A stretch of 64,000 bases of DNA from an uncultured Bifidobacterium sp. (GCA_964655115.1 CAZZKM010000001.1:27708-91707), one strand, 5' to 3'. Shown: positions 1 through 64,000, numbered from the stretch's first letter. Program-made: numbers and translations. The notes: generated by a model from the sequence alone, not told the origin.

Positions 1-1
1 A

Positions 2-3000
2 GAGACAACTTTTAAAATTGCTGCTCCTAATACCATTTTTTCATTCATTACCAATCATTTAGTTGAAAATTCGAATTCAGTAATACTTGCAGTCACCTCT
101 AATTCAAAAGAGGCAGATCGACTAGTTCATGAATTGTCTTTGTGGAATGAACAAATTTCTGTTGCTAATTTTCCTGCTTGGGAGACTTTGCCCCATGAAA
201 AAATTGAACCAACCAAAGACATAGTTGGCCAGCGTTTAGCAGTAATTAGAAGATTAAGTAAACCAGACAATAACTATTTCCAAGCAAGAAAACTTGATGT
301 GGTGGTTGCTCCGATTAGATCTTTAATGCAACCAATTTTGAAATCTTTACAAGATTTAGAACCTTTAGCCTTAAAACCTGGAAATTCAATCGATTTAACA
401 AAAGCTATAACTCAACTAGTTGAACTTGGTTACGAACGAGTTGAAGTAGTTGAGAAAAGAGGAGAGTTTGCAGTTCGCGGTGGCATTTTAGATATTTTTA
501 TACCAGGGACAGAGCATCCTTTAAGAGTTGATTTTTTTGGTGATGAAGTAGAAGAAATCAGAAACTTTTCTGTAGCAGATCAAAGAAGTTTGGAAATTGC
601 CACAAATGGATTATGGGCACCTGCCTGTAAAGAACCATATTTAAATGAAGATTTTATTCCACTTGGACCACTTTCTTTATTCACTGATTTATTTGAATCT
701 CAAAGCATTGTCTTATTAAGTGATGCAGAAAAAATTAAAACTAGAGCACAAGAAGTTTTAAAAACAGCAGATGAATTTCTCAATGCTGCTTGGGTTAATG
801 CCACAACTGGGGCAGAAGTACCGCAAGAAATTTTGCATGGGGGATTTAGAGATTTAGAAACTATAGAAAAAAGTTCTTTGCAAAATGATTTGAAATGGTG
901 GCAAGTTAGTCCATTTATTGGTCACGTTGATGATTTAGCTTTTGAAGCACTTGATTTGAAAGCAAAAGTTATTGAAGGGTTTAGAGGAGATTTTACAAAT
1001 CTAATAACTGAAATTAGAAATAAATTAACACTTGGTTGGCAAGTAGTAATTACTTCTGCAGGTTCAGGATCAATTCAAAGATATTTAGAACAATTTTCCA
1101 ATGCTGACATTGCTGCAAAAATTACAAATAATGAAATAACTAAAAATGTAGTTAATTTAATCATTTCAGATTTAAATCATGGATTTTCTCTACCCGAACA
1201 AAAATTTATTTTAATTACTGACACAGACATTGTTGGTGCTAAAAGCAGTATGAAGGATGTTTCAAAATTACCTTCGAAAAGAAAAAACAGTATCGATGTT
1301 TTATCACTAACTTCTGGTGACTATGTAGTTCATGAGCAACATGGCGTTGGAAAATATGTGGAAATGACAAGTCGAACAATAGGTAATGCCACTAGAGAAT
1401 ATTTAGTAATTGAATATGCATCATCTAAACGAGGACAACCTAAAGATCGTTTATTTGTACCAACTGATCAATTAGATCAAATAACTAAATTTATTGGGGC
1501 AGAAATTCCAACTTTAAATAGATTAGGTGGAATTGATTGGGAAAGAACTAAAGGAAGAGCAAGAAAAGCTGTTAAACAAATAGCTGCAGAGTTAATAAGA
1601 CTTTATGCAGCAAGACAAGCTGCAAAAGGTTTCGCTTTTTCTCCCGATACTCCTTGGCAAAGAGAATTAGAGGATGCATTTGCTTATGTCGAAACTCCTG
1701 ATCAACTTTCATGCATTGAAGAAGTTAAAAAAGATATGGAAAAAAGTGTCCCGATGGATCGGGTTATTGCAGGAGATGTTGGCTATGGAAAAACTGAAAT
1801 TGCAGTAAGAGCTGCGTTTAAAGCAACTCAAGATGGGAAACAAGTTGCAATATTAGTTCCAACGACATTATTAGTGCAGCAACATTTTGCCACATTTTCA
1901 GAAAGATTTGCCCCATTTCCAATAAAAATAAAACCGCTTTCTAGATTTCAAAGCAGTAAAGAAATAAATGAAACTTTAGAAGGAATTCGAGAAGGAACAG
2001 TAGATGTAGTTATTGGAACACATCGTTTATTAACTTCAGATGTTAGATTCAAAGATTTAGGTTTAGTAATTGTTGATGAAGAGCAAAGATTTGGAGTTGA
2101 ACATAAAGAACATTTGAAAGCTTTAAGAACAAATGTTGATTTTTTAACGATGTCTGCCACACCAATTCCTAGAACTTTAGAAATGGCCATAACTGGAATT
2201 AGAGAAATGTCTGTAATACAAACACCTCCAGAAGAAAGACTTCCAGTATTAACTTTCGTGGGCCAATCTGACAAAAAACAAATTGCAGCAGCAATTAGAA
2301 GAGAATTATTGCGTGAAGGGCAAGTTTTTTATGTTCATAACAGAGTTTCTTCAATTGATAAAGTTTATGAAGACTTAAAAGAACTTGTCCCAGAAGCAAG
2401 ATTTGCAATTGCGCACGGACAAATGAATGAACATGAATTAGAACAAGTTATTTTAGATTTTTGGGCACAAAAATATGATGTGCTAATTTCAACCACGATT
2501 GTTGAATCAGGTTTAGATATTCCAAATGCAAATACTTTAATTGTTGATAGAGCAGATCGATTCGGTTTATCACAATTGCATCAAATAAGAGGAAGGGTTG
2601 GCAGAGGTAGAGAAAGAGCATATGCATATTTCTTTTTCCCAGAAGATAAACCGTTAACAGAAAATGCTTATGATCGTTTAGCCACAATTGCCCAACACAC
2701 AGATTTAGGTTCAGGAATGGCAGTAGCTTTAAAAGATTTAGAAATAAGAGGAGCAGGAAATATTTTAGGTGGCGAACAATCAGGACATATTGCTGAAGTT
2801 GGATTTGATTTATATGTTCGTTTAGTCGGGGAAGCATTAGCTTCTGCAAAAGGTGAAGAATTAAAGACAGATACAGAAATAAAAATTGAATTAACTTTAG
2901 ATGCACATCTTCCAATAAGTTATATAAAAGAAGAAAAATTACGTATGCAGATTTATCGAAGATTGGCTGATGCAAAAACAGAACAAGAAGTTAATGAAAT

Positions 3001-3340
3001 CGAAGAAGAATTATTAGATCGTTTTGGAAAATTCTCGAAACCCGTTGAGATTTTATTAAAAGTTTCTAAATTAAGAGTTCTAGCAAGAAAAGTAGGCGTA
3101 AGTGAAATTGTGCAACAGGCAAGATCAATAAGAATTTCACCACTTGATTTGCCAGATTCTAGAATTATTAGAATTAATAGGAACTACCCTGGAACTCAAG
3201 TTAGAGCCACGGTACGCAGTATTTTGGTACCTGCACCAACAACAGCACTGGTTAATGGTCAAGTATTAAAGAACGAAGAAATAATTGATTGGGTTTCAAA
3301 CTTAATTAATGACTTATTTGAAGATGAATTGAAAGGATAA
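2..3340 (+). CDS. mfd: Transcription-repair coupling factor Mfd (5' end runs off the window)
   Basis: CarD-like RID region (GDYVVHEQHGVG), Walker A GDVGYGKT, DEEQRFGV, QIRGRVGR, LKDLEIRGAGNILGGEQSG and a TRCF C-terminus. The frame is open from position 2 (ETTFKIAAPNT...), so the true start lies upstream of the window, not at 134. Confidence 0.98.
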   Translation, partial: ETTFKIAAPNTIFSFITNHLVENSNSVILAVTSNSKEADRLVHELSLWNEQISVANFPAWETLPHEKIEPTKDIVGQRLAVIRRLSKPDNNYFQARKLDVVVAPIRSLMQPILKSLQDLEPLALKPGNSIDLTKAITQLVELGYERVEVVEKRGEFAVRGGILDIFIPGTEHPLRVDFFGDEVEEIRNFSVADQRSLEIATNGLWAPACKEPYLNEDFIPLGPLSLFTDLFESQSIVLLSDAEKIKTRAQEVLKTADEFLNAAWVNATTGAEVPQEILHGGFRDLETIEKSSLQNDLKWWQVSPFIGHVDDLAFEALDLKAKVIEGFRGDFTNLITEIRNKLTLGWQVVITSAGSGSIQRYLEQFSNADIAAKITNNEITKNVVNLIISDLNHGFSLPEQKFILITDTDIVGAKSSMKDVSKLPSKRKNSIDVLSLTSGDYVVHEQHGVGKYVEMTSRTIGNATREYLVIEYASSKRGQPKDRLFVPTDQLDQITKFIGAEIPTLNRLGGIDWERTKGRARKAVKQIAAELIRLYAARQAAKGFAFSPDTPWQRELEDAFAYVETPDQLSCIEEVKKDMEKSVPMDRVIAGDVGYGKTEIAVRAAFKATQDGKQVAILVPTTLLVQQHFATFSERFAPFPIKIKPLSRFQSSKEINETLEGIREGTVDVVIGTHRLLTSDVRFKDLGLVIVDEEQRFGVEHKEHLKALRTNVDFLTMSATPIPRTLEMAITGIREMSVIQTPPEERLPVLTFVGQSDKKQIAAAIRRELLREGQVFYVHNRVSSIDKVYEDLKELVPEARFAIAHGQMNEHELEQVILDFWAQKYDVLISTTIVESGLDIPNANTLIVDRADRFGLSQLHQIRGRVGRGRERAYAYFFFPEDKPLTENAYDRLATIAQHTDLGSGMAVALKDLEIRGAGNILGGEQSGHIAEVGFDLYVRLVGEALASAKGEELKTDTEIKIELTLDAHLPISYIKEEKLRMQIYRRLADAKTEQEVNEIEEELLDRFGKFSKPVEILLKVSKLRVLARKVGVSEIVQQARSIRISPLDLPDSRIIRINRNYPGTQVRATVRSILVPAPTTALVNGQVLKNEEIIDWVSNLINDLFEDELKG

Positions 3341-3342
3341 CT

Positions 3343-3960
3343 TTGAAAAAGATTATTCAAACTTCTCTTTTACTTATTCTTTCAACCATTCTTATAGCTT
3401 GTGGGCAACAAAATCCAGGTACAGCAGCTTACGTAGGCGATTATCGAATTACCGAAGAAGAATTAAGTTATTACTTAAATGATTTAAGAAAAGTAGTGCC
3501 TATTGAAAATAATGATCAAGGTACTTCCCAAAGCAGAGGAGTTTTAGCTCGACTAATAATTGGTCAAATTATTTCTCAAGCAGTGACAGAAACTGGTGCA
3601 ATTGTTGATCAAAGTTTAGTTGCCAAAGATTACGATGCTCTAGAAAAACAAACTGGTGGATCTGATGCGCTAGCTGTCTTTGCAGGTTCTAGAAATGTGC
3701 CACCTTTATTAATTAAAGAAGTTTTAAGTCAAAATAGAGCACTAGACGCAATTGGAAAAGTTTTAGCCCCAGATAGCACTATTGATAATCAAAGATTTAA
3801 AGGTGAAGAATACGTAATTTTAAAAGCAAATGAAAATAACGTAAAAATTAACCCAAGATTTGGTAAGTGGATTCCAGAAGATGGTTCAATTGCACCACCA
3901 GCAAATGAATTTAGTGAACCAGCATTTGGCTTACCTGAAGATGTTGCACCTGGGCGTTAA
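3343..3960 (+). CDS. Lipoprotein, SurA N-terminal-domain-like
   Basis: Lipobox ILIAC, then PGTAAYVGDYRIT and a C-terminal VKINPRFGKW motif. It occupies the usual lipoprotein slot between mfd and mazG in actinomycetes. Confidence 0.7.
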   Translation: MKKIIQTSLLLILSTILIACGQQNPGTAAYVGDYRITEEELSYYLNDLRKVVPIENNDQGTSQSRGVLARLIIGQIISQAVTETGAIVDQSLVAKDYDALEKQTGGSDALAVFAGSRNVPPLLIKEVLSQNRALDAIGKVLAPDSTIDNQRFKGEEYVILKANENNVKINPRFGKWIPEDGSIAPPANEFSEPAFGLPEDVAPGR

Positions 3961-3963
3961 TTA

Positions 3964-4632
3964 ATGCCAAATAAAAATCCACCAACAAATACTGGTGTGG
4001 CTGGATTAATTGAATTAATGAATATCCTTCGTTCTCAAGATGGTTGTCCTTGGGATTTAGAACAAACACACCAATCTTTAATTGAATATTTAATTGAAGA
4101 AGCTTATGAATTTGCAGAAGCTGTTGATGAAAACAATAGAGAAGCAATTAAAGAAGAGTTGGGTGATGTTTTATTACAAGTAGTTTTTCATTCAAAGATT
4201 GGGCAAGAACATTCAACTGATCCTTTTGATATAGATGATGTTGCAGAAATTATTAAAAATAAGTTAATCAAAAGACATCCTCATGTGTTTGAAAATGATT
4301 CAAAATTAACCTCAAGTGATGTCAAAGATAATTGGGAAGTAATTAAAAAGAAAGAAAAAAATAGAACCAGTGTCACAGAAGGTTTACCTAAAGCTTTGCC
4401 CGCTTTAATGCATGCAGAAAAATTAATTAACCGAGTTGAAAACTTTGATGAAGACTTAAAGCAAGTAGAAATTATTGATGAAGTAAAACTTGTGGAAAAT
4501 CAGATTACTGATGAGGAAAAAGTCGGACAGTTCCTGTTGTCTTTTGTCGCAAAATGTCACGAAAAAGGAATTGATGCAGAGACCGCTTTAAGAAAAGCTA
4601 TTGCTAATTACAGAAAAGACTTAGAAAGTTAA
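3964..4632 (+). CDS. mazG: MazG nucleoside triphosphate pyrophosphohydrolase
   Basis: GCPWDLEQTHQSL, EEAYE, EELGDVLLQVVFHS and KLIKRHPHVF motifs; syntenic with mfd and eno. Confidence 0.95.
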   Translation: MPNKNPPTNTGVAGLIELMNILRSQDGCPWDLEQTHQSLIEYLIEEAYEFAEAVDENNREAIKEELGDVLLQVVFHSKIGQEHSTDPFDIDDVAEIIKNKLIKRHPHVFENDSKLTSSDVKDNWEVIKKKEKNRTSVTEGLPKALPALMHAEKLINRVENFDEDLKQVEIIDEVKLVENQITDEEKVGQFLLSFVAKCHEKGIDAETALRKAIANYRKDLES

Positions 4633-5481
4633 TTTAATTTCTTGCTTTAATCTTATTTGCGCAGCTGTAACGTGTGGACCCTTTTTAGCTTTATCAGGAA
4701 GTTTAAGTAAAACTCTTCTTATTATTTGTAGAGTCAAGTTAGTGGTGTAATCAACAAACCAAGGACCAGCAAGTGTTGAACCGCGCCAAGAATCTCCATA
4801 CATTTTTCTTACCCATCTTGGTAAAGATGCAAAAGACAAACTTGCCACAATTGCCCACATAAATTGAGACGGAGTTAAGTATCTAAAGAAACCATGCATT
4901 GGGGGAAGAAAAATAAAACGGGCTGCTTCTCTCACTTTTTTATCTGCAACTAAATAAGTTCTTTTATCTTGGTAATACTGCTTTAGTTCTTGAACAGTTG
5001 CAGGACAAATTTTTGGATCTAAACCTATTAATTGCGCAGCAACTAATTGCTCTTTGACATATCTATCTTGATCTTCTTGACTTAATTTCATTCCAGAACG
5101 TAACGCAATATTTAATAGTGAATCAGTAAAACCATTGTGAACCCATAACAGAAGTTCAGGTTGATCAAGATTAAGTGCTCTATGCATCGCTCTAACTTTG
5201 GCAGCAGCTCTATCTGCTTCTTCTTTTGTGCCAAAAGAAATTACACCTATATATTCAGCAGTTCTTAATAATCTGCCAAATGGTTCTTCTCTGTAACGCG
5301 AATGGGCTTGTACTCCGCCAAATGCTTTTGGTTCTAATGCTTGAAGAAATAAAGCTCTAACACCACCAATTACAGCCATGACATCGGCATGAATTTTCCA
5401 AGTAATTGTTCCTGGACCAAAGTAACCTTGATCATTTGAATTTGTATTTGGTTCACCAAAGGTTAATTCGGGTGCAAGCAT
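4621..5481 (-). CDS. MpaB/DUF2236-family (rubber-oxygenase-like) heme oxygenase
   Basis: GYFGPGTITWKIHAD and RLLRTAEY...GTKEEA...VRAMH motifs. Start moved from 5514 to ATG 5481, which lies 7 nt after a TAAATT -10 box. Confidence 0.8.
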   Translation of the reverse strand: MLAPELTFGEPNTNSNDQGYFGPGTITWKIHADVMAVIGGVRALFLQALEPKAFGGVQAHSRYREEPFGRLLRTAEYIGVISFGTKEEADRAAAKVRAMHRALNLDQPELLLWVHNGFTDSLLNIALRSGMKLSQEDQDRYVKEQLVAAQLIGLDPKICPATVQELKQYYQDKRTYLVADKKVREAARFIFLPPMHGFFRYLTPSQFMWAIVASLSFASLPRWVRKMYGDSWRGSTLAGPWFVDYTTNLTLQIIRRVLLKLPDKAKKGPHVTAAQIRLKQEIKLTF

Positions 5482-5521
5482 GCTTATAAATTTACACACT
5501 TTTAATGACTGCACCAGTTGA

Positions 5522-6835
<1,314 letters not shown>

Positions 6836-6853
6836 AGTAGTTAATTAGAAGGT

Positions 6854-7321
6854 ATGAAACAACAAAGAAGAATTCAACGACCTTCAATAAATGGCAGGCT
6901 GGTTGTTCTTCTTTCTGCAGTAATAATTCTTATCTTGATGCTTGCATCACCAATTAGAGATTTAGTGGCACAAAGGGCAAGAATTGAAGCTTTAAAAATT
7001 CAAGTGGCTCAAAGTGAAAAGCAAGTTCAAATGCTTAAAGATATTCAAGCCAAATGGCAAGACCCAAATTTTGTAGCAGCACAAGCAAGAGCTCGTCTGC
7101 ATTATGTTTTGCCAGGTGAAATTGTTTTTAACGTAATTGGTCTAGATGGAAATCCTCAACCTGTTACTTCTGCACCTAGTGTTTCTGCATGGTCTGGAGA
7201 ATCAATACCTGCCCAACCTTGGTATTTAAATCTTTATGATTCTTGGCTTGAAGCAGACACTGGAATCAAAAAATATGATGCAAATAATACTTTAATTATT
7301 AGACCGAATGCTCCTAAATGA
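6854..7321 (+). CDS. divIC: Septum formation initiator, FtsB/DivIC family
   Basis: N-terminal TM segment, coiled coil and DPNFVAAQARARLHYVLPGE motif; directly downstream of eno. Confidence 0.88.
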   Translation: MKQQRRIQRPSINGRLVVLLSAVIILILMLASPIRDLVAQRARIEALKIQVAQSEKQVQMLKDIQAKWQDPNFVAAQARARLHYVLPGEIVFNVIGLDGNPQPVTSAPSVSAWSGESIPAQPWYLNLYDSWLEADTGIKKYDANNTLIIRPNAPK

Positions 7322-7809
7322 GTGTGGATCAAAAAGATATAGATGCAATTACCCTTCAATTAAATAGAACTCCAAGAGGTTTAATTGAGGTAAGTAATAG
7401 ATGTAAGTGTGGAAATCCTTGCGTGGTTTCAACTAAACCATCTTTAGAAGATGGTGAACCTTTCCCAACTCATTTTTACCTAACTTGTGCCACATTGAAT
7501 TCATTAATTGGATCATTAGAGGCAAAAGGATTAATGAAAGAGTATGAAGAAAGATTAAGCACTGATAAAGATTTTCTAGAAAAATATAAATTAGCTCATC
7601 TTGATTATTTAAAAAGAAGAAATCAATATGGACAAAATGAGGAAATTAACAATATTTCAGCAGGTGGAATGCCTAATCGAGTTAAATGTTTACACGCTTT
7701 AGTTGCTCACTCTTTAGCAGTTGGACCAGGGATAAATCCAGTTGGAGATGATGCTTTGGAAAGATTAGGTAACTGGTTTCAAAAATCTTGCATTGAGGAC
7801 AAATTATGA
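7318..7809 (+). CDS. DUF501 family protein
   Basis: QLNRTPRG, DGEPFPTHFYLTC and GGMPNRVKCLHALVAH motifs; conserved eno-divIC-DUF501-ppx order. Confidence 0.93.
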   Translation: MSVDQKDIDAITLQLNRTPRGLIEVSNRCKCGNPCVVSTKPSLEDGEPFPTHFYLTCATLNSLIGSLEAKGLMKEYEERLSTDKDFLEKYKLAHLDYLKRRNQYGQNEEINNISAGGMPNRVKCLHALVAHSLAVGPGINPVGDDALERLGNWFQKSCIEDKL

Positions 7810-8729
7810 AACGAGTTGCAGCAATAGATTGCGGAACTAATTCAATTCGTTTATTGATTTCAGATATTGATAAGGAAAAAGACACAGACAAAGACGTTGT
7901 TAGAGAAATGAGAATTGTTCGCCTAGGAGAAGGAGTTGATAAAACAAAAGCTTTTTCACCCCGTGCTCTTGAAAGAACCTTTAAGGCAATTGATGAATAT
8001 GAAGAATTATTAAAAAAACATAACGTGGAAAATTTAAAATTTGTGGCCACATCTGCAACTAGAGATGCTTTGAATAAAGCTATGTTTATAAAAGGAGTGA
8101 TTGATCGCTTAAAAGTTGTCCCAGAAGTTATTCCTGGAACTTTAGAAGCAAAACTTTCTTTTGAAGGCGCTACCAAATCTTTAAGAAGTAAGCATGAGGA
8201 ACCATTTTTAATTATTGATTTAGGTGGAGGATCAACCGAATTAGTTATAGGGGATAAAGAAATCGAAGGAGCATATTCCATGAATGTGGGATGTGTGCGA
8301 ATGACAGAACGTCATTGTCCTGGAGGAAATCCAACTAAAGAACAAGAAGAAGCAATTAGAAATGATATTCGACAAGAGTTAGCAAAAGCTAAAGAAAAAG
8401 TTGAATGGGCAAAAGCAAAAACTGTTGTAGGAGTAGCAGGAACTGTCACCACAGTTGCAGCACATGTTTTAAATTTAAAAAAGTATGATCCAGATATTTT
8501 GCACGGAGCTTCCATAACTAATGATCAAATTAGCCAAACTGTTAAAGATTTTATTCGTCTTTCTATTGAGGAAAGAAAGAAACTTCCCTATATGCATGAA
8601 GGAAGAATTGAAGTAATTACAGCTGGTGCAATTGTTTTAGACGAAGTTATGAAAGCAATTGGTGCAAAAAATTTAATAGCTAGTGAAAGAGATATTTTGG
8701 ACGGTGTGGCTTGGTCGCAAGTTCAATAA
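7806..8729 (+). CDS. ppx: Ppx/GppA exopolyphosphatase
   Basis: AAIDCGTNSIRLLI, IDLGGGSTELV and SERDILDG motifs. Confidence 0.95.
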   Translation: MKRVAAIDCGTNSIRLLISDIDKEKDTDKDVVREMRIVRLGEGVDKTKAFSPRALERTFKAIDEYEELLKKHNVENLKFVATSATRDALNKAMFIKGVIDRLKVVPEVIPGTLEAKLSFEGATKSLRSKHEEPFLIIDLGGGSTELVIGDKEIEGAYSMNVGCVRMTERHCPGGNPTKEQEEAIRNDIRQELAKAKEKVEWAKAKTVVGVAGTVTTVAAHVLNLKKYDPDILHGASITNDQISQTVKDFIRLSIEERKKLPYMHEGRIEVITAGAIVLDEVMKAIGAKNLIASERDILDGVAWSQVQ

Positions 8730-9418
8730 ATAATTTAACTAAGTTAGAAAAAGCTATATGTGATTGCCAAAAATGTCCCAGACTTGTTAAGTGGACTAGA
8801 AATGTAGCTAAAGAAAAAAGAAAATCCTATGAAAATGAAACTTATTGGGGAAAACCAGTTCCAGGTTTTGGGGATTCAAAACCAAAATTGTTAGTCGTAG
8901 GTCTTGCCCCGGGTGCTCATGGCGCAAATAGAACTGGCCGAATTTTTACCGGAGATAGAAGTGGTGATTGGTTATATAGAGCAATGCATAAACAAGGATT
9001 TGCTAACAAACCAGAATCAATAAATAAAAAAGATGGACTTAAATTAATTAATGCCAGAGTATTAACAGCGGTAAGATGTGCGCCTCCAGATAATAAACCC
9101 AATATTAAAGAGCGTGATAATTGTAAAAATTGGCTTGATATCGAATGGCAATTAATTGAAAAAAATCTAAAAGTAGTAATTGCATTGGGAAGTTTTGCCT
9201 GGAAACAATCTTTAGAGATTTTGAAAGATCAAGGATTTGTGGCAAAAACAAAATCTAAATTTTCTCATGGCGCAAAAATTGTTTTTCAAAAAAACAATCA
9301 TCAAATAACACTTTTGGGTAGCTACCACCCAAGTCAACAAAATACCTTCACTGGCAGACTTACTGAAAGCATGCTTGATTCAGTATTTGGCTCTGCTCGT
9401 AAACTGATTTCAACCTGA
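8711..9418 (+). CDS. Uracil-DNA glycosylase family 5 (UdgB-like, Fe-S)
   Basis: CQKCPRL, GLAPGAHGANRTGRIFTGDRSG, VRCAPPDNKP and YHPSQQNTFTGRLT motifs. Confidence 0.92.
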   Translation: MVASSINNLTKLEKAICDCQKCPRLVKWTRNVAKEKRKSYENETYWGKPVPGFGDSKPKLLVVGLAPGAHGANRTGRIFTGDRSGDWLYRAMHKQGFANKPESINKKDGLKLINARVLTAVRCAPPDNKPNIKERDNCKNWLDIEWQLIEKNLKVVIALGSFAWKQSLEILKDQGFVAKTKSKFSHGAKIVFQKNNHQITLLGSYHPSQQNTFTGRLTESMLDSVFGSARKLIST

Positions 9419-9436
9419 AAGTAATCTGTACCTATT

Positions 9437-9510
9437 GCCCTCGTAGCCCAATCGGCAGAGGCAGCAGACTTAAAATCTGTCAAGTGTGGGTTCGAGTCCC
9501 ACCGAGGGCA
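9437..9510 (+). tRNA. tRNA-Leu (anticodon UAA), short variable loop, CCA not encoded
   Basis: Acceptor stem GCCCTCG/CGAGGGC plus discriminator A, D-arm GCC-CAATCGGCAGA-GGC, anticodon arm GCAGA-CTTAAAA-TCTGT, T-loop GTTCGAGT. Confidence 0.97.
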
Positions 9511-9736
9511 CAATTTTATAGGTATTGACTTAAAGATATTTTGATCAAAATTCTTCACAAAAATTTTATTCAAATCGAAATGGAAAGTATCTAGACTTTA
9601 AAACAAGAACCAAATAATTAGTCAATTATGAAAATCTTCGTTGAGAAGATATCAAAACCTCTTTTATTTTGCATTGGTTAAGGATACTCTGGGACGGTAG
9701 TAAAAGCCATCTGGTCAGAACTTGAGGTCAAACCAA

Positions 9737-10855
9737 ATGCCAACAGGTTATGTGTGGGAAGAAATCTATGGCTGGCATAACACGGGCAATTCAGCAGGTG
9801 CTGCTCCGGCTGGATTGAATGCTCAACCATATCAACATTTTGAAAGTGCAGAATCAAAAGTCAGACTTGCAAGTGCTCTTGAAGTATCTGGACTAAGTAA
9901 AAAATTAAAAAAAATTTCCGTTCAACCAGCAAGTGTTGATGATGTCTCTCTTGTTCACGATAAAGAATACGTTGAATTAATTAAACAAAAAAGCGCTTCA
10001 CCATTTGGTGGAGATGCTGGAGATGGATTAAGTCCATTCGGAACAGGTTCTTATGAAATTGCATTATGGGCTGCAGGTGGTGCAATCGCTGCTATGAAAT
10101 CAGTTGTTAGTGGAGAAGTTAATAATGTATACGCGTTGATTCGACCGCCAGGACACCATGCTCGAGTAGAAACTGGAATGGGATTTTGCATATTTGCAAA
10201 TGCGGCAATCGCGATACGTTATGCGCAAAAACATTTGGGCATTAAAAAAGTTGCAGTCTTAGATTGGGATGTTCACCACGGTAATGGAACTCAATCTATT
10301 TTTTATGATGACCCAAATGTCTTAACGATTTCAATTCATCAAGATGGTTTATTTCCACCAAAAAGCGGACTTGTTTCAGAACAAGGTGAGGGTAAAGGTT
10401 TGAATTATGCAATTAATATTCCATTGCCTGCTGGAAGTGGAAATAGTGCTTACTACTTTGCGTTAGAACAAATTGCATTCCCTGCAATAGAAAAATTCAA
10501 ACCAGAAATAATTGTGGTTTGTTGCGGATTTGATGCAGCAATGACTGATCCATTAGGTCGCATGATTGTTACCGCCAATGGATATCGAAAAATGACGGAA
10601 ATGCTAAAAAATGTGGCAGAAAAAGTTTGTGATGGCAAAATTATGATGACTCACGAAGGAGGCTATTCTCCAACGTATGTTCCGTTTTGTGGATTGGCAG
10701 TAATTGAAACTTTGGCAGATGCCCAAACTGAAATGAAAGATGTATTAGCCGAGTTTTGGGATGTTCTTCCAGATCAAAAATTACACGCTTGGCAAGAAAG
10801 TTTGATTAAAGAAATTAAATCAAAAATTAATTTTCTTTCTTCAGGATCGGATTAA
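9737..10855 (+). CDS. Class IIb histone-deacetylase-like amidohydrolase (HDAH/PA3774 type)
   Basis: GYVWEEIYGWHNTG N-terminus, RPPGHHA, GMGFCIF, Zn ligands DWDVHHGNGTQ and GFDA, and EGGYSPTYVPFCGLAVIE. The start is ATG 9737 after a GAGGT SD. Confidence 0.95.
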   Translation: MPTGYVWEEIYGWHNTGNSAGAAPAGLNAQPYQHFESAESKVRLASALEVSGLSKKLKKISVQPASVDDVSLVHDKEYVELIKQKSASPFGGDAGDGLSPFGTGSYEIALWAAGGAIAAMKSVVSGEVNNVYALIRPPGHHARVETGMGFCIFANAAIAIRYAQKHLGIKKVAVLDWDVHHGNGTQSIFYDDPNVLTISIHQDGLFPPKSGLVSEQGEGKGLNYAINIPLPAGSGNSAYYFALEQIAFPAIEKFKPEIIVVCCGFDAAMTDPLGRMIVTANGYRKMTEMLKNVAEKVCDGKIMMTHEGGYSPTYVPFCGLAVIETLADAQTEMKDVLAEFWDVLPDQKLHAWQESLIKEIKSKINFLSSGSD

Positions 10856-10861
10856 ATTTTA

Positions 10862-11716
10862 ATGAGCGCTCAAGTCATTAGAGGTATTTTTGACGTTTTA
10901 AGTCTTAGTTCTGTATTAGTACTTTTAGTAATTGGCATGGCAATAATCGTTGGCATGATGAAAGTCTTTAATATGTGCCAAGGTGAATTAGTTCTATTAG
11001 GAGCTGTCACCGCTTATTTATGTAGTACTTATTTGAATAATTTGTGGATTGGTATTTTATTGGCACCAGTCGTAGTTGGATTTTTTGGATTATTTCTTGA
11101 GCGAACAATAATTCATCGTTTTTATTTGAACCCACAAGGTGCCTTACTAGCAACTTTTGCAATTGGATTAGTTATGCGTGAATCTCTTAGAACAAGGATG
11201 TCAACTCAATCTTCTCCGGTAGATGCCCCAATACAAAGTTCTATAAATATTGGAGGAGCTAATCTACCTATTTGGCGCATGGTAATTATGGTTGTAACAT
11301 TTTTACTAGCCTTTGCAATAGGTTATGTTTTACTTAAAACCAATTTGGGAGTAAAAGTTCGCGCTACTTTAGATAATCCAAATTTAGTTTCGGTATCGGG
11401 AATTTCAACTAAATGGATGTATGCAGGAACTTATGCATTTGGCTCAGCACTTTCAGGTTTTGCTGGAGCAATGATTGTGCCTTTGCAAACACTTTATCCA
11501 AATTTAGGTTATGACAATTTAATTTTGATGTTTATTGCAGTCATGATTGGGGGTTTGGGACAATTTGCTGGCCCTATTGCAGGAGCCGCATTAATCGCTG
11601 TTCCTGGAGCAATAATCGGACAATTCATAAGTCCTGTTAGTGGTCAATTATTAGTCCTATTTCTTGCGATCATTTTTATGAGATTTAGACCCGGTGGAAT
11701 TTTTCAAGGGCGGTGA
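10862..11716 (+). CDS. ABC permease, LivH/UrtB type
   Basis: Hydrophobic multi-TM protein with GMMKVFNMCQGELVLLGA and GVKVRATLDNPNLVSVSGIS motifs. Confidence 0.9.
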   Translation: MSAQVIRGIFDVLSLSSVLVLLVIGMAIIVGMMKVFNMCQGELVLLGAVTAYLCSTYLNNLWIGILLAPVVVGFFGLFLERTIIHRFYLNPQGALLATFAIGLVMRESLRTRMSTQSSPVDAPIQSSINIGGANLPIWRMVIMVVTFLLAFAIGYVLLKTNLGVKVRATLDNPNLVSVSGISTKWMYAGTYAFGSALSGFAGAMIVPLQTLYPNLGYDNLILMFIAVMIGGLGQFAGPIAGAALIAVPGAIIGQFISPVSGQLLVLFLAIIFMRFRPGGIFQGR

Positions 11717-11777
11717 TAGATAGGTTCCTTCGTAGTTTAAAAAAAGTTCGTAATCAAAAGATAATGGAGGGAAAGTT

Positions 11778-12986
11778 ATGAAAAAAGTCAAAATTGTTGG
11801 CTTTAGACGCAAAGCATTATTTGCAACGTCTTTAGTTACAGCGCTGATTCTGACTGCATGTTCACAAACTAGTAGTGAAGAAGCTGCTCCTGCAGAAAGC
11901 ACCGAACCAGTCAAAGTTGGAATTTTAACTGACATGACCGGTGCATTCGGAATTGTTGGAAAATCCAATGAAGCAGTAGCAAAATTCACTATTAATGAAA
12001 TAAATGAAAATGGTGGCGTTCTAGGTCGACAACTAGAAATGGTTTTAGCTGATAGCGCTACAGATGCAGCAATCGCAACACAAGTTGCAAGTCGTTTAGT
12101 AAATAAAGACAAGGTTGCGGTAGTTGTTGGTGGAGTTGCAAGCTTTACTCGTGTAGCAGTTCGCGATGTAATCGCAGATAAAGGCAACACTATTTATATC
12201 TGGCCAGCTTCTTACGAAGGTGGCGAATGTAGTCCAAATGTTTGGAATACAGGATCAGCTCCAAATCAACAAGTAGATCCAACTGTTGAGTACCTACTGT
12301 CTCAAGGAAATAAAACATTTTTCTTGGCAGGTAGCGATTATCTATATCCTCGAAATATCCTTGCTCGCGTCAGACAAGTTGTTGAAGCTGGCGGAGGATC
12401 AATCGTTGGTGAAGAGTATGTGCCACTTGACATGACAGATCCATCAAATCTTGTAAGCAAAGTACTTGCTGCAAAAGCTGATGTGCTGTTCGAAGTTGTA
12501 GTTCTTCCCGGAACTGCACCATTTATTAAAGGTGTGGTTGATGGAGGATTCAAAGGAAAGATTGCAGGAACTCTTTTCGATGAAGGTATTAATCCTCTAA
12601 TCGGAGCTCAAGCAGAAGGCTTGATTGGTGTGCAAGATTTCTACCTTTCAGTAGATGATCCTTTCACTCAATCTCAAGTAGCTAAATTCAATGAGCAATT
12701 CCCAGATGCTGCAGGTTTATTCTCTGCAACATTTAATGCTCCTGCTTGGTATCGCAGTATTTATTTGTGGAAAGCAGCTGTTGAAAAAGCTAATTCCTTT
12801 GATACTGCAGAAGTAAACAAAGCAATGGATTCAGTTTCACTTGAGCAATCAATTGGTGGACCTGTATCTTTCGAACCAGGAACAAAGCACGTTAATTTGC
12901 AAATGTATCTTGGTGAGTCAAAGGCTGATGGTTCAAACGTAGTGTTAAAGAGTTTGGGCAGCATCAAACCTTTGGAGTGTAAATAA
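11778..12986 (+). CDS. Substrate-binding lipoprotein, AmiC/UrtA (amide/urea) PBP1 family
   Basis: Lipobox LILTAC; YEGGECSPNV, TGSAPNQQ and GSDYLYPR match the amide/urea-binding subfamily; GGAGG SD. Confidence 0.88.
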   Translation: MKKVKIVGFRRKALFATSLVTALILTACSQTSSEEAAPAESTEPVKVGILTDMTGAFGIVGKSNEAVAKFTINEINENGGVLGRQLEMVLADSATDAAIATQVASRLVNKDKVAVVVGGVASFTRVAVRDVIADKGNTIYIWPASYEGGECSPNVWNTGSAPNQQVDPTVEYLLSQGNKTFFLAGSDYLYPRNILARVRQVVEAGGGSIVGEEYVPLDMTDPSNLVSKVLAAKADVLFEVVVLPGTAPFIKGVVDGGFKGKIAGTLFDEGINPLIGAQAEGLIGVQDFYLSVDDPFTQSQVAKFNEQFPDAAGLFSATFNAPAWYRSIYLWKAAVEKANSFDTAEVNKAMDSVSLEQSIGGPVSFEPGTKHVNLQMYLGESKADGSNVVLKSLGSIKPLECK

Positions 12987-13004
12987 GTAAGTAAGGATAA
13001 ATAA

Positions 13005-13976
13005 ATTAAGAAGAACAGGGTAAGGATCGGTTTCGGTATTATTTTTGTCGTACCGATCTTTACCCTGTTTCCATATTTATCTGGAGATGATTTTTTACTT
13101 CAAATAATTACCAGAATAATAATTTATGGAATTCTGGTTCTAAGTGTCGAAATGTGCTGGGGGCAAACTGGCATCTTTACTTTTGGCCAAGCAGCATTAT
13201 TTGGTTTAGGCGGTTACACAGTTGGTCTAATTACAAAAAATATTCCAATAACTGATATTGGTTTACTTTTGTTAATAGCCATAATTGTAGGAGCACTTGC
13301 GGGTTTATTAGTTGGAATTTTTTTGTTTTCAGGCAAAAGAGTTGGCGAACTTTATGTAGTTCTAGTTACTTTGGCTATTTCATATATTTGTGAAAGATTA
13401 GCTAATAGTTGGACTGTTCTAGGCTCAGGAAATGGAATTCCAGGAATTCCTTATCCAACAATTTTTGGCATTGAAATAAGTTCTACATTTGGCTTATTTT
13501 TATTAGCCTTTATAGCTTTTTCGCTAATTCTTTTATTATGTATTTATATTGTAAATTCTCAATTTGGCTTAACTATGAATGCAGTTCGAGATGACGAAGA
13601 GCGGGCTGAATTTTTTGGTTACCAAAGATCAAGAATTCAAATAGTTGTGTTTGTTTTTTCAGCAGTTTTAGCCTCTATAGGGGGTGCTTTATTTGCTCTC
13701 ACAGAAAGTTTTGTTTCTTCTGCAATGACTGGTTTAGCACTTTCCACCACAATTGTTTTATGGGTTGTGCTTGGTGGACGAGGCACATTCTTTGGACCAT
13801 TAATTGCACTTGCAGTTCTTCAAGTTGTGAACACAGAAATGCAAGAAGCGCTTCCAAGTTTGTGGCCTATTTTGGTTGGATTAATGTTACTTTTAGCGAT
13901 GATCTTTTTACCTAAAGGATTGATGTCTTTACCATCTGTCATCCGTGAATCTAGACGAAAAAAAGTAGTCAAATGA
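13005..13976 (+). CDS. ABC permease, LivM/UrtC type, with probable ATT start
   Basis: WGQTGIFTFGQAALFGLGGY and MNAVRDDEERAEFFGY motifs. The frame is open from ATT 13005, which lies 7 nt after TAAGGA, and this adds the missing N-terminal TM segments upstream of ATG 13152. The start position is inferred. Confidence 0.8.
   Translation: MKKNRVRIGFGIIFVVPIFTLFPYLSGDDFLLQIITRIIIYGILVLSVEMCWGQTGIFTFGQAALFGLGGYTVGLITKNIPITDIGLLLLIAIIVGALAGLLVGIFLFSGKRVGELYVVLVTLAISYICERLANSWTVLGSGNGIPGIPYPTIFGIEISSTFGLFLLAFIAFSLILLLCIYIVNSQFGLTMNAVRDDEERAEFFGYQRSRIQIVVFVFSAVLASIGGALFALTESFVSSAMTGLALSTTIVLWVVLGGRGTFFGPLIALAVLQVVNTEMQEALPSLWPILVGLMLLLAMIFLPKGLMSLPSVIRESRRKKVVK
13014..13069 (+). other. Long stem-loop after the SBP gene (mRNA stabiliser or attenuator), inside the permease 5' coding region
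   Basis: AACAGGGTAAGGATCGGT (13014-13031) pairs with ACCGATCTTTACCCTGTT (13052-13069): 18 bp including one G-U pair. Confidence 0.8.
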
Positions 13977-14707
13977 AGCTTTTAGAAGTTAATTCTGTAA
14001 CTAAAAAATTTGGTTCCTTGACCGCGGTTTCTAACGCATCAATGTTTGTTGATCAAAAAGAAATAGTTGGTTTAATTGGCCCAAATGGCTCAGGAAAATC
14101 TACACTTTTGCATACTATTTGCGGCAGAAGTTTTGCCACAGATGGAAATATTAAATTAAAAGATTTAGATATCACAAAGCAAGATCCACAATCTAGAGCA
14201 TTGTCTGGAATGGCAATAAAATTTCAATTAGCAAGAATTTATTTAGAAAAAACAGTTAAAGAAAATTTATTAATATCTTTACAAGCTAAACAATCTATTT
14301 GGACTCAATTACGAAGCAAGTCCAGAGAAATTTTCGAAAGTAAAATTGATGAGTTAGCTCATGAGTTTCAATTGTTTGAATATTTAAATGAACCTGCTAA
14401 GTCACTTTCTCACGGTCAACAGCAATGGCTCGAAATTGCCATGGCAATGGCTTCCGATCCAATTTTACTTTTACTTGATGAGCCAACTGCTGGGATGAGC
14501 CCAAAGGAAAGAACCGACACTTCAGTTTTGATAAAAAAAGCTTCACAAAAATGTGGAGTTTTAATTGTTGAACATGATTTAGATTTAATAAAACAAATTT
14601 GCAATCGTATTTATGTATTAAATCAAGGAAACATTATTGCAAGTGGCGCTGCTTCAGAAATTGAAAATAATCCTAAAGTAAAAGAGGTTTATCTAACCCG
14701 TGTCTAA
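13973..14707 (+). CDS. ABC ATP-binding protein, LivG/UrtD type
   Basis: GPNGSGKST, LSHGQQQWLEIAM and LLLDEPTAGMS motifs. Confidence 0.93.
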   Translation: MKLLEVNSVTKKFGSLTAVSNASMFVDQKEIVGLIGPNGSGKSTLLHTICGRSFATDGNIKLKDLDITKQDPQSRALSGMAIKFQLARIYLEKTVKENLLISLQAKQSIWTQLRSKSREIFESKIDELAHEFQLFEYLNEPAKSLSHGQQQWLEIAMAMASDPILLLLDEPTAGMSPKERTDTSVLIKKASQKCGVLIVEHDLDLIKQICNRIYVLNQGNIIASGAASEIENNPKVKEVYLTRV

Positions 14708-15404
14708 TAATTATTTAGAAGTAAAAAATTTATATGCAGGTTATGAAGCTAGCCAAGTTTTGTTTGACGTGTCTGTATCCATTCCAAAAACCGGTATTAC
14801 CGCAATAGTTGGTAGAAATGGTGCTGGAAAATCTACTCTGTTACAAACCATCATGGGATTTATTCAACCCTTGAGTGGAAGCATTATATTTAATGGCATT
14901 GATATAACTAAACATTCCACTTTTAGTAGGAATAAATTAGGTATTGGTTATGTTCCTCAGGATAGACCAGTTTTTTCAGACTTAACAGTAAAAGAGAACT
15001 TAATAATTGGGGCATCTCGATTACCGAAAAATCAGAGATTGAATTTAAATCCAGTATTAGAAATTTTTCCAAAACTTGCTGATCGTTTAGAGCAAAAAGC
15101 TGGAACCATGAGTGGTGGCGAAAGAAAAATGGTGGGAATTGCTCGAGCTTTAATTGCTCAACCGTCTTTAATTGTTATGGATGAACCAACTGAAGGTGTT
15201 TGGCATGGCGTTATTGACGAAATAAAAGATCGATTAATAAATTATAGTAAAGATCACGCGATAATAATTGTTGAACAAAATTTAGATTTTATTACGGCAA
15301 TTTCTACACAAATATTTTTGCTTGAAAGAGGCATTATTTCTCAAAGTGTTTTGACTAATGAAAAAAGCGAAATAGAGAAATTACGTAAAAAACTAACTGT
15401 TTGA
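14700..15404 (+). CDS. ABC ATP-binding protein, LivF/UrtE type
   Basis: GRNGAGKST, MSGGERKMVGIARAL and MDEPTEG motifs. Confidence 0.93.
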   Translation: MSNNYLEVKNLYAGYEASQVLFDVSVSIPKTGITAIVGRNGAGKSTLLQTIMGFIQPLSGSIIFNGIDITKHSTFSRNKLGIGYVPQDRPVFSDLTVKENLIIGASRLPKNQRLNLNPVLEIFPKLADRLEQKAGTMSGGERKMVGIARALIAQPSLIVMDEPTEGVWHGVIDEIKDRLINYSKDHAIIIVEQNLDFITAISTQIFLLERGIISQSVLTNEKSEIEKLRKKLTV

Positions 15405-15566
15405 TTTGCTGATTTAATTATTTCGAGCATAGATTTTGTCCAATTTTAAGAATAAAATAGAGTATTTCCCTAGAAAAATTGCTTTTAGAATTATTAAATT
15501 TTGCTCTGGTTAGATTAATGATTTTTATGTATTATGTTTAAAACCCTACTTTGCGAAAGAGTAAAT

Positions 15567-17288
15567 ATGGCTCAACAACCTTGGGTAGCAAATTATCCAA
15601 AAGGCGTAAGTCCGCAATTGGCACCAACAGATATTTCACATCTTCCAGATTTAATTCGTCGAGCAAGTAGTAATTATTCACAAAGCATTGCATTTACTCA
15701 ATGTATGCCAAATGGTATGAATGGTTCACTTACCTTTAAACAAATAGATGATTTGTCAGATGATTTTGCAGTTTATTTACGTGAAGTTTTGGGTTTAACC
15801 GCTGGAGAACGTGTAGCGGTGCAAATGCCAAATTGTTTAAGTTATCCAATTGTAGCTTTTGGAATTCTAAAAGCTGGGTGCGTGCTAGTAAACACAAATC
15901 CTTTATATACCGCAACCGAAATGATTCACCAATTTTCAGATTCTCAAGCAAAAGTTTTAGTAATAATAGATATGTTTGCTGATCGCTTACCTGAAGTTTT
16001 ACCAAAAACAAAAATTCAAACTGTAGTAACCGTCAAAGTTTCTGAATATTTTCCAACTTTAGCTGGAGGTCTAATTAGATTTGTTCAAAAAGTGGTTCAC
16101 AAATCAATACCAAAAATCACCGTTAAACATACAAAATTTAATCAAACTTTGAGTCAAGGCCATAGTCATACAAAAAGAAGTCAAGTACATGATTATGCAA
16201 AAGAAATTAAAGCCGAATCAATAGCTACTCTTCAATACACCGGTGGAACTACAGGAGTTTCAAAAGGTGCGATGCTGACTCATAAGAATTTGGTCGTAAA
16301 CACTTTGCAGATGATGCAAATGGTAGATAAATTCCTACTAGCCGGTAAAGAAACTATTATTACTGCATTGCCTCTGTATCACATTTTTGCTTTTACAGTT
16401 AATCTTTTAGGTCTTTATCATATGGGTGGACATAATATTTTAATTCCAAATCCAAGACCACCAAGCAATATGAAGAAGGCATTTGAAAACTACAAAATAA
16501 CTTGGGTTTCAGGTGTAAACACTTTGTATAACGCATTATTAAAGGAACCTTGGTTCTTAGAAAATCCACCAAAACATCTAAGTGCATCAGTTGCAGGTGG
16601 AATGTCATTACATCAATCAGTTGCAGATGATTGGCAAAAAGTAACTAATTCTCCATTAGTAGAAGGATTTGGTTTAACTGAATCTTCTCCAGTTCTAACT
16701 TTTAATCCACTTGGTGGAATTGCTAAACCTGGCTCAATTGGAATTCCGATGCCTTCAACAGATATTCGAATCGTTGATGAAAATGGCAAAGAAGTAAAAG
16801 TTGGTGAGTCTGGAGAATTAATTGCTCAAGGTCCACAAATAATGCTTGGTTATTGGAATAACGAAAAAGAAACAGCAAACACCTTAAGAAATGGTTGGCT
16901 ATATACAGGTGACGTTGCGCAAATGGATGATGATGGATATTTCAAAATTGTGGATCGCAAAAAAGACATGATCTTAGTCAGCGGATTCAATGTCTATCCA
17001 AATGAAATCGAAGAAGAAATTGCAAAACTTTCGTCAGTAAAAGAAGTTGGTGTAATTGGGTTGCCAGATGAAAACACTGGTGAAAGAGTTTGCGCTTACA
17101 TTGTGGCAGCAACCGGAACTTTAACTCAGGAAGAAGTTATTGCTCATTGTGAAAAATCTTTAGCAAGATATAAAATACCTAAATCAGTTGTTATTGTTAC
17201 GGAATTGCCTAAGAGTCCTATAGGAAAAATTCTTAGACGTGAGTTGAGAAAAGCTGAAATGAATCAACTCACAAACAAAAATATATAA
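15567..17288 (+). CDS. fadD: Long-chain fatty acid-CoA ligase (FadD type)
   Basis: LQYTGGTTGVSKGAMLTH, ALPLYHIFA, EGFGLTESSP, GWLYTGD, SGFNVYPNEIE and KSPIGKILRR motifs. The likely start is ATG 15567 (MAQQPWVANYPKG). Confidence 0.9.
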   Translation: MAQQPWVANYPKGVSPQLAPTDISHLPDLIRRASSNYSQSIAFTQCMPNGMNGSLTFKQIDDLSDDFAVYLREVLGLTAGERVAVQMPNCLSYPIVAFGILKAGCVLVNTNPLYTATEMIHQFSDSQAKVLVIIDMFADRLPEVLPKTKIQTVVTVKVSEYFPTLAGGLIRFVQKVVHKSIPKITVKHTKFNQTLSQGHSHTKRSQVHDYAKEIKAESIATLQYTGGTTGVSKGAMLTHKNLVVNTLQMMQMVDKFLLAGKETIITALPLYHIFAFTVNLLGLYHMGGHNILIPNPRPPSNMKKAFENYKITWVSGVNTLYNALLKEPWFLENPPKHLSASVAGGMSLHQSVADDWQKVTNSPLVEGFGLTESSPVLTFNPLGGIAKPGSIGIPMPSTDIRIVDENGKEVKVGESGELIAQGPQIMLGYWNNEKETANTLRNGWLYTGDVAQMDDDGYFKIVDRKKDMILVSGFNVYPNEIEEEIAKLSSVKEVGVIGLPDENTGERVCAYIVAATGTLTQEEVIAHCEKSLARYKIPKSVVIVTELPKSPIGKILRRELRKAEMNQLTNKNI

Positions 17289-17325
17289 ATTCAATTAATT
17301 TTAAATAGTAAATTAATTGAATTTA
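17286..17325. terminator. AT-rich inverted repeat after fadD
   Basis: TAAATTCAATTAATTT / AAATTAATTGAATTTA form a perfect 16-bp inverted repeat with an 8-nt loop, beginning at the stop codon. Confidence 0.65.
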
Positions 17326-17393
17326 AACTACCGGAAATCATTTTTGTCCTATGGGAATTGGTTATTATCTACAAACTTTATTAGGATAGTTAA

Positions 17394-17966
17394 GTGAAAT
17401 TAAAAACCCTCATAATATCTACCTTATCTTTAGTAGTCATTGCTTGTGGCTCAAATGAAAACAGAGGTGCATTTCTTGAAAGTCATGCCACAAATTATTT
17501 AACTCCTAAATGTCCAACTTCTGAAATAGAAACTAAAAACGCTAGAGGAATAATTGCTCCTGCTGTTTTAAAGTGTTTAGGTCATGATCAATTAGTAAAT
17601 TTGGCAGGTATTCAAAGTGATAAACCTATAGTCATTAGTTTTTGGGCTTCCTGGTGCACAATTTGTGCAGATGATGCAATTGCTTTTAATGCAGCATATA
17701 AAAAATTAAGTGGAAAAATTAACTTTTTAGGTATTGCGTATCAAGATAATGAAAAAGATTCTTTGCAAGCTTCTTATAAATGGCAGTTACCTTTTGCAAG
17801 TGTTCAAGATCCAAGAAGTCTATTAAGAGAGTTTTATGGAATTACTGGTTTGCCGATTACTTTATTGGTCGATAAAAACGGCAAATTGATCGAAAGAATC
17901 AATGGACCTATTGGTCAACCTCAAGAATTTATTAATCGATTAAATGAAAAACTAATTTCTTACTAA
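17394..17966 (+). CDS. TlpA/ResA-family thiol-disulfide oxidoreductase lipoprotein
   Basis: Lipobox LVVIAC, FWASWCTIC (CxxC) and YGITGLPITLLVD. GTG start lies 6 nt after TAGGAT. Confidence 0.9.
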   Translation: MKLKTLIISTLSLVVIACGSNENRGAFLESHATNYLTPKCPTSEIETKNARGIIAPAVLKCLGHDQLVNLAGIQSDKPIVISFWASWCTICADDAIAFNAAYKKLSGKINFLGIAYQDNEKDSLQASYKWQLPFASVQDPRSLLREFYGITGLPITLLVDKNGKLIERINGPIGQPQEFINRLNEKLISY

Positions 17967-18416
17967 TTACCAGCGCATCTTCACTTTATTGCAGTTAGCA
18001 TGCAACTGATCTTCTAAAGCTACGATTTGTCCATTTAATCCTGATCTAACATCAACTTGATCTTGTGGAAAGTAGGTAGAAGCTCTTGTGGCGTATAGAT
18101 TAGACATTTGTTGCATTAAATCTTTGCATACTCCATAAGATGCATTTGCATATTTTTTAATTTTTTCAGCTGCAGCAAATTCTCTGCCAGACATTGTTTC
18201 TGCTGAAATTTTTCCTAATACTCGATAATTATGTTCATTTATATAATGATTGTTATCAATTATGGCAAAATTTCTTAATTGTTTAGTGTTTGCAGTTTTT
18301 GCACATTTGCTGTCATCACTTGTGCATTTTTTTATTGGTAAGTAGGCAAAACTTGGTGATGAGAAAACAAATAATAGTAAGAAAGATGTAATCACTACTG
18401 AGATATTTTTCTTCAT
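17967..18416 (-). CDS. Secreted hypothetical protein with 4 cysteines
   Basis: Signal peptide ending PSFA, clean 149-aa ORF between two genes, no family recognised. Confidence 0.7.
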   Translation of the reverse strand: MKKNISVVITSFLLLFVFSSPSFAYLPIKKCTSDDSKCAKTANTKQLRNFAIIDNNHYINEHNYRVLGKISAETMSGREFAAAEKIKKYANASYGVCKDLMQQMSNLYATRASTYFPQDQVDVRSGLNGQIVALEDQLHANCNKVKMRW

Positions 18417-18437
18417 ATTCTCTTTCTATCTTAAATT

Positions 18438-18479
18438 TTTAGGGCCATTTCGCAATTTAACTCGCGAAATGGCCCTAAA
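18438..18479. terminator. GC-rich hairpin downstream of the histone-like gene
   Basis: TTTAGGGCCATTTCGC / GCGAAATGGCCCTAAA form a perfect 16-bp inverted repeat with a 10-nt loop. Confidence 0.8.
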
Positions 18480-18511
18480 GCTTTATGCCAAACAATTACT
18501 TAACTAATTAA

Positions 18512-18805
18512 TTACCAGCTAAGAGGATTGAATGGTGATGGTGCAGGAGTATCTGCTGCTGGTGCAGCTGGTGCTGCAGCCTTTGGAGCAGATTTCTTAG
18601 AAGATTTCTTTTTTGAAGCCTTCTTTTTTGTAGCTTTTTTCTTGGAAGATTTCTTTGCAGATTTCTTCTTAGCTACTTTCTTTTTTGTAACTTTTTTCTT
18701 GGAAGATTTCTTTGCAGATTTCTTCTTAGTTACTTTCTTTTTTGCTACCTTACGTTTTGCGCTCTTTTTAGAGGCGCGTTTTTTTGACTTCTTACGTGCT
18801 GCCAC
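18512..18805 (-). CDS. Lys-rich histone-H1/Hc2-like DNA-binding protein
   Basis: 39 Lys, 3 Arg and 1 Asp in 97 aa; KKK[VA][TA]/KKSAKKSS repeats and a Pro/Ala tail; GGAGG SD before GTG; downstream hairpin. Confidence 0.8.
   Translation of the reverse strand: MAARKKSKKRASKKSAKRKVAKKKVTKKKSAKKSSKKKVTKKKVAKKKSAKKSSKKKATKKKASKKKSSKKSAPKAAAPAAPAADTPAPSPFNPLSW
18641..18754. repeat. 57-nt tandem duplication in the histone-like gene
   Basis: Units start at 18641 and 18698 (CTTGGAAGATTTCTTTGCAGATTTCTTCTTAG...), with one mismatch over the first 47 nt; the unit encodes a 19-aa repeat. Confidence 0.85.
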
Positions 18806-19034
18806 TATTCCTCCGTACGGGGTGGAAATTACTGCATTTATTCTCGCACTACATAGATAGATAAAGAAAGCCAGACCCTAGTTTTTTTCAGGGCAAATAT
18901 GCACCTTTAACCCATAATTTTGTGCTTAATTTCAAGGTTAGAAAGCAAGTCTTTTAAAAACGTGTTACCTTGAAAATAGGAGGAAATAAAAAGGCCTCCC
19001 AAGATAGTTCTTCTAAAGGAGACAAAGAAAAAAG

Positions 19035-19865
19035 ATGGAATCTAGAAATCCAGTCATACGTCGTTATGCCGACTTTCAACAACCTGGATCTGTTTTAAAC
19101 AACAGAGGTGGCTACGACAGTTCAATTCTTACTTCAACGCCAGTTGAAGAAACACAAGAAAGATCTTTTCCTGGTGTAACGCCAGCTAAACCTGGCGAAA
19201 GAGTTGTAACTATGGATGACGTAGTTATGAAATCTTTTGTCATGTTAGGACTTTTACTCGTTGGTGCATTTGTTGGTTGGAATGCTCCAGGATTAGCAAT
19301 CATGGCAGCAATAGCTGGCCTTGTTCTTGGTTTAGTAAATACATTTAAGAAAAATGTTTCACCAGCTTTAGTTATTGCTTATGCAGTAATGCAAGGAATT
19401 TTTGTTGGTGGAATTTCATACATTTATCAAAACTTAATTGTTGCTGATGGAACAAACATTGTAGGAAATACAATCATGAGCACCATTGTTGCTTTTGGCA
19501 CCATGCTGTTCTTGTTCAGATCAGGAATTATCAAAGTTGATGCGAAATTCACTCGCATGATGATGGTGGCAATGATTTCTTATTTAGTTATCGCTGTAAT
19601 CTCATTAATCGCTGCATTCATGGGTGTAGGAAATGGATGGGGTTTTTATGGCGTTGGTGGAATTGGAATCTTGCTTGCACTATTTGGTGTAGGTCTTGCC
19701 ACATTTTCATTAATGCTTGATTTCCAAGCAATTCGTTCAGCAATCTCAATGAATTTACCTGAAAAAGAATCTTGGAGATTAGCTTTTGGATTAACCGTAA
19801 CTTTGGTTTGGTTATATCTTGAAATGCTTCGTCTTTTTGCAATCATTGCAGGAAGAAGAGAGTAA
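19035..19865 (+). CDS. Bax inhibitor-1/YccA-family membrane protein
   Basis: MESRNPV, MTMDDVVMKS-like segment, 7 TM helices and AFGLTVTLVWLYLEMLR motif. Confidence 0.92.
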   Translation: MESRNPVIRRYADFQQPGSVLNNRGGYDSSILTSTPVEETQERSFPGVTPAKPGERVVTMDDVVMKSFVMLGLLLVGAFVGWNAPGLAIMAAIAGLVLGLVNTFKKNVSPALVIAYAVMQGIFVGGISYIYQNLIVADGTNIVGNTIMSTIVAFGTMLFLFRSGIIKVDAKFTRMMMVAMISYLVIAVISLIAAFMGVGNGWGFYGVGGIGILLALFGVGLATFSLMLDFQAIRSAISMNLPEKESWRLAFGLTVTLVWLYLEMLRLFAIIAGRRE

Positions 19866-19878
19866 CAAATATTTATTT

Positions 19879-19916
19879 AATTAAAGGGGCCAAGAAATTG
19901 GCCCCTTTAATTTTTT
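19879..19916. terminator. Intrinsic terminator between convergent yccA and msrA
   Basis: AATTAAAGGGGCCAA-GAAA-TTGGCCCCTTTAATT followed by a T run. Confidence 0.9.
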
Positions 19917-20433
19917 AAACCATGCTTGGAAAAAATACTCCAGTTCTTGCATGACAGTCATAACCATTGGGATTTTTCTTTAAATACTTTTGATGATATT
20001 CCTCAGCTTCAAAATATTCATAATCAATACTTGGAATAATTTGAGTGGTGATTGAACCAAAGCCTTCTTTTTTAATTGCCTCTTCATAAATATTTTTTGT
20101 AAGTTCTGCTTCTTTTTTTTGTGACTCATTTTCATAAAAAATCACACTGCGATATTGCGATCCAATGTCATTTCCTTGGCGATTTCCTTGAGTTGGATCA
20201 TGAATTGTCCAAAACATTTCTAGTAATTGACGATAAGTAACTTTATTTGGATCAAATATAACTTTTACTGCTTCTGCATGATTTGTGGTTCCAGTGCAAA
20301 CTAATTCATAACTTGGGTTTTTTACAGTTCCACCCATATAACCAACACTTGTTTCTAAAACACCATCTGTTTGCCAAAATCTTCTTTCAGCACCCCAAAA
20401 GCAACCTAGTGCAAAATATGCAGTCTCTGTCAA
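19915..20433 (-). CDS. msrA: Peptide methionine sulfoxide reductase A
   Basis: GCFWG, GYMGG, HAEAV, DPTQGNRQGNDIGSQYRS and AEEYHQKY motifs. Confidence 0.97.
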   Translation of the reverse strand: MTETAYFALGCFWGAERRFWQTDGVLETSVGYMGGTVKNPSYELVCTGTTNHAEAVKVIFDPNKVTYRQLLEMFWTIHDPTQGNRQGNDIGSQYRSVIFYENESQKKEAELTKNIYEEAIKKEGFGSITTQIIPSIDYEYFEAEEYHQKYLKKNPNGYDCHARTGVFFPSMV

Positions 20434-20489
20434 AGTATTTCTCCTAACGCTTAGTTTCTATTGTGCTTCAACTTTTTAATTTGCGCCAA

Positions 20490-21725
20490 TTATTTATTTG
20501 ATTTTGGTTTTGTCTCAGGCATAATGCTTGAGAAAAATACTGCTAAGAGAGAAATTGCAGCGCCAGTTAAAAAGGCGGCAGCAAAACCAAGTGAGTCAAC
20601 TAAACTTCCAGCAACGATTGGTCCGATGATTGAACCAAAATCACTAGTCATTTGAAATGCAGCAACCACAGGACCACTTTGTTTTCCACCAGTTACATCT
20701 CCAACAACTGCAGCAGGTGCAGATCCCATAAAGGCTGCTCCAATTCCTGCAATTGCCATAGAAACCAAAAACCCTAAAGGTGTCTCAAAAATAACTAGAA
20801 CTAATACAGAAACAAATAAAGTACTAGTTCCAAAAATCATAGAAGGTTTTCTACCATTTAAATCAGTTGCTTTTCCTGCAAAAGATAAAAATGCTGCTTG
20901 AGTAATGCTGGTGGCTAAAAATCCTAATCCAATTAAAGAAGGACTTGATTGCAACTCTTCAACAACAAATATAGGAATAATTGAAGATCTAATTCCAAAT
21001 GAAACAAAACCAGTAGCAAGATTTACAGATAATGCAGCAGCGTAAGCCCTATTTTTTACTGCATTTACAAATAGTTTTAATTGATTTAATACTTTAGATC
21101 TTTCTTTTTGTTGGCCATCTTTTTTCTCATGTTTATTTAAGAAAAATGCAGATGCTGCAGCTGCAAACAAAAGAGTAAAAGAGTAAACAAAGAATGGTGC
21201 TCTTAAAGAAATAGCGATCACAATTCCACCAACGGCAGGACCTGCTAAACCACCAATTAAAAATCCACCTTGAAATGCAGCAGCGGCTCTACCTCTTTGT
21301 TCTGCTGAAACAATTCTTAAAAGAAGTGAAAAAGAAGCAACTGAAAACATTGTGCTACCAAGGCCACCTGCACCTCGAAGAATAAGTAAGTGAAGAAAAT
21401 CATTTGCCAGACCTGCAAAAAAACTTGATAAAGAAACTATTAATAAACCAATAGTTAATACATTTCTTTCTCCAAATTTATTTACCCAATAACCTGCAAG
21501 AGGAGCAGAAGCAAATCTCATAAGAGCAAAAACTGAAACTACCGAACTTGCTGCAAAAGCGGTAACTCCAAAGGATTTTGCAAAGACTGGAATTGCAGGC
21601 GCTACTATGCCAAAGCCGATTGCAACAAAAAAAGCTATTAAAGCAATAATTGCTACTTCGTTAGGAAGACCTCTAAGCCAAGGGTTATGTCTAATTTTTC
21701 TTGCTAAGCCATGAAATGAAGTCAC
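20490..21725 (-). CDS. MFS transporter
   Basis: About 12 TM helices with GYWVNKFGER and RGRAAAAFQGG motifs. Confidence 0.9.
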   Translation of the reverse strand: MTSFHGLARKIRHNPWLRGLPNEVAIIALIAFFVAIGFGIVAPAIPVFAKSFGVTAFAASSVVSVFALMRFASAPLAGYWVNKFGERNVLTIGLLIVSLSSFFAGLANDFLHLLILRGAGGLGSTMFSVASFSLLLRIVSAEQRGRAAAAFQGGFLIGGLAGPAVGGIVIAISLRAPFFVYSFTLLFAAAASAFFLNKHEKKDGQQKERSKVLNQLKLFVNAVKNRAYAAALSVNLATGFVSFGIRSSIIPIFVVEELQSSPSLIGLGFLATSITQAAFLSFAGKATDLNGRKPSMIFGTSTLFVSVLVLVIFETPLGFLVSMAIAGIGAAFMGSAPAAVVGDVTGGKQSGPVVAAFQMTSDFGSIIGPIVAGSLVDSLGFAAAFLTGAAISLLAVFFSSIMPETKPKSNK

Positions 21726-21812
21726 AATGGGTTAAAGCCTAGGGCTTAGGTGGTTTAAACTAATTCAGATAGTCACTTACAAGATTAAAAATCTATTGAA
21801 TTGGAGAGAAAA

Positions 21813-23030
21813 ATGTCAGAAAAACATTTAGTCTCTCTTTCTGATATCGAACAAGCTTCAAAAAGATTAACTGGAATTATCAGACCCACAGTAATGGTCC
21901 ATGCTGGATGGTTGGAAAGACAAATTAATCAACCTGTGTATTTAAAACCTGAAAATCTTCAACGTGCAGGTTCATTTAAAATTCGTGGCGCTTACAACTT
22001 AATGTCACAACTTTCTGATGAAGAAAAGAAAAAAGGAGTAGTGGCAGCAAGTGCAGGAAATCATGCCCAAGGTGTCGCATTAGCTGCACAACTTTTAGGA
22101 ATTAAATCAAAAGTTTATATGCCAGTTTCAGCATCTATTCCTAAAGTTTTAGCGACAAAAGGTTACGGAGCAGAAGTTAAATTTGCAGGTGACACAATCG
22201 ATGTTTCAATTGCTGAAGCTAGAAAAGATAGTGAACAAACTGGATCTATATTTATTTCTCCTTTTGATCATCCCCACATCGTGGCAGGACAAGGAACAGT
22301 TGGTTTAGAAATAATTGAACAACTACCAGAAGTAAAAACTGTTTTAGTTTGTACAGGTGGTGGAGGATTAATTGCTGGATCTGCTTTAGCTATAAAACAA
22401 AAAAATCCAAATGTAAAAGTTATTGGTGTCCAAGCAGAAAATGCTGCTGCATATCCACAATCTTTAAAAGAAGGAAAACCAGTCGCCTTAAAATCAATGA
22501 ACACTATGGCAGATGGAATTGCAGTTGGAAAACCTGGAGATGTTCCATTTGGAATTATAAAAGATTACGTTGATGACATTGTCACTGTTTCTGAAAATGA
22601 GTTATCAATAGGACTTTTACAAACACTTGAAAGAGGAAAACTTTTAGTTGAACCAGGAGGAGCAGCTGCTGTAGCTGCTTTTATTGCAAATCCAAAAGCA
22701 TTTGAAGGACCTGTTGCAATTGTGTTATCCGGGGGAAATATTGACCCACTTTTATTAGAAAGAATCATGCAAACTGGTCTTGCAGCAGCAGGAAGATATT
22801 TAACTGTTCGAATCAGAATAAAAGATAAACCAGGTTCTTTAGCAAAATTGTTGTCAGAAATTGGTTCATTGGGCGCAAATATTTTGGATGTTTTTCATTT
22901 AAGAACAGATCCAATGCTTGCTTTAGATGAAGTTGCGGTGAATATCACAATGGAAACTAGAGGACAAGATCACGAAGTAGAAGTATTACAAAGAATTAAA
23001 TCCCTAGGCCACGAAGCGCAAGTTCAGTAA
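21813..23030 (+). CDS. ilvA: Threonine ammonia-lyase with ACT domain
   Basis: KPENLQRAGSFKIRGA (PLP Lys), ASAGNHAQG, SGGNID and a C-terminal ACT domain. Start is ATG 21813 after GGAG. Confidence 0.95.
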   Translation: MSEKHLVSLSDIEQASKRLTGIIRPTVMVHAGWLERQINQPVYLKPENLQRAGSFKIRGAYNLMSQLSDEEKKKGVVAASAGNHAQGVALAAQLLGIKSKVYMPVSASIPKVLATKGYGAEVKFAGDTIDVSIAEARKDSEQTGSIFISPFDHPHIVAGQGTVGLEIIEQLPEVKTVLVCTGGGGLIAGSALAIKQKNPNVKVIGVQAENAAAYPQSLKEGKPVALKSMNTMADGIAVGKPGDVPFGIIKDYVDDIVTVSENELSIGLLQTLERGKLLVEPGGAAAVAAFIANPKAFEGPVAIVLSGGNIDPLLLERIMQTGLAAAGRYLTVRIRIKDKPGSLAKLLSEIGSLGANILDVFHLRTDPMLALDEVAVNITMETRGQDHEVEVLQRIKSLGHEAQVQ

Positions 23031-23071
23031 TACAACTAGAATTAAACTAAATCATTTATCAGGAGTTTTAA

Positions 23072-24052
23072 TTGAGTATAGCTATTGAAGCAAATAATTT
23101 GGTTAAACATTATGGTGAAGTAAAAGCACTTGATGGATTAAGTTTAAAAGTTGAACAAGGAAGTGTTTTTGGTTTACTGGGGCCAAACGGCGCAGGAAAA
23201 ACTACGACTGTAAGAGTTTTAACAACACTACTTAATCCAGATTCAGGCTCTGCTTTTGTTTCAGGAGTAGATGTTATTAATGATCCAGTTCATGCCAGAG
23301 AAATTATGGGTTTATCAGGACAAAGTGCAACAGTTGATGAAAATTTAACAGGTATAGAAAATCTTGTGATGCTTGGAAGACTTTTTAGACTTCCTAGGAA
23401 AGAAGCAAATGAAAAAGCTATTGAATTACTAGAAAGATTTAATTTAACCGATGCTTCAAAAAGAATTGTTAAAACTTATTCAGGTGGTATGCGCAGAAGA
23501 CTTGATTTAGCAGCATCTTTAATTGCAAATCCAAATATTTTGTTTTTAGATGAACCAACAACTGGCTTAGATCCAAGATCTCGCATCATGATGTGGGATG
23601 TAATTAAAGGTTTGGTTTCCTCTGGAACAACAGTTTTATTAACCACTCAATATTTAGAAGAAGCAGATCAATTAGCAGACAAAATTGCCGTAATTGATAA
23701 AGGCAAAGTTATTGCCCAAGGAACAGCAGATGAATTAAAAACCCAAGTTGGTGGCGAACGAATCGATGTCGTGGTTGATGAAAATAAAGCTCAAATTGCG
23801 GCTGAGGCTTTAAAAAATATTGCATCTGGTCAAGTGGTGGTTGAAGGAGAACATGTTCAAGCACCTGTTACTGGAGGTGGAGTAAAAGTAGTTGATGCTG
23901 TTCGTGCATTAGATGCAGCTTCAATTGTTATAAAAGAAATACAACTAAGAAGACCAACCCTTGATGATGTGTTTTTAACATTAACTGGGCATCATGCCGA
24001 AGAAGTTAAAGTTGAAGAAGAATTAGCTGATACAAAAAGAGGTAGAAGATAA
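23072..24052 (+). CDS. ABC exporter ATP-binding protein (DrrA-like)
   Basis: GPNGAGKTT, YSGGMRRRLDLA and DEPTTGLDP motifs. Confidence 0.93.
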   Translation: MSIAIEANNLVKHYGEVKALDGLSLKVEQGSVFGLLGPNGAGKTTTVRVLTTLLNPDSGSAFVSGVDVINDPVHAREIMGLSGQSATVDENLTGIENLVMLGRLFRLPRKEANEKAIELLERFNLTDASKRIVKTYSGGMRRRLDLAASLIANPNILFLDEPTTGLDPRSRIMMWDVIKGLVSSGTTVLLTTQYLEEADQLADKIAVIDKGKVIAQGTADELKTQVGGERIDVVVDENKAQIAAEALKNIASGQVVVEGEHVQAPVTGGGVKVVDAVRALDAASIVIKEIQLRRPTLDDVFLTLTGHHAEEVKVEEELADTKRGRR

Positions 24053-24892
24053 ATGAGTTCGCGTTCAGTAACTGAAAATTATGCAAGAAAACATGGCAAA
24101 GTTTATTGGCTATTTCATGACAGTTTTGTCATTATGTGGAGAAATTTATTAAGGTTTAGAAGAAATCCAGAAGTTTTATTTTTTGATGTTGTTCAACCAA
24201 TTATTTTTATTTTATTATTTGCTTTTGTTTTTGGTGGAGCAATTGATGTAGGAGATGGAAATTATCGTTCATTCTTAATTCCAGGAATATTTGTACAAAC
24301 AATTGCATTTGCAGGAGCTTCTGCAGCGATTGGTTTAAATGCTGATATGAATTCTGGAATTATTGACAGATTTAAATCACTTCCAATGAATACTTTGGGA
24401 GTTTTACTTGGACAAAACTTTGCAGATCTTGCAAGAAGTGTCGTAACTTTATTCATTATGTCTTTAACCGGTCTTGCCATTGGTTGGAGAATTAATGGCG
24501 GATTTGTTAATGCAGTTTATGCATACCTATTACTTTTGTTTTTTTGTTTTGCAATGGCTTGGATTGGAGCCACAATTGGTTTATCGGTTTCATCTCCTCA
24601 AGTTGCAAGTACCGCAGGCTTTGCTTGGCTCTTCCCTTTAACGTTTTTATCTAATGCATTTGTGCCTTCAGAAACTTTGCCCTCATGGTTAAGAGTTTTT
24701 GCCGAATGGAATCCAATTACTTCCATTGTCGCAGCAGAAAGATATTTATTTGGCTATCCAGTTCCAGTTGCACCAGATGCACCGTTTTCTTTGCAACATC
24801 CAATTTTGACCACGATTATTTGGTTAGTTTTAATAACAGCAATATTTATGCCACTTGCTGGTAGAAAATTTAGAAAAGCAACTTCTCGTTAA
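24053..24892 (+). CDS. ABC-2 type permease (DrrB-like)
   Basis: 6 TM helices with GIIDRFKSLPM and FAEWNPIT motifs. Confidence 0.92.
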   Translation: MSSRSVTENYARKHGKVYWLFHDSFVIMWRNLLRFRRNPEVLFFDVVQPIIFILLFAFVFGGAIDVGDGNYRSFLIPGIFVQTIAFAGASAAIGLNADMNSGIIDRFKSLPMNTLGVLLGQNFADLARSVVTLFIMSLTGLAIGWRINGGFVNAVYAYLLLLFFCFAMAWIGATIGLSVSSPQVASTAGFAWLFPLTFLSNAFVPSETLPSWLRVFAEWNPITSIVAAERYLFGYPVPVAPDAPFSLQHPILTTIIWLVLITAIFMPLAGRKFRKATSR

Positions 24893-25374
24893 TTTGAGTA
24901 AGTTTCAACTTTTGTTATTTTAATTTTTACTTCTTTGCCATTTGGGAGAGCAAAACTAGTTTCATCACCTTGTTTTTTTCCTAATACAGCTTTTCCCAGG
25001 GGAGAATCTGGGGAATATACATCCATAGTTGCATGTTGGGCTTCTTCTCTTGAAACTAACCAAAACTTTTCTGTATCTCCATCAAAAAATTCAACGCTTA
25101 CAACATGTCCGATTGCAACACTTCCGGTTTCACTGGGAGGAGTTCCAATTTGAGCATTTTCTAACATTTGTTTTAATTGTCTAATTCTTGCTTCGTTTTT
25201 TCCTTGCTCTTCTCTTGCTGCGTGGTAACCACCGTTTTCTTTTAAATCTCCTTCTTCACGCGCAAGTTCAATTCTTTTTGTAATTTCAGAGCGCAATGCA
25301 CCAGAACGTTCATTCAATTCATTAGTTAAGCGATCAAAGGATTCTTGGGTAAGCCAGACGTTTGAATTATTCAT
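24889..25374 (-). CDS. greA: Transcription elongation factor GreA
   Basis: AREEGDLKENGGYHAA and YSPDSPLGKA motifs. Confidence 0.97.
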   Translation of the reverse strand: MNNSNVWLTQESFDRLTNELNERSGALRSEITKRIELAREEGDLKENGGYHAAREEQGKNEARIRQLKQMLENAQIGTPPSETGSVAIGHVVSVEFFDGDTEKFWLVSREEAQHATMDVYSPDSPLGKAVLGKKQGDETSFALPNGKEVKIKITKVETYSN

Positions 25375-25389
25375 AGTTTCTAATAATAC

Positions 25390-25892
25390 TTACTGCCCAG
25401 AATTTATGGCTGGGGGATCTTGTTTAGGAATTTCTACTCCAGGAATAAATTGTGAAGCAATGAAAAGTGTTGAATCTTTTTCATCATCACAATTAATTAC
25501 TTCTGCCGTATAAGCCATTTCGTAAGTTTTTAAATTGTAATTTAATTGTTTATAGTTTTTACCATCTTTTGGTATTTCTAAAATGGCATAGCCAACATCT
25601 GTCATATTTTCATTTTGTGCTCTTATTAAACACCAAACATCTAGACTTTCATTTCGATTTACTTCTTATACTGCTTCATTATTTTTAACTTTACATTATT
25701 TTTATCTTTAATTTCCCAAGCTAATAATTTTTCATAAATTGGAGGGTTTATTACTCGATTGATTCCAACTGCTACAAACGAACCAATAACAGCAATAAAA
25801 ATAAAACCTACAAAATAAAGAAACCAAGGTTTTCCTTGTTTGGGATAACGATCTTTAATATGAGAAGGCCACTGATCTCGATTTGTTAACAA
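25390..25892 (-). pseudogene. DUF4307-family membrane protein split by a frameshift and stop
   Basis: The N-terminal TM half (25659-25892) and the C-terminal half (EVNRNESLDVWCLIRAQNENMTDVGYA...) are in different frames, with about 17 extra nt at 25666-25682. It sits in the conserved greA-DUF4307-mca slot and could be an assembly error. Confidence 0.7.
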
Positions 25893-25961
25893 AGTAGTTT
25901 CCTCATAAGATTTAAGTTGTCTTTATTTGACAATACTGCCTAGATTTAAAGGATATTAAAG

Positions 25962-26813
25962 TTGCAAGGTTTGCGCCTGTTATGTGTTCATGCTCATCCT
26001 GATGATGAAGCCAGTAAAGGTGCTGCCACTGTTGCTAAATATGTAGATGAGGGTGTGCAAGTCATGATTGCTACTTGCACTGGTGGGGAAAGAGGAGATG
26101 TTTTAAATCCAAAACTTAAATCCCCTGAAGTAGAAGAAAAGTTAGCCCAAATCAGAAAAGAAGAAATGGCAAAATCTATTGAGATTTTGGGAGCAAAACA
26201 TACTTGGCTTGGATTTATTGATTCAGGTTTTCCAGAAGGGGATCCCAAACCGCCACTTCCTGAAGGTTGCTTTGCAGAAATTCCAATTAAAGACGCTAGT
26301 AGACCATTAATAAAACTAATCAGAGAATTCAAACCACACGTTGTAATTACTTATGACGAAAATGGTGGCTATCCGCATCCTGATCACATTAGAACGCATG
26401 AAATAACTATGTTTGCTTATGAAAATGCACCCAAATTAAATTATGAACCAGACCTTGGTTTCCCATGGCAAATCAAAAAAGTTTATTACCAAATGGGTTT
26501 TAATTTTGGGCAAATGAAAGCAATAGATCACGCTTTTAAAGAATTAGGAAAAACTAATCCATACGCAGATTGGATGGTTGGCATGAAAGATAATTCTGAT
26601 TTAGTGACAACAAAAATTGAATGCAGTAAATATTTTGAAAAAAGAGAACTTGCTTTAAAAGCTCATGCAACCCAAGTAGATCCAGATGGTGACTGGTTTG
26701 CCTTGCCTACTGAAATTCAAAAAAAGATTTGGCCAACAGAGGATTATCAATTAGCAGTAACTCGAGTTCCATTTAAAACACCTGAAACTGATTTATTTGA
26801 AGGTTTGCGATAG
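25962..26813 (+). CDS. mca: Mycothiol S-conjugate amidase
   Basis: VHAHPDDEASKGA, TYDENGGYPHPDH and AHATQVDPDG motifs; divergent from greA/DUF4307. Confidence 0.95.
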   Translation: MQGLRLLCVHAHPDDEASKGAATVAKYVDEGVQVMIATCTGGERGDVLNPKLKSPEVEEKLAQIRKEEMAKSIEILGAKHTWLGFIDSGFPEGDPKPPLPEGCFAEIPIKDASRPLIKLIREFKPHVVITYDENGGYPHPDHIRTHEITMFAYENAPKLNYEPDLGFPWQIKKVYYQMGFNFGQMKAIDHAFKELGKTNPYADWMVGMKDNSDLVTTKIECSKYFEKRELALKAHATQVDPDGDWFALPTEIQKKIWPTEDYQLAVTRVPFKTPETDLFEGLR

Positions 26814-26822
26814 ATTTAAATT

Positions 26823-26996
26823 ATGTTAGCTAACTTAATTTTGATACTTGCAGAAACTCCTGAAATTGATCCAGATCGAGTCAGACCTGGAGTATTAGGA
26901 CTTTTAACATTTGGATTATTAGGCGTTTCGGTTTTTTTAATTTCTTATTTTTTAATCAGAAGTTTAAAGAAAACGGACGAAACTTTCAAAAAATAG
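26823..26996 (+). CDS. Small single-TM protein (57 aa), absent from the ORF track
   Basis: MLANLILILAETPEIDPDRVRPGVLGLLTFGLLGVSVFLISYFLIRSLKKTDETFKK. The D..V.PG.LG plus TM pattern matches the small protein usually found after mca in actinomycetes. Confidence 0.8.
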   Translation: MLANLILILAETPEIDPDRVRPGVLGLLTFGLLGVSVFLISYFLIRSLKKTDETFKK

Positions 26997-27683
26997 TTAA
27001 AGTCTTTTAAGTCCTTTTAATGCTTCTCTTTTTGAAACCGTTGACATAGAGGGATTTTTCCTTAAAAATTCTTTAACTTTACCCGGATTTATTTTGGCAA
27101 AATCTCTTAAAGCCCAACCAATAGCTTTTGCCACAAAAAATTCTGGATTATTAATATGTTTTTGGCATATTTTTAAAACAAAATCAAGATCAGTTTTTGA
27201 TTTATGCCCCCGCTGATGTTGAATAGCACAACGGATTAACCAAATATTTTTTGAATTATTCCATTTATTTACAGTTTTCCTGGTTTCAGGATATTTCAAT
27301 GTCAAAGGTGAAATTACTTGAGTTCCAAGTAAATCAACTGAATCCCACCAAGATTTGGTTTTAATTAATATCGTTATTTGCTCTAATGTTTTTGGTGTAC
27401 AAACTTTAATATATTTACCAATTAAGTCACAAGCTGCATATTGAAATTCTCTTTGAGGTAATTTCCACAAAAGTTTGGCTGCTGTTATTAATTCTTTTTC
27501 TGTAGGGGTAGAAAGATTTTGCCATGCTTTCTTTGTTAAATCTCTTCTTTTTGGGGAACTAATTCCAATAAATGGTGAAATATTTTTCATATAGTTTGCA
27601 GCACCTTGAGCGACTTTTTTATTACCAGCATTTTTAAATGCTTGCTTGGTGTTTGTAACTACCTCTTTAGCCCAATTACTCAT
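26997..27683 (-). CDS. DNA alkylation repair protein (AlkD-like)
   Basis: REFQYAACD, KSWWDSVDLL, WLIRCAIQHQ and EFFVAKAIGWALR motifs. Confidence 0.92.
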   Translation of the reverse strand: MSNWAKEVVTNTKQAFKNAGNKKVAQGAANYMKNISPFIGISSPKRRDLTKKAWQNLSTPTEKELITAAKLLWKLPQREFQYAACDLIGKYIKVCTPKTLEQITILIKTKSWWDSVDLLGTQVISPLTLKYPETRKTVNKWNNSKNIWLIRCAIQHQRGHKSKTDLDFVLKICQKHINNPEFFVAKAIGWALRDFAKINPGKVKEFLRKNPSMSTVSKREALKGLKRL

Positions 27684-27691
27684 ATAACTAC

Positions 27692-27698
27692 TAGATTA
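27692..27698. promoter_or_regulatory. Overlapping divergent -10 boxes (TAGATT on +, TAATCT on -)
   Basis: Only 21 nt separate the alkD and lysE start codons. The + box is 7 nt from the lysE ATG and the - box is 9 nt from the alkD ATG. Confidence 0.55.
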
Positions 27699-27704
27699 GT
27701 CGCC

Positions 27705-28343
27705 ATGCCTCCACTAAGTGACGTGATTGCTTTTGCCATCGCTTCATTTTTAATAATTATCATTCCTGGTCCAAGTGTTTTATTTACTATCGGCAGAGGA
27801 ATTTCATTTGGTAAAAAAGCTGCACTTGTAAATGTGGCAGGAAATTCAGTAGGAATGTTTACTGGATCTTTAGGTGTTGCCATTGGTATTGGATCTTTAG
27901 TGCAAACCTCTGATATTGCTTATGCAATCGTTGGGGTTTTAGGTGGTGGTTATTTAGTTTATTTAGGTTATGACGCTATAAAAACTAGAAAAGATGTAGC
28001 GAAGGCATTAGTAGAAAAAGCAGATCCAAAACCTTCAAAAGAAGTCTTTAAACAAGGTTTCATAGTGGGATTTTTAAATCCAAAATCTTTAGTATTTTTT
28101 GCAGCTATTTTGCCGCAATTTGTGGATAGATCTCAAGGAAGAATAATTTGGCAAATGATTTTTCTAGCTTTTATATTTTTTGTCATAGCAGTAATTAGTG
28201 ATAGCACTTGGGGCTTAGTTGCAGGCACTGCTAGACATTGGCTAGCAAGTACGCCAACTCGAATTGAAAAAATAACAGGTGCTGGAGGGCTAATAATCCT
28301 GACACTTGGCTTAAGCGTTATCTATTCAGCCTTTAACCGTTAA
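27705..28343 (+). CDS. LysE/RhtB-family amino acid exporter
   Basis: IIIPGPSVLF, GGGYLVYLG and GFLNPKSLVFF motifs. Start moved to ATG 27705, because the upstream extension overlaps alkD. Confidence 0.92.
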   Translation: MPPLSDVIAFAIASFLIIIIPGPSVLFTIGRGISFGKKAALVNVAGNSVGMFTGSLGVAIGIGSLVQTSDIAYAIVGVLGGGYLVYLGYDAIKTRKDVAKALVEKADPKPSKEVFKQGFIVGFLNPKSLVFFAAILPQFVDRSQGRIIWQMIFLAFIFFVIAVISDSTWGLVAGTARHWLASTPTRIEKITGAGGLIILTLGLSVIYSAFNR

Positions 28344-28451
28344 CTTTCACTTGGGTGTGTCGCAAGTATTGGAATACCAAAATCCTCTAGCGTTATTTGT
28401 GAAGTAACTACTAGACAACTGAAAAAGTTTTAAGCGTTAGGAAGTGGTTGA

Positions 28452-29765
28452 TTGTCAGCTGCTCGGCGAACAGAACCAAATATTCGCACCTACGTTCTTG
28501 ATACCAGCGTTCTGCTCTCAGATCCCAAAGCAATGTATCGCTTTGCTGAACATGAAATTGTTATTCCTTTAATAGTGGTCACTGAATTAGAAGCAAAAAG
28601 AACTCATCCTGAACTTGGTTTTTTTGCCAGAGAAGCTCTTCGACAACTTGATGAAATGAGAATTGAACACGGTCGTCTTGATTTACCAATGAAAGTAAAT
28701 GAAGAAGGTGGGGAATTAAGTGTTGATATGTCACAAATTAATGCATCCCTTTTACCAAGTGCTTTTTCTTTAGATAATGACGGAATTATTTTGGCTACAG
28801 CCAAATTACTTTCAACACAAGGTGCAGATGTATATGTTGTAAGTAAAGACTTACCAATGCGGGTTAAAGCATCAGCGCTTGGTTTATCAGCTCAGGAATA
28901 TCGCGCAGAATTTGTGGCATCCTCTGGTTGGACAGGGACAGCAGATGTTGAATTAGGTGAAACAGAAGTAAATGATTTGTATTCAAATGGTTTTATTGAT
29001 CATGATTCTGCAAGACAACTTCCATGCCATACAGGTTTAATTCTTACTTCCAATAAAGGAAGTGCATTAGGAAGAGTCACAACTGATAAAAGAATTAAAT
29101 TAGTAAGAGGCGATATTGATGCGTTTGGAATTCATGGCAGGAGCGCTGAACAACGTTTAGCTCTTGATTTATTACTTGATGATGAAGTTGGAATTGTTTC
29201 TTTAGGTGGAAGAGCAGGAACTGGAAAAAGTGCATTAGCAATTTGTGCTGGTTTAGAACATGTTTTAGAAAGAAGAAATCATCGAAAAGTTATGGTCTTT
29301 AGACCTTTGTATGCAGTAGGTGGACAAGATTTGGGTTATTTACCAGGTACAGAAGGTGAAAAAATGAGTCCTTGGGCTCAAGCAGTTTTTGACACCCTAG
29401 GTGCCATTGCTTCTCCTGAAGTGATTCAAGAAATAGTTGCTCGCGATCTTATTGAAGTTTTACCACTGACTCATATTCGTGGAAGATCTTTACATGATTC
29501 ATTTGTCATTGTTGATGAAGCACAAAGTCTAGAAAGAAATGTTTTATTAACTGTCCTTTCCAGAATTGGTAAAGGTTCAAAAGTTGTCTTAACACATGAC
29601 GTTGCCCAAAGAGATAATTTAAGAGTGGGAAGACACGATGGTGTAGTTGCAGTAGTGGAAAAACTTAAAGGACATCCTTTATTTGCCCACGTAACATTAA
29701 CTCGTTCTGAACGTTCACCGATTGCTGCTTTAGTTACTGATTTATTAGAAGATTTTCCAGTTTAA
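28452..29765 (+). CDS. phoH2: PIN-PhoH fusion protein (PhoH2)
   Basis: PIN domain [24 protein letters not shown] and DEAQSL motifs. Confidence 0.95.
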
Positions 29766-29767
29766 TT

Positions 29768-31435
29768 TCAGCCAGAATCCGGTCCAACTGGAATAGTTTT
29801 TCCTAAACTTTTTGTGGTTGTGTCAAAGAAATTATTTCCTTTATCGTCAACCACAACAAATGCAGGAAAATCTACAATGTCTATTTTCCATACAGCTTCC
29901 ATCCCTAGTTCTTCAAAATCTAGGACTTCAACTTTTTTAATACACTCTTGAGCAAGTAATGCTGCAGGTCCACCGATAGATCCTAAATAAAAACCACCAT
30001 TGTTTTTACATGCATTTGTTACAACTTGGCTTCTATTTCCTTTGGCCAACATAATCATTGAGCCACCATTTTTTTGGAAACGATCCACATAGGAATCCAT
30101 ACGTCCTGCAGTTGTGGGACCAAAAGATCCAGATGCCATTCCTTTAGGAGTTTTAGCAGGACCTGCGTAATAAACAGCGTGATTTTTCATGTATTCAGGC
30201 ATTGGTTTTCCATCATCAAGCATTTGATTTATTTTGGCATGTGCTAAATCTCTTGCCACAATCATTGAGCCAGATAAAGAAACTCTTGACTTGACTGAAA
30301 GTTTTGATAATTGAGCTAAAACTTCTTTCATTGGTTTATTCAAATCAATTTTTACAACATCGTCATTTAAATGCTCATCAGTTGTCTCTGGTAAAAATTG
30401 CGCAGGATCTGTTTCTAATTGTTCAAGAAAAACTCCGTCTTTATTAATTTTGGCAAGAATTTGTCTATCTGCTGCACAAGAAACAGCGATAGAAACTGGA
30501 AGTGATGCTCCATGGCGAGGAAGTCTGATAACTCTTACATCATGGCAAAAATATTTTCCTCCAAATTGTGCACCAATTCCAAATGTTTGACTCATCTTTA
30601 AAACATGTTCTTCCATTTCTAAATCTCTAAATCCATGACCAAGTAAAGATCCTTTTGTAGGTAAGGAATCTAGTGCTCTTGTGGTGGCAAGCTTTGCAAC
30701 TTTTAATGAATATTCAGCACTTGTGCCACCAATAACAATTGCCAAATGATACGGAGGACAAGCTGCTGTGCCTAAAAGTCTTAACTTTTCTTCCAAAAAT
30801 TCATCTAACTTGCCAGGATTTAATAATGCTTTTGTTTCTTGATACATCAAAGATTTATTTGCAGAACCTCCACCTTTGGCCATAAACATAAATGAATATT
30901 CCAATTCATGACCTGGTTTGGTATCTGCATAAATTTCAATTTGAGCAGGTAAATTTGTGCCAGTATTTTTTTCTTCCCACATTGAAAGTGGAGCAAGTTG
31001 AGAATAACGAAGATTTAATTGTTGATAAGCATTAAATACACCTTCTGAAATTATTTCTTCATCGTGTGAATTAGTAATAACATTTGAACCTCTTTTGCCA
31101 GTGATAATTACAGTTCCTGTGTCTTGACACATTGGAAGCACTCCACCGGATGAAATATTGGCATTCTTTAAAAGATCAAGAGCTACGAATTTATCGTTAT
31201 TACTTGCTTCTTTGTCGTCAAGAATTTTTCTTAATTGTTTTAAATGATTTGTTCTTAAATAATGTTGCGAATCATGCATAGCTTCAAAGGTCAGTTTTTT
31301 TATAGTTTCAGGTTCAATTACCAAAAACTCTTTATTACCCATTTTTTCAATTTTGAAACCTGAATCAGATATTTTTCTGTAGGTAGTTTTATCTTCGCCT
31401 AAAGGCAAAAGTTCTGTGTATTGAAACTCTGCCAT
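29768..31435 (-). CDS. Fumarate hydratase class I (Fe-S)
   Basis: [41 protein letters not shown] and GPTTAGRMD motifs. Confidence 0.96.
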
Positions 31436-31526
31436 CGCAAGTTTTCCTTCCAGAACTAAAACTTTCTTTCATCTTACGCCTATGCACAAGAAGCGAGAAA
31501 TTGAAACTTCGGTAACAATAGGAAGT

Positions 31527-32063
31527 ATGAGTCAGAAAAAATCTCGCACACTTCAATCAGTTTCTGACATGGTCCTGTCTTTAATTGTCACTGGATTGTT
31601 AGTTGGGTCACTTGCAACTTTTGTATGGTTTACCAGACAAGATTCAGAAGTTGTTTTAAGACCAATTGATTGGCAAGGAGTAGCACTTGGTGCAAAAGAA
31701 AGAACAGACTTACCAACATATGGACCAATTGGATTAAGTAAAGAATGGAATGCCACCAGCGCAAGATTAGAAACAGTTGGAGATTCCCAAGTTTGGAGAG
31801 TTGGAGTTGTTACTCCCAGTCAAGAATTTATTAGTGTAATTGTTTCAAAAACTGAAATTAAAAGATTAATTAAAACTTATACAACTTTGAAATTCGAAAA
31901 TGAACAGACAAAAGTAATTAACAATAAAACTTATACAGTATTAGAAAATGAAAACGAACAGCTTTTGTTTATTAATGAAAATAATGTGAATGTCTTGATC
32001 TATACCACTACAAATTGGGAAGAAATAAATACTTTTATTTCCAAACTAGGTATTCCTAGTTAG
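31527..32063 (+). CDS. DUF4245-family protein
   Basis: DMVLSL plus TM segment, then WNATSAR and WRVGVVTP motifs; conserved position beside xseB. Start moved to ATG 31527. Confidence 0.85.
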   Translation: MSQKKSRTLQSVSDMVLSLIVTGLLVGSLATFVWFTRQDSEVVLRPIDWQGVALGAKERTDLPTYGPIGLSKEWNATSARLETVGDSQVWRVGVVTPSQEFISVIVSKTEIKRLIKTYTTLKFENEQTKVINNKTYTVLENENEQLLFINENNVNVLIYTTTNWEEINTFISKLGIPS

Positions 32064-32269
32064 TCTTCTTCCTCTTCATCTTCAGTTAGAGCTTCTAAAC
32101 GCTCTTGTGCTGAATCTAAAATATTTTGACAAAGAAGAGCTAGTTGTTCACCTTTTTCCCAAAGTTTTAAAGTTTCCTCCAAAGCCAAATTTCCTGATTC
32201 AAGTTGGGTGACAATCTCTTCTAAAGCAGTTCTTGCTTGTTCATAACTTAAGTTCGCATCTTTGGCCAT
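32060..32269 (-). CDS. xseB: Exodeoxyribonuclease VII small subunit
   Basis: LSYEQARTALEEIVTQLESG and LEETLKLWEKG motifs. Confidence 0.95.
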   Translation of the reverse strand: MAKDANLSYEQARTALEEIVTQLESGNLALEETLKLWEKGEQLALLCQNILDSAQERLEALTEDEEEED

Positions 32270-32288
32270 GGTTTAACTATATTTCCTT

Positions 32289-33497
32289 TTACTTTTTGAC
32301 TTCTGCTTGGAGGGAATCTTTTTCAAGTCGAATTTGCAGTAATTCACCAGTTTTTACGTCAGTTTCTTTTCTAACTAATTTGCCATCTTTTTTTTGCACG
32401 ATTGCAAATCCTCTAGCCAGGGTACTTAGAGGAGAAAGAGTTCTAAGTTGAGCAAGTCTTGGCTTAAACCAAGTTTGTTCACCATAAATTTTAGTTGATA
32501 TAAGATTTCTTAAATTTGTTTTTAATTCAAGAATTACATCTCTATGAGATTGTATGAATTCTTTTGGTGAATCAAGCGCTGATTTTTCTAGTAATCTTTC
32601 TAAGCTAACTTGTTCTTTTTCAATTCGATTACCAATTATTTCGCGCATTCTAAAAATCCAGTCATCAATTAATTCAATTTCATCTTCTAAGTCAGGAACT
32701 AATTTTGAAGCTGCATCAGTTGGAGTTGATGCTCTTAAGTCTGCAACATAATCTAAAAGGGGATTATCTTGTTCATGACCAATTGCGCTAATCACTGGAA
32801 TATTTGAAGCAGCAACTGCTCTTAATAACATTTCATCTGAAAAAGGAAGTAAATCTTCAAATGATCCACCACCACGAGTAATCACTATTACTTCAACTTC
32901 ATTTTCTGCATTTAATTGTGCAAGAGCAGCTCTTACTTCAGATGAAGATTTAACACCTTGGACTGCAACTTCATGAACATCAAATTCAATTCCTGGCCAA
33001 CGAAGCATGGTATTTTCCATGACATCTTTCATGGCAGCACTTGCTCTGCCACAAATCAAACCGATTTTTTTAGGTAAGAATGGAATTGGCTTCTTTTTTT
33101 CTGGAGCAAACAAACCTTCTTTTAATAATTGTTGTTTTAATTTTTCTAGCGCAATCATTAATTCACCTAATCCAACTGGTTGGATTCTTCTTGCTCTAAA
33201 AACTAATGAACCTCGATTCATCCAAAATTCAGGTTTGCCATGAACTAAAACTCTTTGACCACTTTCTATTTCAGAAGGAGCATCATCTAAAACAGAACGA
33301 TTGAAAACAACATTTAAGGTTGCTTCTGCAGAAACATCTCTAAGATCAACAAACACCCAATCACTTCCAGGTCTAATTTTTATTGAAGTAATTTGTCCTT
33401 CAATCCAGACAGAAGGCATTTGGGAAATAATTTCTGATAAAGCTCTTGAGGCATCTTTGACTTGGATTGCTTCTTCGGGACTTTGACCTGACTTCAT
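32289..33497 (-). CDS. xseA: Exodeoxyribonuclease VII large subunit
   Basis: VWIEGQIT, RGGGSFEDL and SAIGHE...TPTDAA motifs. Start moved to ATG 33497, 6 nt after TACGCT. Confidence 0.96.
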   Translation of the reverse strand: MKSGQSPEEAIQVKDASRALSEIISQMPSVWIEGQITSIKIRPGSDWVFVDLRDVSAEATLNVVFNRSVLDDAPSEIESGQRVLVHGKPEFWMNRGSLVFRARRIQPVGLGELMIALEKLKQQLLKEGLFAPEKKKPIPFLPKKIGLICGRASAAMKDVMENTMLRWPGIEFDVHEVAVQGVKSSSEVRAALAQLNAENEVEVIVITRGGGSFEDLLPFSDEMLLRAVAASNIPVISAIGHEQDNPLLDYVADLRASTPTDAASKLVPDLEDEIELIDDWIFRMREIIGNRIEKEQVSLERLLEKSALDSPKEFIQSHRDVILELKTNLRNLISTKIYGEQTWFKPRLAQLRTLSPLSTLARGFAIVQKKDGKLVRKETDVKTGELLQIRLEKDSLQAEVKK

Positions 33498-33555
33498 GAA
33501 AACAGCGTAGATGCTCAAGATGCTTTCCTCAACGCCAACGCATACGATATTTAAT

Positions 33556-34518
33556 ATGACTTCAACAGGCAAAGTTCTTTTGGCAGCACCTCGTGGATAT
33601 TGTGCCGGGGTTGATAGAGCTGTTGTAACAGTTGAAAAAGCACTTCAAGTTCACGGTGCTCCTGTTTATGTCAGAAAACAAATAGTGCATAACAAACATG
33701 TGGTTGAAACTTTAGAAAAAAAAGGCGTCATTTTTGTTGACGAATTAACAGAAGTTCCAGAAGGCTCATTGGTTGTCTTTAGTGCTCATGGAGTTTCTCC
33801 AGCAGTTCATGAAGAAGCTAAACAAAGAAACTTAAAAACTATTGATGCAACCTGCCCACTTGTTACAAAAGTTCATAATGAAGCAAAAAGATTTGCTAAA
33901 GATGGCTACAAGATTTTACTTATCGGACATGAAGGTCATGAAGAAGTTGAAGGCACAATGGGTGAAGCTCCAGACAACATGATTTTAGTTGATGGTCTTG
34001 ATCAAGTTGAAAAATTAAATTTGAAAGATGATGAAAAAGTTGCATGGTTATCTCAAACCACATTGTCAGTGGATGAAACTTTAGAAACTGTTCATGCTTT
34101 AAAGAAAAAACTTCCAGTATTAATGGATCCACCATCAGATGACATTTGCTATGCAACGCAAAATCGTCAAGCAGCTGTTAAAAATATTGCTCCAAAAGTT
34201 GATGTGTTAATTGTGGTTGGATCAAGCAATTCCTCTAACTCTGTGCGCTTAGTGGATGTGGCTTTAGAGGCAGGGGTTAAAAAAGCTTTTCGAATCGATT
34301 TTGCACATGAATTAAAAAAGGAATGGTTTGAGGGTGCAAAATCAGTAGGACTTACCAGTGGTGCATCTGTACCTGAAGAATTAGTAAATGGTGTTTTGAA
34401 ATGGTTAGATGAAAATGGTTTTGGTGATGTTGAAGAAGTTGAAACCATCGAAGAACATATTCAGTTTGCTTTACCAGTTGAAATTAGAAAAGATTTAAAA
34501 GCTGCTCTTAAGAATTAA
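33556..34518 (+). CDS. ispH: 4-hydroxy-3-methylbut-2-enyl diphosphate reductase
   Basis: [28 protein letters not shown] and SSNS motifs. Start moved to ATG 33556, 7 nt after TACGAT. Confidence 0.98.
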
Positions 34519-35158
34519 ATCTTTTAACTCTTATGTAAGTAATTAAGAATGCTAAAACAGTTGATCCAACCATCCAAGGTGCATTAAAAGCTAAAGTTGT
34601 CAAAAGCATTGCAACTTGTTTGAGCATAAAACTTCCGGCAGAACTTAAAGTTAACTGTCCAAGAATTAAGACAATTAGGAAATAGGCGATAGGGCCTGAA
34701 ATAACTGGATCCCAATAATGTCTTGATTCAATAGTTGCGGCTAGATAAATAAGAGTCATAGAATAAGCAAGACTTGTAATAATTCCAATTCTTCCAGTTA
34801 GTAATACGTCTAATAATCCAATAACTAGTGGCACAACCAAAATTAAAATTACTGCAGTTTTTGCAGGAAGCGGCGGTTGAAGCCAAGAAACTCTTTGCGC
34901 AAAAGAAATTCTTTCTCTTTCTTCTTGTTGAAGTTGTTCAGTTAAAACTGGATTACTTGAAGTTCCTTTATAAAAGTTTTCAACTTTTTTTGCAATTTCT
35001 TGGGAATCAGCAAATTTATCTGTTGCAGCAGATTCTTTTCTTCTAGCTAGTGCTGGATAAGCGTTTTCACTTTGTGGACCAGTTGCGCCAACTGCGCGAT
35101 AGTAACGAGGTTCTAATTCTCTTTTGTTATCTTCAGCCACGAGTACTACCGTATCCAA
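34508..35158 (-). CDS. Membrane protein, DUF6542-like
   Basis: Four C-terminal TM helices; occupies the conserved slot after ispH. Confidence 0.6.
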
Positions 35159-35169
35159 TAACTATTGAA

Positions 35170-36300
35170 TTAGTCGTCCAGGCCTTCTAGTTCTAACTTT
35201 CCAGTCTCACCGCTATATCGAGAGTTGGTTAATCCTGTGGAGATTTCTTCAGGTGCATCAATTTGTTTATTACTTGGCACACCCTTTTGGGCAAGTCGTT
35301 TAGCTTGAGAAACCGCTTGTCGATCAAATGAAGAAACAAAACTGTTATAGCCATCAACTGCTTTATTTAATCCAGCTCTTAAATTTTCAATATGTTCAAC
35401 TAATTTTGCTAATCGCTTAAGCATTTCTGCTCCCATATTTCGTATTTCTTCAGCATTACTATTTAAATCCTTTTCATTCCAACCAAAAGCAATAGTTCTT
35501 AAAAGACCTAGCATGGTAGTTGGTGTTGCAGGAATTACATTTTTTCCAAAAGCTTTTTCCAATAACAAACCATCAAAATCTAGCGCTGCTGTTAATAAAG
35601 ATTCAAATGGTAAGAATAAAATCACAAAATTTGGAGATTTACTACCAGTTGATTGATATTGCTTATTTGATAATTCATTTATTCTTTTAAGTAAATCTTT
35701 AGAATGCTTATCCAGTAATGAATTTCTTTGAGCTAAATCTTCAAAACCCATGGCATCAAAGAAAGCATCCCAAGGAAATTTTGCATCAATTACAACTTCG
35801 CCACCACCTGCAAGCAAGATTGAAATATCTGGACGAGCAATTCCATCTTCAGCAACTCTGGAATCTTGTCTTAAAAAATGTGTACCTTCTATTAAGCCTG
35901 CATGTTTGAGTAGTTGCTCTAATTGCATTTCGCCATATTGGCCCCTGGTTTGACCTTTACCCATAGCCGCAGCAATTTGTCTAGTAGAGGTATCTAAGGA
36001 TTCATTTCTTTCTTTAATCAATTTCATTTCAGTTTTTAATATGGATTCTGCTTCAATTCTTCTTCTATCGGCATCTTCAGACTTTATTTTTAATTCATCA
36101 ATTGCTTTTTGTACAGGTTTTAGCATTTGATCTATTGAAGTTGCGGCAAGATTTGCTTGTTCTAATGTGGTGTTTCTTTCTTCTAATGATTGAACTTTTC
36201 CTTGTAATAGAACAGATCTTTGTTTTCCAATAAACCAAGCAAATGGTGAAGCAATAACTACACCAATGACTATTCCTAAAATTAAACTTGTTATTTGCAT
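35170..36300 (-). CDS. rmuC: DNA recombination protein RmuC
   Basis: RGQYGEMQLE, RPD...VVIDAKFP, PNFVILFLPFE and ATPTTMLGLLRT motifs. Confidence 0.95.
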   Translation of the reverse strand: MQITSLILGIVIGVVIASPFAWFIGKQRSVLLQGKVQSLEERNTTLEQANLAATSIDQMLKPVQKAIDELKIKSEDADRRRIEAESILKTEMKLIKERNESLDTSTRQIAAAMGKGQTRGQYGEMQLEQLLKHAGLIEGTHFLRQDSRVAEDGIARPDISILLAGGGEVVIDAKFPWDAFFDAMGFEDLAQRNSLLDKHSKDLLKRINELSNKQYQSTGSKSPNFVILFLPFESLLTAALDFDGLLLEKAFGKNVIPATPTTMLGLLRTIAFGWNEKDLNSNAEEIRNMGAEMLKRLAKLVEHIENLRAGLNKAVDGYNSFVSSFDRQAVSQAKRLAQKGVPSNKQIDAPEEISTGLTNSRYSGETGKLELEGLDD

Positions 36301-36363
36301 ATATATAAGTGTGTATTAATGGGCTGACAATCGCATCCTGGACTCGCCAATAGGATAGAAACT

Positions 36364-37437
36364 ATGGCTTTATCCGTGGGAATTGTTGGTTTACCTAATG
36401 TTGGTAAATCTACTTTGTTTAATGCGTTAACTAAAAATAATGTTTTAGCAGCTAATTACCCTTTTGCCACAATTGAGCCAAATGTTGGGGTAGTAGGTGT
36501 TCCTGATGAAAGATTAAAAACTTTAGCCAACATTTTTTCTTCCCAAGAAATACTTCCTGCCACAGTTTCATTTGTTGATATCGCAGGAATTGTTAAAGGT
36601 GCATCAGAAGGTGCAGGACTAGGAAATAAATTTTTAGCAAACATTAGAGAAACAGATGCAATTTGTCAGGTTATTCGAGTTTTTGAAGATCCAGATGTAG
36701 TTCACGTTGATGGAAAAGTTTCACCTTTAGATGACATTGAAACAATTAATACAGAATTAATTCTTGCTGACATTCAAACTATTGATAAAGCAATTCCTAG
36801 ATTGGAAAAAGAAGCTCGAGGTAACAAAGAAAAAACAGAGCTTCTAGAAGAAGCAAAAAAAGCAAGAACAGCACTTGATACAGGAAAAACTGTATTTGCT
36901 GCCAAATTAGATTTAAAAGTATTAAAAGAACTGTTTCTTTTAACTGCTAAACCTTTTCTTTATGTATTTAATGTTGATGAATCAGGCTTAGGTAATGAAT
37001 TGTTACAGGCACCTTTACGTAAATTAGTAGAACCTGCTGAGGCAATTTTTGTGAATGCAAAATTAGAAACAGATTTAGCAGAATTAAGTGAAGAAGAAGC
37101 AAAAGACTTATTATTATCTGTTGGTCAAAGTGAATCAGGTTTAGCTAGATTGGCTAGAGTAGCCTTTGACACCTTAGGTTTGCAGACTTATTTGACTGCT
37201 GGTCCAAAAGAAGCAAGAGCTTGGACTATTCATAAAGGTGACACAGCCCCTGAAGCTGCAGGTGTAATTCATACTGATTTTCAAAAAGGATTTATTAAAG
37301 CTGAAATTGTTTCCTTTAAAGATTTAGTTGAAGCAGGCTCACTTAATGAAGCAAAAGCAAAAGGCAAAGTTCGAATGGAAGGAAAAGATTACGTCATGCA
37401 AGACGGTGACGTAGTTGAATTTAGATTCAACGTTTAA
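36364..37437 (+). CDS. ychF: Redox-regulated ATPase YchF
   Basis: GIVGLPNVGKST, NYPFATIEPN, DIAGIVKGAS and YVMQDGDVVEFRFNV motifs. Confidence 0.98.
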   Translation: MALSVGIVGLPNVGKSTLFNALTKNNVLAANYPFATIEPNVGVVGVPDERLKTLANIFSSQEILPATVSFVDIAGIVKGASEGAGLGNKFLANIRETDAICQVIRVFEDPDVVHVDGKVSPLDDIETINTELILADIQTIDKAIPRLEKEARGNKEKTELLEEAKKARTALDTGKTVFAAKLDLKVLKELFLLTAKPFLYVFNVDESGLGNELLQAPLRKLVEPAEAIFVNAKLETDLAELSEEEAKDLLLSVGQSESGLARLARVAFDTLGLQTYLTAGPKEARAWTIHKGDTAPEAAGVIHTDFQKGFIKAEIVSFKDLVEAGSLNEAKAKGKVRMEGKDYVMQDGDVVEFRFNV

Positions 37438-37446
37438 AAGGGATAA

Positions 37447-39315
37447 ATGACAATAAAAACTAGAGAAGACATTAGAAATTTAGCAATCATCGCTCACGTT
37501 GATCATGGAAAAACTACTTTGGTTGATGCCATGTTATGGCAATCAGGTGCATTTAGAGAAAACCAAGATGTGAATGAAAGAGTCATGGACTCAACAGATT
37601 TAGAAAGAGAAAAAGGCATCACAATTTTGGCAAAAAATACTGCCATTAAATATGTAGAAAAAGATTTAGCACCAAATGGAGTAATCATCAATATTGTTGA
37701 TACTCCAGGTCACGCCGATTTTGGAGGCGAAGTTGAACGCGGACTTGAAATGGTTGACGGAGTTGTTTTATTAGTTGATGCAAGTGAAGGACCACTCCCA
37801 CAAACTAGATTTGTGTTAAGAAAAGCTTTACAAAAAAGATTACCCGTAATTTTAGTTATTAATAAAACAGATAGATCAGATTCAAGAATTGAAGCAGTAG
37901 TAAATGAAACTTATGATTTATTTATTGATCTGGCAGATGATTCAATGACACACGTTTTAGATTTTCCAATTGTTTATGCTTCAGCTAGAGCAGGACGTGC
38001 CAGTTTAAATAGACCACCTGATGGCAGTGTGCCAGATTCAGAAAATTTAAGACCTTTATTTGAAACTATTTTAAAAACTGTTCCAGCACCAACATTTGAA
38101 GAAAATGCTCCATTACAAGCTCATGTTACAAACCTTGATGCTTCAGCTTATTTAGGACGACTTGCACTTTGTCGAGTAAGAAATGGAACTATCAAAAAAG
38201 GTCAAACTGTTTCTTGGATGAAAACAAATGGAGAAGTGCAAAAAGTAAAAATTAGTGAATTACTTATTACCCAAGCTTTAGAAAGAGTTCCAGTTGAAGA
38301 AGCTGGCCCTGGAGATTTAATTGCTGTTGCTGGAATTGAAGAAATCACTATTGGGGAAACTTTGGCAGATGCTGAAAATCCTGTTGCATTACCTGTAATC
38401 AAAGTCGATGAACCAAGTATTTCTATGTTTATTGGTACTAATACTTCTCCTTTAGCTGGAAAATCTGGAACTAAAATGACAGCCAGATTATTAAAAAACC
38501 GATTAGATCAAGAATTAATTGGAAATGTTTCATTAAGAGTTTTTGACACAGATAGACCTGATACTTGGGAAGTTCAAGGTAGAGGTGAATTACAACTTGC
38601 AATTTTAGTTGAAATTATGAGACGAGAAGGTTTTGAATTAACTGTTGGTAAACCTCAAGTAGTTACAAAAACAATTGATGGCAAAGTTCATGAACCAGTT
38701 GAAAGATTAACTATTGATGTACCAGAAGATTTTGTTGGAGTAGTGACACAATTACTTGGGTTAAGAAAAGGTCGTATGGAACAAATGACAAATCACGGAA
38801 GTGGTTGGGTCAGAATGGAATATTTAGTTCCAGCCAGAGGTCTTATTGGATTTAGAACTGAATTTTTAACTGAAACTCGTGGTACTGGATTAATGCATCA
38901 TGTGTTTGATAGATATGAACCTTGGCATGGTGAAGTAAGAACTAGACCAACCGGATCATTAATTGCAGATAGATCAGGTGCTGCAACTTCTTATGCTGCA
39001 TTTTCAATTCAAGAAAGAGGATCACTATTTATTGGTCCAGGAATTGAAGTTTACGAAGGAATGATTATTGGAGAAAATTCTCGAGCAGATGACATGGATG
39101 TAAATATCACTAAAGAAAAGAAGTTAACCAATATGAGAGCTTCTGGTTCTGATGACACAGTTCATTTAGTGCCACCAAAATTAATGTCTTTAGAGCAATC
39201 CTTGGAATTTTTAAGAGAAGACGAATGTGTGGAAGTCACCCCTGAAACTGTTCGAATTCGGAAAGTGATTTTGAACCAAGGTGAGAGAAATCGCGCTAAA
39301 TCACGCAATAAATAG
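37447..39315 (+). CDS. typA: Translational GTPase TypA/BipA
   Basis: [15 protein letters not shown]-like [23 protein letters not shown] and GRGELQL motifs. Confidence 0.98.
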
Positions 39316-39395
39316 ACATTGTGCCTTTTGTCTAATCCCTATTCAGTACTAGATTAGAGCACACTGATTTTCAAAATAGGGAAGTGATTTAAGAA

Positions 39396-40358
39396 TTGAC
39401 AATTGAACAGGTGAATCAAATTCAAGGCAGATCTCCTGCACAATTGGCTTGGCTTAGATTTAAAAAAGATAAAGTAGCAATCTTTGCTCTTTTCTTTTCA
39501 AGCTTCATTATTCTGCTTGCTTTATTTGCTCCATTTGTAACAAGTCTTCTTAATATTGATCCATACACCTTAAATAAAGAAACTTTAAATGAATTTGGTT
39601 TACCAAATTCTTCGTTTGGTGGTATTAGTAAAGCCCATCCTTTAGGTGTAGAACCTGGAACTGGTCGAGATATTTTGGCCAGACTAATTTATGGGGCAAG
39701 AATTTCATTAATTGTTGCACTCTTATCTACTTTTTTTACTACATTAATTGGAGTTACTTTAGGAATATGGGCAGGTTATAAAAGAGGTTTAGTTGACACT
39801 GTTATTGGTAGAACTATTGATTTACTTTTAGCATTTCCAAGTTTGTTATTAATTATTGCTCTTGCTCCAGTAATACCTGCTCGTTTAGTTGGCTGGGGTT
39901 TACCTGAAGGAAATGTTTCTCGAATGGCATACATCATTTTGGTTTTATCTTTATTTGGCTGGACTTATATTGCTCGCGTAATGCGTGGACAAGCTTTGAG
40001 TTTAAGAGAAAGAGAATTTGTAGCAGCTGCTCAAGCAAGTGGAGCAAAAACTTCTTACATGGTTTTTAGAGAAATTTTACCTAATCTTTGGGCACCAATA
40101 ATTGTTTATGCATCATTGACAGTTCCTGGTTACATTGCAATTGAAGCAACATTTTCATTTTTAGGTTTAGGTGTTGTTGCCCCAACTCCAGCACTAGGTG
40201 CAATGTTGGCAGATTCTGTTAGATATTTCAGATCTGATCCAACTTATTTATTTATCCCAGGCACCGCATTGTTTTTACTTGTATTAGCTTTCAATCTTTT
40301 TGGTGATGGTTTACGTGATGCTCTTGATCCCAAAGGAGAAAGAGCGCAAAAAATATAA
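39396..40358 (+). CDS. Oligopeptide ABC permease (OppC/BldKA-like)
   Basis: HPLGVEPGTGRDI, LSLREREFVAAA and NLFGDGLRDALDP motifs. Confidence 0.92.
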   Translation: MTIEQVNQIQGRSPAQLAWLRFKKDKVAIFALFFSSFIILLALFAPFVTSLLNIDPYTLNKETLNEFGLPNSSFGGISKAHPLGVEPGTGRDILARLIYGARISLIVALLSTFFTTLIGVTLGIWAGYKRGLVDTVIGRTIDLLLAFPSLLLIIALAPVIPARLVGWGLPEGNVSRMAYIILVLSLFGWTYIARVMRGQALSLREREFVAAAQASGAKTSYMVFREILPNLWAPIIVYASLTVPGYIAIEATFSFLGLGVVAPTPALGAMLADSVRYFRSDPTYLFIPGTALFLLVLAFNLFGDGLRDALDPKGERAQKI

Positions 40359-40364
40359 ATGGTT

Positions 40365-40393
40365 TCTGTTTAGTGCTTGCAAGACTAAACAGA
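40365..40393 (+). other. Hairpin between the permease and SBP genes
   Basis: TCTGTTTAGT / ACTAAACAGA 10-bp inverted repeat around GCTTGCAAG. Confidence 0.6.
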
Positions 40394-40461
40394 GGTTAGA
40401 AAATTAAACATTTTCTAACAACAGTTAAGGCAACGATGCTTTAACTTTTAAGGGAGGACAA

Positions 40462-42201
40462 ATGAAGTTAAATTCACGCACCAAATTCGGTGTCGTGGTT
40501 GCAGCTGCTGCATTGCTGTTATCAGCATGTGGTGGTGGAGGTGGAACTTCATCTGGTGGAACTGGAGAAGCAAGTCAAGGCGGAACAATTACTTTCTTGA
40601 CAATTGCAGAACAGTTCAATCACGTTGATCCACAACGTAACTACACAGGTCAAGATCTTGCATTCTTTGGAGGGTTTGTAAACCGTACATTAACTTCGTA
40701 CGCATACGAACAAGGTCCAGCTGGTGCAGAACTTGTAGCTGATATGGCAACAGATACCGGTACAACTACCGATGGTGGAAAGACTTGGTCTTTCACACTT
40801 CGTGATGGTCTTACTTGGGAAGATGGCAGTGAAGTAACTTGCCAAGATGTTGCATACGGAACAAGCCGTGTATTCGCAACCGACATCATCGTTGATGGTC
40901 CAACATATGCAATCTCATATTTGGATATTCCTACAGATGCCGAAGGCAATAGCCAATATCCAGGCCCATACAAAGCAACAGCTGAACAACAAGCTTTGTA
41001 TGACAACGCAGTTTCATGTGATGGCAAAACAATCACTTTCAAGTTGAACAAAGTTGTTGCAGACTTCAACTACACAGTGACATTGCTTGCATTTGCACCA
41101 GTACCAAAAGCTAAAGACACTGGTGAAAAATATGATGACGCTGTTGTTTCAAATGGACCATACAAAATTGAGTCTTATGTAAAAGCTCAAAACATGACAT
41201 TGGTTCGTAACGAAAACTGGAATCCAGACTCAGATCCATTGCGTAAAGCTTACCCAGACAAAATCGTGGTTAACTTTGCACAAGATCAAGCAGTTATTGA
41301 TTCACGTTTGATCGCATCTGCCGGTGATGATGCATTCGCAGTATCACTTGATGGAATTCAAACTGAAAATCTTCAAACAATTTTCGGTGATGACCAATTT
41401 GCAGATCGTCGTGTAAACGAACAAGATCCATATGCAATTTATACCGCTATCAACGTTAAAAAAGTTCCTTGCTTACCTGTAAGAAAAGCAATCTTTTTAG
41501 CACTTGATCGCGAAGCTTTAAGAACTGCTAATGGTGGCGAATATGTAGGTGACTTGGCTGACGGATTTATTTCCCCAACCTTGGCAACTGATTATGCGCC
41601 AAACACTCTTCCTGAAGGTCTACAAGATGCAGGAAATCCAGATGCAGCAAAAGCTGAATTGGAAAAAGCAAAAACTGAATGTCCAGATGTCTACGCAAAA
41701 GCAACTGGTGCAGGTTTAGTTTTTGATCATCCAGATACTCCACAATGGGGCAAGAACGTTGCTGTGTGGATTGAATCTGAAAAAGAAGCAGGAATCGTAA
41801 TCAAATCAAATCCAATTGAGCCTGGTAAGTACTACTCAGTTGTGATGGATACAGCTCTTCAAGGCGACATCAGTCGTTCAGGTTGGGCTGCAGATTGGTT
41901 GAATGCTTCAACAGTTTTGCCAGAACTTTTCGGTGAAGGTGGATTTAACATTTCACAAAACCAAGAAGATCCAGCATTTCCTGCATACAAAGCATTGATG
42001 GATGAAGCATTAGCTACAACCGATCGTGCTGCACAAGCAGAAATCTGGAAGAAAGCAAATCAATATGCACTAGATCAAGTTTGGGCAATTCCAAGCTGGT
42101 TTGGTCGTTCACAAGAATTCCGTGGATCAAAGATCGGCGGAGGTTATTTGTGGTACCCATACGGTTCACATAACTTCTCTGCTCTCTACGTAATTCAGTA
42201 A
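40462..42201 (+). CDS. Oligopeptide ABC substrate-binding lipoprotein (OppA/BldKB-like)
   Basis: Lipobox LLLSAC; HVDPQRNY, TWSFTLRDGLTWEDG and GPYKIESY motifs; GGGAGG SD. Confidence 0.93.
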   Translation: MKLNSRTKFGVVVAAAALLLSACGGGGGTSSGGTGEASQGGTITFLTIAEQFNHVDPQRNYTGQDLAFFGGFVNRTLTSYAYEQGPAGAELVADMATDTGTTTDGGKTWSFTLRDGLTWEDGSEVTCQDVAYGTSRVFATDIIVDGPTYAISYLDIPTDAEGNSQYPGPYKATAEQQALYDNAVSCDGKTITFKLNKVVADFNYTVTLLAFAPVPKAKDTGEKYDDAVVSNGPYKIESYVKAQNMTLVRNENWNPDSDPLRKAYPDKIVVNFAQDQAVIDSRLIASAGDDAFAVSLDGIQTENLQTIFGDDQFADRRVNEQDPYAIYTAINVKKVPCLPVRKAIFLALDREALRTANGGEYVGDLADGFISPTLATDYAPNTLPEGLQDAGNPDAAKAELEKAKTECPDVYAKATGAGLVFDHPDTPQWGKNVAVWIESEKEAGIVIKSNPIEPGKYYSVVMDTALQGDISRSGWAADWLNASTVLPELFGEGGFNISQNQEDPAFPAYKALMDEALATTDRAAQAEIWKKANQYALDQVWAIPSWFGRSQEFRGSKIGGGYLWYPYGSHNFSALYVIQ

Positions 42202-42209
42202 TAAAAATT

Positions 42210-42243
42210 ATGGGAGCTGCAATTTATTGCAGCTCCCATTTTT
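42210..42243 (+). terminator. Terminator/stabiliser hairpin after the SBP gene
   Basis: ATGGGAGCTGCAA-TTTA-TTGCAGCTCCCAT followed by TTTT. Confidence 0.88.
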
Positions 42244-42258
42244 AAAGAAAGGTTAAAC

Positions 42259-43251
42259 ATGGCACGTTTTATTGTCAGACGTTTAGCTTTTATGATTGTG
42301 CTACTTATTGTTGTTTCTATAACAACTTTTTTATTATTTAGTGTTTTACCAGTAGATCCTGCATCTTTAAGTTGTGGTCAACATTGCACGCCAGAAAAAA
42401 TTGAAGCAAACAGAATTCGTTTAGGTTATGACCAACCAATACTGACGCAATATTTCACTTATATGAAGGGAATATTTTTTGGCAGAACTTATGGTGAAGG
42501 AGCACAAGCTTTTTCTTGTCCTGCACCAAGTCTTGGCTATTCCTTCTATCGAGGTCAATGTGTAACTTCAATGGTTGCTAATGCTTTACCGGCCACAATT
42601 TCCTTAACAATTGGTGCAACTGTTATTTGGTTATTGATGGGTATTGGACTCGGTGTAGTTTCTGCGGTGAAAAAAGGAAAAGCGCTAGATCGCATTAGTA
42701 CAGGTTTTGCAATATTTGGCTTATCAATGCCAACATTTTTTATTGGTTTACTACTTATTTATATCTTTATTATTTGGCTTCCTATATTTCCGTTTCCAAG
42801 TTATGTTTCAGTTTTTGAAGATCCTGTTTCTTGGTATCAAACTATGTTTTTACCTTGGTGCACTGTGGCAATAGTTTCGGCAGCTTTATATACCCGGTTA
42901 ACAAGAGATGGAATGCTTGAAACTATGAGTGAAGATTATGTTCGCTTAGCAATATCTAAAGGATTATCAAGAAAAAAAGTTTTATTTAAGTATGTTTTAA
43001 GAGGTGCAATAACTCCAATTGTCACAATTGCTGGCTTAGATATTGCAGTTTTATTAGGAGGAGCAATTATTACTGAGTCAGTTTTTGGTTTACCAGGAAT
43101 GGGAAGACTTGCATTTAACTCAGTTTCTGATTCAGATTTACCAGTAATTGCAGGAATTACTTTGATTACCGCATTTATCGTAGTTGTAGCAAATGCAATT
43201 GTAGATATTTTGTATGCAGTGTTAGACCCAAGAGTAAGACTTGAAGCATGA
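42259..43251 (+). CDS. Oligopeptide ABC permease (OppB/BldKC-like)
   Basis: FIVRRL, EDYVRLAISKGL and ESVFGLPGMG motifs. Confidence 0.93.
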   Translation: MARFIVRRLAFMIVLLIVVSITTFLLFSVLPVDPASLSCGQHCTPEKIEANRIRLGYDQPILTQYFTYMKGIFFGRTYGEGAQAFSCPAPSLGYSFYRGQCVTSMVANALPATISLTIGATVIWLLMGIGLGVVSAVKKGKALDRISTGFAIFGLSMPTFFIGLLLIYIFIIWLPIFPFPSYVSVFEDPVSWYQTMFLPWCTVAIVSAALYTRLTRDGMLETMSEDYVRLAISKGLSRKKVLFKYVLRGAITPIVTIAGLDIAVLLGGAIITESVFGLPGMGRLAFNSVSDSDLPVIAGITLITAFIVVVANAIVDILYAVLDPRVRLEA

Positions 43252-44264
43252 GTGAAATTTTAAAAGTAGAAAACTTAAACGTTTCATTTAAAACTGCAGA
43301 CGGACTGGTACACGCAGTTGATAATTTAAGTTTTTCGTTAGCAACTGGTGAAACTTTAGCAATTGTAGGTGAATCAGGATCTGGAAAAAGTGTTACTGCA
43401 TCAGCCATTATGGGCTTATTGAATGCAGGAAATGTAGAAATAAATGGAAATATTGAAGTAAATAAAACAAATATTTTAACTAGTAAGGATTCTGAAATTA
43501 GAAGCATTAGAGGAAAAGATGTGGCAATGGTTTTTCAAGATCCATTATCGGCATTAAATCCTTATTACACAGTGGGGGATCAAATCGGTGAAGCTTTTCT
43601 AACGCATCATCCCAAAGCAAGCAAAGAAGAAGTTACCCAAAAAGTATTAGAAGTAATGAAAAAAGTAGGAATTCCAGAAGTAGAAAAAAGAATTGATTCT
43701 TATCCACATGAATTTTCAGGCGGCATGCGCCAAAGAGTTGTAATTGCAATTGCCTTAATAAATGATCCAAAGATTTTGATTGCCGATGAACCAACAACAG
43801 CATTAGATGTAACAGTTCAGGCTCAAATTTTGGATTTAATGAGAGATTTACAGAAACAAAGTAATACCGCAATTATTTTGATAACTCATGATTTAGGTGT
43901 AGTTGCAGAAATGGTTGATCGAGTTTTAGTTATGTATGCCGGAAGAGCTGTAGAAGTTGCAAATGTACAGTCAATATTTGAATCTCCAAACCATCCATAT
44001 ACAAAAGGATTATTAAGTGCGGTAAGAAGCCTAGATACAGAAGTTCATGCAAAATTAGAAACAATTCCTGGCACACCGCCATCTTTATTAAATATTCCGC
44101 AAGGTTGTTCTTTTAACCCTCGTTGTGGTTATAAAAATTGGGTTGGACAAAAGTGTGAAATAGAAAAACCAGAATTACATCAAATTGGAAGTAATTTCAG
44201 TGCGTGCCATTTAAATAATGAAGATGTAAAACGTATGAATAATGAAGAAATACCGGTTGGTTAA
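43248..44264 (+). CDS. Oligopeptide ABC ATPase (OppD-like)
   Basis: [20 protein letters not shown] and C-terminal GCSFNPRC motifs. Confidence 0.95.
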
Positions 44265-45236
44265 ATGAGTACAGTTCTTGAAGTTAAAAACTTAGTAAAG
44301 AAATTTCCTTCTGGTAAAAAAGGATTTTTTTCAAAACCAGCAGGATATGTTCATGCAGTCGATGATGTTTCTTTAAAAATTGAAGCAGGACAAACTCTTG
44401 GAGTGGTTGGTGAATCAGGATGTGGCAAATCCACTTTAGGAAGAGTAATGACACATTTACTCCCTGCTACAAGTGGTCAAGTTTTACTTAATGGCACAGA
44501 TGTAACTTTTGCCAAAGGTGAAGAGTTAAATCAAATGCGAAGAACTGTGCAAATGATTTTTCAAGATCCATACTCATCTTTAAATCCTCGACATACAGTT
44601 GGTCGAATTGTCGAGATGCCACTTTTAGTGCAAAAAATAAATCCACCAATGGGTAGAAAAAAGAAAGTTCAAGAATTGCTTGAATTAGTTGGATTAAATC
44701 CTGAGCACTATAACCGCTATCCACATGAATTTTCTGGAGGGCAAAGACAAAGAATTGGGATTGCACGAGCTCTTGCATTAGAGCCAAAAATAATTATTGC
44801 TGATGAACCAGTTTCAGCATTAGATGTTTCTATTCAAGCTCAAATTTTAAATTTATTACAAGATTTACAAAAACACTTAGGACTTTCTTATCTTTTTATA
44901 GCCCATGACTTATCTGTGGTTAAGCATGTCTCTGATCGTGTTGCTGTTATGTATTTAGGAAAAATTGTTGAAGAAGCATCCAGTCAAAGTTTGTACTCAA
45001 ATCCACAACACCCTTATACAAAAGCGCTAATGAGTGCGGTTCCTGAAGCAAATCCTAAAAACAGAAAACAAAGAATTTTATTATCTGGCGATGTTCCTTC
45101 ACCAATTAATCCACCTTCAGGTTGTCGTTTTAGAACAAGATGCTGGAAAGCTCAAGATATTTGTGCCACAACAGAACCACAGTTAATTCAAATTGGCACA
45201 AATCAAAAAGTTGCTTGCCACTTTCCAGGTAATTAA
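44265..45236 (+). CDS. Oligopeptide ABC ATPase (OppF-like)
   Basis: [21 protein letters not shown] and GCRFRTRC motifs. Confidence 0.95.
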   Translation: MSTVLEVKNLVKKFPSGKKGFFSKPAGYVHAVDDVSLKIEAGQTLGVVGESGCGKSTLGRVMTHLLPATSGQVLLNGTDVTFAKGEELNQMRRTVQMIFQDPYSSLNPRHTVGRIVEMPLLVQKINPPMGRKKKVQELLELVGLNPEHYNRYPHEFSGGQRQRIGIARALALEPKIIIADEPVSALDVSIQAQILNLLQDLQKHLGLSYLFIAHDLSVVKHVSDRVAVMYLGKIVEEASSQSLYSNPQHPYTKALMSAVPEANPKNRKQRILLSGDVPSPINPPSGCRFRTRCWKAQDICATTEPQLIQIGTNQKVACHFPGN

Positions 45237-47308
45237 TTTAAATACTTGTTGAAGAAATCTAATTGAATCTTAAGTAGATTTTCGGTAATTACTTCTTGTG
45301 GAGTCATGTGACTAACTCCAGAAAGCGGTATAAATTCATGTAATTTTGCATGAGACAAAAGTTTTTGCGAAAACTTCAGAGAATGAGTTGCTAAAACATT
45401 GTCATCGGCTAAGCCATGAATTATTAATAGTGGTCTTGTTAATTTTTCTGCTTTTTCAATTAATGAGAATTCATCATATTTATTACTATCAATCTTTGGA
45501 TTTCCTAAATATCTTTCTGAATAAGCTGTGTCATACCAGCGCATATCCGTAACAGGAGCACCTGCAATACCGGCATGAAATCTATCTGGTGCATCTAGAA
45601 CTGCTAAAGCTGCAAAGTATCCACCAAATGACCAACCGGTGATGCCAACTTTTTCTAAATTTAAAACATTAGGAAACTTTTCATTCAATTCATCCATTAC
45701 TGTTATTTGATCTTTGAGAATCTTTTCACTCCACTTATCAAAAATTTCGTACTCCCAAAGTTTTCCTCTGCCTGGTGTTCCTCGATTATCTGCCACAATT
45801 ACTGCATAACCTTGGTCAGCTAACCATTGATCAGTTAAGAATAAAGAAGCATTTTTTAAGCAATTTGCAAAATGTGGACCACCGTAGGGTGCAAAAACTA
45901 CTGGAAGTTTTTTATCATTTTTATACCAGGTGGGAAGAATGAGTGCGGCAGAGATATTTGTCTTTCCTAAATCAAAAAATTCTATTCTAGGTTGAAATTC
46001 AATAGTTTCTTGTTCTTCATTTATTTCTATATTCTTTACACCATCATTAATAGTAATTTTTCTATACCAACTATTTTCATTTTGCTCAATAATTAAAGTT
46101 AAATTACCTTTTCTAGATCCTGTGACAAAACTTTCTTTGCTGTCAATTTCTAAAGCATTGCCTTTCCAATCAACATGAAGTAGAGAAGAACTATTTTGAT
46201 GTTTGCTTATTTGAAGAAAGATTCCATTTTTATCAATATTTAAAATACTTCTAACTTCTATCTCTTTACTAGTTACTGCTAAGCCATCGATAAAAAGTTG
46301 CCTTTTGTCTTCTCCATCAATTACGACTAAATGATTTTCAAACATTTTTGGAGATCCATGCTCTACTTCAACCCAAAAAGGATGACTTTTAGACCATAAA
46401 TCAGATGACTTATTGTTATTTAAATCGAATTCTTTCAAGACCATATTTTTTTGATCTCTAGAAAGAAGAGTCAAATTAACTTTATTTTCTGAAACAAAAT
46501 CTACATCTGTGACGTATTCGAATTCTTTTTTATCGAATTCAAGTTTGGTTAAATTGCCCGTTAGATCAACCACAAAAAAATCACAATTTGGATTATTTGT
46601 GCCAGCAAATGGATATCTATGAGTTCTTACTGGTTCTTGTGGATTTGTTGGATCAGCTAAATTAACCAGTTCTACTTCACTTTCATCAACTTTTTCAACT
46701 ACCAACTTTGTTGAATCTTTACTCCACCAAAAACCGCGATAGCGATTTAGTTCCTCTGCGCTAATAAAATCAACCAGCCCAAAAGTAACATTCTCTTGGT
46801 CATTTTGAATTAAATATTTACCTTCTCGTTTCTCGAATGAGTAGATAAATAATCCGGTATTAATTACCCCAGCAACATATTTACCATCAGGAGATAATCT
46901 TGGGTCAATTATTGGTCCAGGAATTTCTAGTTGTGTAATTTCTAGATTAGTTAAATTTAAATGCCAAAGTTCACCATTTAAAGGAAAACAAATAGACGTT
47001 CCAAGTTCATCTATTGAGAAATTTGTTATCCCAGAACCTGATTCTCTTAATCTTTCTCTTCTGGCTTTTTCTTCTTTAGGTAAAAATTGCTCATCTTTAA
47101 TTTTTAATTGGCTTGGATCAACAAGACAAGTAATCTCTTTACTTTCTGTGGAAAGAGAAAATAGTCCTAGTCGAGCATCATGTTTGGAAATATTTTTTAA
47201 GAAAAATACTTTATTAGTTTCAGGAGATAGTGTGAAATTTCTTAATCGACCTAAAGTGAAACGTTTAGTTTCTGCAAATTGTTTAGGAAAATTTGGCCAC
47301 CTCATCAC
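45233..47308 (-). CDS. S9-family (dipeptidyl-peptidase IV-like) peptidase
   Basis: Beta-propeller region with EELNRYRGFWWS, nucleophile GWSFGG, HGLADDNV and catalytic His VSH. Confidence 0.93.
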   Translation of the reverse strand: MMRWPNFPKQFAETKRFTLGRLRNFTLSPETNKVFFLKNISKHDARLGLFSLSTESKEITCLVDPSQLKIKDEQFLPKEEKARRERLRESGSGITNFSIDELGTSICFPLNGELWHLNLTNLEITQLEIPGPIIDPRLSPDGKYVAGVINTGLFIYSFEKREGKYLIQNDQENVTFGLVDFISAEELNRYRGFWWSKDSTKLVVEKVDESEVELVNLADPTNPQEPVRTHRYPFAGTNNPNCDFFVVDLTGNLTKLEFDKKEFEYVTDVDFVSENKVNLTLLSRDQKNMVLKEFDLNNNKSSDLWSKSHPFWVEVEHGSPKMFENHLVVIDGEDKRQLFIDGLAVTSKEIEVRSILNIDKNGIFLQISKHQNSSSLLHVDWKGNALEIDSKESFVTGSRKGNLTLIIEQNENSWYRKITINDGVKNIEINEEQETIEFQPRIEFFDLGKTNISAALILPTWYKNDKKLPVVFAPYGGPHFANCLKNASLFLTDQWLADQGYAVIVADNRGTPGRGKLWEYEIFDKWSEKILKDQITVMDELNEKFPNVLNLEKVGITGWSFGGYFAALAVLDAPDRFHAGIAGAPVTDMRWYDTAYSERYLGNPKIDSNKYDEFSLIEKAEKLTRPLLIIHGLADDNVLATHSLKFSQKLLSHAKLHEFIPLSGVSHMTPQEVITENLLKIQLDFFNKYLN

Positions 47309-47342
47309 ACATATATTCTGCTTGTTGCGTAATCTGTTACTT

Positions 47343-48221
47343 ATGTCGAGTCACCGCTTATTACTGGTACACGCTCATCCAGATGATGAAACTATTGGTA
47401 CTGGAATCACAATGGCCAAATATGCACAAATGGGTGCTCAAGTAACACTAATTACTTGCACTAGTGGGGAAGAAGGAGAAGTACTAGTAAAAGAATTAGA
47501 ACATCTTGCTTCAAATAAGGACGACAAATTAGGAATTCATCGACAAACTGAATTACAAAATGCCATGAAAGCATTAGGAATTTCAGATCATAGATTTTTA
47601 GGATTTGCGGGTAAATATAGAGATTCTGGAATGATTGGGACAGAACCAAACAATCGTAAAGATTCTTTTTGGCAAGCAGATTTACAAACAGCAAGTGATG
47701 ATCTAGTCAAAGTAATTAGAGAAGTAAGGCCACAAGTTGCAATTACTTATGATGATTTTGGTGGCTATGGACATCCAGATCACATAAAAGCTCATCGCAT
47801 AACTCATTACGCAATTGAATTAGCAAGTATTGAAAGTTATAAACCTGATCTAGGACGTGCTTGGGAAGTTTCAAAAATATATTGGACAGCAATTCCTAAA
47901 TCTCAAATGCAAAAAGGAATAGAAGCATTAGCAAGTTCTGGAGGTTCAAAGTTTTTTGGAGTAGATTCTGCAGATGAATTACCTTTTGTATTGGAAGATA
48001 AATTTGTAACCACAAGAATAGATGGAAAAGAATTAGTAAATAAAAAACTAGAAGCATTGAAAGCACATGCAACCCAAGTTCAAGACACCGGTCCATTTTT
48101 TCAAATGGCAGAAATTTTAGGACCAGAAGCATTAGGTGTTGAGTATTTTAGATTAGTTAAAGGAAAAAGAATTTCAACTGAATTAGAGACTGATTTATTT
48201 AGTGGCCTTGATGCAAAATAA
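47343..48221 (+). CDS. mshB: GlcNAc-inositol deacetylase (mycothiol synthesis)
   Basis: LLLVHAHPDDETIGTG, YRDSGMIG and TYDDFGGYGHPDH motifs. Start moved to ATG 47343, 7 nt after TAATCT. Confidence 0.95.
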   Translation: MSSHRLLLVHAHPDDETIGTGITMAKYAQMGAQVTLITCTSGEEGEVLVKELEHLASNKDDKLGIHRQTELQNAMKALGISDHRFLGFAGKYRDSGMIGTEPNNRKDSFWQADLQTASDDLVKVIREVRPQVAITYDDFGGYGHPDHIKAHRITHYAIELASIESYKPDLGRAWEVSKIYWTAIPKSQMQKGIEALASSGGSKFFGVDSADELPFVLEDKFVTTRIDGKELVNKKLEALKAHATQVQDTGPFFQMAEILGPEALGVEYFRLVKGKRISTELETDLFSGLDAK

Positions 48222-48564
48222 ATTAACTAGTTTATTTACCTCAATTTTTCTAGGAGTAGCAGTTTCATTATTTGGTGGATTTTTACAAGCCGCAAAATAT
48301 AAACTATTTATAAATATTCCCTGGGGTTTTGCTCTTTATTTACTAATTTTTATTATTTCGATTAGATACGTCAGACAAAGTTTTCAATCTCGTTTTCATG
48401 TAATGGCTTTTTCGCTAGGCTGGTTATTTATTGCTCTTTTGATGAGTGTTCGTTTAACTGCAGGAGATTTAGTATTAACAAACAATGTGACAGCAATCAT
48501 TTACTTAATTGGTTCTGTCATTATTTTAGCGGCAATGTCTACCTTGCCTATAAAAAATAATTAA
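48202..48564 (+). CDS. Small membrane protein (DUF6113-like)
   Basis: 4 TM helices and a GDLVL motif; conserved position right after mshB. Confidence 0.65.
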   Translation: MALMQNKLTSLFTSIFLGVAVSLFGGFLQAAKYKLFINIPWGFALYLLIFIISIRYVRQSFQSRFHVMAFSLGWLFIALLMSVRLTAGDLVLTNNVTAIIYLIGSVIILAAMSTLPIKNN

Positions 48565-49430
48565 ATTGAATCTTTAACTGATTGAGTTTTATCTGCTACA
48601 GCTTGAGTTTTTTGCTCTAAATCAGTTGCAACTGCTAAAGCATCATCAAGTGCTTGACGTAGCAGAGTTGAAGAAGAGGCAAGTGATCTTCTAACTTTGG
48701 CTGCTTCAGAAGCAACTTTTGCTGCCGCATCTCTCTGGGTTTCAACGTTTTCAATGACACGTTTGCGTTCTGCTTGAGCTTCGTCAATTAAGCGCTTGGC
48801 TTCAGCTTGGGCTTCGGTGCGAGTTCTAGTTAGTAATTCTTCAGCTCTCTTAGAAGCATCACTGGTAATTCTTAATTCTTCTGCTTTTGCATTTTCAAGA
48901 ATTGTATTTGCTTCACTTGTTGCAGTTGAAACTATTCTTTTTGCTTCTTTATCTGATGCATCATATTCATTTTGTGCACGATTTCTTAAGTCTTTAACGT
49001 ATTTTTCAGTTTCTGATCTTAAGTTATTTACTTCTTTATTGGCTTCTTCGATTAATTTGGCATTTTCTTCTTTAGTCGCTGCTAATTGCGCGGCAGAAGT
49101 TTCCCTAATTCCTTGAGCAAGTTTTTCTGCTTCAACTAAGACTGATTGTGCTTTAGATTTTGCTGCTCTAATTAAAGTTGCAGCATCTTCTCCAGCTAAA
49201 GCGGTAATTTCTGCATCATCTAATTCAAAAACATTTGGTCTTTTTGCTAATTGCTTTACTTGTTGTTCTAATTCGTTAATTCTTCTGGAAGCACTTGAAC
49301 TTGAGACAACTATAGAACGAGATAACCATCCACTTTTATTCTTCTTTGTTGGTTCTTCTTCTGTCCATTCAGATGCAGCTTTGATTACATCGTTTTCTAC
49401 TGCTACATCTTCGTTTTCAGTATTTGCCAT
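48561..49430 (-). CDS. Coiled-coil protein, FilP/Scy/DivIVA-like
   Basis: Ala/Glu/Lys-rich with 11-residue repeats (EAKRIVSTATS EANTILENAKA EELRITSDASK RAEELLTRTRT). Confidence 0.6.
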   Translation of the reverse strand: MANTENEDVAVENDVIKAASEWTEEEPTKKNKSGWLSRSIVVSSSSASRRINELEQQVKQLAKRPNVFELDDAEITALAGEDAATLIRAAKSKAQSVLVEAEKLAQGIRETSAAQLAATKEENAKLIEEANKEVNNLRSETEKYVKDLRNRAQNEYDASDKEAKRIVSTATSEANTILENAKAEELRITSDASKRAEELLTRTRTEAQAEAKRLIDEAQAERKRVIENVETQRDAAAKVASEAAKVRRSLASSSTLLRQALDDALAVATDLEQKTQAVADKTQSVKDSI

Positions 49431-49528
49431 GTCTAGTTTTCTTTCTAATGTGCTTTGGATAAATAGATTATCGAGACGGCTAAAAATGCGCTAGTGCTCC
49501 TATGCATTTCACGCTCAAAATGACTAAT

Positions 49529-49542
49529 CTCTAATATTAGAG
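49529..49542. promoter_or_regulatory. Perfect 14-bp palindrome in the divergent intergenic region
   Basis: CTCTAATATTAGAG is its own reverse complement and contains TAATAT on both strands. Confidence 0.4.
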
Positions 49543-49576
49543 TTACAGATTTTTATTCAATTTTTCGTCAATTGGG

Positions 49577-51556
49577 GTGGGTTCTAGCGTGGCTGAACGC
49601 AAGAAAACTCCACCTGAAAAAAATACTAAATCAACTACTCCTAAGCATAAAGCTACTAAATCAACTGGTTCTACAGCAAAGAAAAATGCAGCAAAACAAA
49701 ATGAATTAACTCATAGTGGAACGCAAACAATAAATCCCGTTGTTGAACAAGAGTTAAATGAATTAATTTCAAATTTAGAATTATTAAAACCAATCAAAAA
49801 AGATTGGCGATATAGAATGGGTGAAGTTCTTGGTCAATTGATTTTGACTTTTATTTTCATAATTTTCTTAAGTTTATTTATTTGGTCTATTTCTGTCGTG
49901 CCACCAAAATCAACCTTGCTGGGTTTACCAGTAGGAGGAAAACTCCCCCCTACTGTTTTTGAACAAATAAATTTAGCGATAAAAGACAAATTAACTGCAC
50001 CAATTGATGTTCAAACTCCTCAAGGAATTTATACAATTACACCAAATCAAGTTGGATTAGAAATTGATTTACCCAAAACAATTAACTCTATAAATAAAAA
50101 TCCATTTACTTTTTTAAGATCATCACTTTTTCCACAAGAAATAATGCCAAAAATTACAATTGATGAATTCTTGTTGAGAAAAAGTCTTAATCCAGTTGCT
50201 CTAAAAAATACTTTTGCCCCCGTCAATGCAACTTTAACAACTAAAGAGGGTCAAATCATTACCACTGAAGCTAAATCTGGCCAACAAGTTGACTGGGAAA
50301 AGACCATTAAAAGTATTAAGGAATCTTGGTTACATGAAGTCAGAAAACCAGAAGTCGTTATTGCTTATGTGTTACCAAAAGTAAATGATGAAGATGTGTT
50401 AACAGCTAGAGAAAATTTAGCCGAATTAGCAGTATCAGATTCAATTACTTTAAAGTTTGGTAAAAAAGTAGTAGAGATTTCTCCACAAGTTATAGGCTCT
50501 GCGTTAAATTTTGTTGAAGAAAATAACAAATTAGTTTCCAAGTTTGATGAAGCAGTAATTATCAAAGAAATTTCTCGCCAGATTCCAAACATGCAAGCTC
50601 AAGCAACTGATGCCAAATTCGAATTTATTGGAAATAAAGTTCAAATTGTTCCTGCTCAAGAAGGTATAAAATTTACTCCAGGCCAACTAGATGCTGCTAT
50701 GTCACCTGTTTTTAGGCAAAAAAATAATCGACAAGTCAATCTTGATAGTGCTGTGATAAAACCTGCTGTATCTACAGAAAGTTTAGAAGAATTAGGAATA
50801 AAGGAGCAATTAAGTTCATTCCGACAAGAATTTGACTACATGCCTTATCGGGAAATAAATGTTGGTCAAGCTGCTAGATATATGGATGGAAAAATTTTAA
50901 AACCGGGTGAAATTTATTCCATGAATGAAACTATAAAAGAAAGAACTTCAGCTAACGGTTACGTTAAGGGAATTTATATCGCTGAAGGTGGCAGATTTGA
51001 TTATGGTTTAGGTGGTGGAGTATCAATCATTACCGCAGCAACTTGGTCAGCTGCTTTTTATGCAGGTTTAGAAAGAATTGAACAAAGAGCTCACTCGGTT
51101 TTAATTTCAAGATACACACCAGGTTTAGAAGCAACTGTTAGCTGGCCAAGATTAGATTTGAAATTTAAAAATAACACAAAAAATCACATTTTGATAAAAG
51201 CAATTCCAGAAAGAGATGGAATAACAATTGCAATGTATGGAACTAAAGAATTTGACAAAGTTACTGCAAAATTTGGCAAACCTTATAATTTAAATAACAA
51301 AATTGATACGGTGACATCATATGATCCAAATTGTTTAGCTCAAGATCCTGCACCAGGATTTAAAATAGTTGTGACTAGACAATTTTGGAAAAATAATTCA
51401 ATTATTAAAGAAGAAGATTTCTTAACGAGTTATAGACCAAGTGATCACATTATTTGCTTAAAAGAAGGTGAAGTTGCACCTAGTGCTACTCCAACACCGA
51501 CTATTGGGGGAGTAGAACAACCTGCGCCTCAATCAGAAATTACAGCGACTTCTTGA
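49577..51556 (+). CDS. VanW-family protein with peptidoglycan-binding repeats
   Basis: One TM segment, a long extracellular region, and a VanW domain (GGGVSIITAATWSAAFYAGL, HSVLISRYTPGLEATV, DLKFKNNT). Confidence 0.88.
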   Translation: MGSSVAERKKTPPEKNTKSTTPKHKATKSTGSTAKKNAAKQNELTHSGTQTINPVVEQELNELISNLELLKPIKKDWRYRMGEVLGQLILTFIFIIFLSLFIWSISVVPPKSTLLGLPVGGKLPPTVFEQINLAIKDKLTAPIDVQTPQGIYTITPNQVGLEIDLPKTINSINKNPFTFLRSSLFPQEIMPKITIDEFLLRKSLNPVALKNTFAPVNATLTTKEGQIITTEAKSGQQVDWEKTIKSIKESWLHEVRKPEVVIAYVLPKVNDEDVLTARENLAELAVSDSITLKFGKKVVEISPQVIGSALNFVEENNKLVSKFDEAVIIKEISRQIPNMQAQATDAKFEFIGNKVQIVPAQEGIKFTPGQLDAAMSPVFRQKNNRQVNLDSAVIKPAVSTESLEELGIKEQLSSFRQEFDYMPYREINVGQAARYMDGKILKPGEIYSMNETIKERTSANGYVKGIYIAEGGRFDYGLGGGVSIITAATWSAAFYAGLERIEQRAHSVLISRYTPGLEATVSWPRLDLKFKNNTKNHILIKAIPERDGITIAMYGTKEFDKVTAKFGKPYNLNNKIDTVTSYDPNCLAQDPAPGFKIVVTRQFWKNNSIIKEEDFLTSYRPSDHIICLKEGEVAPSATPTPTIGGVEQPAPQSEITATS

Positions 51557-52947
51557 CCATTTTCTGTATCTTTAACTTCTATACCCAATTTATTTAAATC
51601 ATTTCTTAATTCATCACTTAATTTCCAATTTTTTTCTAAACGTGCTTTGGCTCTTTGATCTAGCAAGTCTTGCATTTGGGCAGTTATTTCTAATGTTTTA
51701 ATTTGTGGGGCTTTATTTAAATCAAGTCCTAAAATTTCATCCATTTTTAAGATTGTTTTATATTTTGATCCATTCGTGACAGATTCATCTTTTTCTAAAT
51801 TTTTAAGTACTAAAAGTGCTTTATTTGTGTCTAAATCCTCATTAAGGTAATTTTCAAATTCATTCAAATAATCTGAATTTATTTCTCCAGATTCACTTGA
51901 CCATTGTTGCATTTTTTCACGTGTTCTATTTAATGCTTTTGCACTTGCTTTTAAGCTATTCCAAGTCAAATCCATTTGAGAGCGATATCTGTGCTCTAGA
52001 AAAGATAACCTTATTGCAAGTGGATCTAAGCCTTTATCAATTACATCTTTGACTAATAAAACATTTCCAGAAGATTTACTCATTTTTCTGCCTTCAAATA
52101 GTAAATGTTCGCCATGAATCCAATGATTTACAACATCTTTATCTGTTGCAGCATTGCTTTGTGCTCTCTCATCTTCATGATGCGGAAAACGTAAATCAAT
52201 TCCACCTGTGTGAACATCTATTTTTTCTCCTAAGAATTTCAAACTCATGGCAGAACATTCAATGTGCCAACCTGGAAAACCTCGACCCCAGGGAGTTTGC
52301 CAAGTAAGTTGTGTTCTTGAATCTGCAGCTATTTTCCATAAAGCCCAATCTGCATGGAAGTTTTTATTTGGATCTTCCTTGCCTTCAAAACGATGTCCAG
52401 GTTTTAGATCTTCTAATCTGTTGCCACTAATTTCTCCATAACTTGAAAAAGATCGTGCATCAAAGAACACACTTCCATCTTTGCCAACATATGCATGTTT
52501 TTTCTCAATTAATGTTTTTATTAAATCAATCATCAAATCAATTGATTCACTAGCTTTTGGATAACTTGTGGCAGGCAAAATATTTAAGCTATTTAGATCT
52601 TCGTGAAATAATTTTTCGTATTTTCTTGCAATTGAAAGAGCATCACTTGCTTCTTTATTTGCTTGAGAAATTAAGCGATCTTCTGTATCAAGTTGTCCTT
52701 CATCCACTCCTCCCAAACCTTGATCATCTGCCATGTGTCCAACATCGGTTATGTTCTGAATTAGTTCAACTTCTAGACCTTGATATTGAGCAAGTCGGTT
52801 AATTAAATCTGTTAATAAAAAAGTTCGCATATTTCCAACGTGAGCATCCCGATAAACAGTGGGACCACAGGCATAAATTTTTAAAACACCCTTTACTGAA
52901 GGTTTGATCTCAACTACTTGCCTTTGGCGAGTGTCATAGAGTTTCAT
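51529..52947 (-). CDS. cysS: Cysteine-tRNA ligase
   Basis: YACGPTVY...HVGN (HIGH), PGWHIECSAM, FPHHEDERAQ, KMSKS and a C-terminal anticodon-binding helix (ARLEKNWKLSDELR). ATG lies 7 nt after TACGCT. Confidence 0.93.
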   Translation of the reverse strand: MKLYDTRQRQVVEIKPSVKGVLKIYACGPTVYRDAHVGNMRTFLLTDLINRLAQYQGLEVELIQNITDVGHMADDQGLGGVDEGQLDTEDRLISQANKEASDALSIARKYEKLFHEDLNSLNILPATSYPKASESIDLMIDLIKTLIEKKHAYVGKDGSVFFDARSFSSYGEISGNRLEDLKPGHRFEGKEDPNKNFHADWALWKIAADSRTQLTWQTPWGRGFPGWHIECSAMSLKFLGEKIDVHTGGIDLRFPHHEDERAQSNAATDKDVVNHWIHGEHLLFEGRKMSKSSGNVLLVKDVIDKGLDPLAIRLSFLEHRYRSQMDLTWNSLKASAKALNRTREKMQQWSSESGEINSDYLNEFENYLNEDLDTNKALLVLKNLEKDESVTNGSKYKTILKMDEILGLDLNKAPQIKTLEITAQMQDLLDQRAKARLEKNWKLSDELRNDLNKLGIEVKDTENGQEVAVISD

Positions 52948-52975
52948 GAGTTTAAGCGTAGTTGAAATCTAATAA

Positions 52976-53941
52976 TTAGCACACGCATTCTGAAGTGACC
53001 TCTAAATTTTTGAAGTATCTGTAGTAGGAGTATTCGTGATGGATTTTAAAGCCAAGGGATTCATACATTTTTACTGCTACCAAATTGGATTTTAGTACCT
53101 GGAGCACAATTTTTTCATGACCTATTTCTGCAACAGCATTTGAAAGAGCTTTCATTATTTTTTTAGCAAAACCTTGATTTCTATATTTTTCATCAACCCA
53201 CAAAGTAGTTACCATCGCTTGTTTTTCAGAAGCAGCAATTCTTCCGGTAGCAATTATTTCCCCTTTTTCATTTTCAATTGATGCAAATCTTACAAAGGAT
53301 CCACTTAACAATAATTCTTTACTTATTCTTGAACTAACTTCTTCATCTCTTCCCATAATCGCTTTAAACCATTTGTCACTTAAATTAGATTCTAAAATTA
53401 CTCCAGTTATATCATTTTTTTCTGCAGGTCCAACCATGTAATAAGCGGTATCAATTTCTTTAAATTTATTTCTTATTAAACTTTGATCAAATGCACCTGG
53501 TTTTGGACTTTGAATTATTGCAACTGCATTTCTTTTTCTGTACCAGTCAATAATTTTTATGAAAGTTTCATCAATATCGTCTTCAGGTCTTCCATCAAGA
53601 AGACAAGAATTTGCTCTAGCTGATTTATTTCCTGAAAATCTTAAAGCCCAATCATTAAGAAATTCTTTTTCAGTTGCTACCCAAGTGGTTTCTGAATCTC
53701 TTTCCAGATCTAAGGCACCAATTTCTGGTTCAATAACTTTGGCAGCAAAAATATTTCCAGTGACTATTTCTTGAATACTTTTATCTTTTTTCTCAATTTG
53801 AATAAATCCTTGTGGCCAATCATTTGTCCAGGAAGTAAGAATGCCTAACGTGTCAGTTAAATTCGAGCCATCAAAATGGCGCACACTTACCCGTCGCCCA
53901 AGATCGGAAGGCGAAATCCTTAACCTGCCGATTGCGGCCAT
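52976..53941 (-). CDS. GNAT-family N-acetyltransferase
   Basis: N-terminal LGRRVSVR...TDTLG domain, RANSCL, and C-terminal VDEKYRNQGFA and LQVLKSNLVAVKMYESLGF motifs. Confidence 0.88.
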   Translation of the reverse strand: MAAIGRLRISPSDLGRRVSVRHFDGSNLTDTLGILTSWTNDWPQGFIQIEKKDKSIQEIVTGNIFAAKVIEPEIGALDLERDSETTWVATEKEFLNDWALRFSGNKSARANSCLLDGRPEDDIDETFIKIIDWYRKRNAVAIIQSPKPGAFDQSLIRNKFKEIDTAYYMVGPAEKNDITGVILESNLSDKWFKAIMGRDEEVSSRISKELLLSGSFVRFASIENEKGEIIATGRIAASEKQAMVTTLWVDEKYRNQGFAKKIMKALSNAVAEIGHEKIVLQVLKSNLVAVKMYESLGFKIHHEYSYYRYFKNLEVTSECVC

Positions 53942-54033
53942 AGTAGAAAACTTGTTCCTTTCGGATACTCTTTATATATAAATAGTAGAGATGAAGTAGT
54001 TTTGTCTTACATACTTAGTAGAGGAGTATTTGC

Positions 54034-54348
54034 GTGACCTACGTAATTGCCGAACCATGCATTGACTTGAAAGATAAATCTTGCATTGAAGAGTGCCCAG
54101 TTGATTGCATTTATGAAGGCGAACGCATGCTCTATATCCATCCAGATGAATGTGTTGACTGCGGAGCTTGTGAGCCGGTGTGCCCAGTTGAAGCAATTTA
54201 TTATGAAGACGATGTTCCAGAAAATTACAAAGACTATTCAGCATCTAATGCTGCATTTTTTACAGACTTAGGATCTCCAGGCGGAGCTGCCAAATTAGGC
54301 ATGACTGCAAATGACCCTGAAGTTATCAAAGCAAAACCAAAGAAATAA
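54034..54348 (+). CDS. fdxA: Ferredoxin (7Fe type)
   Basis: MTYVIAEPCIDLKDKSCIEECPVDCIY and CVDCGACEPVCPVEAI motifs; GAGGAG SD. Confidence 0.97.
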   Translation: MTYVIAEPCIDLKDKSCIEECPVDCIYEGERMLYIHPDECVDCGACEPVCPVEAIYYEDDVPENYKDYSASNAAFFTDLGSPGGAAKLGMTANDPEVIKAKPKK

Positions 54349-54357
54349 ATAATTCTT

Positions 54358-55302
54358 GTGAGTAATCAAAAACTGGTCTATTTAGGACCACCTGGAACTT
54401 TTACTCACGCAGCAATTGATTTAATGACTGTGCCATGGAATGGCGAAATAGTTGCAGAAAAAGAAGTTTCCGATGTTGTATTTGCAGTTGAGTCAGGAAG
54501 TGCTGACGCAGGATTAGTTCCATTAGAAAATTCTGTGGAAGGTGATGTCTTAAGCACTTTAGATGAATTAATTTTTAGATCTGCACAATGTTTTATAAAT
54601 GAAGAGATAGTAGTACCAATATCTTTTGTATTAGCTGTTCCTTCAACGACAAAAAATGCTGAAGTTAAAAAGATTTTGACTCATCCGCATGCTGCAGCGC
54701 AATGTAAAGAATTTATTAAATTAAATAAATTAGAAGTTGAATTTACAGCTTCTACAGCAGATGCATGCCGAATTGTCGCAGAAAGAAAAGAAGCAGGTCT
54801 AGGAGCAATTGCAGCAAGTAAAGGTGCTGACACATTTGGACTTTTCGTTAAACAAACTAGGCTAGAAGATTTTGCTGGTGGAAAAACTAGAATGGCTTTA
54901 ATTTCTAGAAATTTATCTTCTCCAACAGGTCATGACAAAACCACTTTGGTTATTACACCTGTTGCAGATAGAAATGGTTTATTGTCAGATATTTTGAATT
55001 GTTTTGCTAAAAGAGATATTGGCTTAACTGCAATTAGTTCAAGGCCTTTAAAAACAAGACTTGGGGAATACACCTTTTTAGTATCTGCTCGCGGACATAT
55101 CGGAGAACCCACTTTGCAATCAGCAATTATGGATGTAAGCAGTATTGGTGCTGCGGTAAAAGTTTTAGGTTCTTATCCAATGAATCCAGAAATTAGTTCT
55201 GCACGTGTGGGCGAATCTTTACCACCAGGAAGTGTGACAGCAGATGTTTTGAAGGAATGGGTAGCAAGATTAGTTAAAGCTGCCACAGAAGTTCCTCGTT
55301 AA
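54358..55302 (+). CDS. pheA: Prephenate dehydratase
   Basis: YLGPPGTFT, VPLENSVEG, THPHAAAQC, TRMA, and an ACT domain with ISSRPLK...GEYTF and VLGSYP. Confidence 0.93.
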   Translation: MSNQKLVYLGPPGTFTHAAIDLMTVPWNGEIVAEKEVSDVVFAVESGSADAGLVPLENSVEGDVLSTLDELIFRSAQCFINEEIVVPISFVLAVPSTTKNAEVKKILTHPHAAAQCKEFIKLNKLEVEFTASTADACRIVAERKEAGLGAIAASKGADTFGLFVKQTRLEDFAGGKTRMALISRNLSSPTGHDKTTLVITPVADRNGLLSDILNCFAKRDIGLTAISSRPLKTRLGEYTFLVSARGHIGEPTLQSAIMDVSSIGAAVKVLGSYPMNPEISSARVGESLPPGSVTADVLKEWVARLVKAATEVPR

Positions 55303-55314
55303 TACTTTCTATTT

Positions 55315-56280
55315 ATGAAAATATCCATAATTGGCTTAGGCCTTATCGGTGGCTCAATTGCTCAGGGTTTAAAAAATAAACATGAAATAAGTGTTTTGGA
55401 TCCTGATTTAAATTCATTAGAAGCTGCAAAAAAATCTGGTTTTAATGTACTAAATAATTTGGACCAAGCTCTTAATTCTGAATTAATTATTGTTGCAGCA
55501 CCAACAAGTGTTAGCGAAGAGATTTTAAAAGAACTAAGTAGTAAAAAATACCAGAATTTTGTATCAGACATTTGTTCAGTGAAAGCATCATTACAAGATG
55601 CTGCAAAAGATTTAAATTATGTGGGTACTCATCCCATGGCAGGATCAACCAAAGCAGGATTTATAAATGCTAATCCTGAAATATTTAAAAATGCTCCTTG
55701 GGCGGTAAGTGTTACAGCTACTACAAATAATGAAGCTTTAATTGCGATTGTTTCAATTATTAATGATTTGGGTGCTTTTGTAGTTCCAGTTGATCCAATT
55801 GAACATGACGAATCTGTTGTTTTAAGTTCACATCTTGCTCACGTTGTTGCATCTGCTTACGCCAAAAGTGTGGGAGAGTCTGAGTTTGCCCAATTAGCAC
55901 AATTATTAGCTGGCGGAAGCTTTAGAGATCTGACAAGAGTTACAACTTCTCCAGCAGAGCGAACCGCAGAAATAGTTTGGCCTAACCGAAAATCATTATC
56001 CAAAGTCGTTGAAAATTTGAGCGAAAACTTGGCAAAATTACAAAATCTTCTAGAACAGGGCAGTCAAGCAGATATTGAAAAATATCTTCAATCAGCCAGT
56101 AGTTTAAGAACTATTTCTGATGCAACTATAAACAAAGTGAAGAATCATCAAGGTGAAAAACTAACCACTAAAACTACTAATTTGAAGGATGAATTCTTGA
56201 AATACGCCCAAAAAAGAATAATTGCAACAGGTTTTGTTATTGATTCAGAAAATATAAGTTATTTAATTAACGAAATTTAA
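55315..56280 (+). CDS. tyrA: Prephenate dehydrogenase
   Basis: [39 protein letters not shown] and GSFRDLTRV motifs. Confidence 0.92.
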
Positions 56281-57203
56281 TTTGAGTGAAGAACTGAATT
56301 TAAGCCAGTCCAATTACCGGTTTTGTTCGAAGCTTCAATTGCCCCGGTTTGTGAATTTCTTCTGAATAACAAATTATTTGCACCCGAAAGTTCTCGTGCT
56401 TTAACAATTTTTCCATCAGGAAGAATAACTTTTGAACCAGCTGTTAAATAAAGGCCTGCTTCAACAATGCAATTGTTTCCTAAACTAATTCCTAATCCAG
56501 CATTTGCACCAATTAAACATTTCTCACCAACACTTATAACTTCTTGACCACCACCAGATAGTGTGCCCATGATTGATGCACCACCACCAATATCTGATCC
56601 ATCGCCAACAATGACTCCGGCAGAAATTCTTCCTTCAACCATTGAAGTTCCTAAAGTTCCGGCATTAAAGTTCACAAATCCTTCATGCATCACAGTTGTA
56701 CCACTTGCTAAATGCGCACCTAATCGAACACGATCCGCATCTGCAATTCGCACTCCACTTGGAATTACATAATCAAGCATTCTAGGAAATTTATCTAATG
56801 AAAATACAGTTAAATGTGTTCCTGCTTTTTTAGCATTAGATCTAACTGATTCAACTTTTTCAGGTAATACTGGACCAATTGTTGTCCAGGCAACATTATT
56901 TAGAATCGAAAAAATACCTTCAAGATTTATTGTTCTAGGTTTTACTAATCTATGTGAAAGTAAATGTAATCTTAAATAGGCATCAGCTACATCTAGTGCA
57001 GGTTTTGACAAATCTTTAATTAAAGTTTTAACAATTTTTATTTCGCAGCCTCTAATCGAATCTTTTCTTTCATATTTTGAACTATCAATTAATTGAATAG
57101 GTGAGATTGATAATGCTGGATTTGGAAACCAAACATCAAGTGTTTTATTGCCATCGATTGTGGCTATACCTATTCCACTAGCGGCTTCAGTAATAAAACT
57201 CAT
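56277..57203 (-). CDS. dapD: Tetrahydrodipicolinate N-succinyltransferase (actinobacterial type)
   Basis: [23 protein letters not shown]-like [10 protein letters not shown] and [18 protein letters not shown] motifs. Confidence 0.97.
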
Positions 57204-57271
57204 GAGTCAAAACTATCTTGTAATTGGGGTTAATGGATACATAAGGGTTAGGTTGTTGGCACAATAGGAAT

Positions 57272-58327
57272 GTGTTGAATATAAATCAAGAACTAGGCAA
57301 ACTAACCCTTGATCTTGTCAATATTTCAAGTGTCTCAAAAGATGAAAAACCAATTGCAGATTTAATTGAGGATGCTTTAAATAAATTAACTCATCTTAAA
57401 ATTACTAGAGTTAATAATTCTTTGGTTGCACAAACTAATTTTGGAAGCAAACAAAGAGTGGTAATTGCAGGCCATATCGACACAGTTCCTGCTAATAATA
57501 ATTTTCCTGGAAAAATAAATGACTCAGAAGTAATTGGTTTGGGTTCAGTAGACATGAAATCAGGCATAGCAGTTGCTTTAAAATTAGCAGCAGAAATTAC
57601 TAATTCTAATTTTGATATTACTTATCTATTTTATGAATCAGAAGAAATAGAAACCAAATTTAATGGCTTAGAATTAATTACTAAACAACAAAAAAATTTA
57701 TTAGATTGTGACTTTGCAATTCTTATGGAACCTACTAATGGAATTCTTGAAGTTGGTTGTCAAGGTTCTTTAAGATTTGAAGTGAGCACTAGTGGAAAAA
57801 GATCTCATTCTGCAAGATGGTGGAATGGAGAAAATGCAATTCATAAAACTAATAAAATTTTAGAAATTCTTAACAGCTACAAATCAAGAGAACCAGAAAT
57901 CGATGGTTATAAATTCAGAGAAGGTTTACAAGCAGTAAAAATAAATGGAGGAATTGCAGGAAATGTGGTGCCAGATTCTGTAAGTATTTCAATCAACCAT
58001 CGCTTTGCACCAGATACCACCATTGATCAAGCAACAGCAAATATGAAAAATTTGTTTAAAGACTTTAATTTTCATCTAGTAGATGCAGCTAATGCAGCAC
58101 CAACTGGTTTAGATAATCCAGTAATAAAAGATTTTGTTTCTAGTATTGGAAAAAACATTGCTCCTAAATTTGGTTGGACTGATGTAGCTAGATTTGCAAG
58201 TGCTGGAATTCCTGCGATTAATTTTGGACCAGGAGATCCTAATTTGGCGCATCATCCAGATGAAAAAGTTTTGATAACTCAAATTAATGATGTTTATAAT
58301 TCTCTAAAGAATTGGCTTACTAAATAG
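57272..58327 (+). CDS. dapE: Succinyl-diaminopimelate desuccinylase
   Basis: AGHIDTVP, GSVDMKSG, YESEE, HSAR, WTDVARF and GPGDPNLAH motifs. Confidence 0.96.
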   Translation: MLNINQELGKLTLDLVNISSVSKDEKPIADLIEDALNKLTHLKITRVNNSLVAQTNFGSKQRVVIAGHIDTVPANNNFPGKINDSEVIGLGSVDMKSGIAVALKLAAEITNSNFDITYLFYESEEIETKFNGLELITKQQKNLLDCDFAILMEPTNGILEVGCQGSLRFEVSTSGKRSHSARWWNGENAIHKTNKILEILNSYKSREPEIDGYKFREGLQAVKINGGIAGNVVPDSVSISINHRFAPDTTIDQATANMKNLFKDFNFHLVDAANAAPTGLDNPVIKDFVSSIGKNIAPKFGWTDVARFASAGIPAINFGPGDPNLAHHPDEKVLITQINDVYNSLKNWLTK

Positions 58328-58779
58328 TGAAAGTTGATTTGTCATTAAGCATTGATATCGATGCAAGTCAAAAAGAGGTTTTTGATTCTTTTGTTAATTG
58401 GGAAACCCAAGGTGACTGGATGTTTGGCACAAAAGTTTATAGAACAAAAAATTATGGTCAAGGTCTAGGTGGAGAAATTGTTGCTTGGACAGGATTTTGG
58501 AAAATAGGTTTTAACGATCCAATGGTTATTACTAAATGGGAAGAACCGCGAATTGTTGATATGAAACATCTTGGAAAAATAGTTCGCGGAACTGGATCCA
58601 TGATTGCAGAAAAAATTACGGAAAATAAAACAAAATTTATTTGGAGTGAAACAATTGAATTACCATTTTCAATAATTGGTCGAATTGGTTGGTTTTTTAT
58701 TAAACCGTTTTTTGTTATCGCAATTAAGCATTCATTGAAGAAATTTGCTCTCACTTTTGCACAAAAGGGGTCCATTTAG
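58327..58779 (+). CDS. SRPBCC-family protein
   Basis: WETQGDWMFGT, DPMVITKWEEPR and HLGKIVRGTG motifs; conserved position after dapE. Confidence 0.85.
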   Translation: MKVDLSLSIDIDASQKEVFDSFVNWETQGDWMFGTKVYRTKNYGQGLGGEIVAWTGFWKIGFNDPMVITKWEEPRIVDMKHLGKIVRGTGSMIAEKITENKTKFIWSETIELPFSIIGRIGWFFIKPFFVIAIKHSLKKFALTFAQKGSI

Positions 58780-58846
58780 ACAAAGTGCCAGTATTACTGG
58801 GATAATAGAAGTATCAATAATTAATTGAAATGAAAAAGGTGTTTAG

Positions 58847-59011
58847 ATGGCCGCAATGAAACCTCGTACTGGTGATGGACCAATGGAAGTTACCAAAGAA
58901 GGTAAAGGTGTTGTAGTTCGTATTCCACTGGAAGGCGGCGGTCGTTTAGTTGTAGAAATGACAGTTGACGAAGCTAAAGAATTAGACGTTCAACTAGAAG
59001 TTTTAAAGTAA
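58847..59011 (+). CDS. DUF3117-family small protein (54 aa), absent from the ORF track
   Basis: MAAMKPRTGDGPMEVTKEGKGVVVRIPLEGGGRLVVEMTVDEAKEL is the highly conserved actinobacterial signature; AAGG SD. Confidence 0.95.
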   Translation: MAAMKPRTGDGPMEVTKEGKGVVVRIPLEGGGRLVVEMTVDEAKELDVQLEVLK

Positions 59012-59012
59012 A

Positions 59013-59642
59013 TTAATTAGGTCTGTAAGAACAAGCAATTACACCAGTTCCATTTGGAATCATAACTGAAACTAGTCTTTGATCTTCTTTAATTTTTTCT
59101 AAAACTCTTAAAACTGCTAAGTTATCTGGATCATTTTGAAATTGAGCATCATTTAAAACATTGTTATAAATTAAGATTCCACCAGGTCTTAACAATCTCA
59201 TGGCTTCTTCTAAAAGAGTTTCATATTCGAGTTTGTCACCATTAATAAAAACTAAATCATAAGCATTATCTGTTAAGCGGGTTATTACTTCTAAGGCTTT
59301 GCCAGCAATTAATCTAATTTTATTTTGAGAAATAGATGCATTACTAAAAATGTCTTTACTTACTCGTTGTCTTTCTGGATCTTTATCAATAGAAGTTAAA
59401 ACTCCTGCAGAATTCATACCTTTAAATAACCACAAGCCAGATAAACCTGTGCCAGTTCCAATTTCAACCACATTAGAAGCATCAATGGTTGATGCTAAGA
59501 ATTTAAGTAAACTTCCTACTCCAGCCCCAATCGGTTTAATACCAAGCTCTCCAGATTTTTCTCTGGCCTTTAATTGAAAACTATCTTCTTCAATAAAATC
59601 TTGTGAGAATTTCCAATCTTCAACGCTTGGAAAACTTGTCAT
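59013..59642 (-). CDS. SAM-dependent O-methyltransferase
   Basis: VVEIGTGTGLSG, LTSIDKD and LRPGG motifs. Start moved to ATG 59642 after GAAGG. Confidence 0.9.
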   Translation of the reverse strand: MTSFPSVEDWKFSQDFIEEDSFQLKAREKSGELGIKPIGAGVGSLLKFLASTIDASNVVEIGTGTGLSGLWLFKGMNSAGVLTSIDKDPERQRVSKDIFSNASISQNKIRLIAGKALEVITRLTDNAYDLVFINGDKLEYETLLEEAMRLLRPGGILIYNNVLNDAQFQNDPDNLAVLRVLEKIKEDQRLVSVMIPNGTGVIACSYRPN

Positions 59643-59806
59643 TTGACTACCTTCTATGGGACTTAAACCCATCTTAATGTTTTCTTAAAATCTTGAAGGA
59701 ATTCACCAAGAATTGCCCTGTAATTCCTGATTTAAAGTGCATGATTTGTCACTTGGCCTAAACTAAAAGTAAGACTTGTTAGAGAAAGAAAAACGCCAAG
59801 TTAAAA

Positions 59807-60955
59807 ATGGAAGAAACAACCAATTCACCAACACCAGGATTTGCCACGATGCCAACTAAACCTTCATGGGAAAGAAAAAAGAAGAGAACACCACTTTCTG
59901 CAGTCGTAGTTATTTCTTTATTAGTAGGTGGAGCTGCAGGCGGAGCAGTAGGTTTTGTTGCTGCTGATTTAGCTAATGGTGTTTCAAGTACTACAACACC
60001 AACAATTCAAACTCCAACTGTAAACACAAATGTTCCCATTACTCCTGCTAATGAAACTGTTTCTCAAATAGTGCAAAACGTAAAATCAAGTGTCGTATCG
60101 ATTAAAGCTGAAGGAAATTCAGGTACAGGTACAGGTTCTGGATTTATTTACAGACAAGATGGATACATCATTACAAATAATCACGTTGTGGCACCAGCTT
60201 TAAACGGTGGAAAATTAACAGTTTATTTAGAAGATAAAACAGAATTTGAAGCAAGATTAATTGGTAGAAATCCTTCATATGATTTAGCTGTTTTAAAAAT
60301 TGAATCTACTGGTTTAAGTCCTGTAAAAATTGGTGATTCAAATTCATTAAATGTCGGAGATTTAACAGTTGCTTTTGGTTCACCACTTGGTTTAAGTGGC
60401 ACGGTTACATCAGGAATTGTTAGTGCAGTTAATCGTCCAGTAACAGCTGGGGGACAAGATGATCAATCATTTATTTCTGCAATTCAAACCGATGCTGCAA
60501 TTAATCCCGGTAATTCAGGTGGTCCATTAGTAAATGGTCAAGCAGAAGTAATTGGAGTAAATTCTGCAATTGCAACTTTAGGTTTTGGTGGCCAAAGTGG
60601 AAGTATTGGTCTGGGTTTTGCAATTCCGATGAATCAAGCTCAAAGAATAATTACCGAAATAATAAATACTGGAAAATCAACAACACCAATTGCAGGAATA
60701 AGTGTTGATTCAACTTATCAAGGTGTAGGTGCACGAATCGCAGAAGTTGTAGCAGATGGTCCTGCTTCAAAAACTGATCTAAAAACAGGTGATGTTGTGA
60801 CAAGAATTAATGGAGAAATTGTTGGTGATTCAACTGAATTAATTGTGGCAATCAGAAGAAATAATCCAGGAGACACCATTGTGTTAACTGTAAAAAATTC
60901 TTCAGGAAATGAAAGAGAAGTTAGTGTGGTATTGGGAAGCAGAGAAGAAGGTTAA
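59807..60955 (+). CDS. htrA: HtrA/DegP-like serine protease with PDZ domain
   Basis: TM anchor, GTGSGFI, TNNHV, DLAVLK, QTDAAINPGNSGGPL and a PDZ domain. Confidence 0.96.
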   Translation: MEETTNSPTPGFATMPTKPSWERKKKRTPLSAVVVISLLVGGAAGGAVGFVAADLANGVSSTTTPTIQTPTVNTNVPITPANETVSQIVQNVKSSVVSIKAEGNSGTGTGSGFIYRQDGYIITNNHVVAPALNGGKLTVYLEDKTEFEARLIGRNPSYDLAVLKIESTGLSPVKIGDSNSLNVGDLTVAFGSPLGLSGTVTSGIVSAVNRPVTAGGQDDQSFISAIQTDAAINPGNSGGPLVNGQAEVIGVNSAIATLGFGGQSGSIGLGFAIPMNQAQRIITEIINTGKSTTPIAGISVDSTYQGVGARIAEVVADGPASKTDLKTGDVVTRINGEIVGDSTELIVAIRRNNPGDTIVLTVKNSSGNEREVSVVLGSREEG

Positions 60956-62076
60956 TTAGTAAGTAGTCCTAAATTTTTACCCACTAAACCTTTTGGATTT
61001 TTTACTAAAGAATTTGCAATATGCATAATTTCTTTACTTGCTAAAGAATCAGGATCAGACAAAATTAAAGGTTTGCCATCATCTGCACCTTCTCTAAGTT
61101 TTACATCAAAAGGTACTTTTCCTAAAACTTTTACTTCTGTGCCCAATTCATTAGTAAGAGCTTTTGCAACATTATCTCCGCCACCTTTGCCAAATAAATC
61201 CATGATTTCTCCACACTTAGGACAAATAACACCACTCATGTTTTCAATAACTCCCACAACTCTTTGATGAGTTTGTTTAGCTAATGTTCCTGATCTAACT
61301 GCAACTTCTGCAGCACCTATTTGAGGAGTAGTGATAACAATAATTTCTGATTTAGGAACTAATTGAGCAACACTTATTGCCACATCTCCTGTACCTGGTG
61401 GTAAATCAAGAAGTAATACATCTAAATCTCCCCACCACACATCTGTCATAAATTGCTCAACTGCTTTGTGAAGCATTGGGCCTCGGAATGCAATTGGTTG
61501 AGTTACTCCACCTGGTTTGAATGCCAACATAGAAATAACTCTTAATCCATGAGCCAATTGCGGCATGATCATGCCTTCTACAACTGTTGGCGCATTTGTT
61601 ACACCCATAATTCTTGGAATGGAATGACCATAAATATCTGCATCAAGAATTCCCACGGATAAACCTATCTTAGAAAAAGCAATTCCTAGATTTGCAGTAA
61701 TTGAAGATTTTCCAACTCCACCTTTACCAGAAGCTATTGCATAAACTCTGGTTAAATTTCTTTCACTGGCAAAAGGATTATCTTTAACTGGCCCTCTTAG
61801 TTGTTCTCGTAACTTTTTTCGTTGAGCATCATTCATTACATCTAAATCAACTTTTACATTTGCATTTTCATCTACTTTTTTAACAGCATTAGTAACTCTA
61901 TTTACGATTTCTTGCCTTAAAGGACAGCCTTCAACTGTTAAATAAATATCGACTTGTACATTTAAGTCTGAAACTTCAACATTTTTAACCATACCAATTT
62001 CAGTTATTGGTCTTCGAATTTCTGGGTCTTGCACTGTGGCAAGAGCGGTCATTACTGTTTCTTTAGTTAAAGACAC
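60952..62076 (-). CDS. mrp: Mrp/NBP35 Fe-S carrier ATPase
   Basis: DPEIRRPITE, ASGKGGVGKS, DADIYG, DLPPGTGD and ENMS...CPKC motifs. Confidence 0.96.
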   Translation of the reverse strand: MSLTKETVMTALATVQDPEIRRPITEIGMVKNVEVSDLNVQVDIYLTVEGCPLRQEIVNRVTNAVKKVDENANVKVDLDVMNDAQRKKLREQLRGPVKDNPFASERNLTRVYAIASGKGGVGKSSITANLGIAFSKIGLSVGILDADIYGHSIPRIMGVTNAPTVVEGMIMPQLAHGLRVISMLAFKPGGVTQPIAFRGPMLHKAVEQFMTDVWWGDLDVLLLDLPPGTGDVAISVAQLVPKSEIIVITTPQIGAAEVAVRSGTLAKQTHQRVVGVIENMSGVICPKCGEIMDLFGKGGGDNVAKALTNELGTEVKVLGKVPFDVKLREGADDGKPLILSDPDSLASKEIMHIANSLVKNPKGLVGKNLGLLTN

Positions 62077-62085
62077 GTTTTGCTT

Positions 62086-62583
62086 TTATTCCGATTCTTT
62101 TTTCTCGTTAGAGAATTGAATTTCTTCGATTAATTCTCTTAATTCATTTTTTATGTAGTCACGAGTTGCAACATCACTTAAGGCTATGCGTAAATCAGCT
62201 AATTCGCGAGCCAAGAATTCAGAATCTGCCAAAAGTCTTGCAGCTTGAGTTCTATCTTGAGCAATTTGAACTCTATCTCTATCTGCTTGACGATTCTGCG
62301 CAAGCAAAATTAAAGGAGCTGCATATGAAGCTTGTAACGAAAGCATCAAAGTTAAAGCTAAGAATGGCCATGGATCTACTCGATAATTTTCTGGACCCAC
62401 TGTGTTCCATAAAACCCAGCCAATTATAAAAATCGTCATTAAAGCGATAAATCGCCATGAACCAATTTTTCTAGCTACTCTTTCACTTAATAATCCGAAT
62501 CTTTCTGGATCGTAAGGATTTTTAAATTGCAAACCTCTGCTTCTTGGTTGATCAAGACGAGATGATCTTATTTTTTTACTCAT
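62086..62583 (-). CDS. DUF1003-family membrane protein
   Basis: DPWPFLALTLMLSLQASYAAPLILLAQNRQADRDR motif. Confidence 0.95.
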   Translation of the reverse strand: MSKKIRSSRLDQPRSRGLQFKNPYDPERFGLLSERVARKIGSWRFIALMTIFIIGWVLWNTVGPENYRVDPWPFLALTLMLSLQASYAAPLILLAQNRQADRDRVQIAQDRTQAARLLADSEFLARELADLRIALSDVATRDYIKNELRELIEEIQFSNEKKESE

Positions 62584-63827
62584 CTGTTCACCTCAATTGC
62601 ATCTTGATCGCGCCAATCATCTGGCAACATGTGATCAATAACGTCATCTACAGTTACAGCGCCTAACAAACGATTTTCAGAATCAACTACAGGAAGTGCA
62701 ACTAAGTTATAGGTTGCAAAATACCTAGTGACTAAGGCAAGAGAAGTATTTGGTTCAACGGGTTTTAATTCGGTATCAATAACACTTGAAACTAAAGTTC
62801 CAGGAGCTTCTCTTAAAAGTCTTTGCATGTGTGCAACACCTAAAAATTTTCCAGTTGGTGTATCAAGTGGAGGTCTTACAACATAAACCTGACTAGCTAA
62901 TGAAGGTGGTAATTCTGGATTTCTTACATTTGCTAAAGCTTCAGCCACAGTTGCATCTGGTGGTAAAACTATTGGCTCAGTAGTCATCATTCCACCAGCT
63001 GTGTAATCACCATAAGTTAAAAGTCTTCTTAAATCATCTGCTTCTTCTGGTTCCATTAACTCCAAATATTCTTCAGCTTTTTGTGGTGGTAATTCCTTTA
63101 ATAAATCTGCTGCATCATCTGGCGCCATTTCTTCAATAACATCAGCTGCTCTTTCAATTTCTAATTTTTCAACAATAGAAACTCTTGTTTCTTCACTCAT
63201 TTCTTCTAAAACATCAGCAAGTCTTTCATCATCTAATTTTGATAAAACTTCAACTTGTTTATTAATTTCAAAATCAGCAATATATGTTGCAATGTCAGGT
63301 GCTCTCATGTCATTGATTGAAATAAGAGTGTTATCAACAGGTTGATTTGATTCTTGCAAAGTCAAACCCTCAACTTCACTCCAATCAGCAAAGAATTTTT
63401 CACCACGTCTACCAAATCTGGTTGAAGCTCGTTTTAAATAAATTTTTGTTATGTGCCAATCAGCACCTGGTCTTGACTGTTCCATTGCAATATCTAGCAA
63501 AGTAACTTCTTCACCTGTTTTTTTCATTTTCATTTTGCGATCTAAAAGTTGTCCGATTACACGAGATTCAGATTCTCTTTGTTCAAATCTGCGCATATTT
63601 ACAACACCTGTAGAAATAATTTGTCGAGATTCAAATTCATTAACTCTAGAAATAGGTAAAAATACAATTCTTCTTTGAGGAACTTCAACTAAAAGACCGA
63701 TAATTCGTGGAGGATTATTGCTATGTCTTAAATGAACGAGGGTATCGCGAACTTTGCCCAGCTGATCTCCTTGCGGATCAAATACAGCTGTGCCTGTTAA
63801 GCGAGATATAAATATACGGTCAGTCAC
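62580..63827 (-). CDS. MgtE N-terminal/CBS-domain protein (no membrane domain)
   Basis: PRC-barrel-like N-terminus, DERLADVLEEM, TAGGMMTTEP and CBS pair ending LLGAVTVDDVID. GTG lies 6 nt after TAGACT. Confidence 0.9.
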   Translation of the reverse strand: MTDRIFISRLTGTAVFDPQGDQLGKVRDTLVHLRHSNNPPRIIGLLVEVPQRRIVFLPISRVNEFESRQIISTGVVNMRRFEQRESESRVIGQLLDRKMKMKKTGEEVTLLDIAMEQSRPGADWHITKIYLKRASTRFGRRGEKFFADWSEVEGLTLQESNQPVDNTLISINDMRAPDIATYIADFEINKQVEVLSKLDDERLADVLEEMSEETRVSIVEKLEIERAADVIEEMAPDDAADLLKELPPQKAEEYLELMEPEEADDLRRLLTYGDYTAGGMMTTEPIVLPPDATVAEALANVRNPELPPSLASQVYVVRPPLDTPTGKFLGVAHMQRLLREAPGTLVSSVIDTELKPVEPNTSLALVTRYFATYNLVALPVVDSENRLLGAVTVDDVIDHMLPDDWRDQDAIEVNR

Positions 63828-63870
63828 AACGTGAGTCTACTTCTTACTTGTGATTGACTTTTACTCTTAT

Positions 63871-64000
63871 ATGAAATTTACGAATACATTAAGCAAAAAT
63901 TCATTTGATTTTGTAATTCTTGCCATTGCCATATTAGCCATATCTACTTCTGGCCCCTTAATAACAATTACGGCAGCACCAGCATTGGCGATTGCATTTT
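63871..64000 (+). CDS. EamA/DMT-family transporter (partial, runs off the window)
   Basis: MKFTNTLSKNSFDFVILAIAILAISTSGPLITITAAPALAIAF; the STSGPL...AAPALAIAF motif is typical of the DMT gene next to MgtE-like genes. Confidence 0.8.
   Translation, partial: MKFTNTLSKNSFDFVILAIAILAISTSGPLITITAAPALAIAF

Follow-up and report, generated by a model that had tools for sequence, protein, structure and literature searches.

An HdaH-type deacetylase gene coupled to an AmiC/Urt-like ABC importer: a candidate uptake-and-cleavage cassette for small N-acetyl amides

Six genes lie close together downstream of a tRNA-Leu gene in the window, which is the whole stretch of 64,000 nucleotides that was analysed (Table 1). 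ORF calls, Pfam and NCBIfam agree with the initial annotation of this DNA, both in the identity of the six same-strand genes and in the placement of the tRNA on their 5' side. The five transporter genes have the composition of a HAAT (LIV/Urt-type) importer in Pfam: two BPD_transp_2 permeases, two ABC ATPases and one type-I substrate-binding protein (SBP). The ATPases form the usual HAAT pair, one LivG-like with a BCA_ABC_TP_C tail and the other LivF-like.

Table 1. Positions of the cassette and neighbouring features in the window.
Feature	Position	Strand	Evidence
Six-gene unit (deacetylase, permease, SBP, permease, ATPase, ATPase)	9737..15404	+	
HdaH-type class II HDAC-fold Zn deacetylase	9737..10855	+	PF00850 Hist_deacetyl, E 1.5e-89
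ABC permease 1, UrtB/LivH-like	10862..11716	+	PF02653 BPD_transp_2
Lipoprotein SBP, distinct AmiC/UrtA-like subfamily	11778..12986	+	Peripla_BP_5/6
ABC permease 2, UrtC/LivM-like, 323 aa, probable ATT start	13005..13976	+	PF02653
ABC ATPase, UrtD/LivG-like	13973..14707	+	PF00005 + BCA_ABC_TP_C
ABC ATPase, UrtE/LivF-like	14700..15404	+	PF00005
Conserved RNA hairpin, 18 bp stem	13014..13069	+	inverted repeat I12, folding
FadD-like acyl-CoA ligase	15534..17288	+	AMP-binding domain
tRNA-Leu(taa)	9437..9511	+	ARAGORN, Rfam
AT-rich leader, putative promoter region	9512..9736	+	sequence, upstream comparison
Strain-variable insertion, ~7.9 kb, cassette and FadD-like gene	9512..17400	.	blastn vs L143, L145

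The deacetylase begins at the ATG previously proposed and has 372 residues, as judged against the 99%-identical protein P0001. The tight spacing that had been described is also found: given the ATT start of permease 2, the genes are separated by gaps of 6, 61 and 18 nt and by two overlaps. Since scans of the cassette region for promoters and terminators gave matches at chance level (including a promoter-like match at 9641-9670 in the leader), it is this spacing that suggests co-transcription of the six genes. The leader holds no Rfam element. One block of the leader, TAGGTATTGACTTAA (9519-9533), recurs at the cassette's 5' edge in L090/L001-type relatives, whose flanking genes are nevertheless different.

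Codon usage had been said to look unlike the core, and it does differ, modestly but significantly, from that of the remaining 51 genes in the window. GC3 is 0.21 in the cassette against 0.17 +/- 0.03 in those genes (Mann-Whitney p 0.002), and the likelihood of synonymous usage is lower in the cassette genes (p 0.0002).

The second permease probably starts at the ATT and not at ATG 13152. This ATT is the first codon following a stop and has an AAGGA ribosome-binding site 7 nt to its 5' side. It aligns with the ATG of two relatives (L081 and L086), with ATC in L001 and with ATA in L002, and the N-terminal 49 residues that it adds are conserved among relatives. The hairpin lies directly 3' of the SBP gene, within the first codons of permease 2, and folds at -36.7 kcal/mol (z -5.8). 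Relatives have a hairpin of different sequence at the same place, and in every relative with at least 64% permease identity its stability is greater than the coding sequence requires. Together with the weak start, the hairpin probably ensures that far more SBP than permease is made.

The cassette and the FadD-like gene form an island that varies between strains and that sibling Nanopelagicales genomes lack. In blastn comparisons, synteny with two of these (L143 and L145) ends exactly at the 3' end of the tRNA-Leu, which is the left boundary of the island. The position given for the right edge is a rough one; from 17463 onward the window is again homologous to L145. In L145 the tRNA-Leu runs straight into a thioredoxin-like gene and the insert is absent, and in L143 molybdenum-cofactor genes occupy the same site. 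A search for the tRNA 3' end that tolerated as many as 3 mismatches gave no second copy, and Pfam and NCBIfam showed no integrase among the island genes. The FadD-like protein scores 611 bits against NF006523, below the cut-off of 884. No FadD homologue adjoins the cassette in any other locus; the association of the two is not conserved.

The deacetylase had been assigned to the bacterial HDAH enzymes (FB188 HDAH, PA3774), and its PF00850 domain and PDB matches near 1e-100 bear this out. These matches include FB188 HDAH (1zz0, 3.7e-103), DmhA (9gkw, 7.6e-100), PA3774 (5g0x, 1.8e-99) and PrpH (9gku, 2.1e-98). The alignment to FB188 HDAH spans residues 7 to 346, the L1 region included. Numbered from the ATG, the catalytic pair H140 and H141, the Zn ligands D178, H180 and D266, and the catalytic Tyr Y310 show no variation in alignment A1 or in any of the groups compared. 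The motifs RPPGHH (136-141) and EGGY (307-310) are likewise invariant, and Graf et al. (2024) linked RPPxHH and EGGY to an acetyl-sized foot pocket. RPPGHH is present in 9/9 cassette-linked enzymes examined. The rim features of this clade are GGDAGDGLSPFG with two extra residues, and a C-terminal helix D-x-L-A-E-F-W-D. No signal peptide was seen in the deacetylase, which is predicted to be cytoplasmic.

FB188 HDAH, PA3774 and KpHdaH are cluster 1 HdaH enzymes. They resemble the window enzyme over their full length (E about 1e-100), with the N-terminal L1-loop region inside the alignment, and share its catalytic residues and both motifs. Unlike the cassette enzyme, they have no reported transporter context, and the words 'ABC transporter' are absent from Graf et al. 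(2024). Their natural substrates are unsettled in the literature.

Other enzymes of the HDAC fold serve for eating N-acetylated amines: APAH of Mycoplana ramosa, PA0321/PA1409 and HDAC10. Two of these identities were considered and rejected for the window enzyme. APAH is a much weaker match (3men, 2.6e-41, against 3.7e-103 for HDAH). For an HDAC10-type polyamine deacetylase the motif is wrong, being TDPLG with Leu at the acidic gatekeeper position of GDP[E]G; the gatekeeper of HDAC10 is reportedly Glu. P. aeruginosa grows on acetylputrescine and acetylcadaverine via PA0321/PA1409 (PMC4784309).

Evidence that the deacetylase and the importer belong together is provided by their conservation as neighbours, which the initial annotation had proposed to count. 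HdaH occurs in 38/38 loci of the SBP subfamily with readable flanks, directly 5' of permease 1 and with a stop-to-start gap of -15 to +15 nt. The 38 loci represent 19, 14, 11 and 5 lineages at 95, 90, 80 and 70% SBP identity, respectively. HdaH was also found beside 3/3 SBP homologues looked up individually, and the identities of SBP and HdaH co-vary (rho 0.98). SBPs of 27-31% identity are without an HdaH neighbour. The pairing of HdaH with this SBP subfamily is reciprocal, conserved and obligate.

Across about 140 HdaH loci, the other neighbours point to amine catabolism. They include a GSAM-like aminotransferase directly upstream and, further, omega-aminotransferases, aminobutyraldehyde/succinic-semialdehyde dehydrogenases and amine oxidases. 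HdaH also has a LIV-type importer as neighbour in 17 other genomes, from Alphaproteobacteria, Chloroflexi and Bacillus.

On plasmids, related SBPs belong to units of the same layout that are headed by an amidase or a nitrilase-family gene. In Bradyrhizobium (NZ_CP030054) the order is identical to that of the cassette: enzyme (amidase), permease, SBP, permease, ATPase, ATPase. In Rhizobium (NZ_CP030764) and Ancylobacter (NZ_CP083242) the partners are nitrilase-family, amidase or urease proteins, where the cassette has HdaH. The rhizobial-plasmid SBPs are 31-37% identical to the cassette SBP and share its S-E-Y clamp, and their specificity residues differ; the enzyme slot is filled by a predicted amidase-signature or nitrilase-family protein. 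As read from these gene orders, the cassette design is modular, with an exchangeable enzyme slot beside an AmiC/Urt-like importer.

A different role for HdaH would be that of a regulatory protein lysine deacetylase, placed beside a transporter for reasons unrelated to substrate supply. Its targets could include the neighbouring FadD or other acyl-CoA synthetases, in the way that AcuC acts on AcsA. An AMP-forming acyl-CoA ligase does follow the cassette in the window, and FB188 HDAH, PA3774, KpHdaH and VsHdaH deacetylate lysine peptides efficiently. However, FadD stands beside the cassette nowhere else, and the SBP subfamily is always accompanied by HdaH, with which it evolves as one unit. A housekeeping regulator is also unexpected on an island missing from sibling strains, and plain amidases fill the same slot in equivalent cassettes. 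A regulatory role is improbable.

The HdaH scaffold is known to be used for catabolism. DmhA (dimethoate hydrolase) and PrpH (propanil hydrolase), from the same sub-cluster as the window enzyme, are proven small-molecule amidohydrolases. The cassette might, like them, be a unit for degrading xenobiotic amides such as anilides or organophosphate amides. It is carried on a mobile island, its enzyme is as similar to DmhA and PrpH as to the lysine deacetylases, and in an offset alignment Leu98 of the L2 region fits their GHLAP/GMLAP and not the GKEAP of KpHdaH. DmhA and PrpH, in contrast, are marked by RPAGHH and by hydrophobic L1/C-helix motifs, where the window enzyme has RPPGHH. Moreover, the cassette is found widely among pristine-lake plankton and soil Actinomycetota lineages, and an aryl amide is unlikely to fit an AmiC/UrtA-type pocket. 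A xenobiotic function is very doubtful.

At its N terminus the SBP carries an export signal whose lipobox, L-T-A-C, occupies residues 25-28. The YEGGEC, GSAPNQQ and GSDY motifs previously noted were found in its translation. Its PDB matches are 8tg1 (2e-59), UrtA (2e-48) and AmiC (1e-34).

UrtABCDE, the urea transporter of cyanobacteria and other bacteria (UrtA structures 8HIC and 7S6E/F), consists of the same five component types in the same HAAT-family architecture. UrtA and the SBP are 30-35% identical, with the Ser122/Glu147/Tyr188 clamp kept and with YEG..EC, APNQQ and GSDY in both. The two systems differ in gene order, the SBP coming first in UrtABCDE and between the permeases in the cassette, and in the partner enzyme, which is urease for UrtABCDE.

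An ordinary UrtABCDE urea transporter beside an unrelated deacetylase would agree with several observations. An Urt model is the best NCBIfam match for every transporter component, some homologues are named 'urea transport system substrate-binding protein' at JGI, and urease-like genes lie near the cassette in two loci. Nevertheless, all scores fall below the curated cut-offs: 240.3 bits against 492.75 for the SBP (UrtA model TIGR03407), 191 against 250 for permease 1 (TIGR03409), 155 against 296 for permease 2 (UrtC model, scored on the ATG-truncated form), 244.5 against 304 for the first ATPase (UrtD-like, TIGR03411) and 220 against 286 for the second (UrtE-like, TIGR03410).

In UrtA, the urea-contact residues W120, S122, Y141, Q144, E146, Y190, N246 and S274 are strictly conserved, and mutation of W120, Q144 or N246 abolishes or greatly lowers urea binding (PMC10392092). 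The SBP has V, S, W, S, E and Y at the first six positions, no Asn at the seventh (P244) and T at the last. Besides Y141, the three urea-critical residues are thus gone (W120V, Q144S, N246 lost). The pocket signature that is found instead (V120 S122 W142 A144 S145 E147 Y188 Y190 P244 T265) is more than 95% conserved in 116 SBP homologues of at least 53% identity. The pairing with HdaH is obligate, and the window had been described as free of urease and aliphatic amidase, with the same outcome here: tblastn at E 1e-5 found no homologue of urease, CN-hydrolase/aliphatic amidase or Amidohydro_3. Because every Urt score is below cut-off and three urea-critical residues are lost, we judge from these sequence features that the importer is not a urea transporter; that explanation is highly improbable.

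AmiC, the acetamide sensor of Pseudomonas aeruginosa (1PEA), has the same fold and amide clamp as the SBP. Its Tyr150 and Tyr152 correspond to Tyr188 and Tyr190, while Y83, T106 and P107 are replaced by V, A and S. At the seven acetamide-pocket positions of AmiC (Y83, S85, Y104, T106, P107, Y150, Y152) the SBP has V120, S122, W142, A144, S145, Y188 and Y190, with 3/7 residues kept. AmiC is a cytoplasmic regulator that works with the ANTAR protein AmiR, whereas the SBP is a transporter lipoprotein. An AmiC-type sensor was rejected as its identity in view of the export signal, the LTAC lipobox and the missing partner. Pfam and NCBIfam showed no ANTAR gene among the neighbours scanned, and an AmiC-like protein paired with ANTAR was seen only in a Rhizobium locus (L150).

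AmiC/FmdDEF systems and the cassette follow a common logic, in which an amide binder is combined with a hydrolase for amides. The hydrolase is HdaH in the latter and a nitrilase-superfamily amidase in the former. FmdDEF is a short-chain amide/urea transporter of Methylophilus. The cassette could likewise import unsubstituted short-chain amides (acetamide, propionamide or formamide-like compounds), with HdaH replacing AmiE/FmdA as the amidase and releasing ammonia and acetate. The SBP is nearest to urea/acetamide binders, keeps the clamp residues and has Tyr at position 190, as AmiC does; the outgroup cassettes carry simple-amide amidase or nitrilase-family enzymes. The window also lacks an enzyme for an amine product: tblastn at the same threshold found no class-III aminotransferase, TetR or LacI partner homologue, and neither a regulator nor an amine-product enzyme adjoins the cassette.

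On the other hand, every pocket change relative to AmiC gives a smaller residue (Y to V, T-P to A-S), which suggests a ligand larger than acetamide; judged by side-chain sizes, the pocket may have room for a substituted amide. The aminotransferase, aldehyde dehydrogenase and amine oxidase genes that recur beside HdaH genes imply an organic amine as product. HDAC-fold enzymes have a tunnel built for the N-substituent and are not known to hydrolyse primary amides. Import of simple amides is unlikely, though less so than the other alternatives.

We favour a self-contained uptake-and-cleavage cassette, in which a small N-acetyl amide is imported and then deacetylated in the cytoplasm, and put its probability at about 0.65. 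The surface-anchored SBP would hold its ligand by the amide clamp that UrtA and AmiC share. On the side where the UrtA pocket binds one nitrogen of urea, the pocket appears to be rebuilt (Val120, Trp142, Ala144-Ser145, Pro244) into a larger, apolar cavity, so that an R-CO-NH-R' compound would be captured rather than urea. The permease pair and the two ATPases would import this compound, and the Zn enzyme, with its acetate-sized product pocket, would remove the acetyl group. Acetate would be released together with an amine or amino acid in free form, and these products would serve as sources of carbon and nitrogen. We infer the direction of flux, the specificity for acetyl and the class of ligand. 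RPPGHH, EGGY and the neighbours concerned with amine catabolism speak for an N-acetyl amine or N-acetyl amino acid as ligand. Candidates, in rough order, are N-epsilon-acetyl-lysine or another N-acetyl omega-amino acid, N-acetyl diamines and small N-alkyl acetamides.

Some observations count against this uptake-and-cleavage reading. The solved UrtA/AmiC-type pockets are closed and tiny, urease-like subunits lie near two cassette loci (L082 and L087), and FB188 HDAH, PA3774 and KpHdaH efficiently deacetylate lysine in peptides in vitro. PA3774 does not deacetylate acetylpolyamines (PMC4784309), which, together with the distance of the window enzyme from APAH, weakens the acetylpolyamine example of the initial annotation. 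Its broader proposal of N-acyl-amide scavenging gains from the conserved pairing, the lost urea residues and the amidase-bearing outgroups, and falls short at the identity of the ligand.

A system of similar logic, and likened to the cassette in logic only, is NaaS/NaaABB'CC', known for N-acetyltaurine from Cupriavidus necator and Ruegeria pomeroyi. Its ABC importer has five components, among them two permeases and two ATPases, and is encoded alongside an N-acetyl amidohydrolase that frees the amine for transamination. Its cluster has a LysR regulator and a metallochaperone besides.

The cassette had also been proposed as a nutrient niche of a streamlined aquatic actinomycete. A Nanopelagicales-type freshwater host agrees with this, but the cassette is strain-variable and no lineage trait, because sibling genomes lack it at the same tRNA-Leu site. 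For the enzyme family, the pairing suggests that the puzzling HDAC-like enzymes of bacteria may feed on a small acetylated compound, and not act on proteins.

The six close-packed + strand genes that the initial annotation observed are present beside a tRNA, and their families were assigned with Pfam and NCBIfam (see the table). The gene for the deacetylase (HdaH) starts at the ATG at 9737 and encodes 372 aa, equal in length to a 99%-identical metagenomic protein (P0001). For permease 2, the first ATG, GTG or TTG comes only at 13152, yet the frame is open from 13005, and the 49 residues encoded 5' of 13152 are kept in relatives. The codon at 13005 is an ATT with an AAGGA site 7 nt upstream; it aligns with ATG in L081 and L086, ATC in L001, and ATA in L002 (L-numbers denote loci in other genomes). 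Permease 2 thus appears to begin at a non-canonical ATT, with ATC or ATA in close relatives and ATG in others. With this start the cassette has gaps of 6, 61 and 18 nt and two overlaps, so the tight spacing described from the sequence holds.

Features of the cassette and of other parts of the window
Feature	Coordinates	Strand	Details
tRNA and cassette	9437-15404	+	
tRNA-Leu(taa)	9437-9511	+	
AT-rich spacer			225 nt, between tRNA-Leu(taa) and deacetylase gene
15-nt block	9519-9533		TAGGTATTGACTTAA
HDAC-fold deacetylase (HdaH)		+	gene 1; PF00850, E 1.5e-89
Permease 1		+	gene 2; BPD_transp_2
Substrate-binding lipoprotein (SBP)		+	gene 3; Peripla_BP_5/6
Permease 2		+	gene 4; BPD_transp_2
Two ABC ATPases		+	genes 5 and 6
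Hairpin, 18 bp	13014-13069		28 nt past SBP stop, in first 22 codons of permease 2
FadD-like acyl-CoA ligase	15534-17288		
579-aa ORF	40462-42201		GC 0.42, GC3 0.26

Evidence that enzyme and importer belong together is provided by other genomes. On the enzyme side, scanning a single genome for each species gave 80 HdaH loci of 45-88% identity. The six-gene layout occurs in the two closest, L001 and L002, and a single Mesorhizobium (L076) has a Urt-like variant. In 17 others (Alphaproteobacteria, Chloroflexi and one Bacillus) HdaH adjoins LIV-type ABC genes, and 35 loci with flanks of 5 kb or more on each side show no ABC genes near HdaH. Contig look-ups found the exact six-gene layout also with enzymes of 75, 74, 64 and 60% identity.

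On the SBP side, three out of three SBP homologues on long contigs (56-61% identity) have HdaH directly upstream, and searching metagenomes with an SBP alignment brought in 53 more loci. Wherever the SBP is at least 53% identical and at least 2.1 kb is available upstream, HdaH is found within 4 kb (38 of 38 loci, none without it). It is directly 5' of permease 1 on the same strand in 38 loci, 31 of them with a complete gene, and its stop lies -15 to +15 nt from the permease 1 start. The identities of SBP and HdaH to those of the window rise and fall together across loci (Spearman 0.98), and the cassette loci form 19, 14, 11 and 5 SBP clusters at 95, 90, 80 and 70% identity. Since the pairing is complete from the SBP side and partial from the enzyme side, it is obligate within this SBP subfamily but facultative across the wider HdaH family. 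Its conservation elsewhere, which the initial annotation had wanted checked, is thus established by the 38 loci. A crude NJ tree places the window with L001, L002, L081, L086, L082 and L084 in one clade, and the Thermoleophilia-type cassettes L087 and L088 outside it.

The closest relative of the cassette in the genome collection, L001 (CAMATO010000034.1), is labelled Bifidobacterium breve; as it belongs to a series of lake samples and its GC is 39%, this label looks wrong. Some cassettes have a second, divergent HdaH paralogue of 46-47% identity, which lies divergently upstream of the cassette in L002 (8705-9802, - strand) and directly 3' of the last ATPase gene in L096 (4151-5137). In a separate recurrent layout, HdaH has as its neighbour a general importer of the LIV type, with a Peripla_BP_6 SBP and with the ATPase genes ahead of the permease genes, often with an omega-aminotransferase or aldehyde dehydrogenase directly upstream. 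It is seen in Alphaproteobacteria (L012-L014, L017, L023-L025, L028, L030, L051, L052, L062, L068), Chloroflexi (L019, L022, L034) and Bacillus (L080).

HdaH matches the solved FB188 HDAH, PA3774, K. pneumoniae-type deacetylases, DmhA and PrpH over their full length at E about 1e-100, and these matches are decisive for its predicted fold. Alignments show no variation in the His-His pair, the Asp/His/Asp zinc ligands or the catalytic Tyr. What enzymes of the HDAH/PA3774 class act on in nature has been an open question since the class was discovered (PMC4784309; Graf et al. 2024). The window enzyme carries RPPGHH and EGGY, which have been tied to a product pocket that fits acetate and not longer acyl groups (Graf et al. 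2024); this acetyl-sized foot pocket would point to an N-acetyl compound as the ligand. The group has two amidohydrolases known to act on small molecules, DmhA and PrpH, and these have RPAGHH in place of RPPGHH. Graf et al. 2024 do not mention the transporter context of HdaH, and a literature search found no paper tying HDAH-type enzymes to ABC importers.

The importer could be taken for a urea system, as the best NCBIfam match of every transporter component is a Urt model. Each match falls under its curated cut-off (for the SBP against the UrtA model, 240 bits and a cut-off of 493). Nine residues surround urea in the UrtA structure, eight of them strictly conserved, and mutants of W120, S122, Q144, Y190 and N246 bind urea greatly less or not at all (PMC10392092). 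When UrtA residues are mapped onto the window SBP via phmmer alignments (8HIC, 1PEA) and MAFFT, the pocket consists of V120, S122, W142, A144-S145, E147, Y188, Y190, P244 and T265. The VVVLPGT segment, which holds P244, has no Asn to match UrtA N246. On this mapping the clamp for the carbonyl oxygen and one N-H is therefore retained, and the side for the second urea nitrogen is predicted to be lined now by smaller, apolar side chains. AmiC is altered on the same side, where it accommodates the methyl group of acetamide, but the SBP goes further, with even smaller side chains (Y to V, T-P to A-S). Of 116 homologues with at least 53% identity, over 95% keep the signature, and SBPs of 27-31% identity have neither the signature nor HdaH. 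Judged by its scores and its pocket, the cassette importer is predicted not to be a urea system, and its SBP would define a new specificity class in the UrtA/AmiC amide-binding fold. The closest solved SBP, PDB 8TG1, on which a literature search found no paper, keeps all the UrtA urea residues; it is therefore uninformative on the new pocket.

Comparable units of enzyme and importer can be found on plasmids, with SBPs of 31-37% identity to that of the window. The Bradyrhizobium unit (NZ_CP030054) has the gene order of the cassette, with an amidase in first place, followed by permease, SBP, permease and two ATPases. The Rhizobium plasmid (NZ_CP030764, locus L150) carries an AmiC-like and ANTAR pair, a nitrilase-family gene, the importer and an amidase, and the Ancylobacter plasmid (NZ_CP083242) a nitrilase-family gene, the importer and a urease. 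Ser122, Glu147 and Tyr188 are common to window and plasmid SBPs, and positions 120, 142, 144, 145, 190, 244 and 265 vary with the partner hydrolase. These units support a general rule that importers of this SBP fold travel with a C-N hydrolase for their ligand. The module type, an ABC importer with its cognate amidohydrolase, is known; the window cassette is a novel version, with an HDAC-fold enzyme as the hydrolase.

Genes near other HdaH loci give hints of the ligand. A GSAM/beta-transaminase-like aminotransferase is directly upstream in L081, L086, L112, L114 and L115, an omega-aminotransferase directly upstream of HdaH in L012, L018 and L051, and an aldehyde dehydrogenase in L030, L036, L045 and L068. 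L088 has an aminobutyraldehyde dehydrogenase and an oxidase near HdaH. The L085 operon joins a succinic-semialdehyde-dehydrogenase-like gene, an amine oxidoreductase and HdaH, with an AsnC regulator and an omega-aminotransferase divergent to it. These accessory genes fit an N-acetylated amine or omega-amino acid, the freed amine then being transaminated or oxidised. Lysine catabolism (lat-lrp-pcd-like) was considered for L085 and rejected on NCBIfam evidence: the models identify the aminotransferase as a generic omega type, beside a succinic-semialdehyde-dehydrogenase-like enzyme and amine oxidoreductases, a set that suggests catabolism of omega-amines or of the GABA type, with lysine not specifically indicated.

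The commonest neighbour of HdaH genes, whether or not an importer is present, is an Amidohydro_3 protein of about 540 aa (L008 11133-12731; L011 7181-8779; L050 8281-9921; also L084, L086, L089, L105-L108, L111, L113 and L127). The two may form a two-hydrolase pathway. The closest structures, 3icj and 3igh, are unannotated and no NCBIfam family matched, so this neighbour gives no functional lead.

Acetylpolyamines had been among the ligands proposed. At the position of the acidic gatekeeper of HDAC10, the window HdaH has Leu, which counts against them. They are further disfavoured because the related PA3774 does not cleave acetylputrescine or acetylcadaverine (PMC4784309) and because acetylpolyamine amidohydrolase is distant, matching HdaH at only E 2.6e-41. 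A urea-derived ligand is possible, given urease-like subunits beside two cassettes. L082 (6665-9045) has, next to the divergent TetR gene of the cassette, one gene resembling urease alpha and another that fuses gamma and beta, and accessory genes are absent within 10 kb; the alpha-like product is over the subfamily cut-off and under the equivalog cut-off. L087 (2015-2960) has fragments of urease-like genes. The window has no regulator and none of the accessory genes found near other HdaH loci. As the hints are mixed, only a class of ligand is named: with a probability of about 0.65, a small N-acetyl amide is imported and then deacetylated by HdaH. The core of the initial interpretation, an amide importer coupled to HdaH, is kept, and its specific ligand is left unnamed.

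The host belongs to the Nanopelagicales by its enolase, 95-97% identical to proteins named Candidatus Nanopelagicales. Its gene order mfd-mazG-eno-ftsB-DUF501-ppx is that of actinobacteria, M. tuberculosis Rv1020-Rv1026 being an example. In two sibling genomes, L143 (91% nucleotide identity) and L145 (85%), the alignment with the window ends at 9511, where tRNA-Leu ends. Beyond this base, L145 (13946-14048) runs straight into a thioredoxin-like gene equivalent to window 17394, and L143 has molybdenum-cofactor genes instead of the cassette (13958 onward). Window 9512 to about 17400, which comprises the cassette and the FadD-like gene, is therefore a strain-variable island, and within this lineage the site at the tRNA-Leu(taa) 3' end is hypervariable. 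In L086 the cassette has the same UDG gene on one side and tRNA-Leu on the other; elsewhere it lies 3' of tRNA-Val (L095, L098) or between panB and nadE/glnA (L090). No integrase or att repeat was found in the island. The six cassette genes deviate modestly in codon usage, in line with the first impression from the sequence; the cassette is an accessory trait and does not mark a lineage-wide niche. The 579-aa ORF further along deviates more than the cassette genes do, its GC and GC3 both being the highest among window genes.

The FadD-like ligase, under the FadD equivalog cut-off, was considered as a functional partner, either in connection with fatty N-acyl amides or as a deacetylation target. 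This was rejected because it is beside no other cassette and because the acetyl-sized foot pocket disfavours long acyl chains.

Expression of the cassette may be controlled at two places. The 15-nt block, which contains a TTGACT -35-like hexamer, also stands at the cassette's 5' edge in 88%-identical relatives (L090 ~4830-4850, L001 ~4055-4075), despite differing flanking genes, and may be a promoter or operator travelling with the cassette. Promoter and terminator scans gave counts at chance level and are therefore not counted as evidence. A riboswitch or leader RNA 5' of the deacetylase was rejected, as Rfam matches the tRNA alone.

The second place is the hairpin past the SBP gene (-36.7 kcal/mol, z -5.8 on folding). 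Relatives of 35% to 72% GC have a hairpin of 17-24 bp at the same place with another sequence and visible compensatory changes; hairpins and starts were compared in L001, L090, L095, L100, L118, L081, L086, L082, L084, L088 and L125. When synonymous codons were resampled for permease 2 residues 2-27, all relatives with at least 64% permease identity proved to have a hairpin more stable than coding demands (z -2.9 to -6.0), as did several distant relatives but not L087, L121, L123, L127 and L131. In the relatives with this excess, hairpin stability is shown not to be a by-product of the permease 2 protein sequence. Together with the ATT, ATC or ATA starts of low-GC members, the hairpin probably raises the ratio of SBP to permease, possibly because the 3' end of the upstream transcript is protected or because initiation is damped.

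Discussion of HDAH/PA3774-type enzymes usually treats them as protein deacetylases and as targets for drugs. The chances are about even that the cassette marks a previously unrecognised catabolic route, in which HdaH enzymes act as amidases on small N-acetyl compounds that a dedicated amide importer brings in. If so, the co-evolving SBP subfamily would be a direct handle on the natural substrate of the class; an obligate SBP partner makes that substrate experimentally approachable, which is the main value of the finding. Automatic annotation appears to misname the cassette genes ('urea' or 'branched-chain amino acid' transporter, 'acetoin utilisation protein'). The acI/Nanopelagicales literature searched does not mention a deacetylase, urea or amide system. 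Nanopelagicales are the most abundant freshwater bacterioplankton, and the cassette is an addition to their strain-variable nutrient repertoire; if the reading is true, part of the 'branched-chain amino acid transporters' of lake plankton would serve the uptake of N-acetyl compounds.
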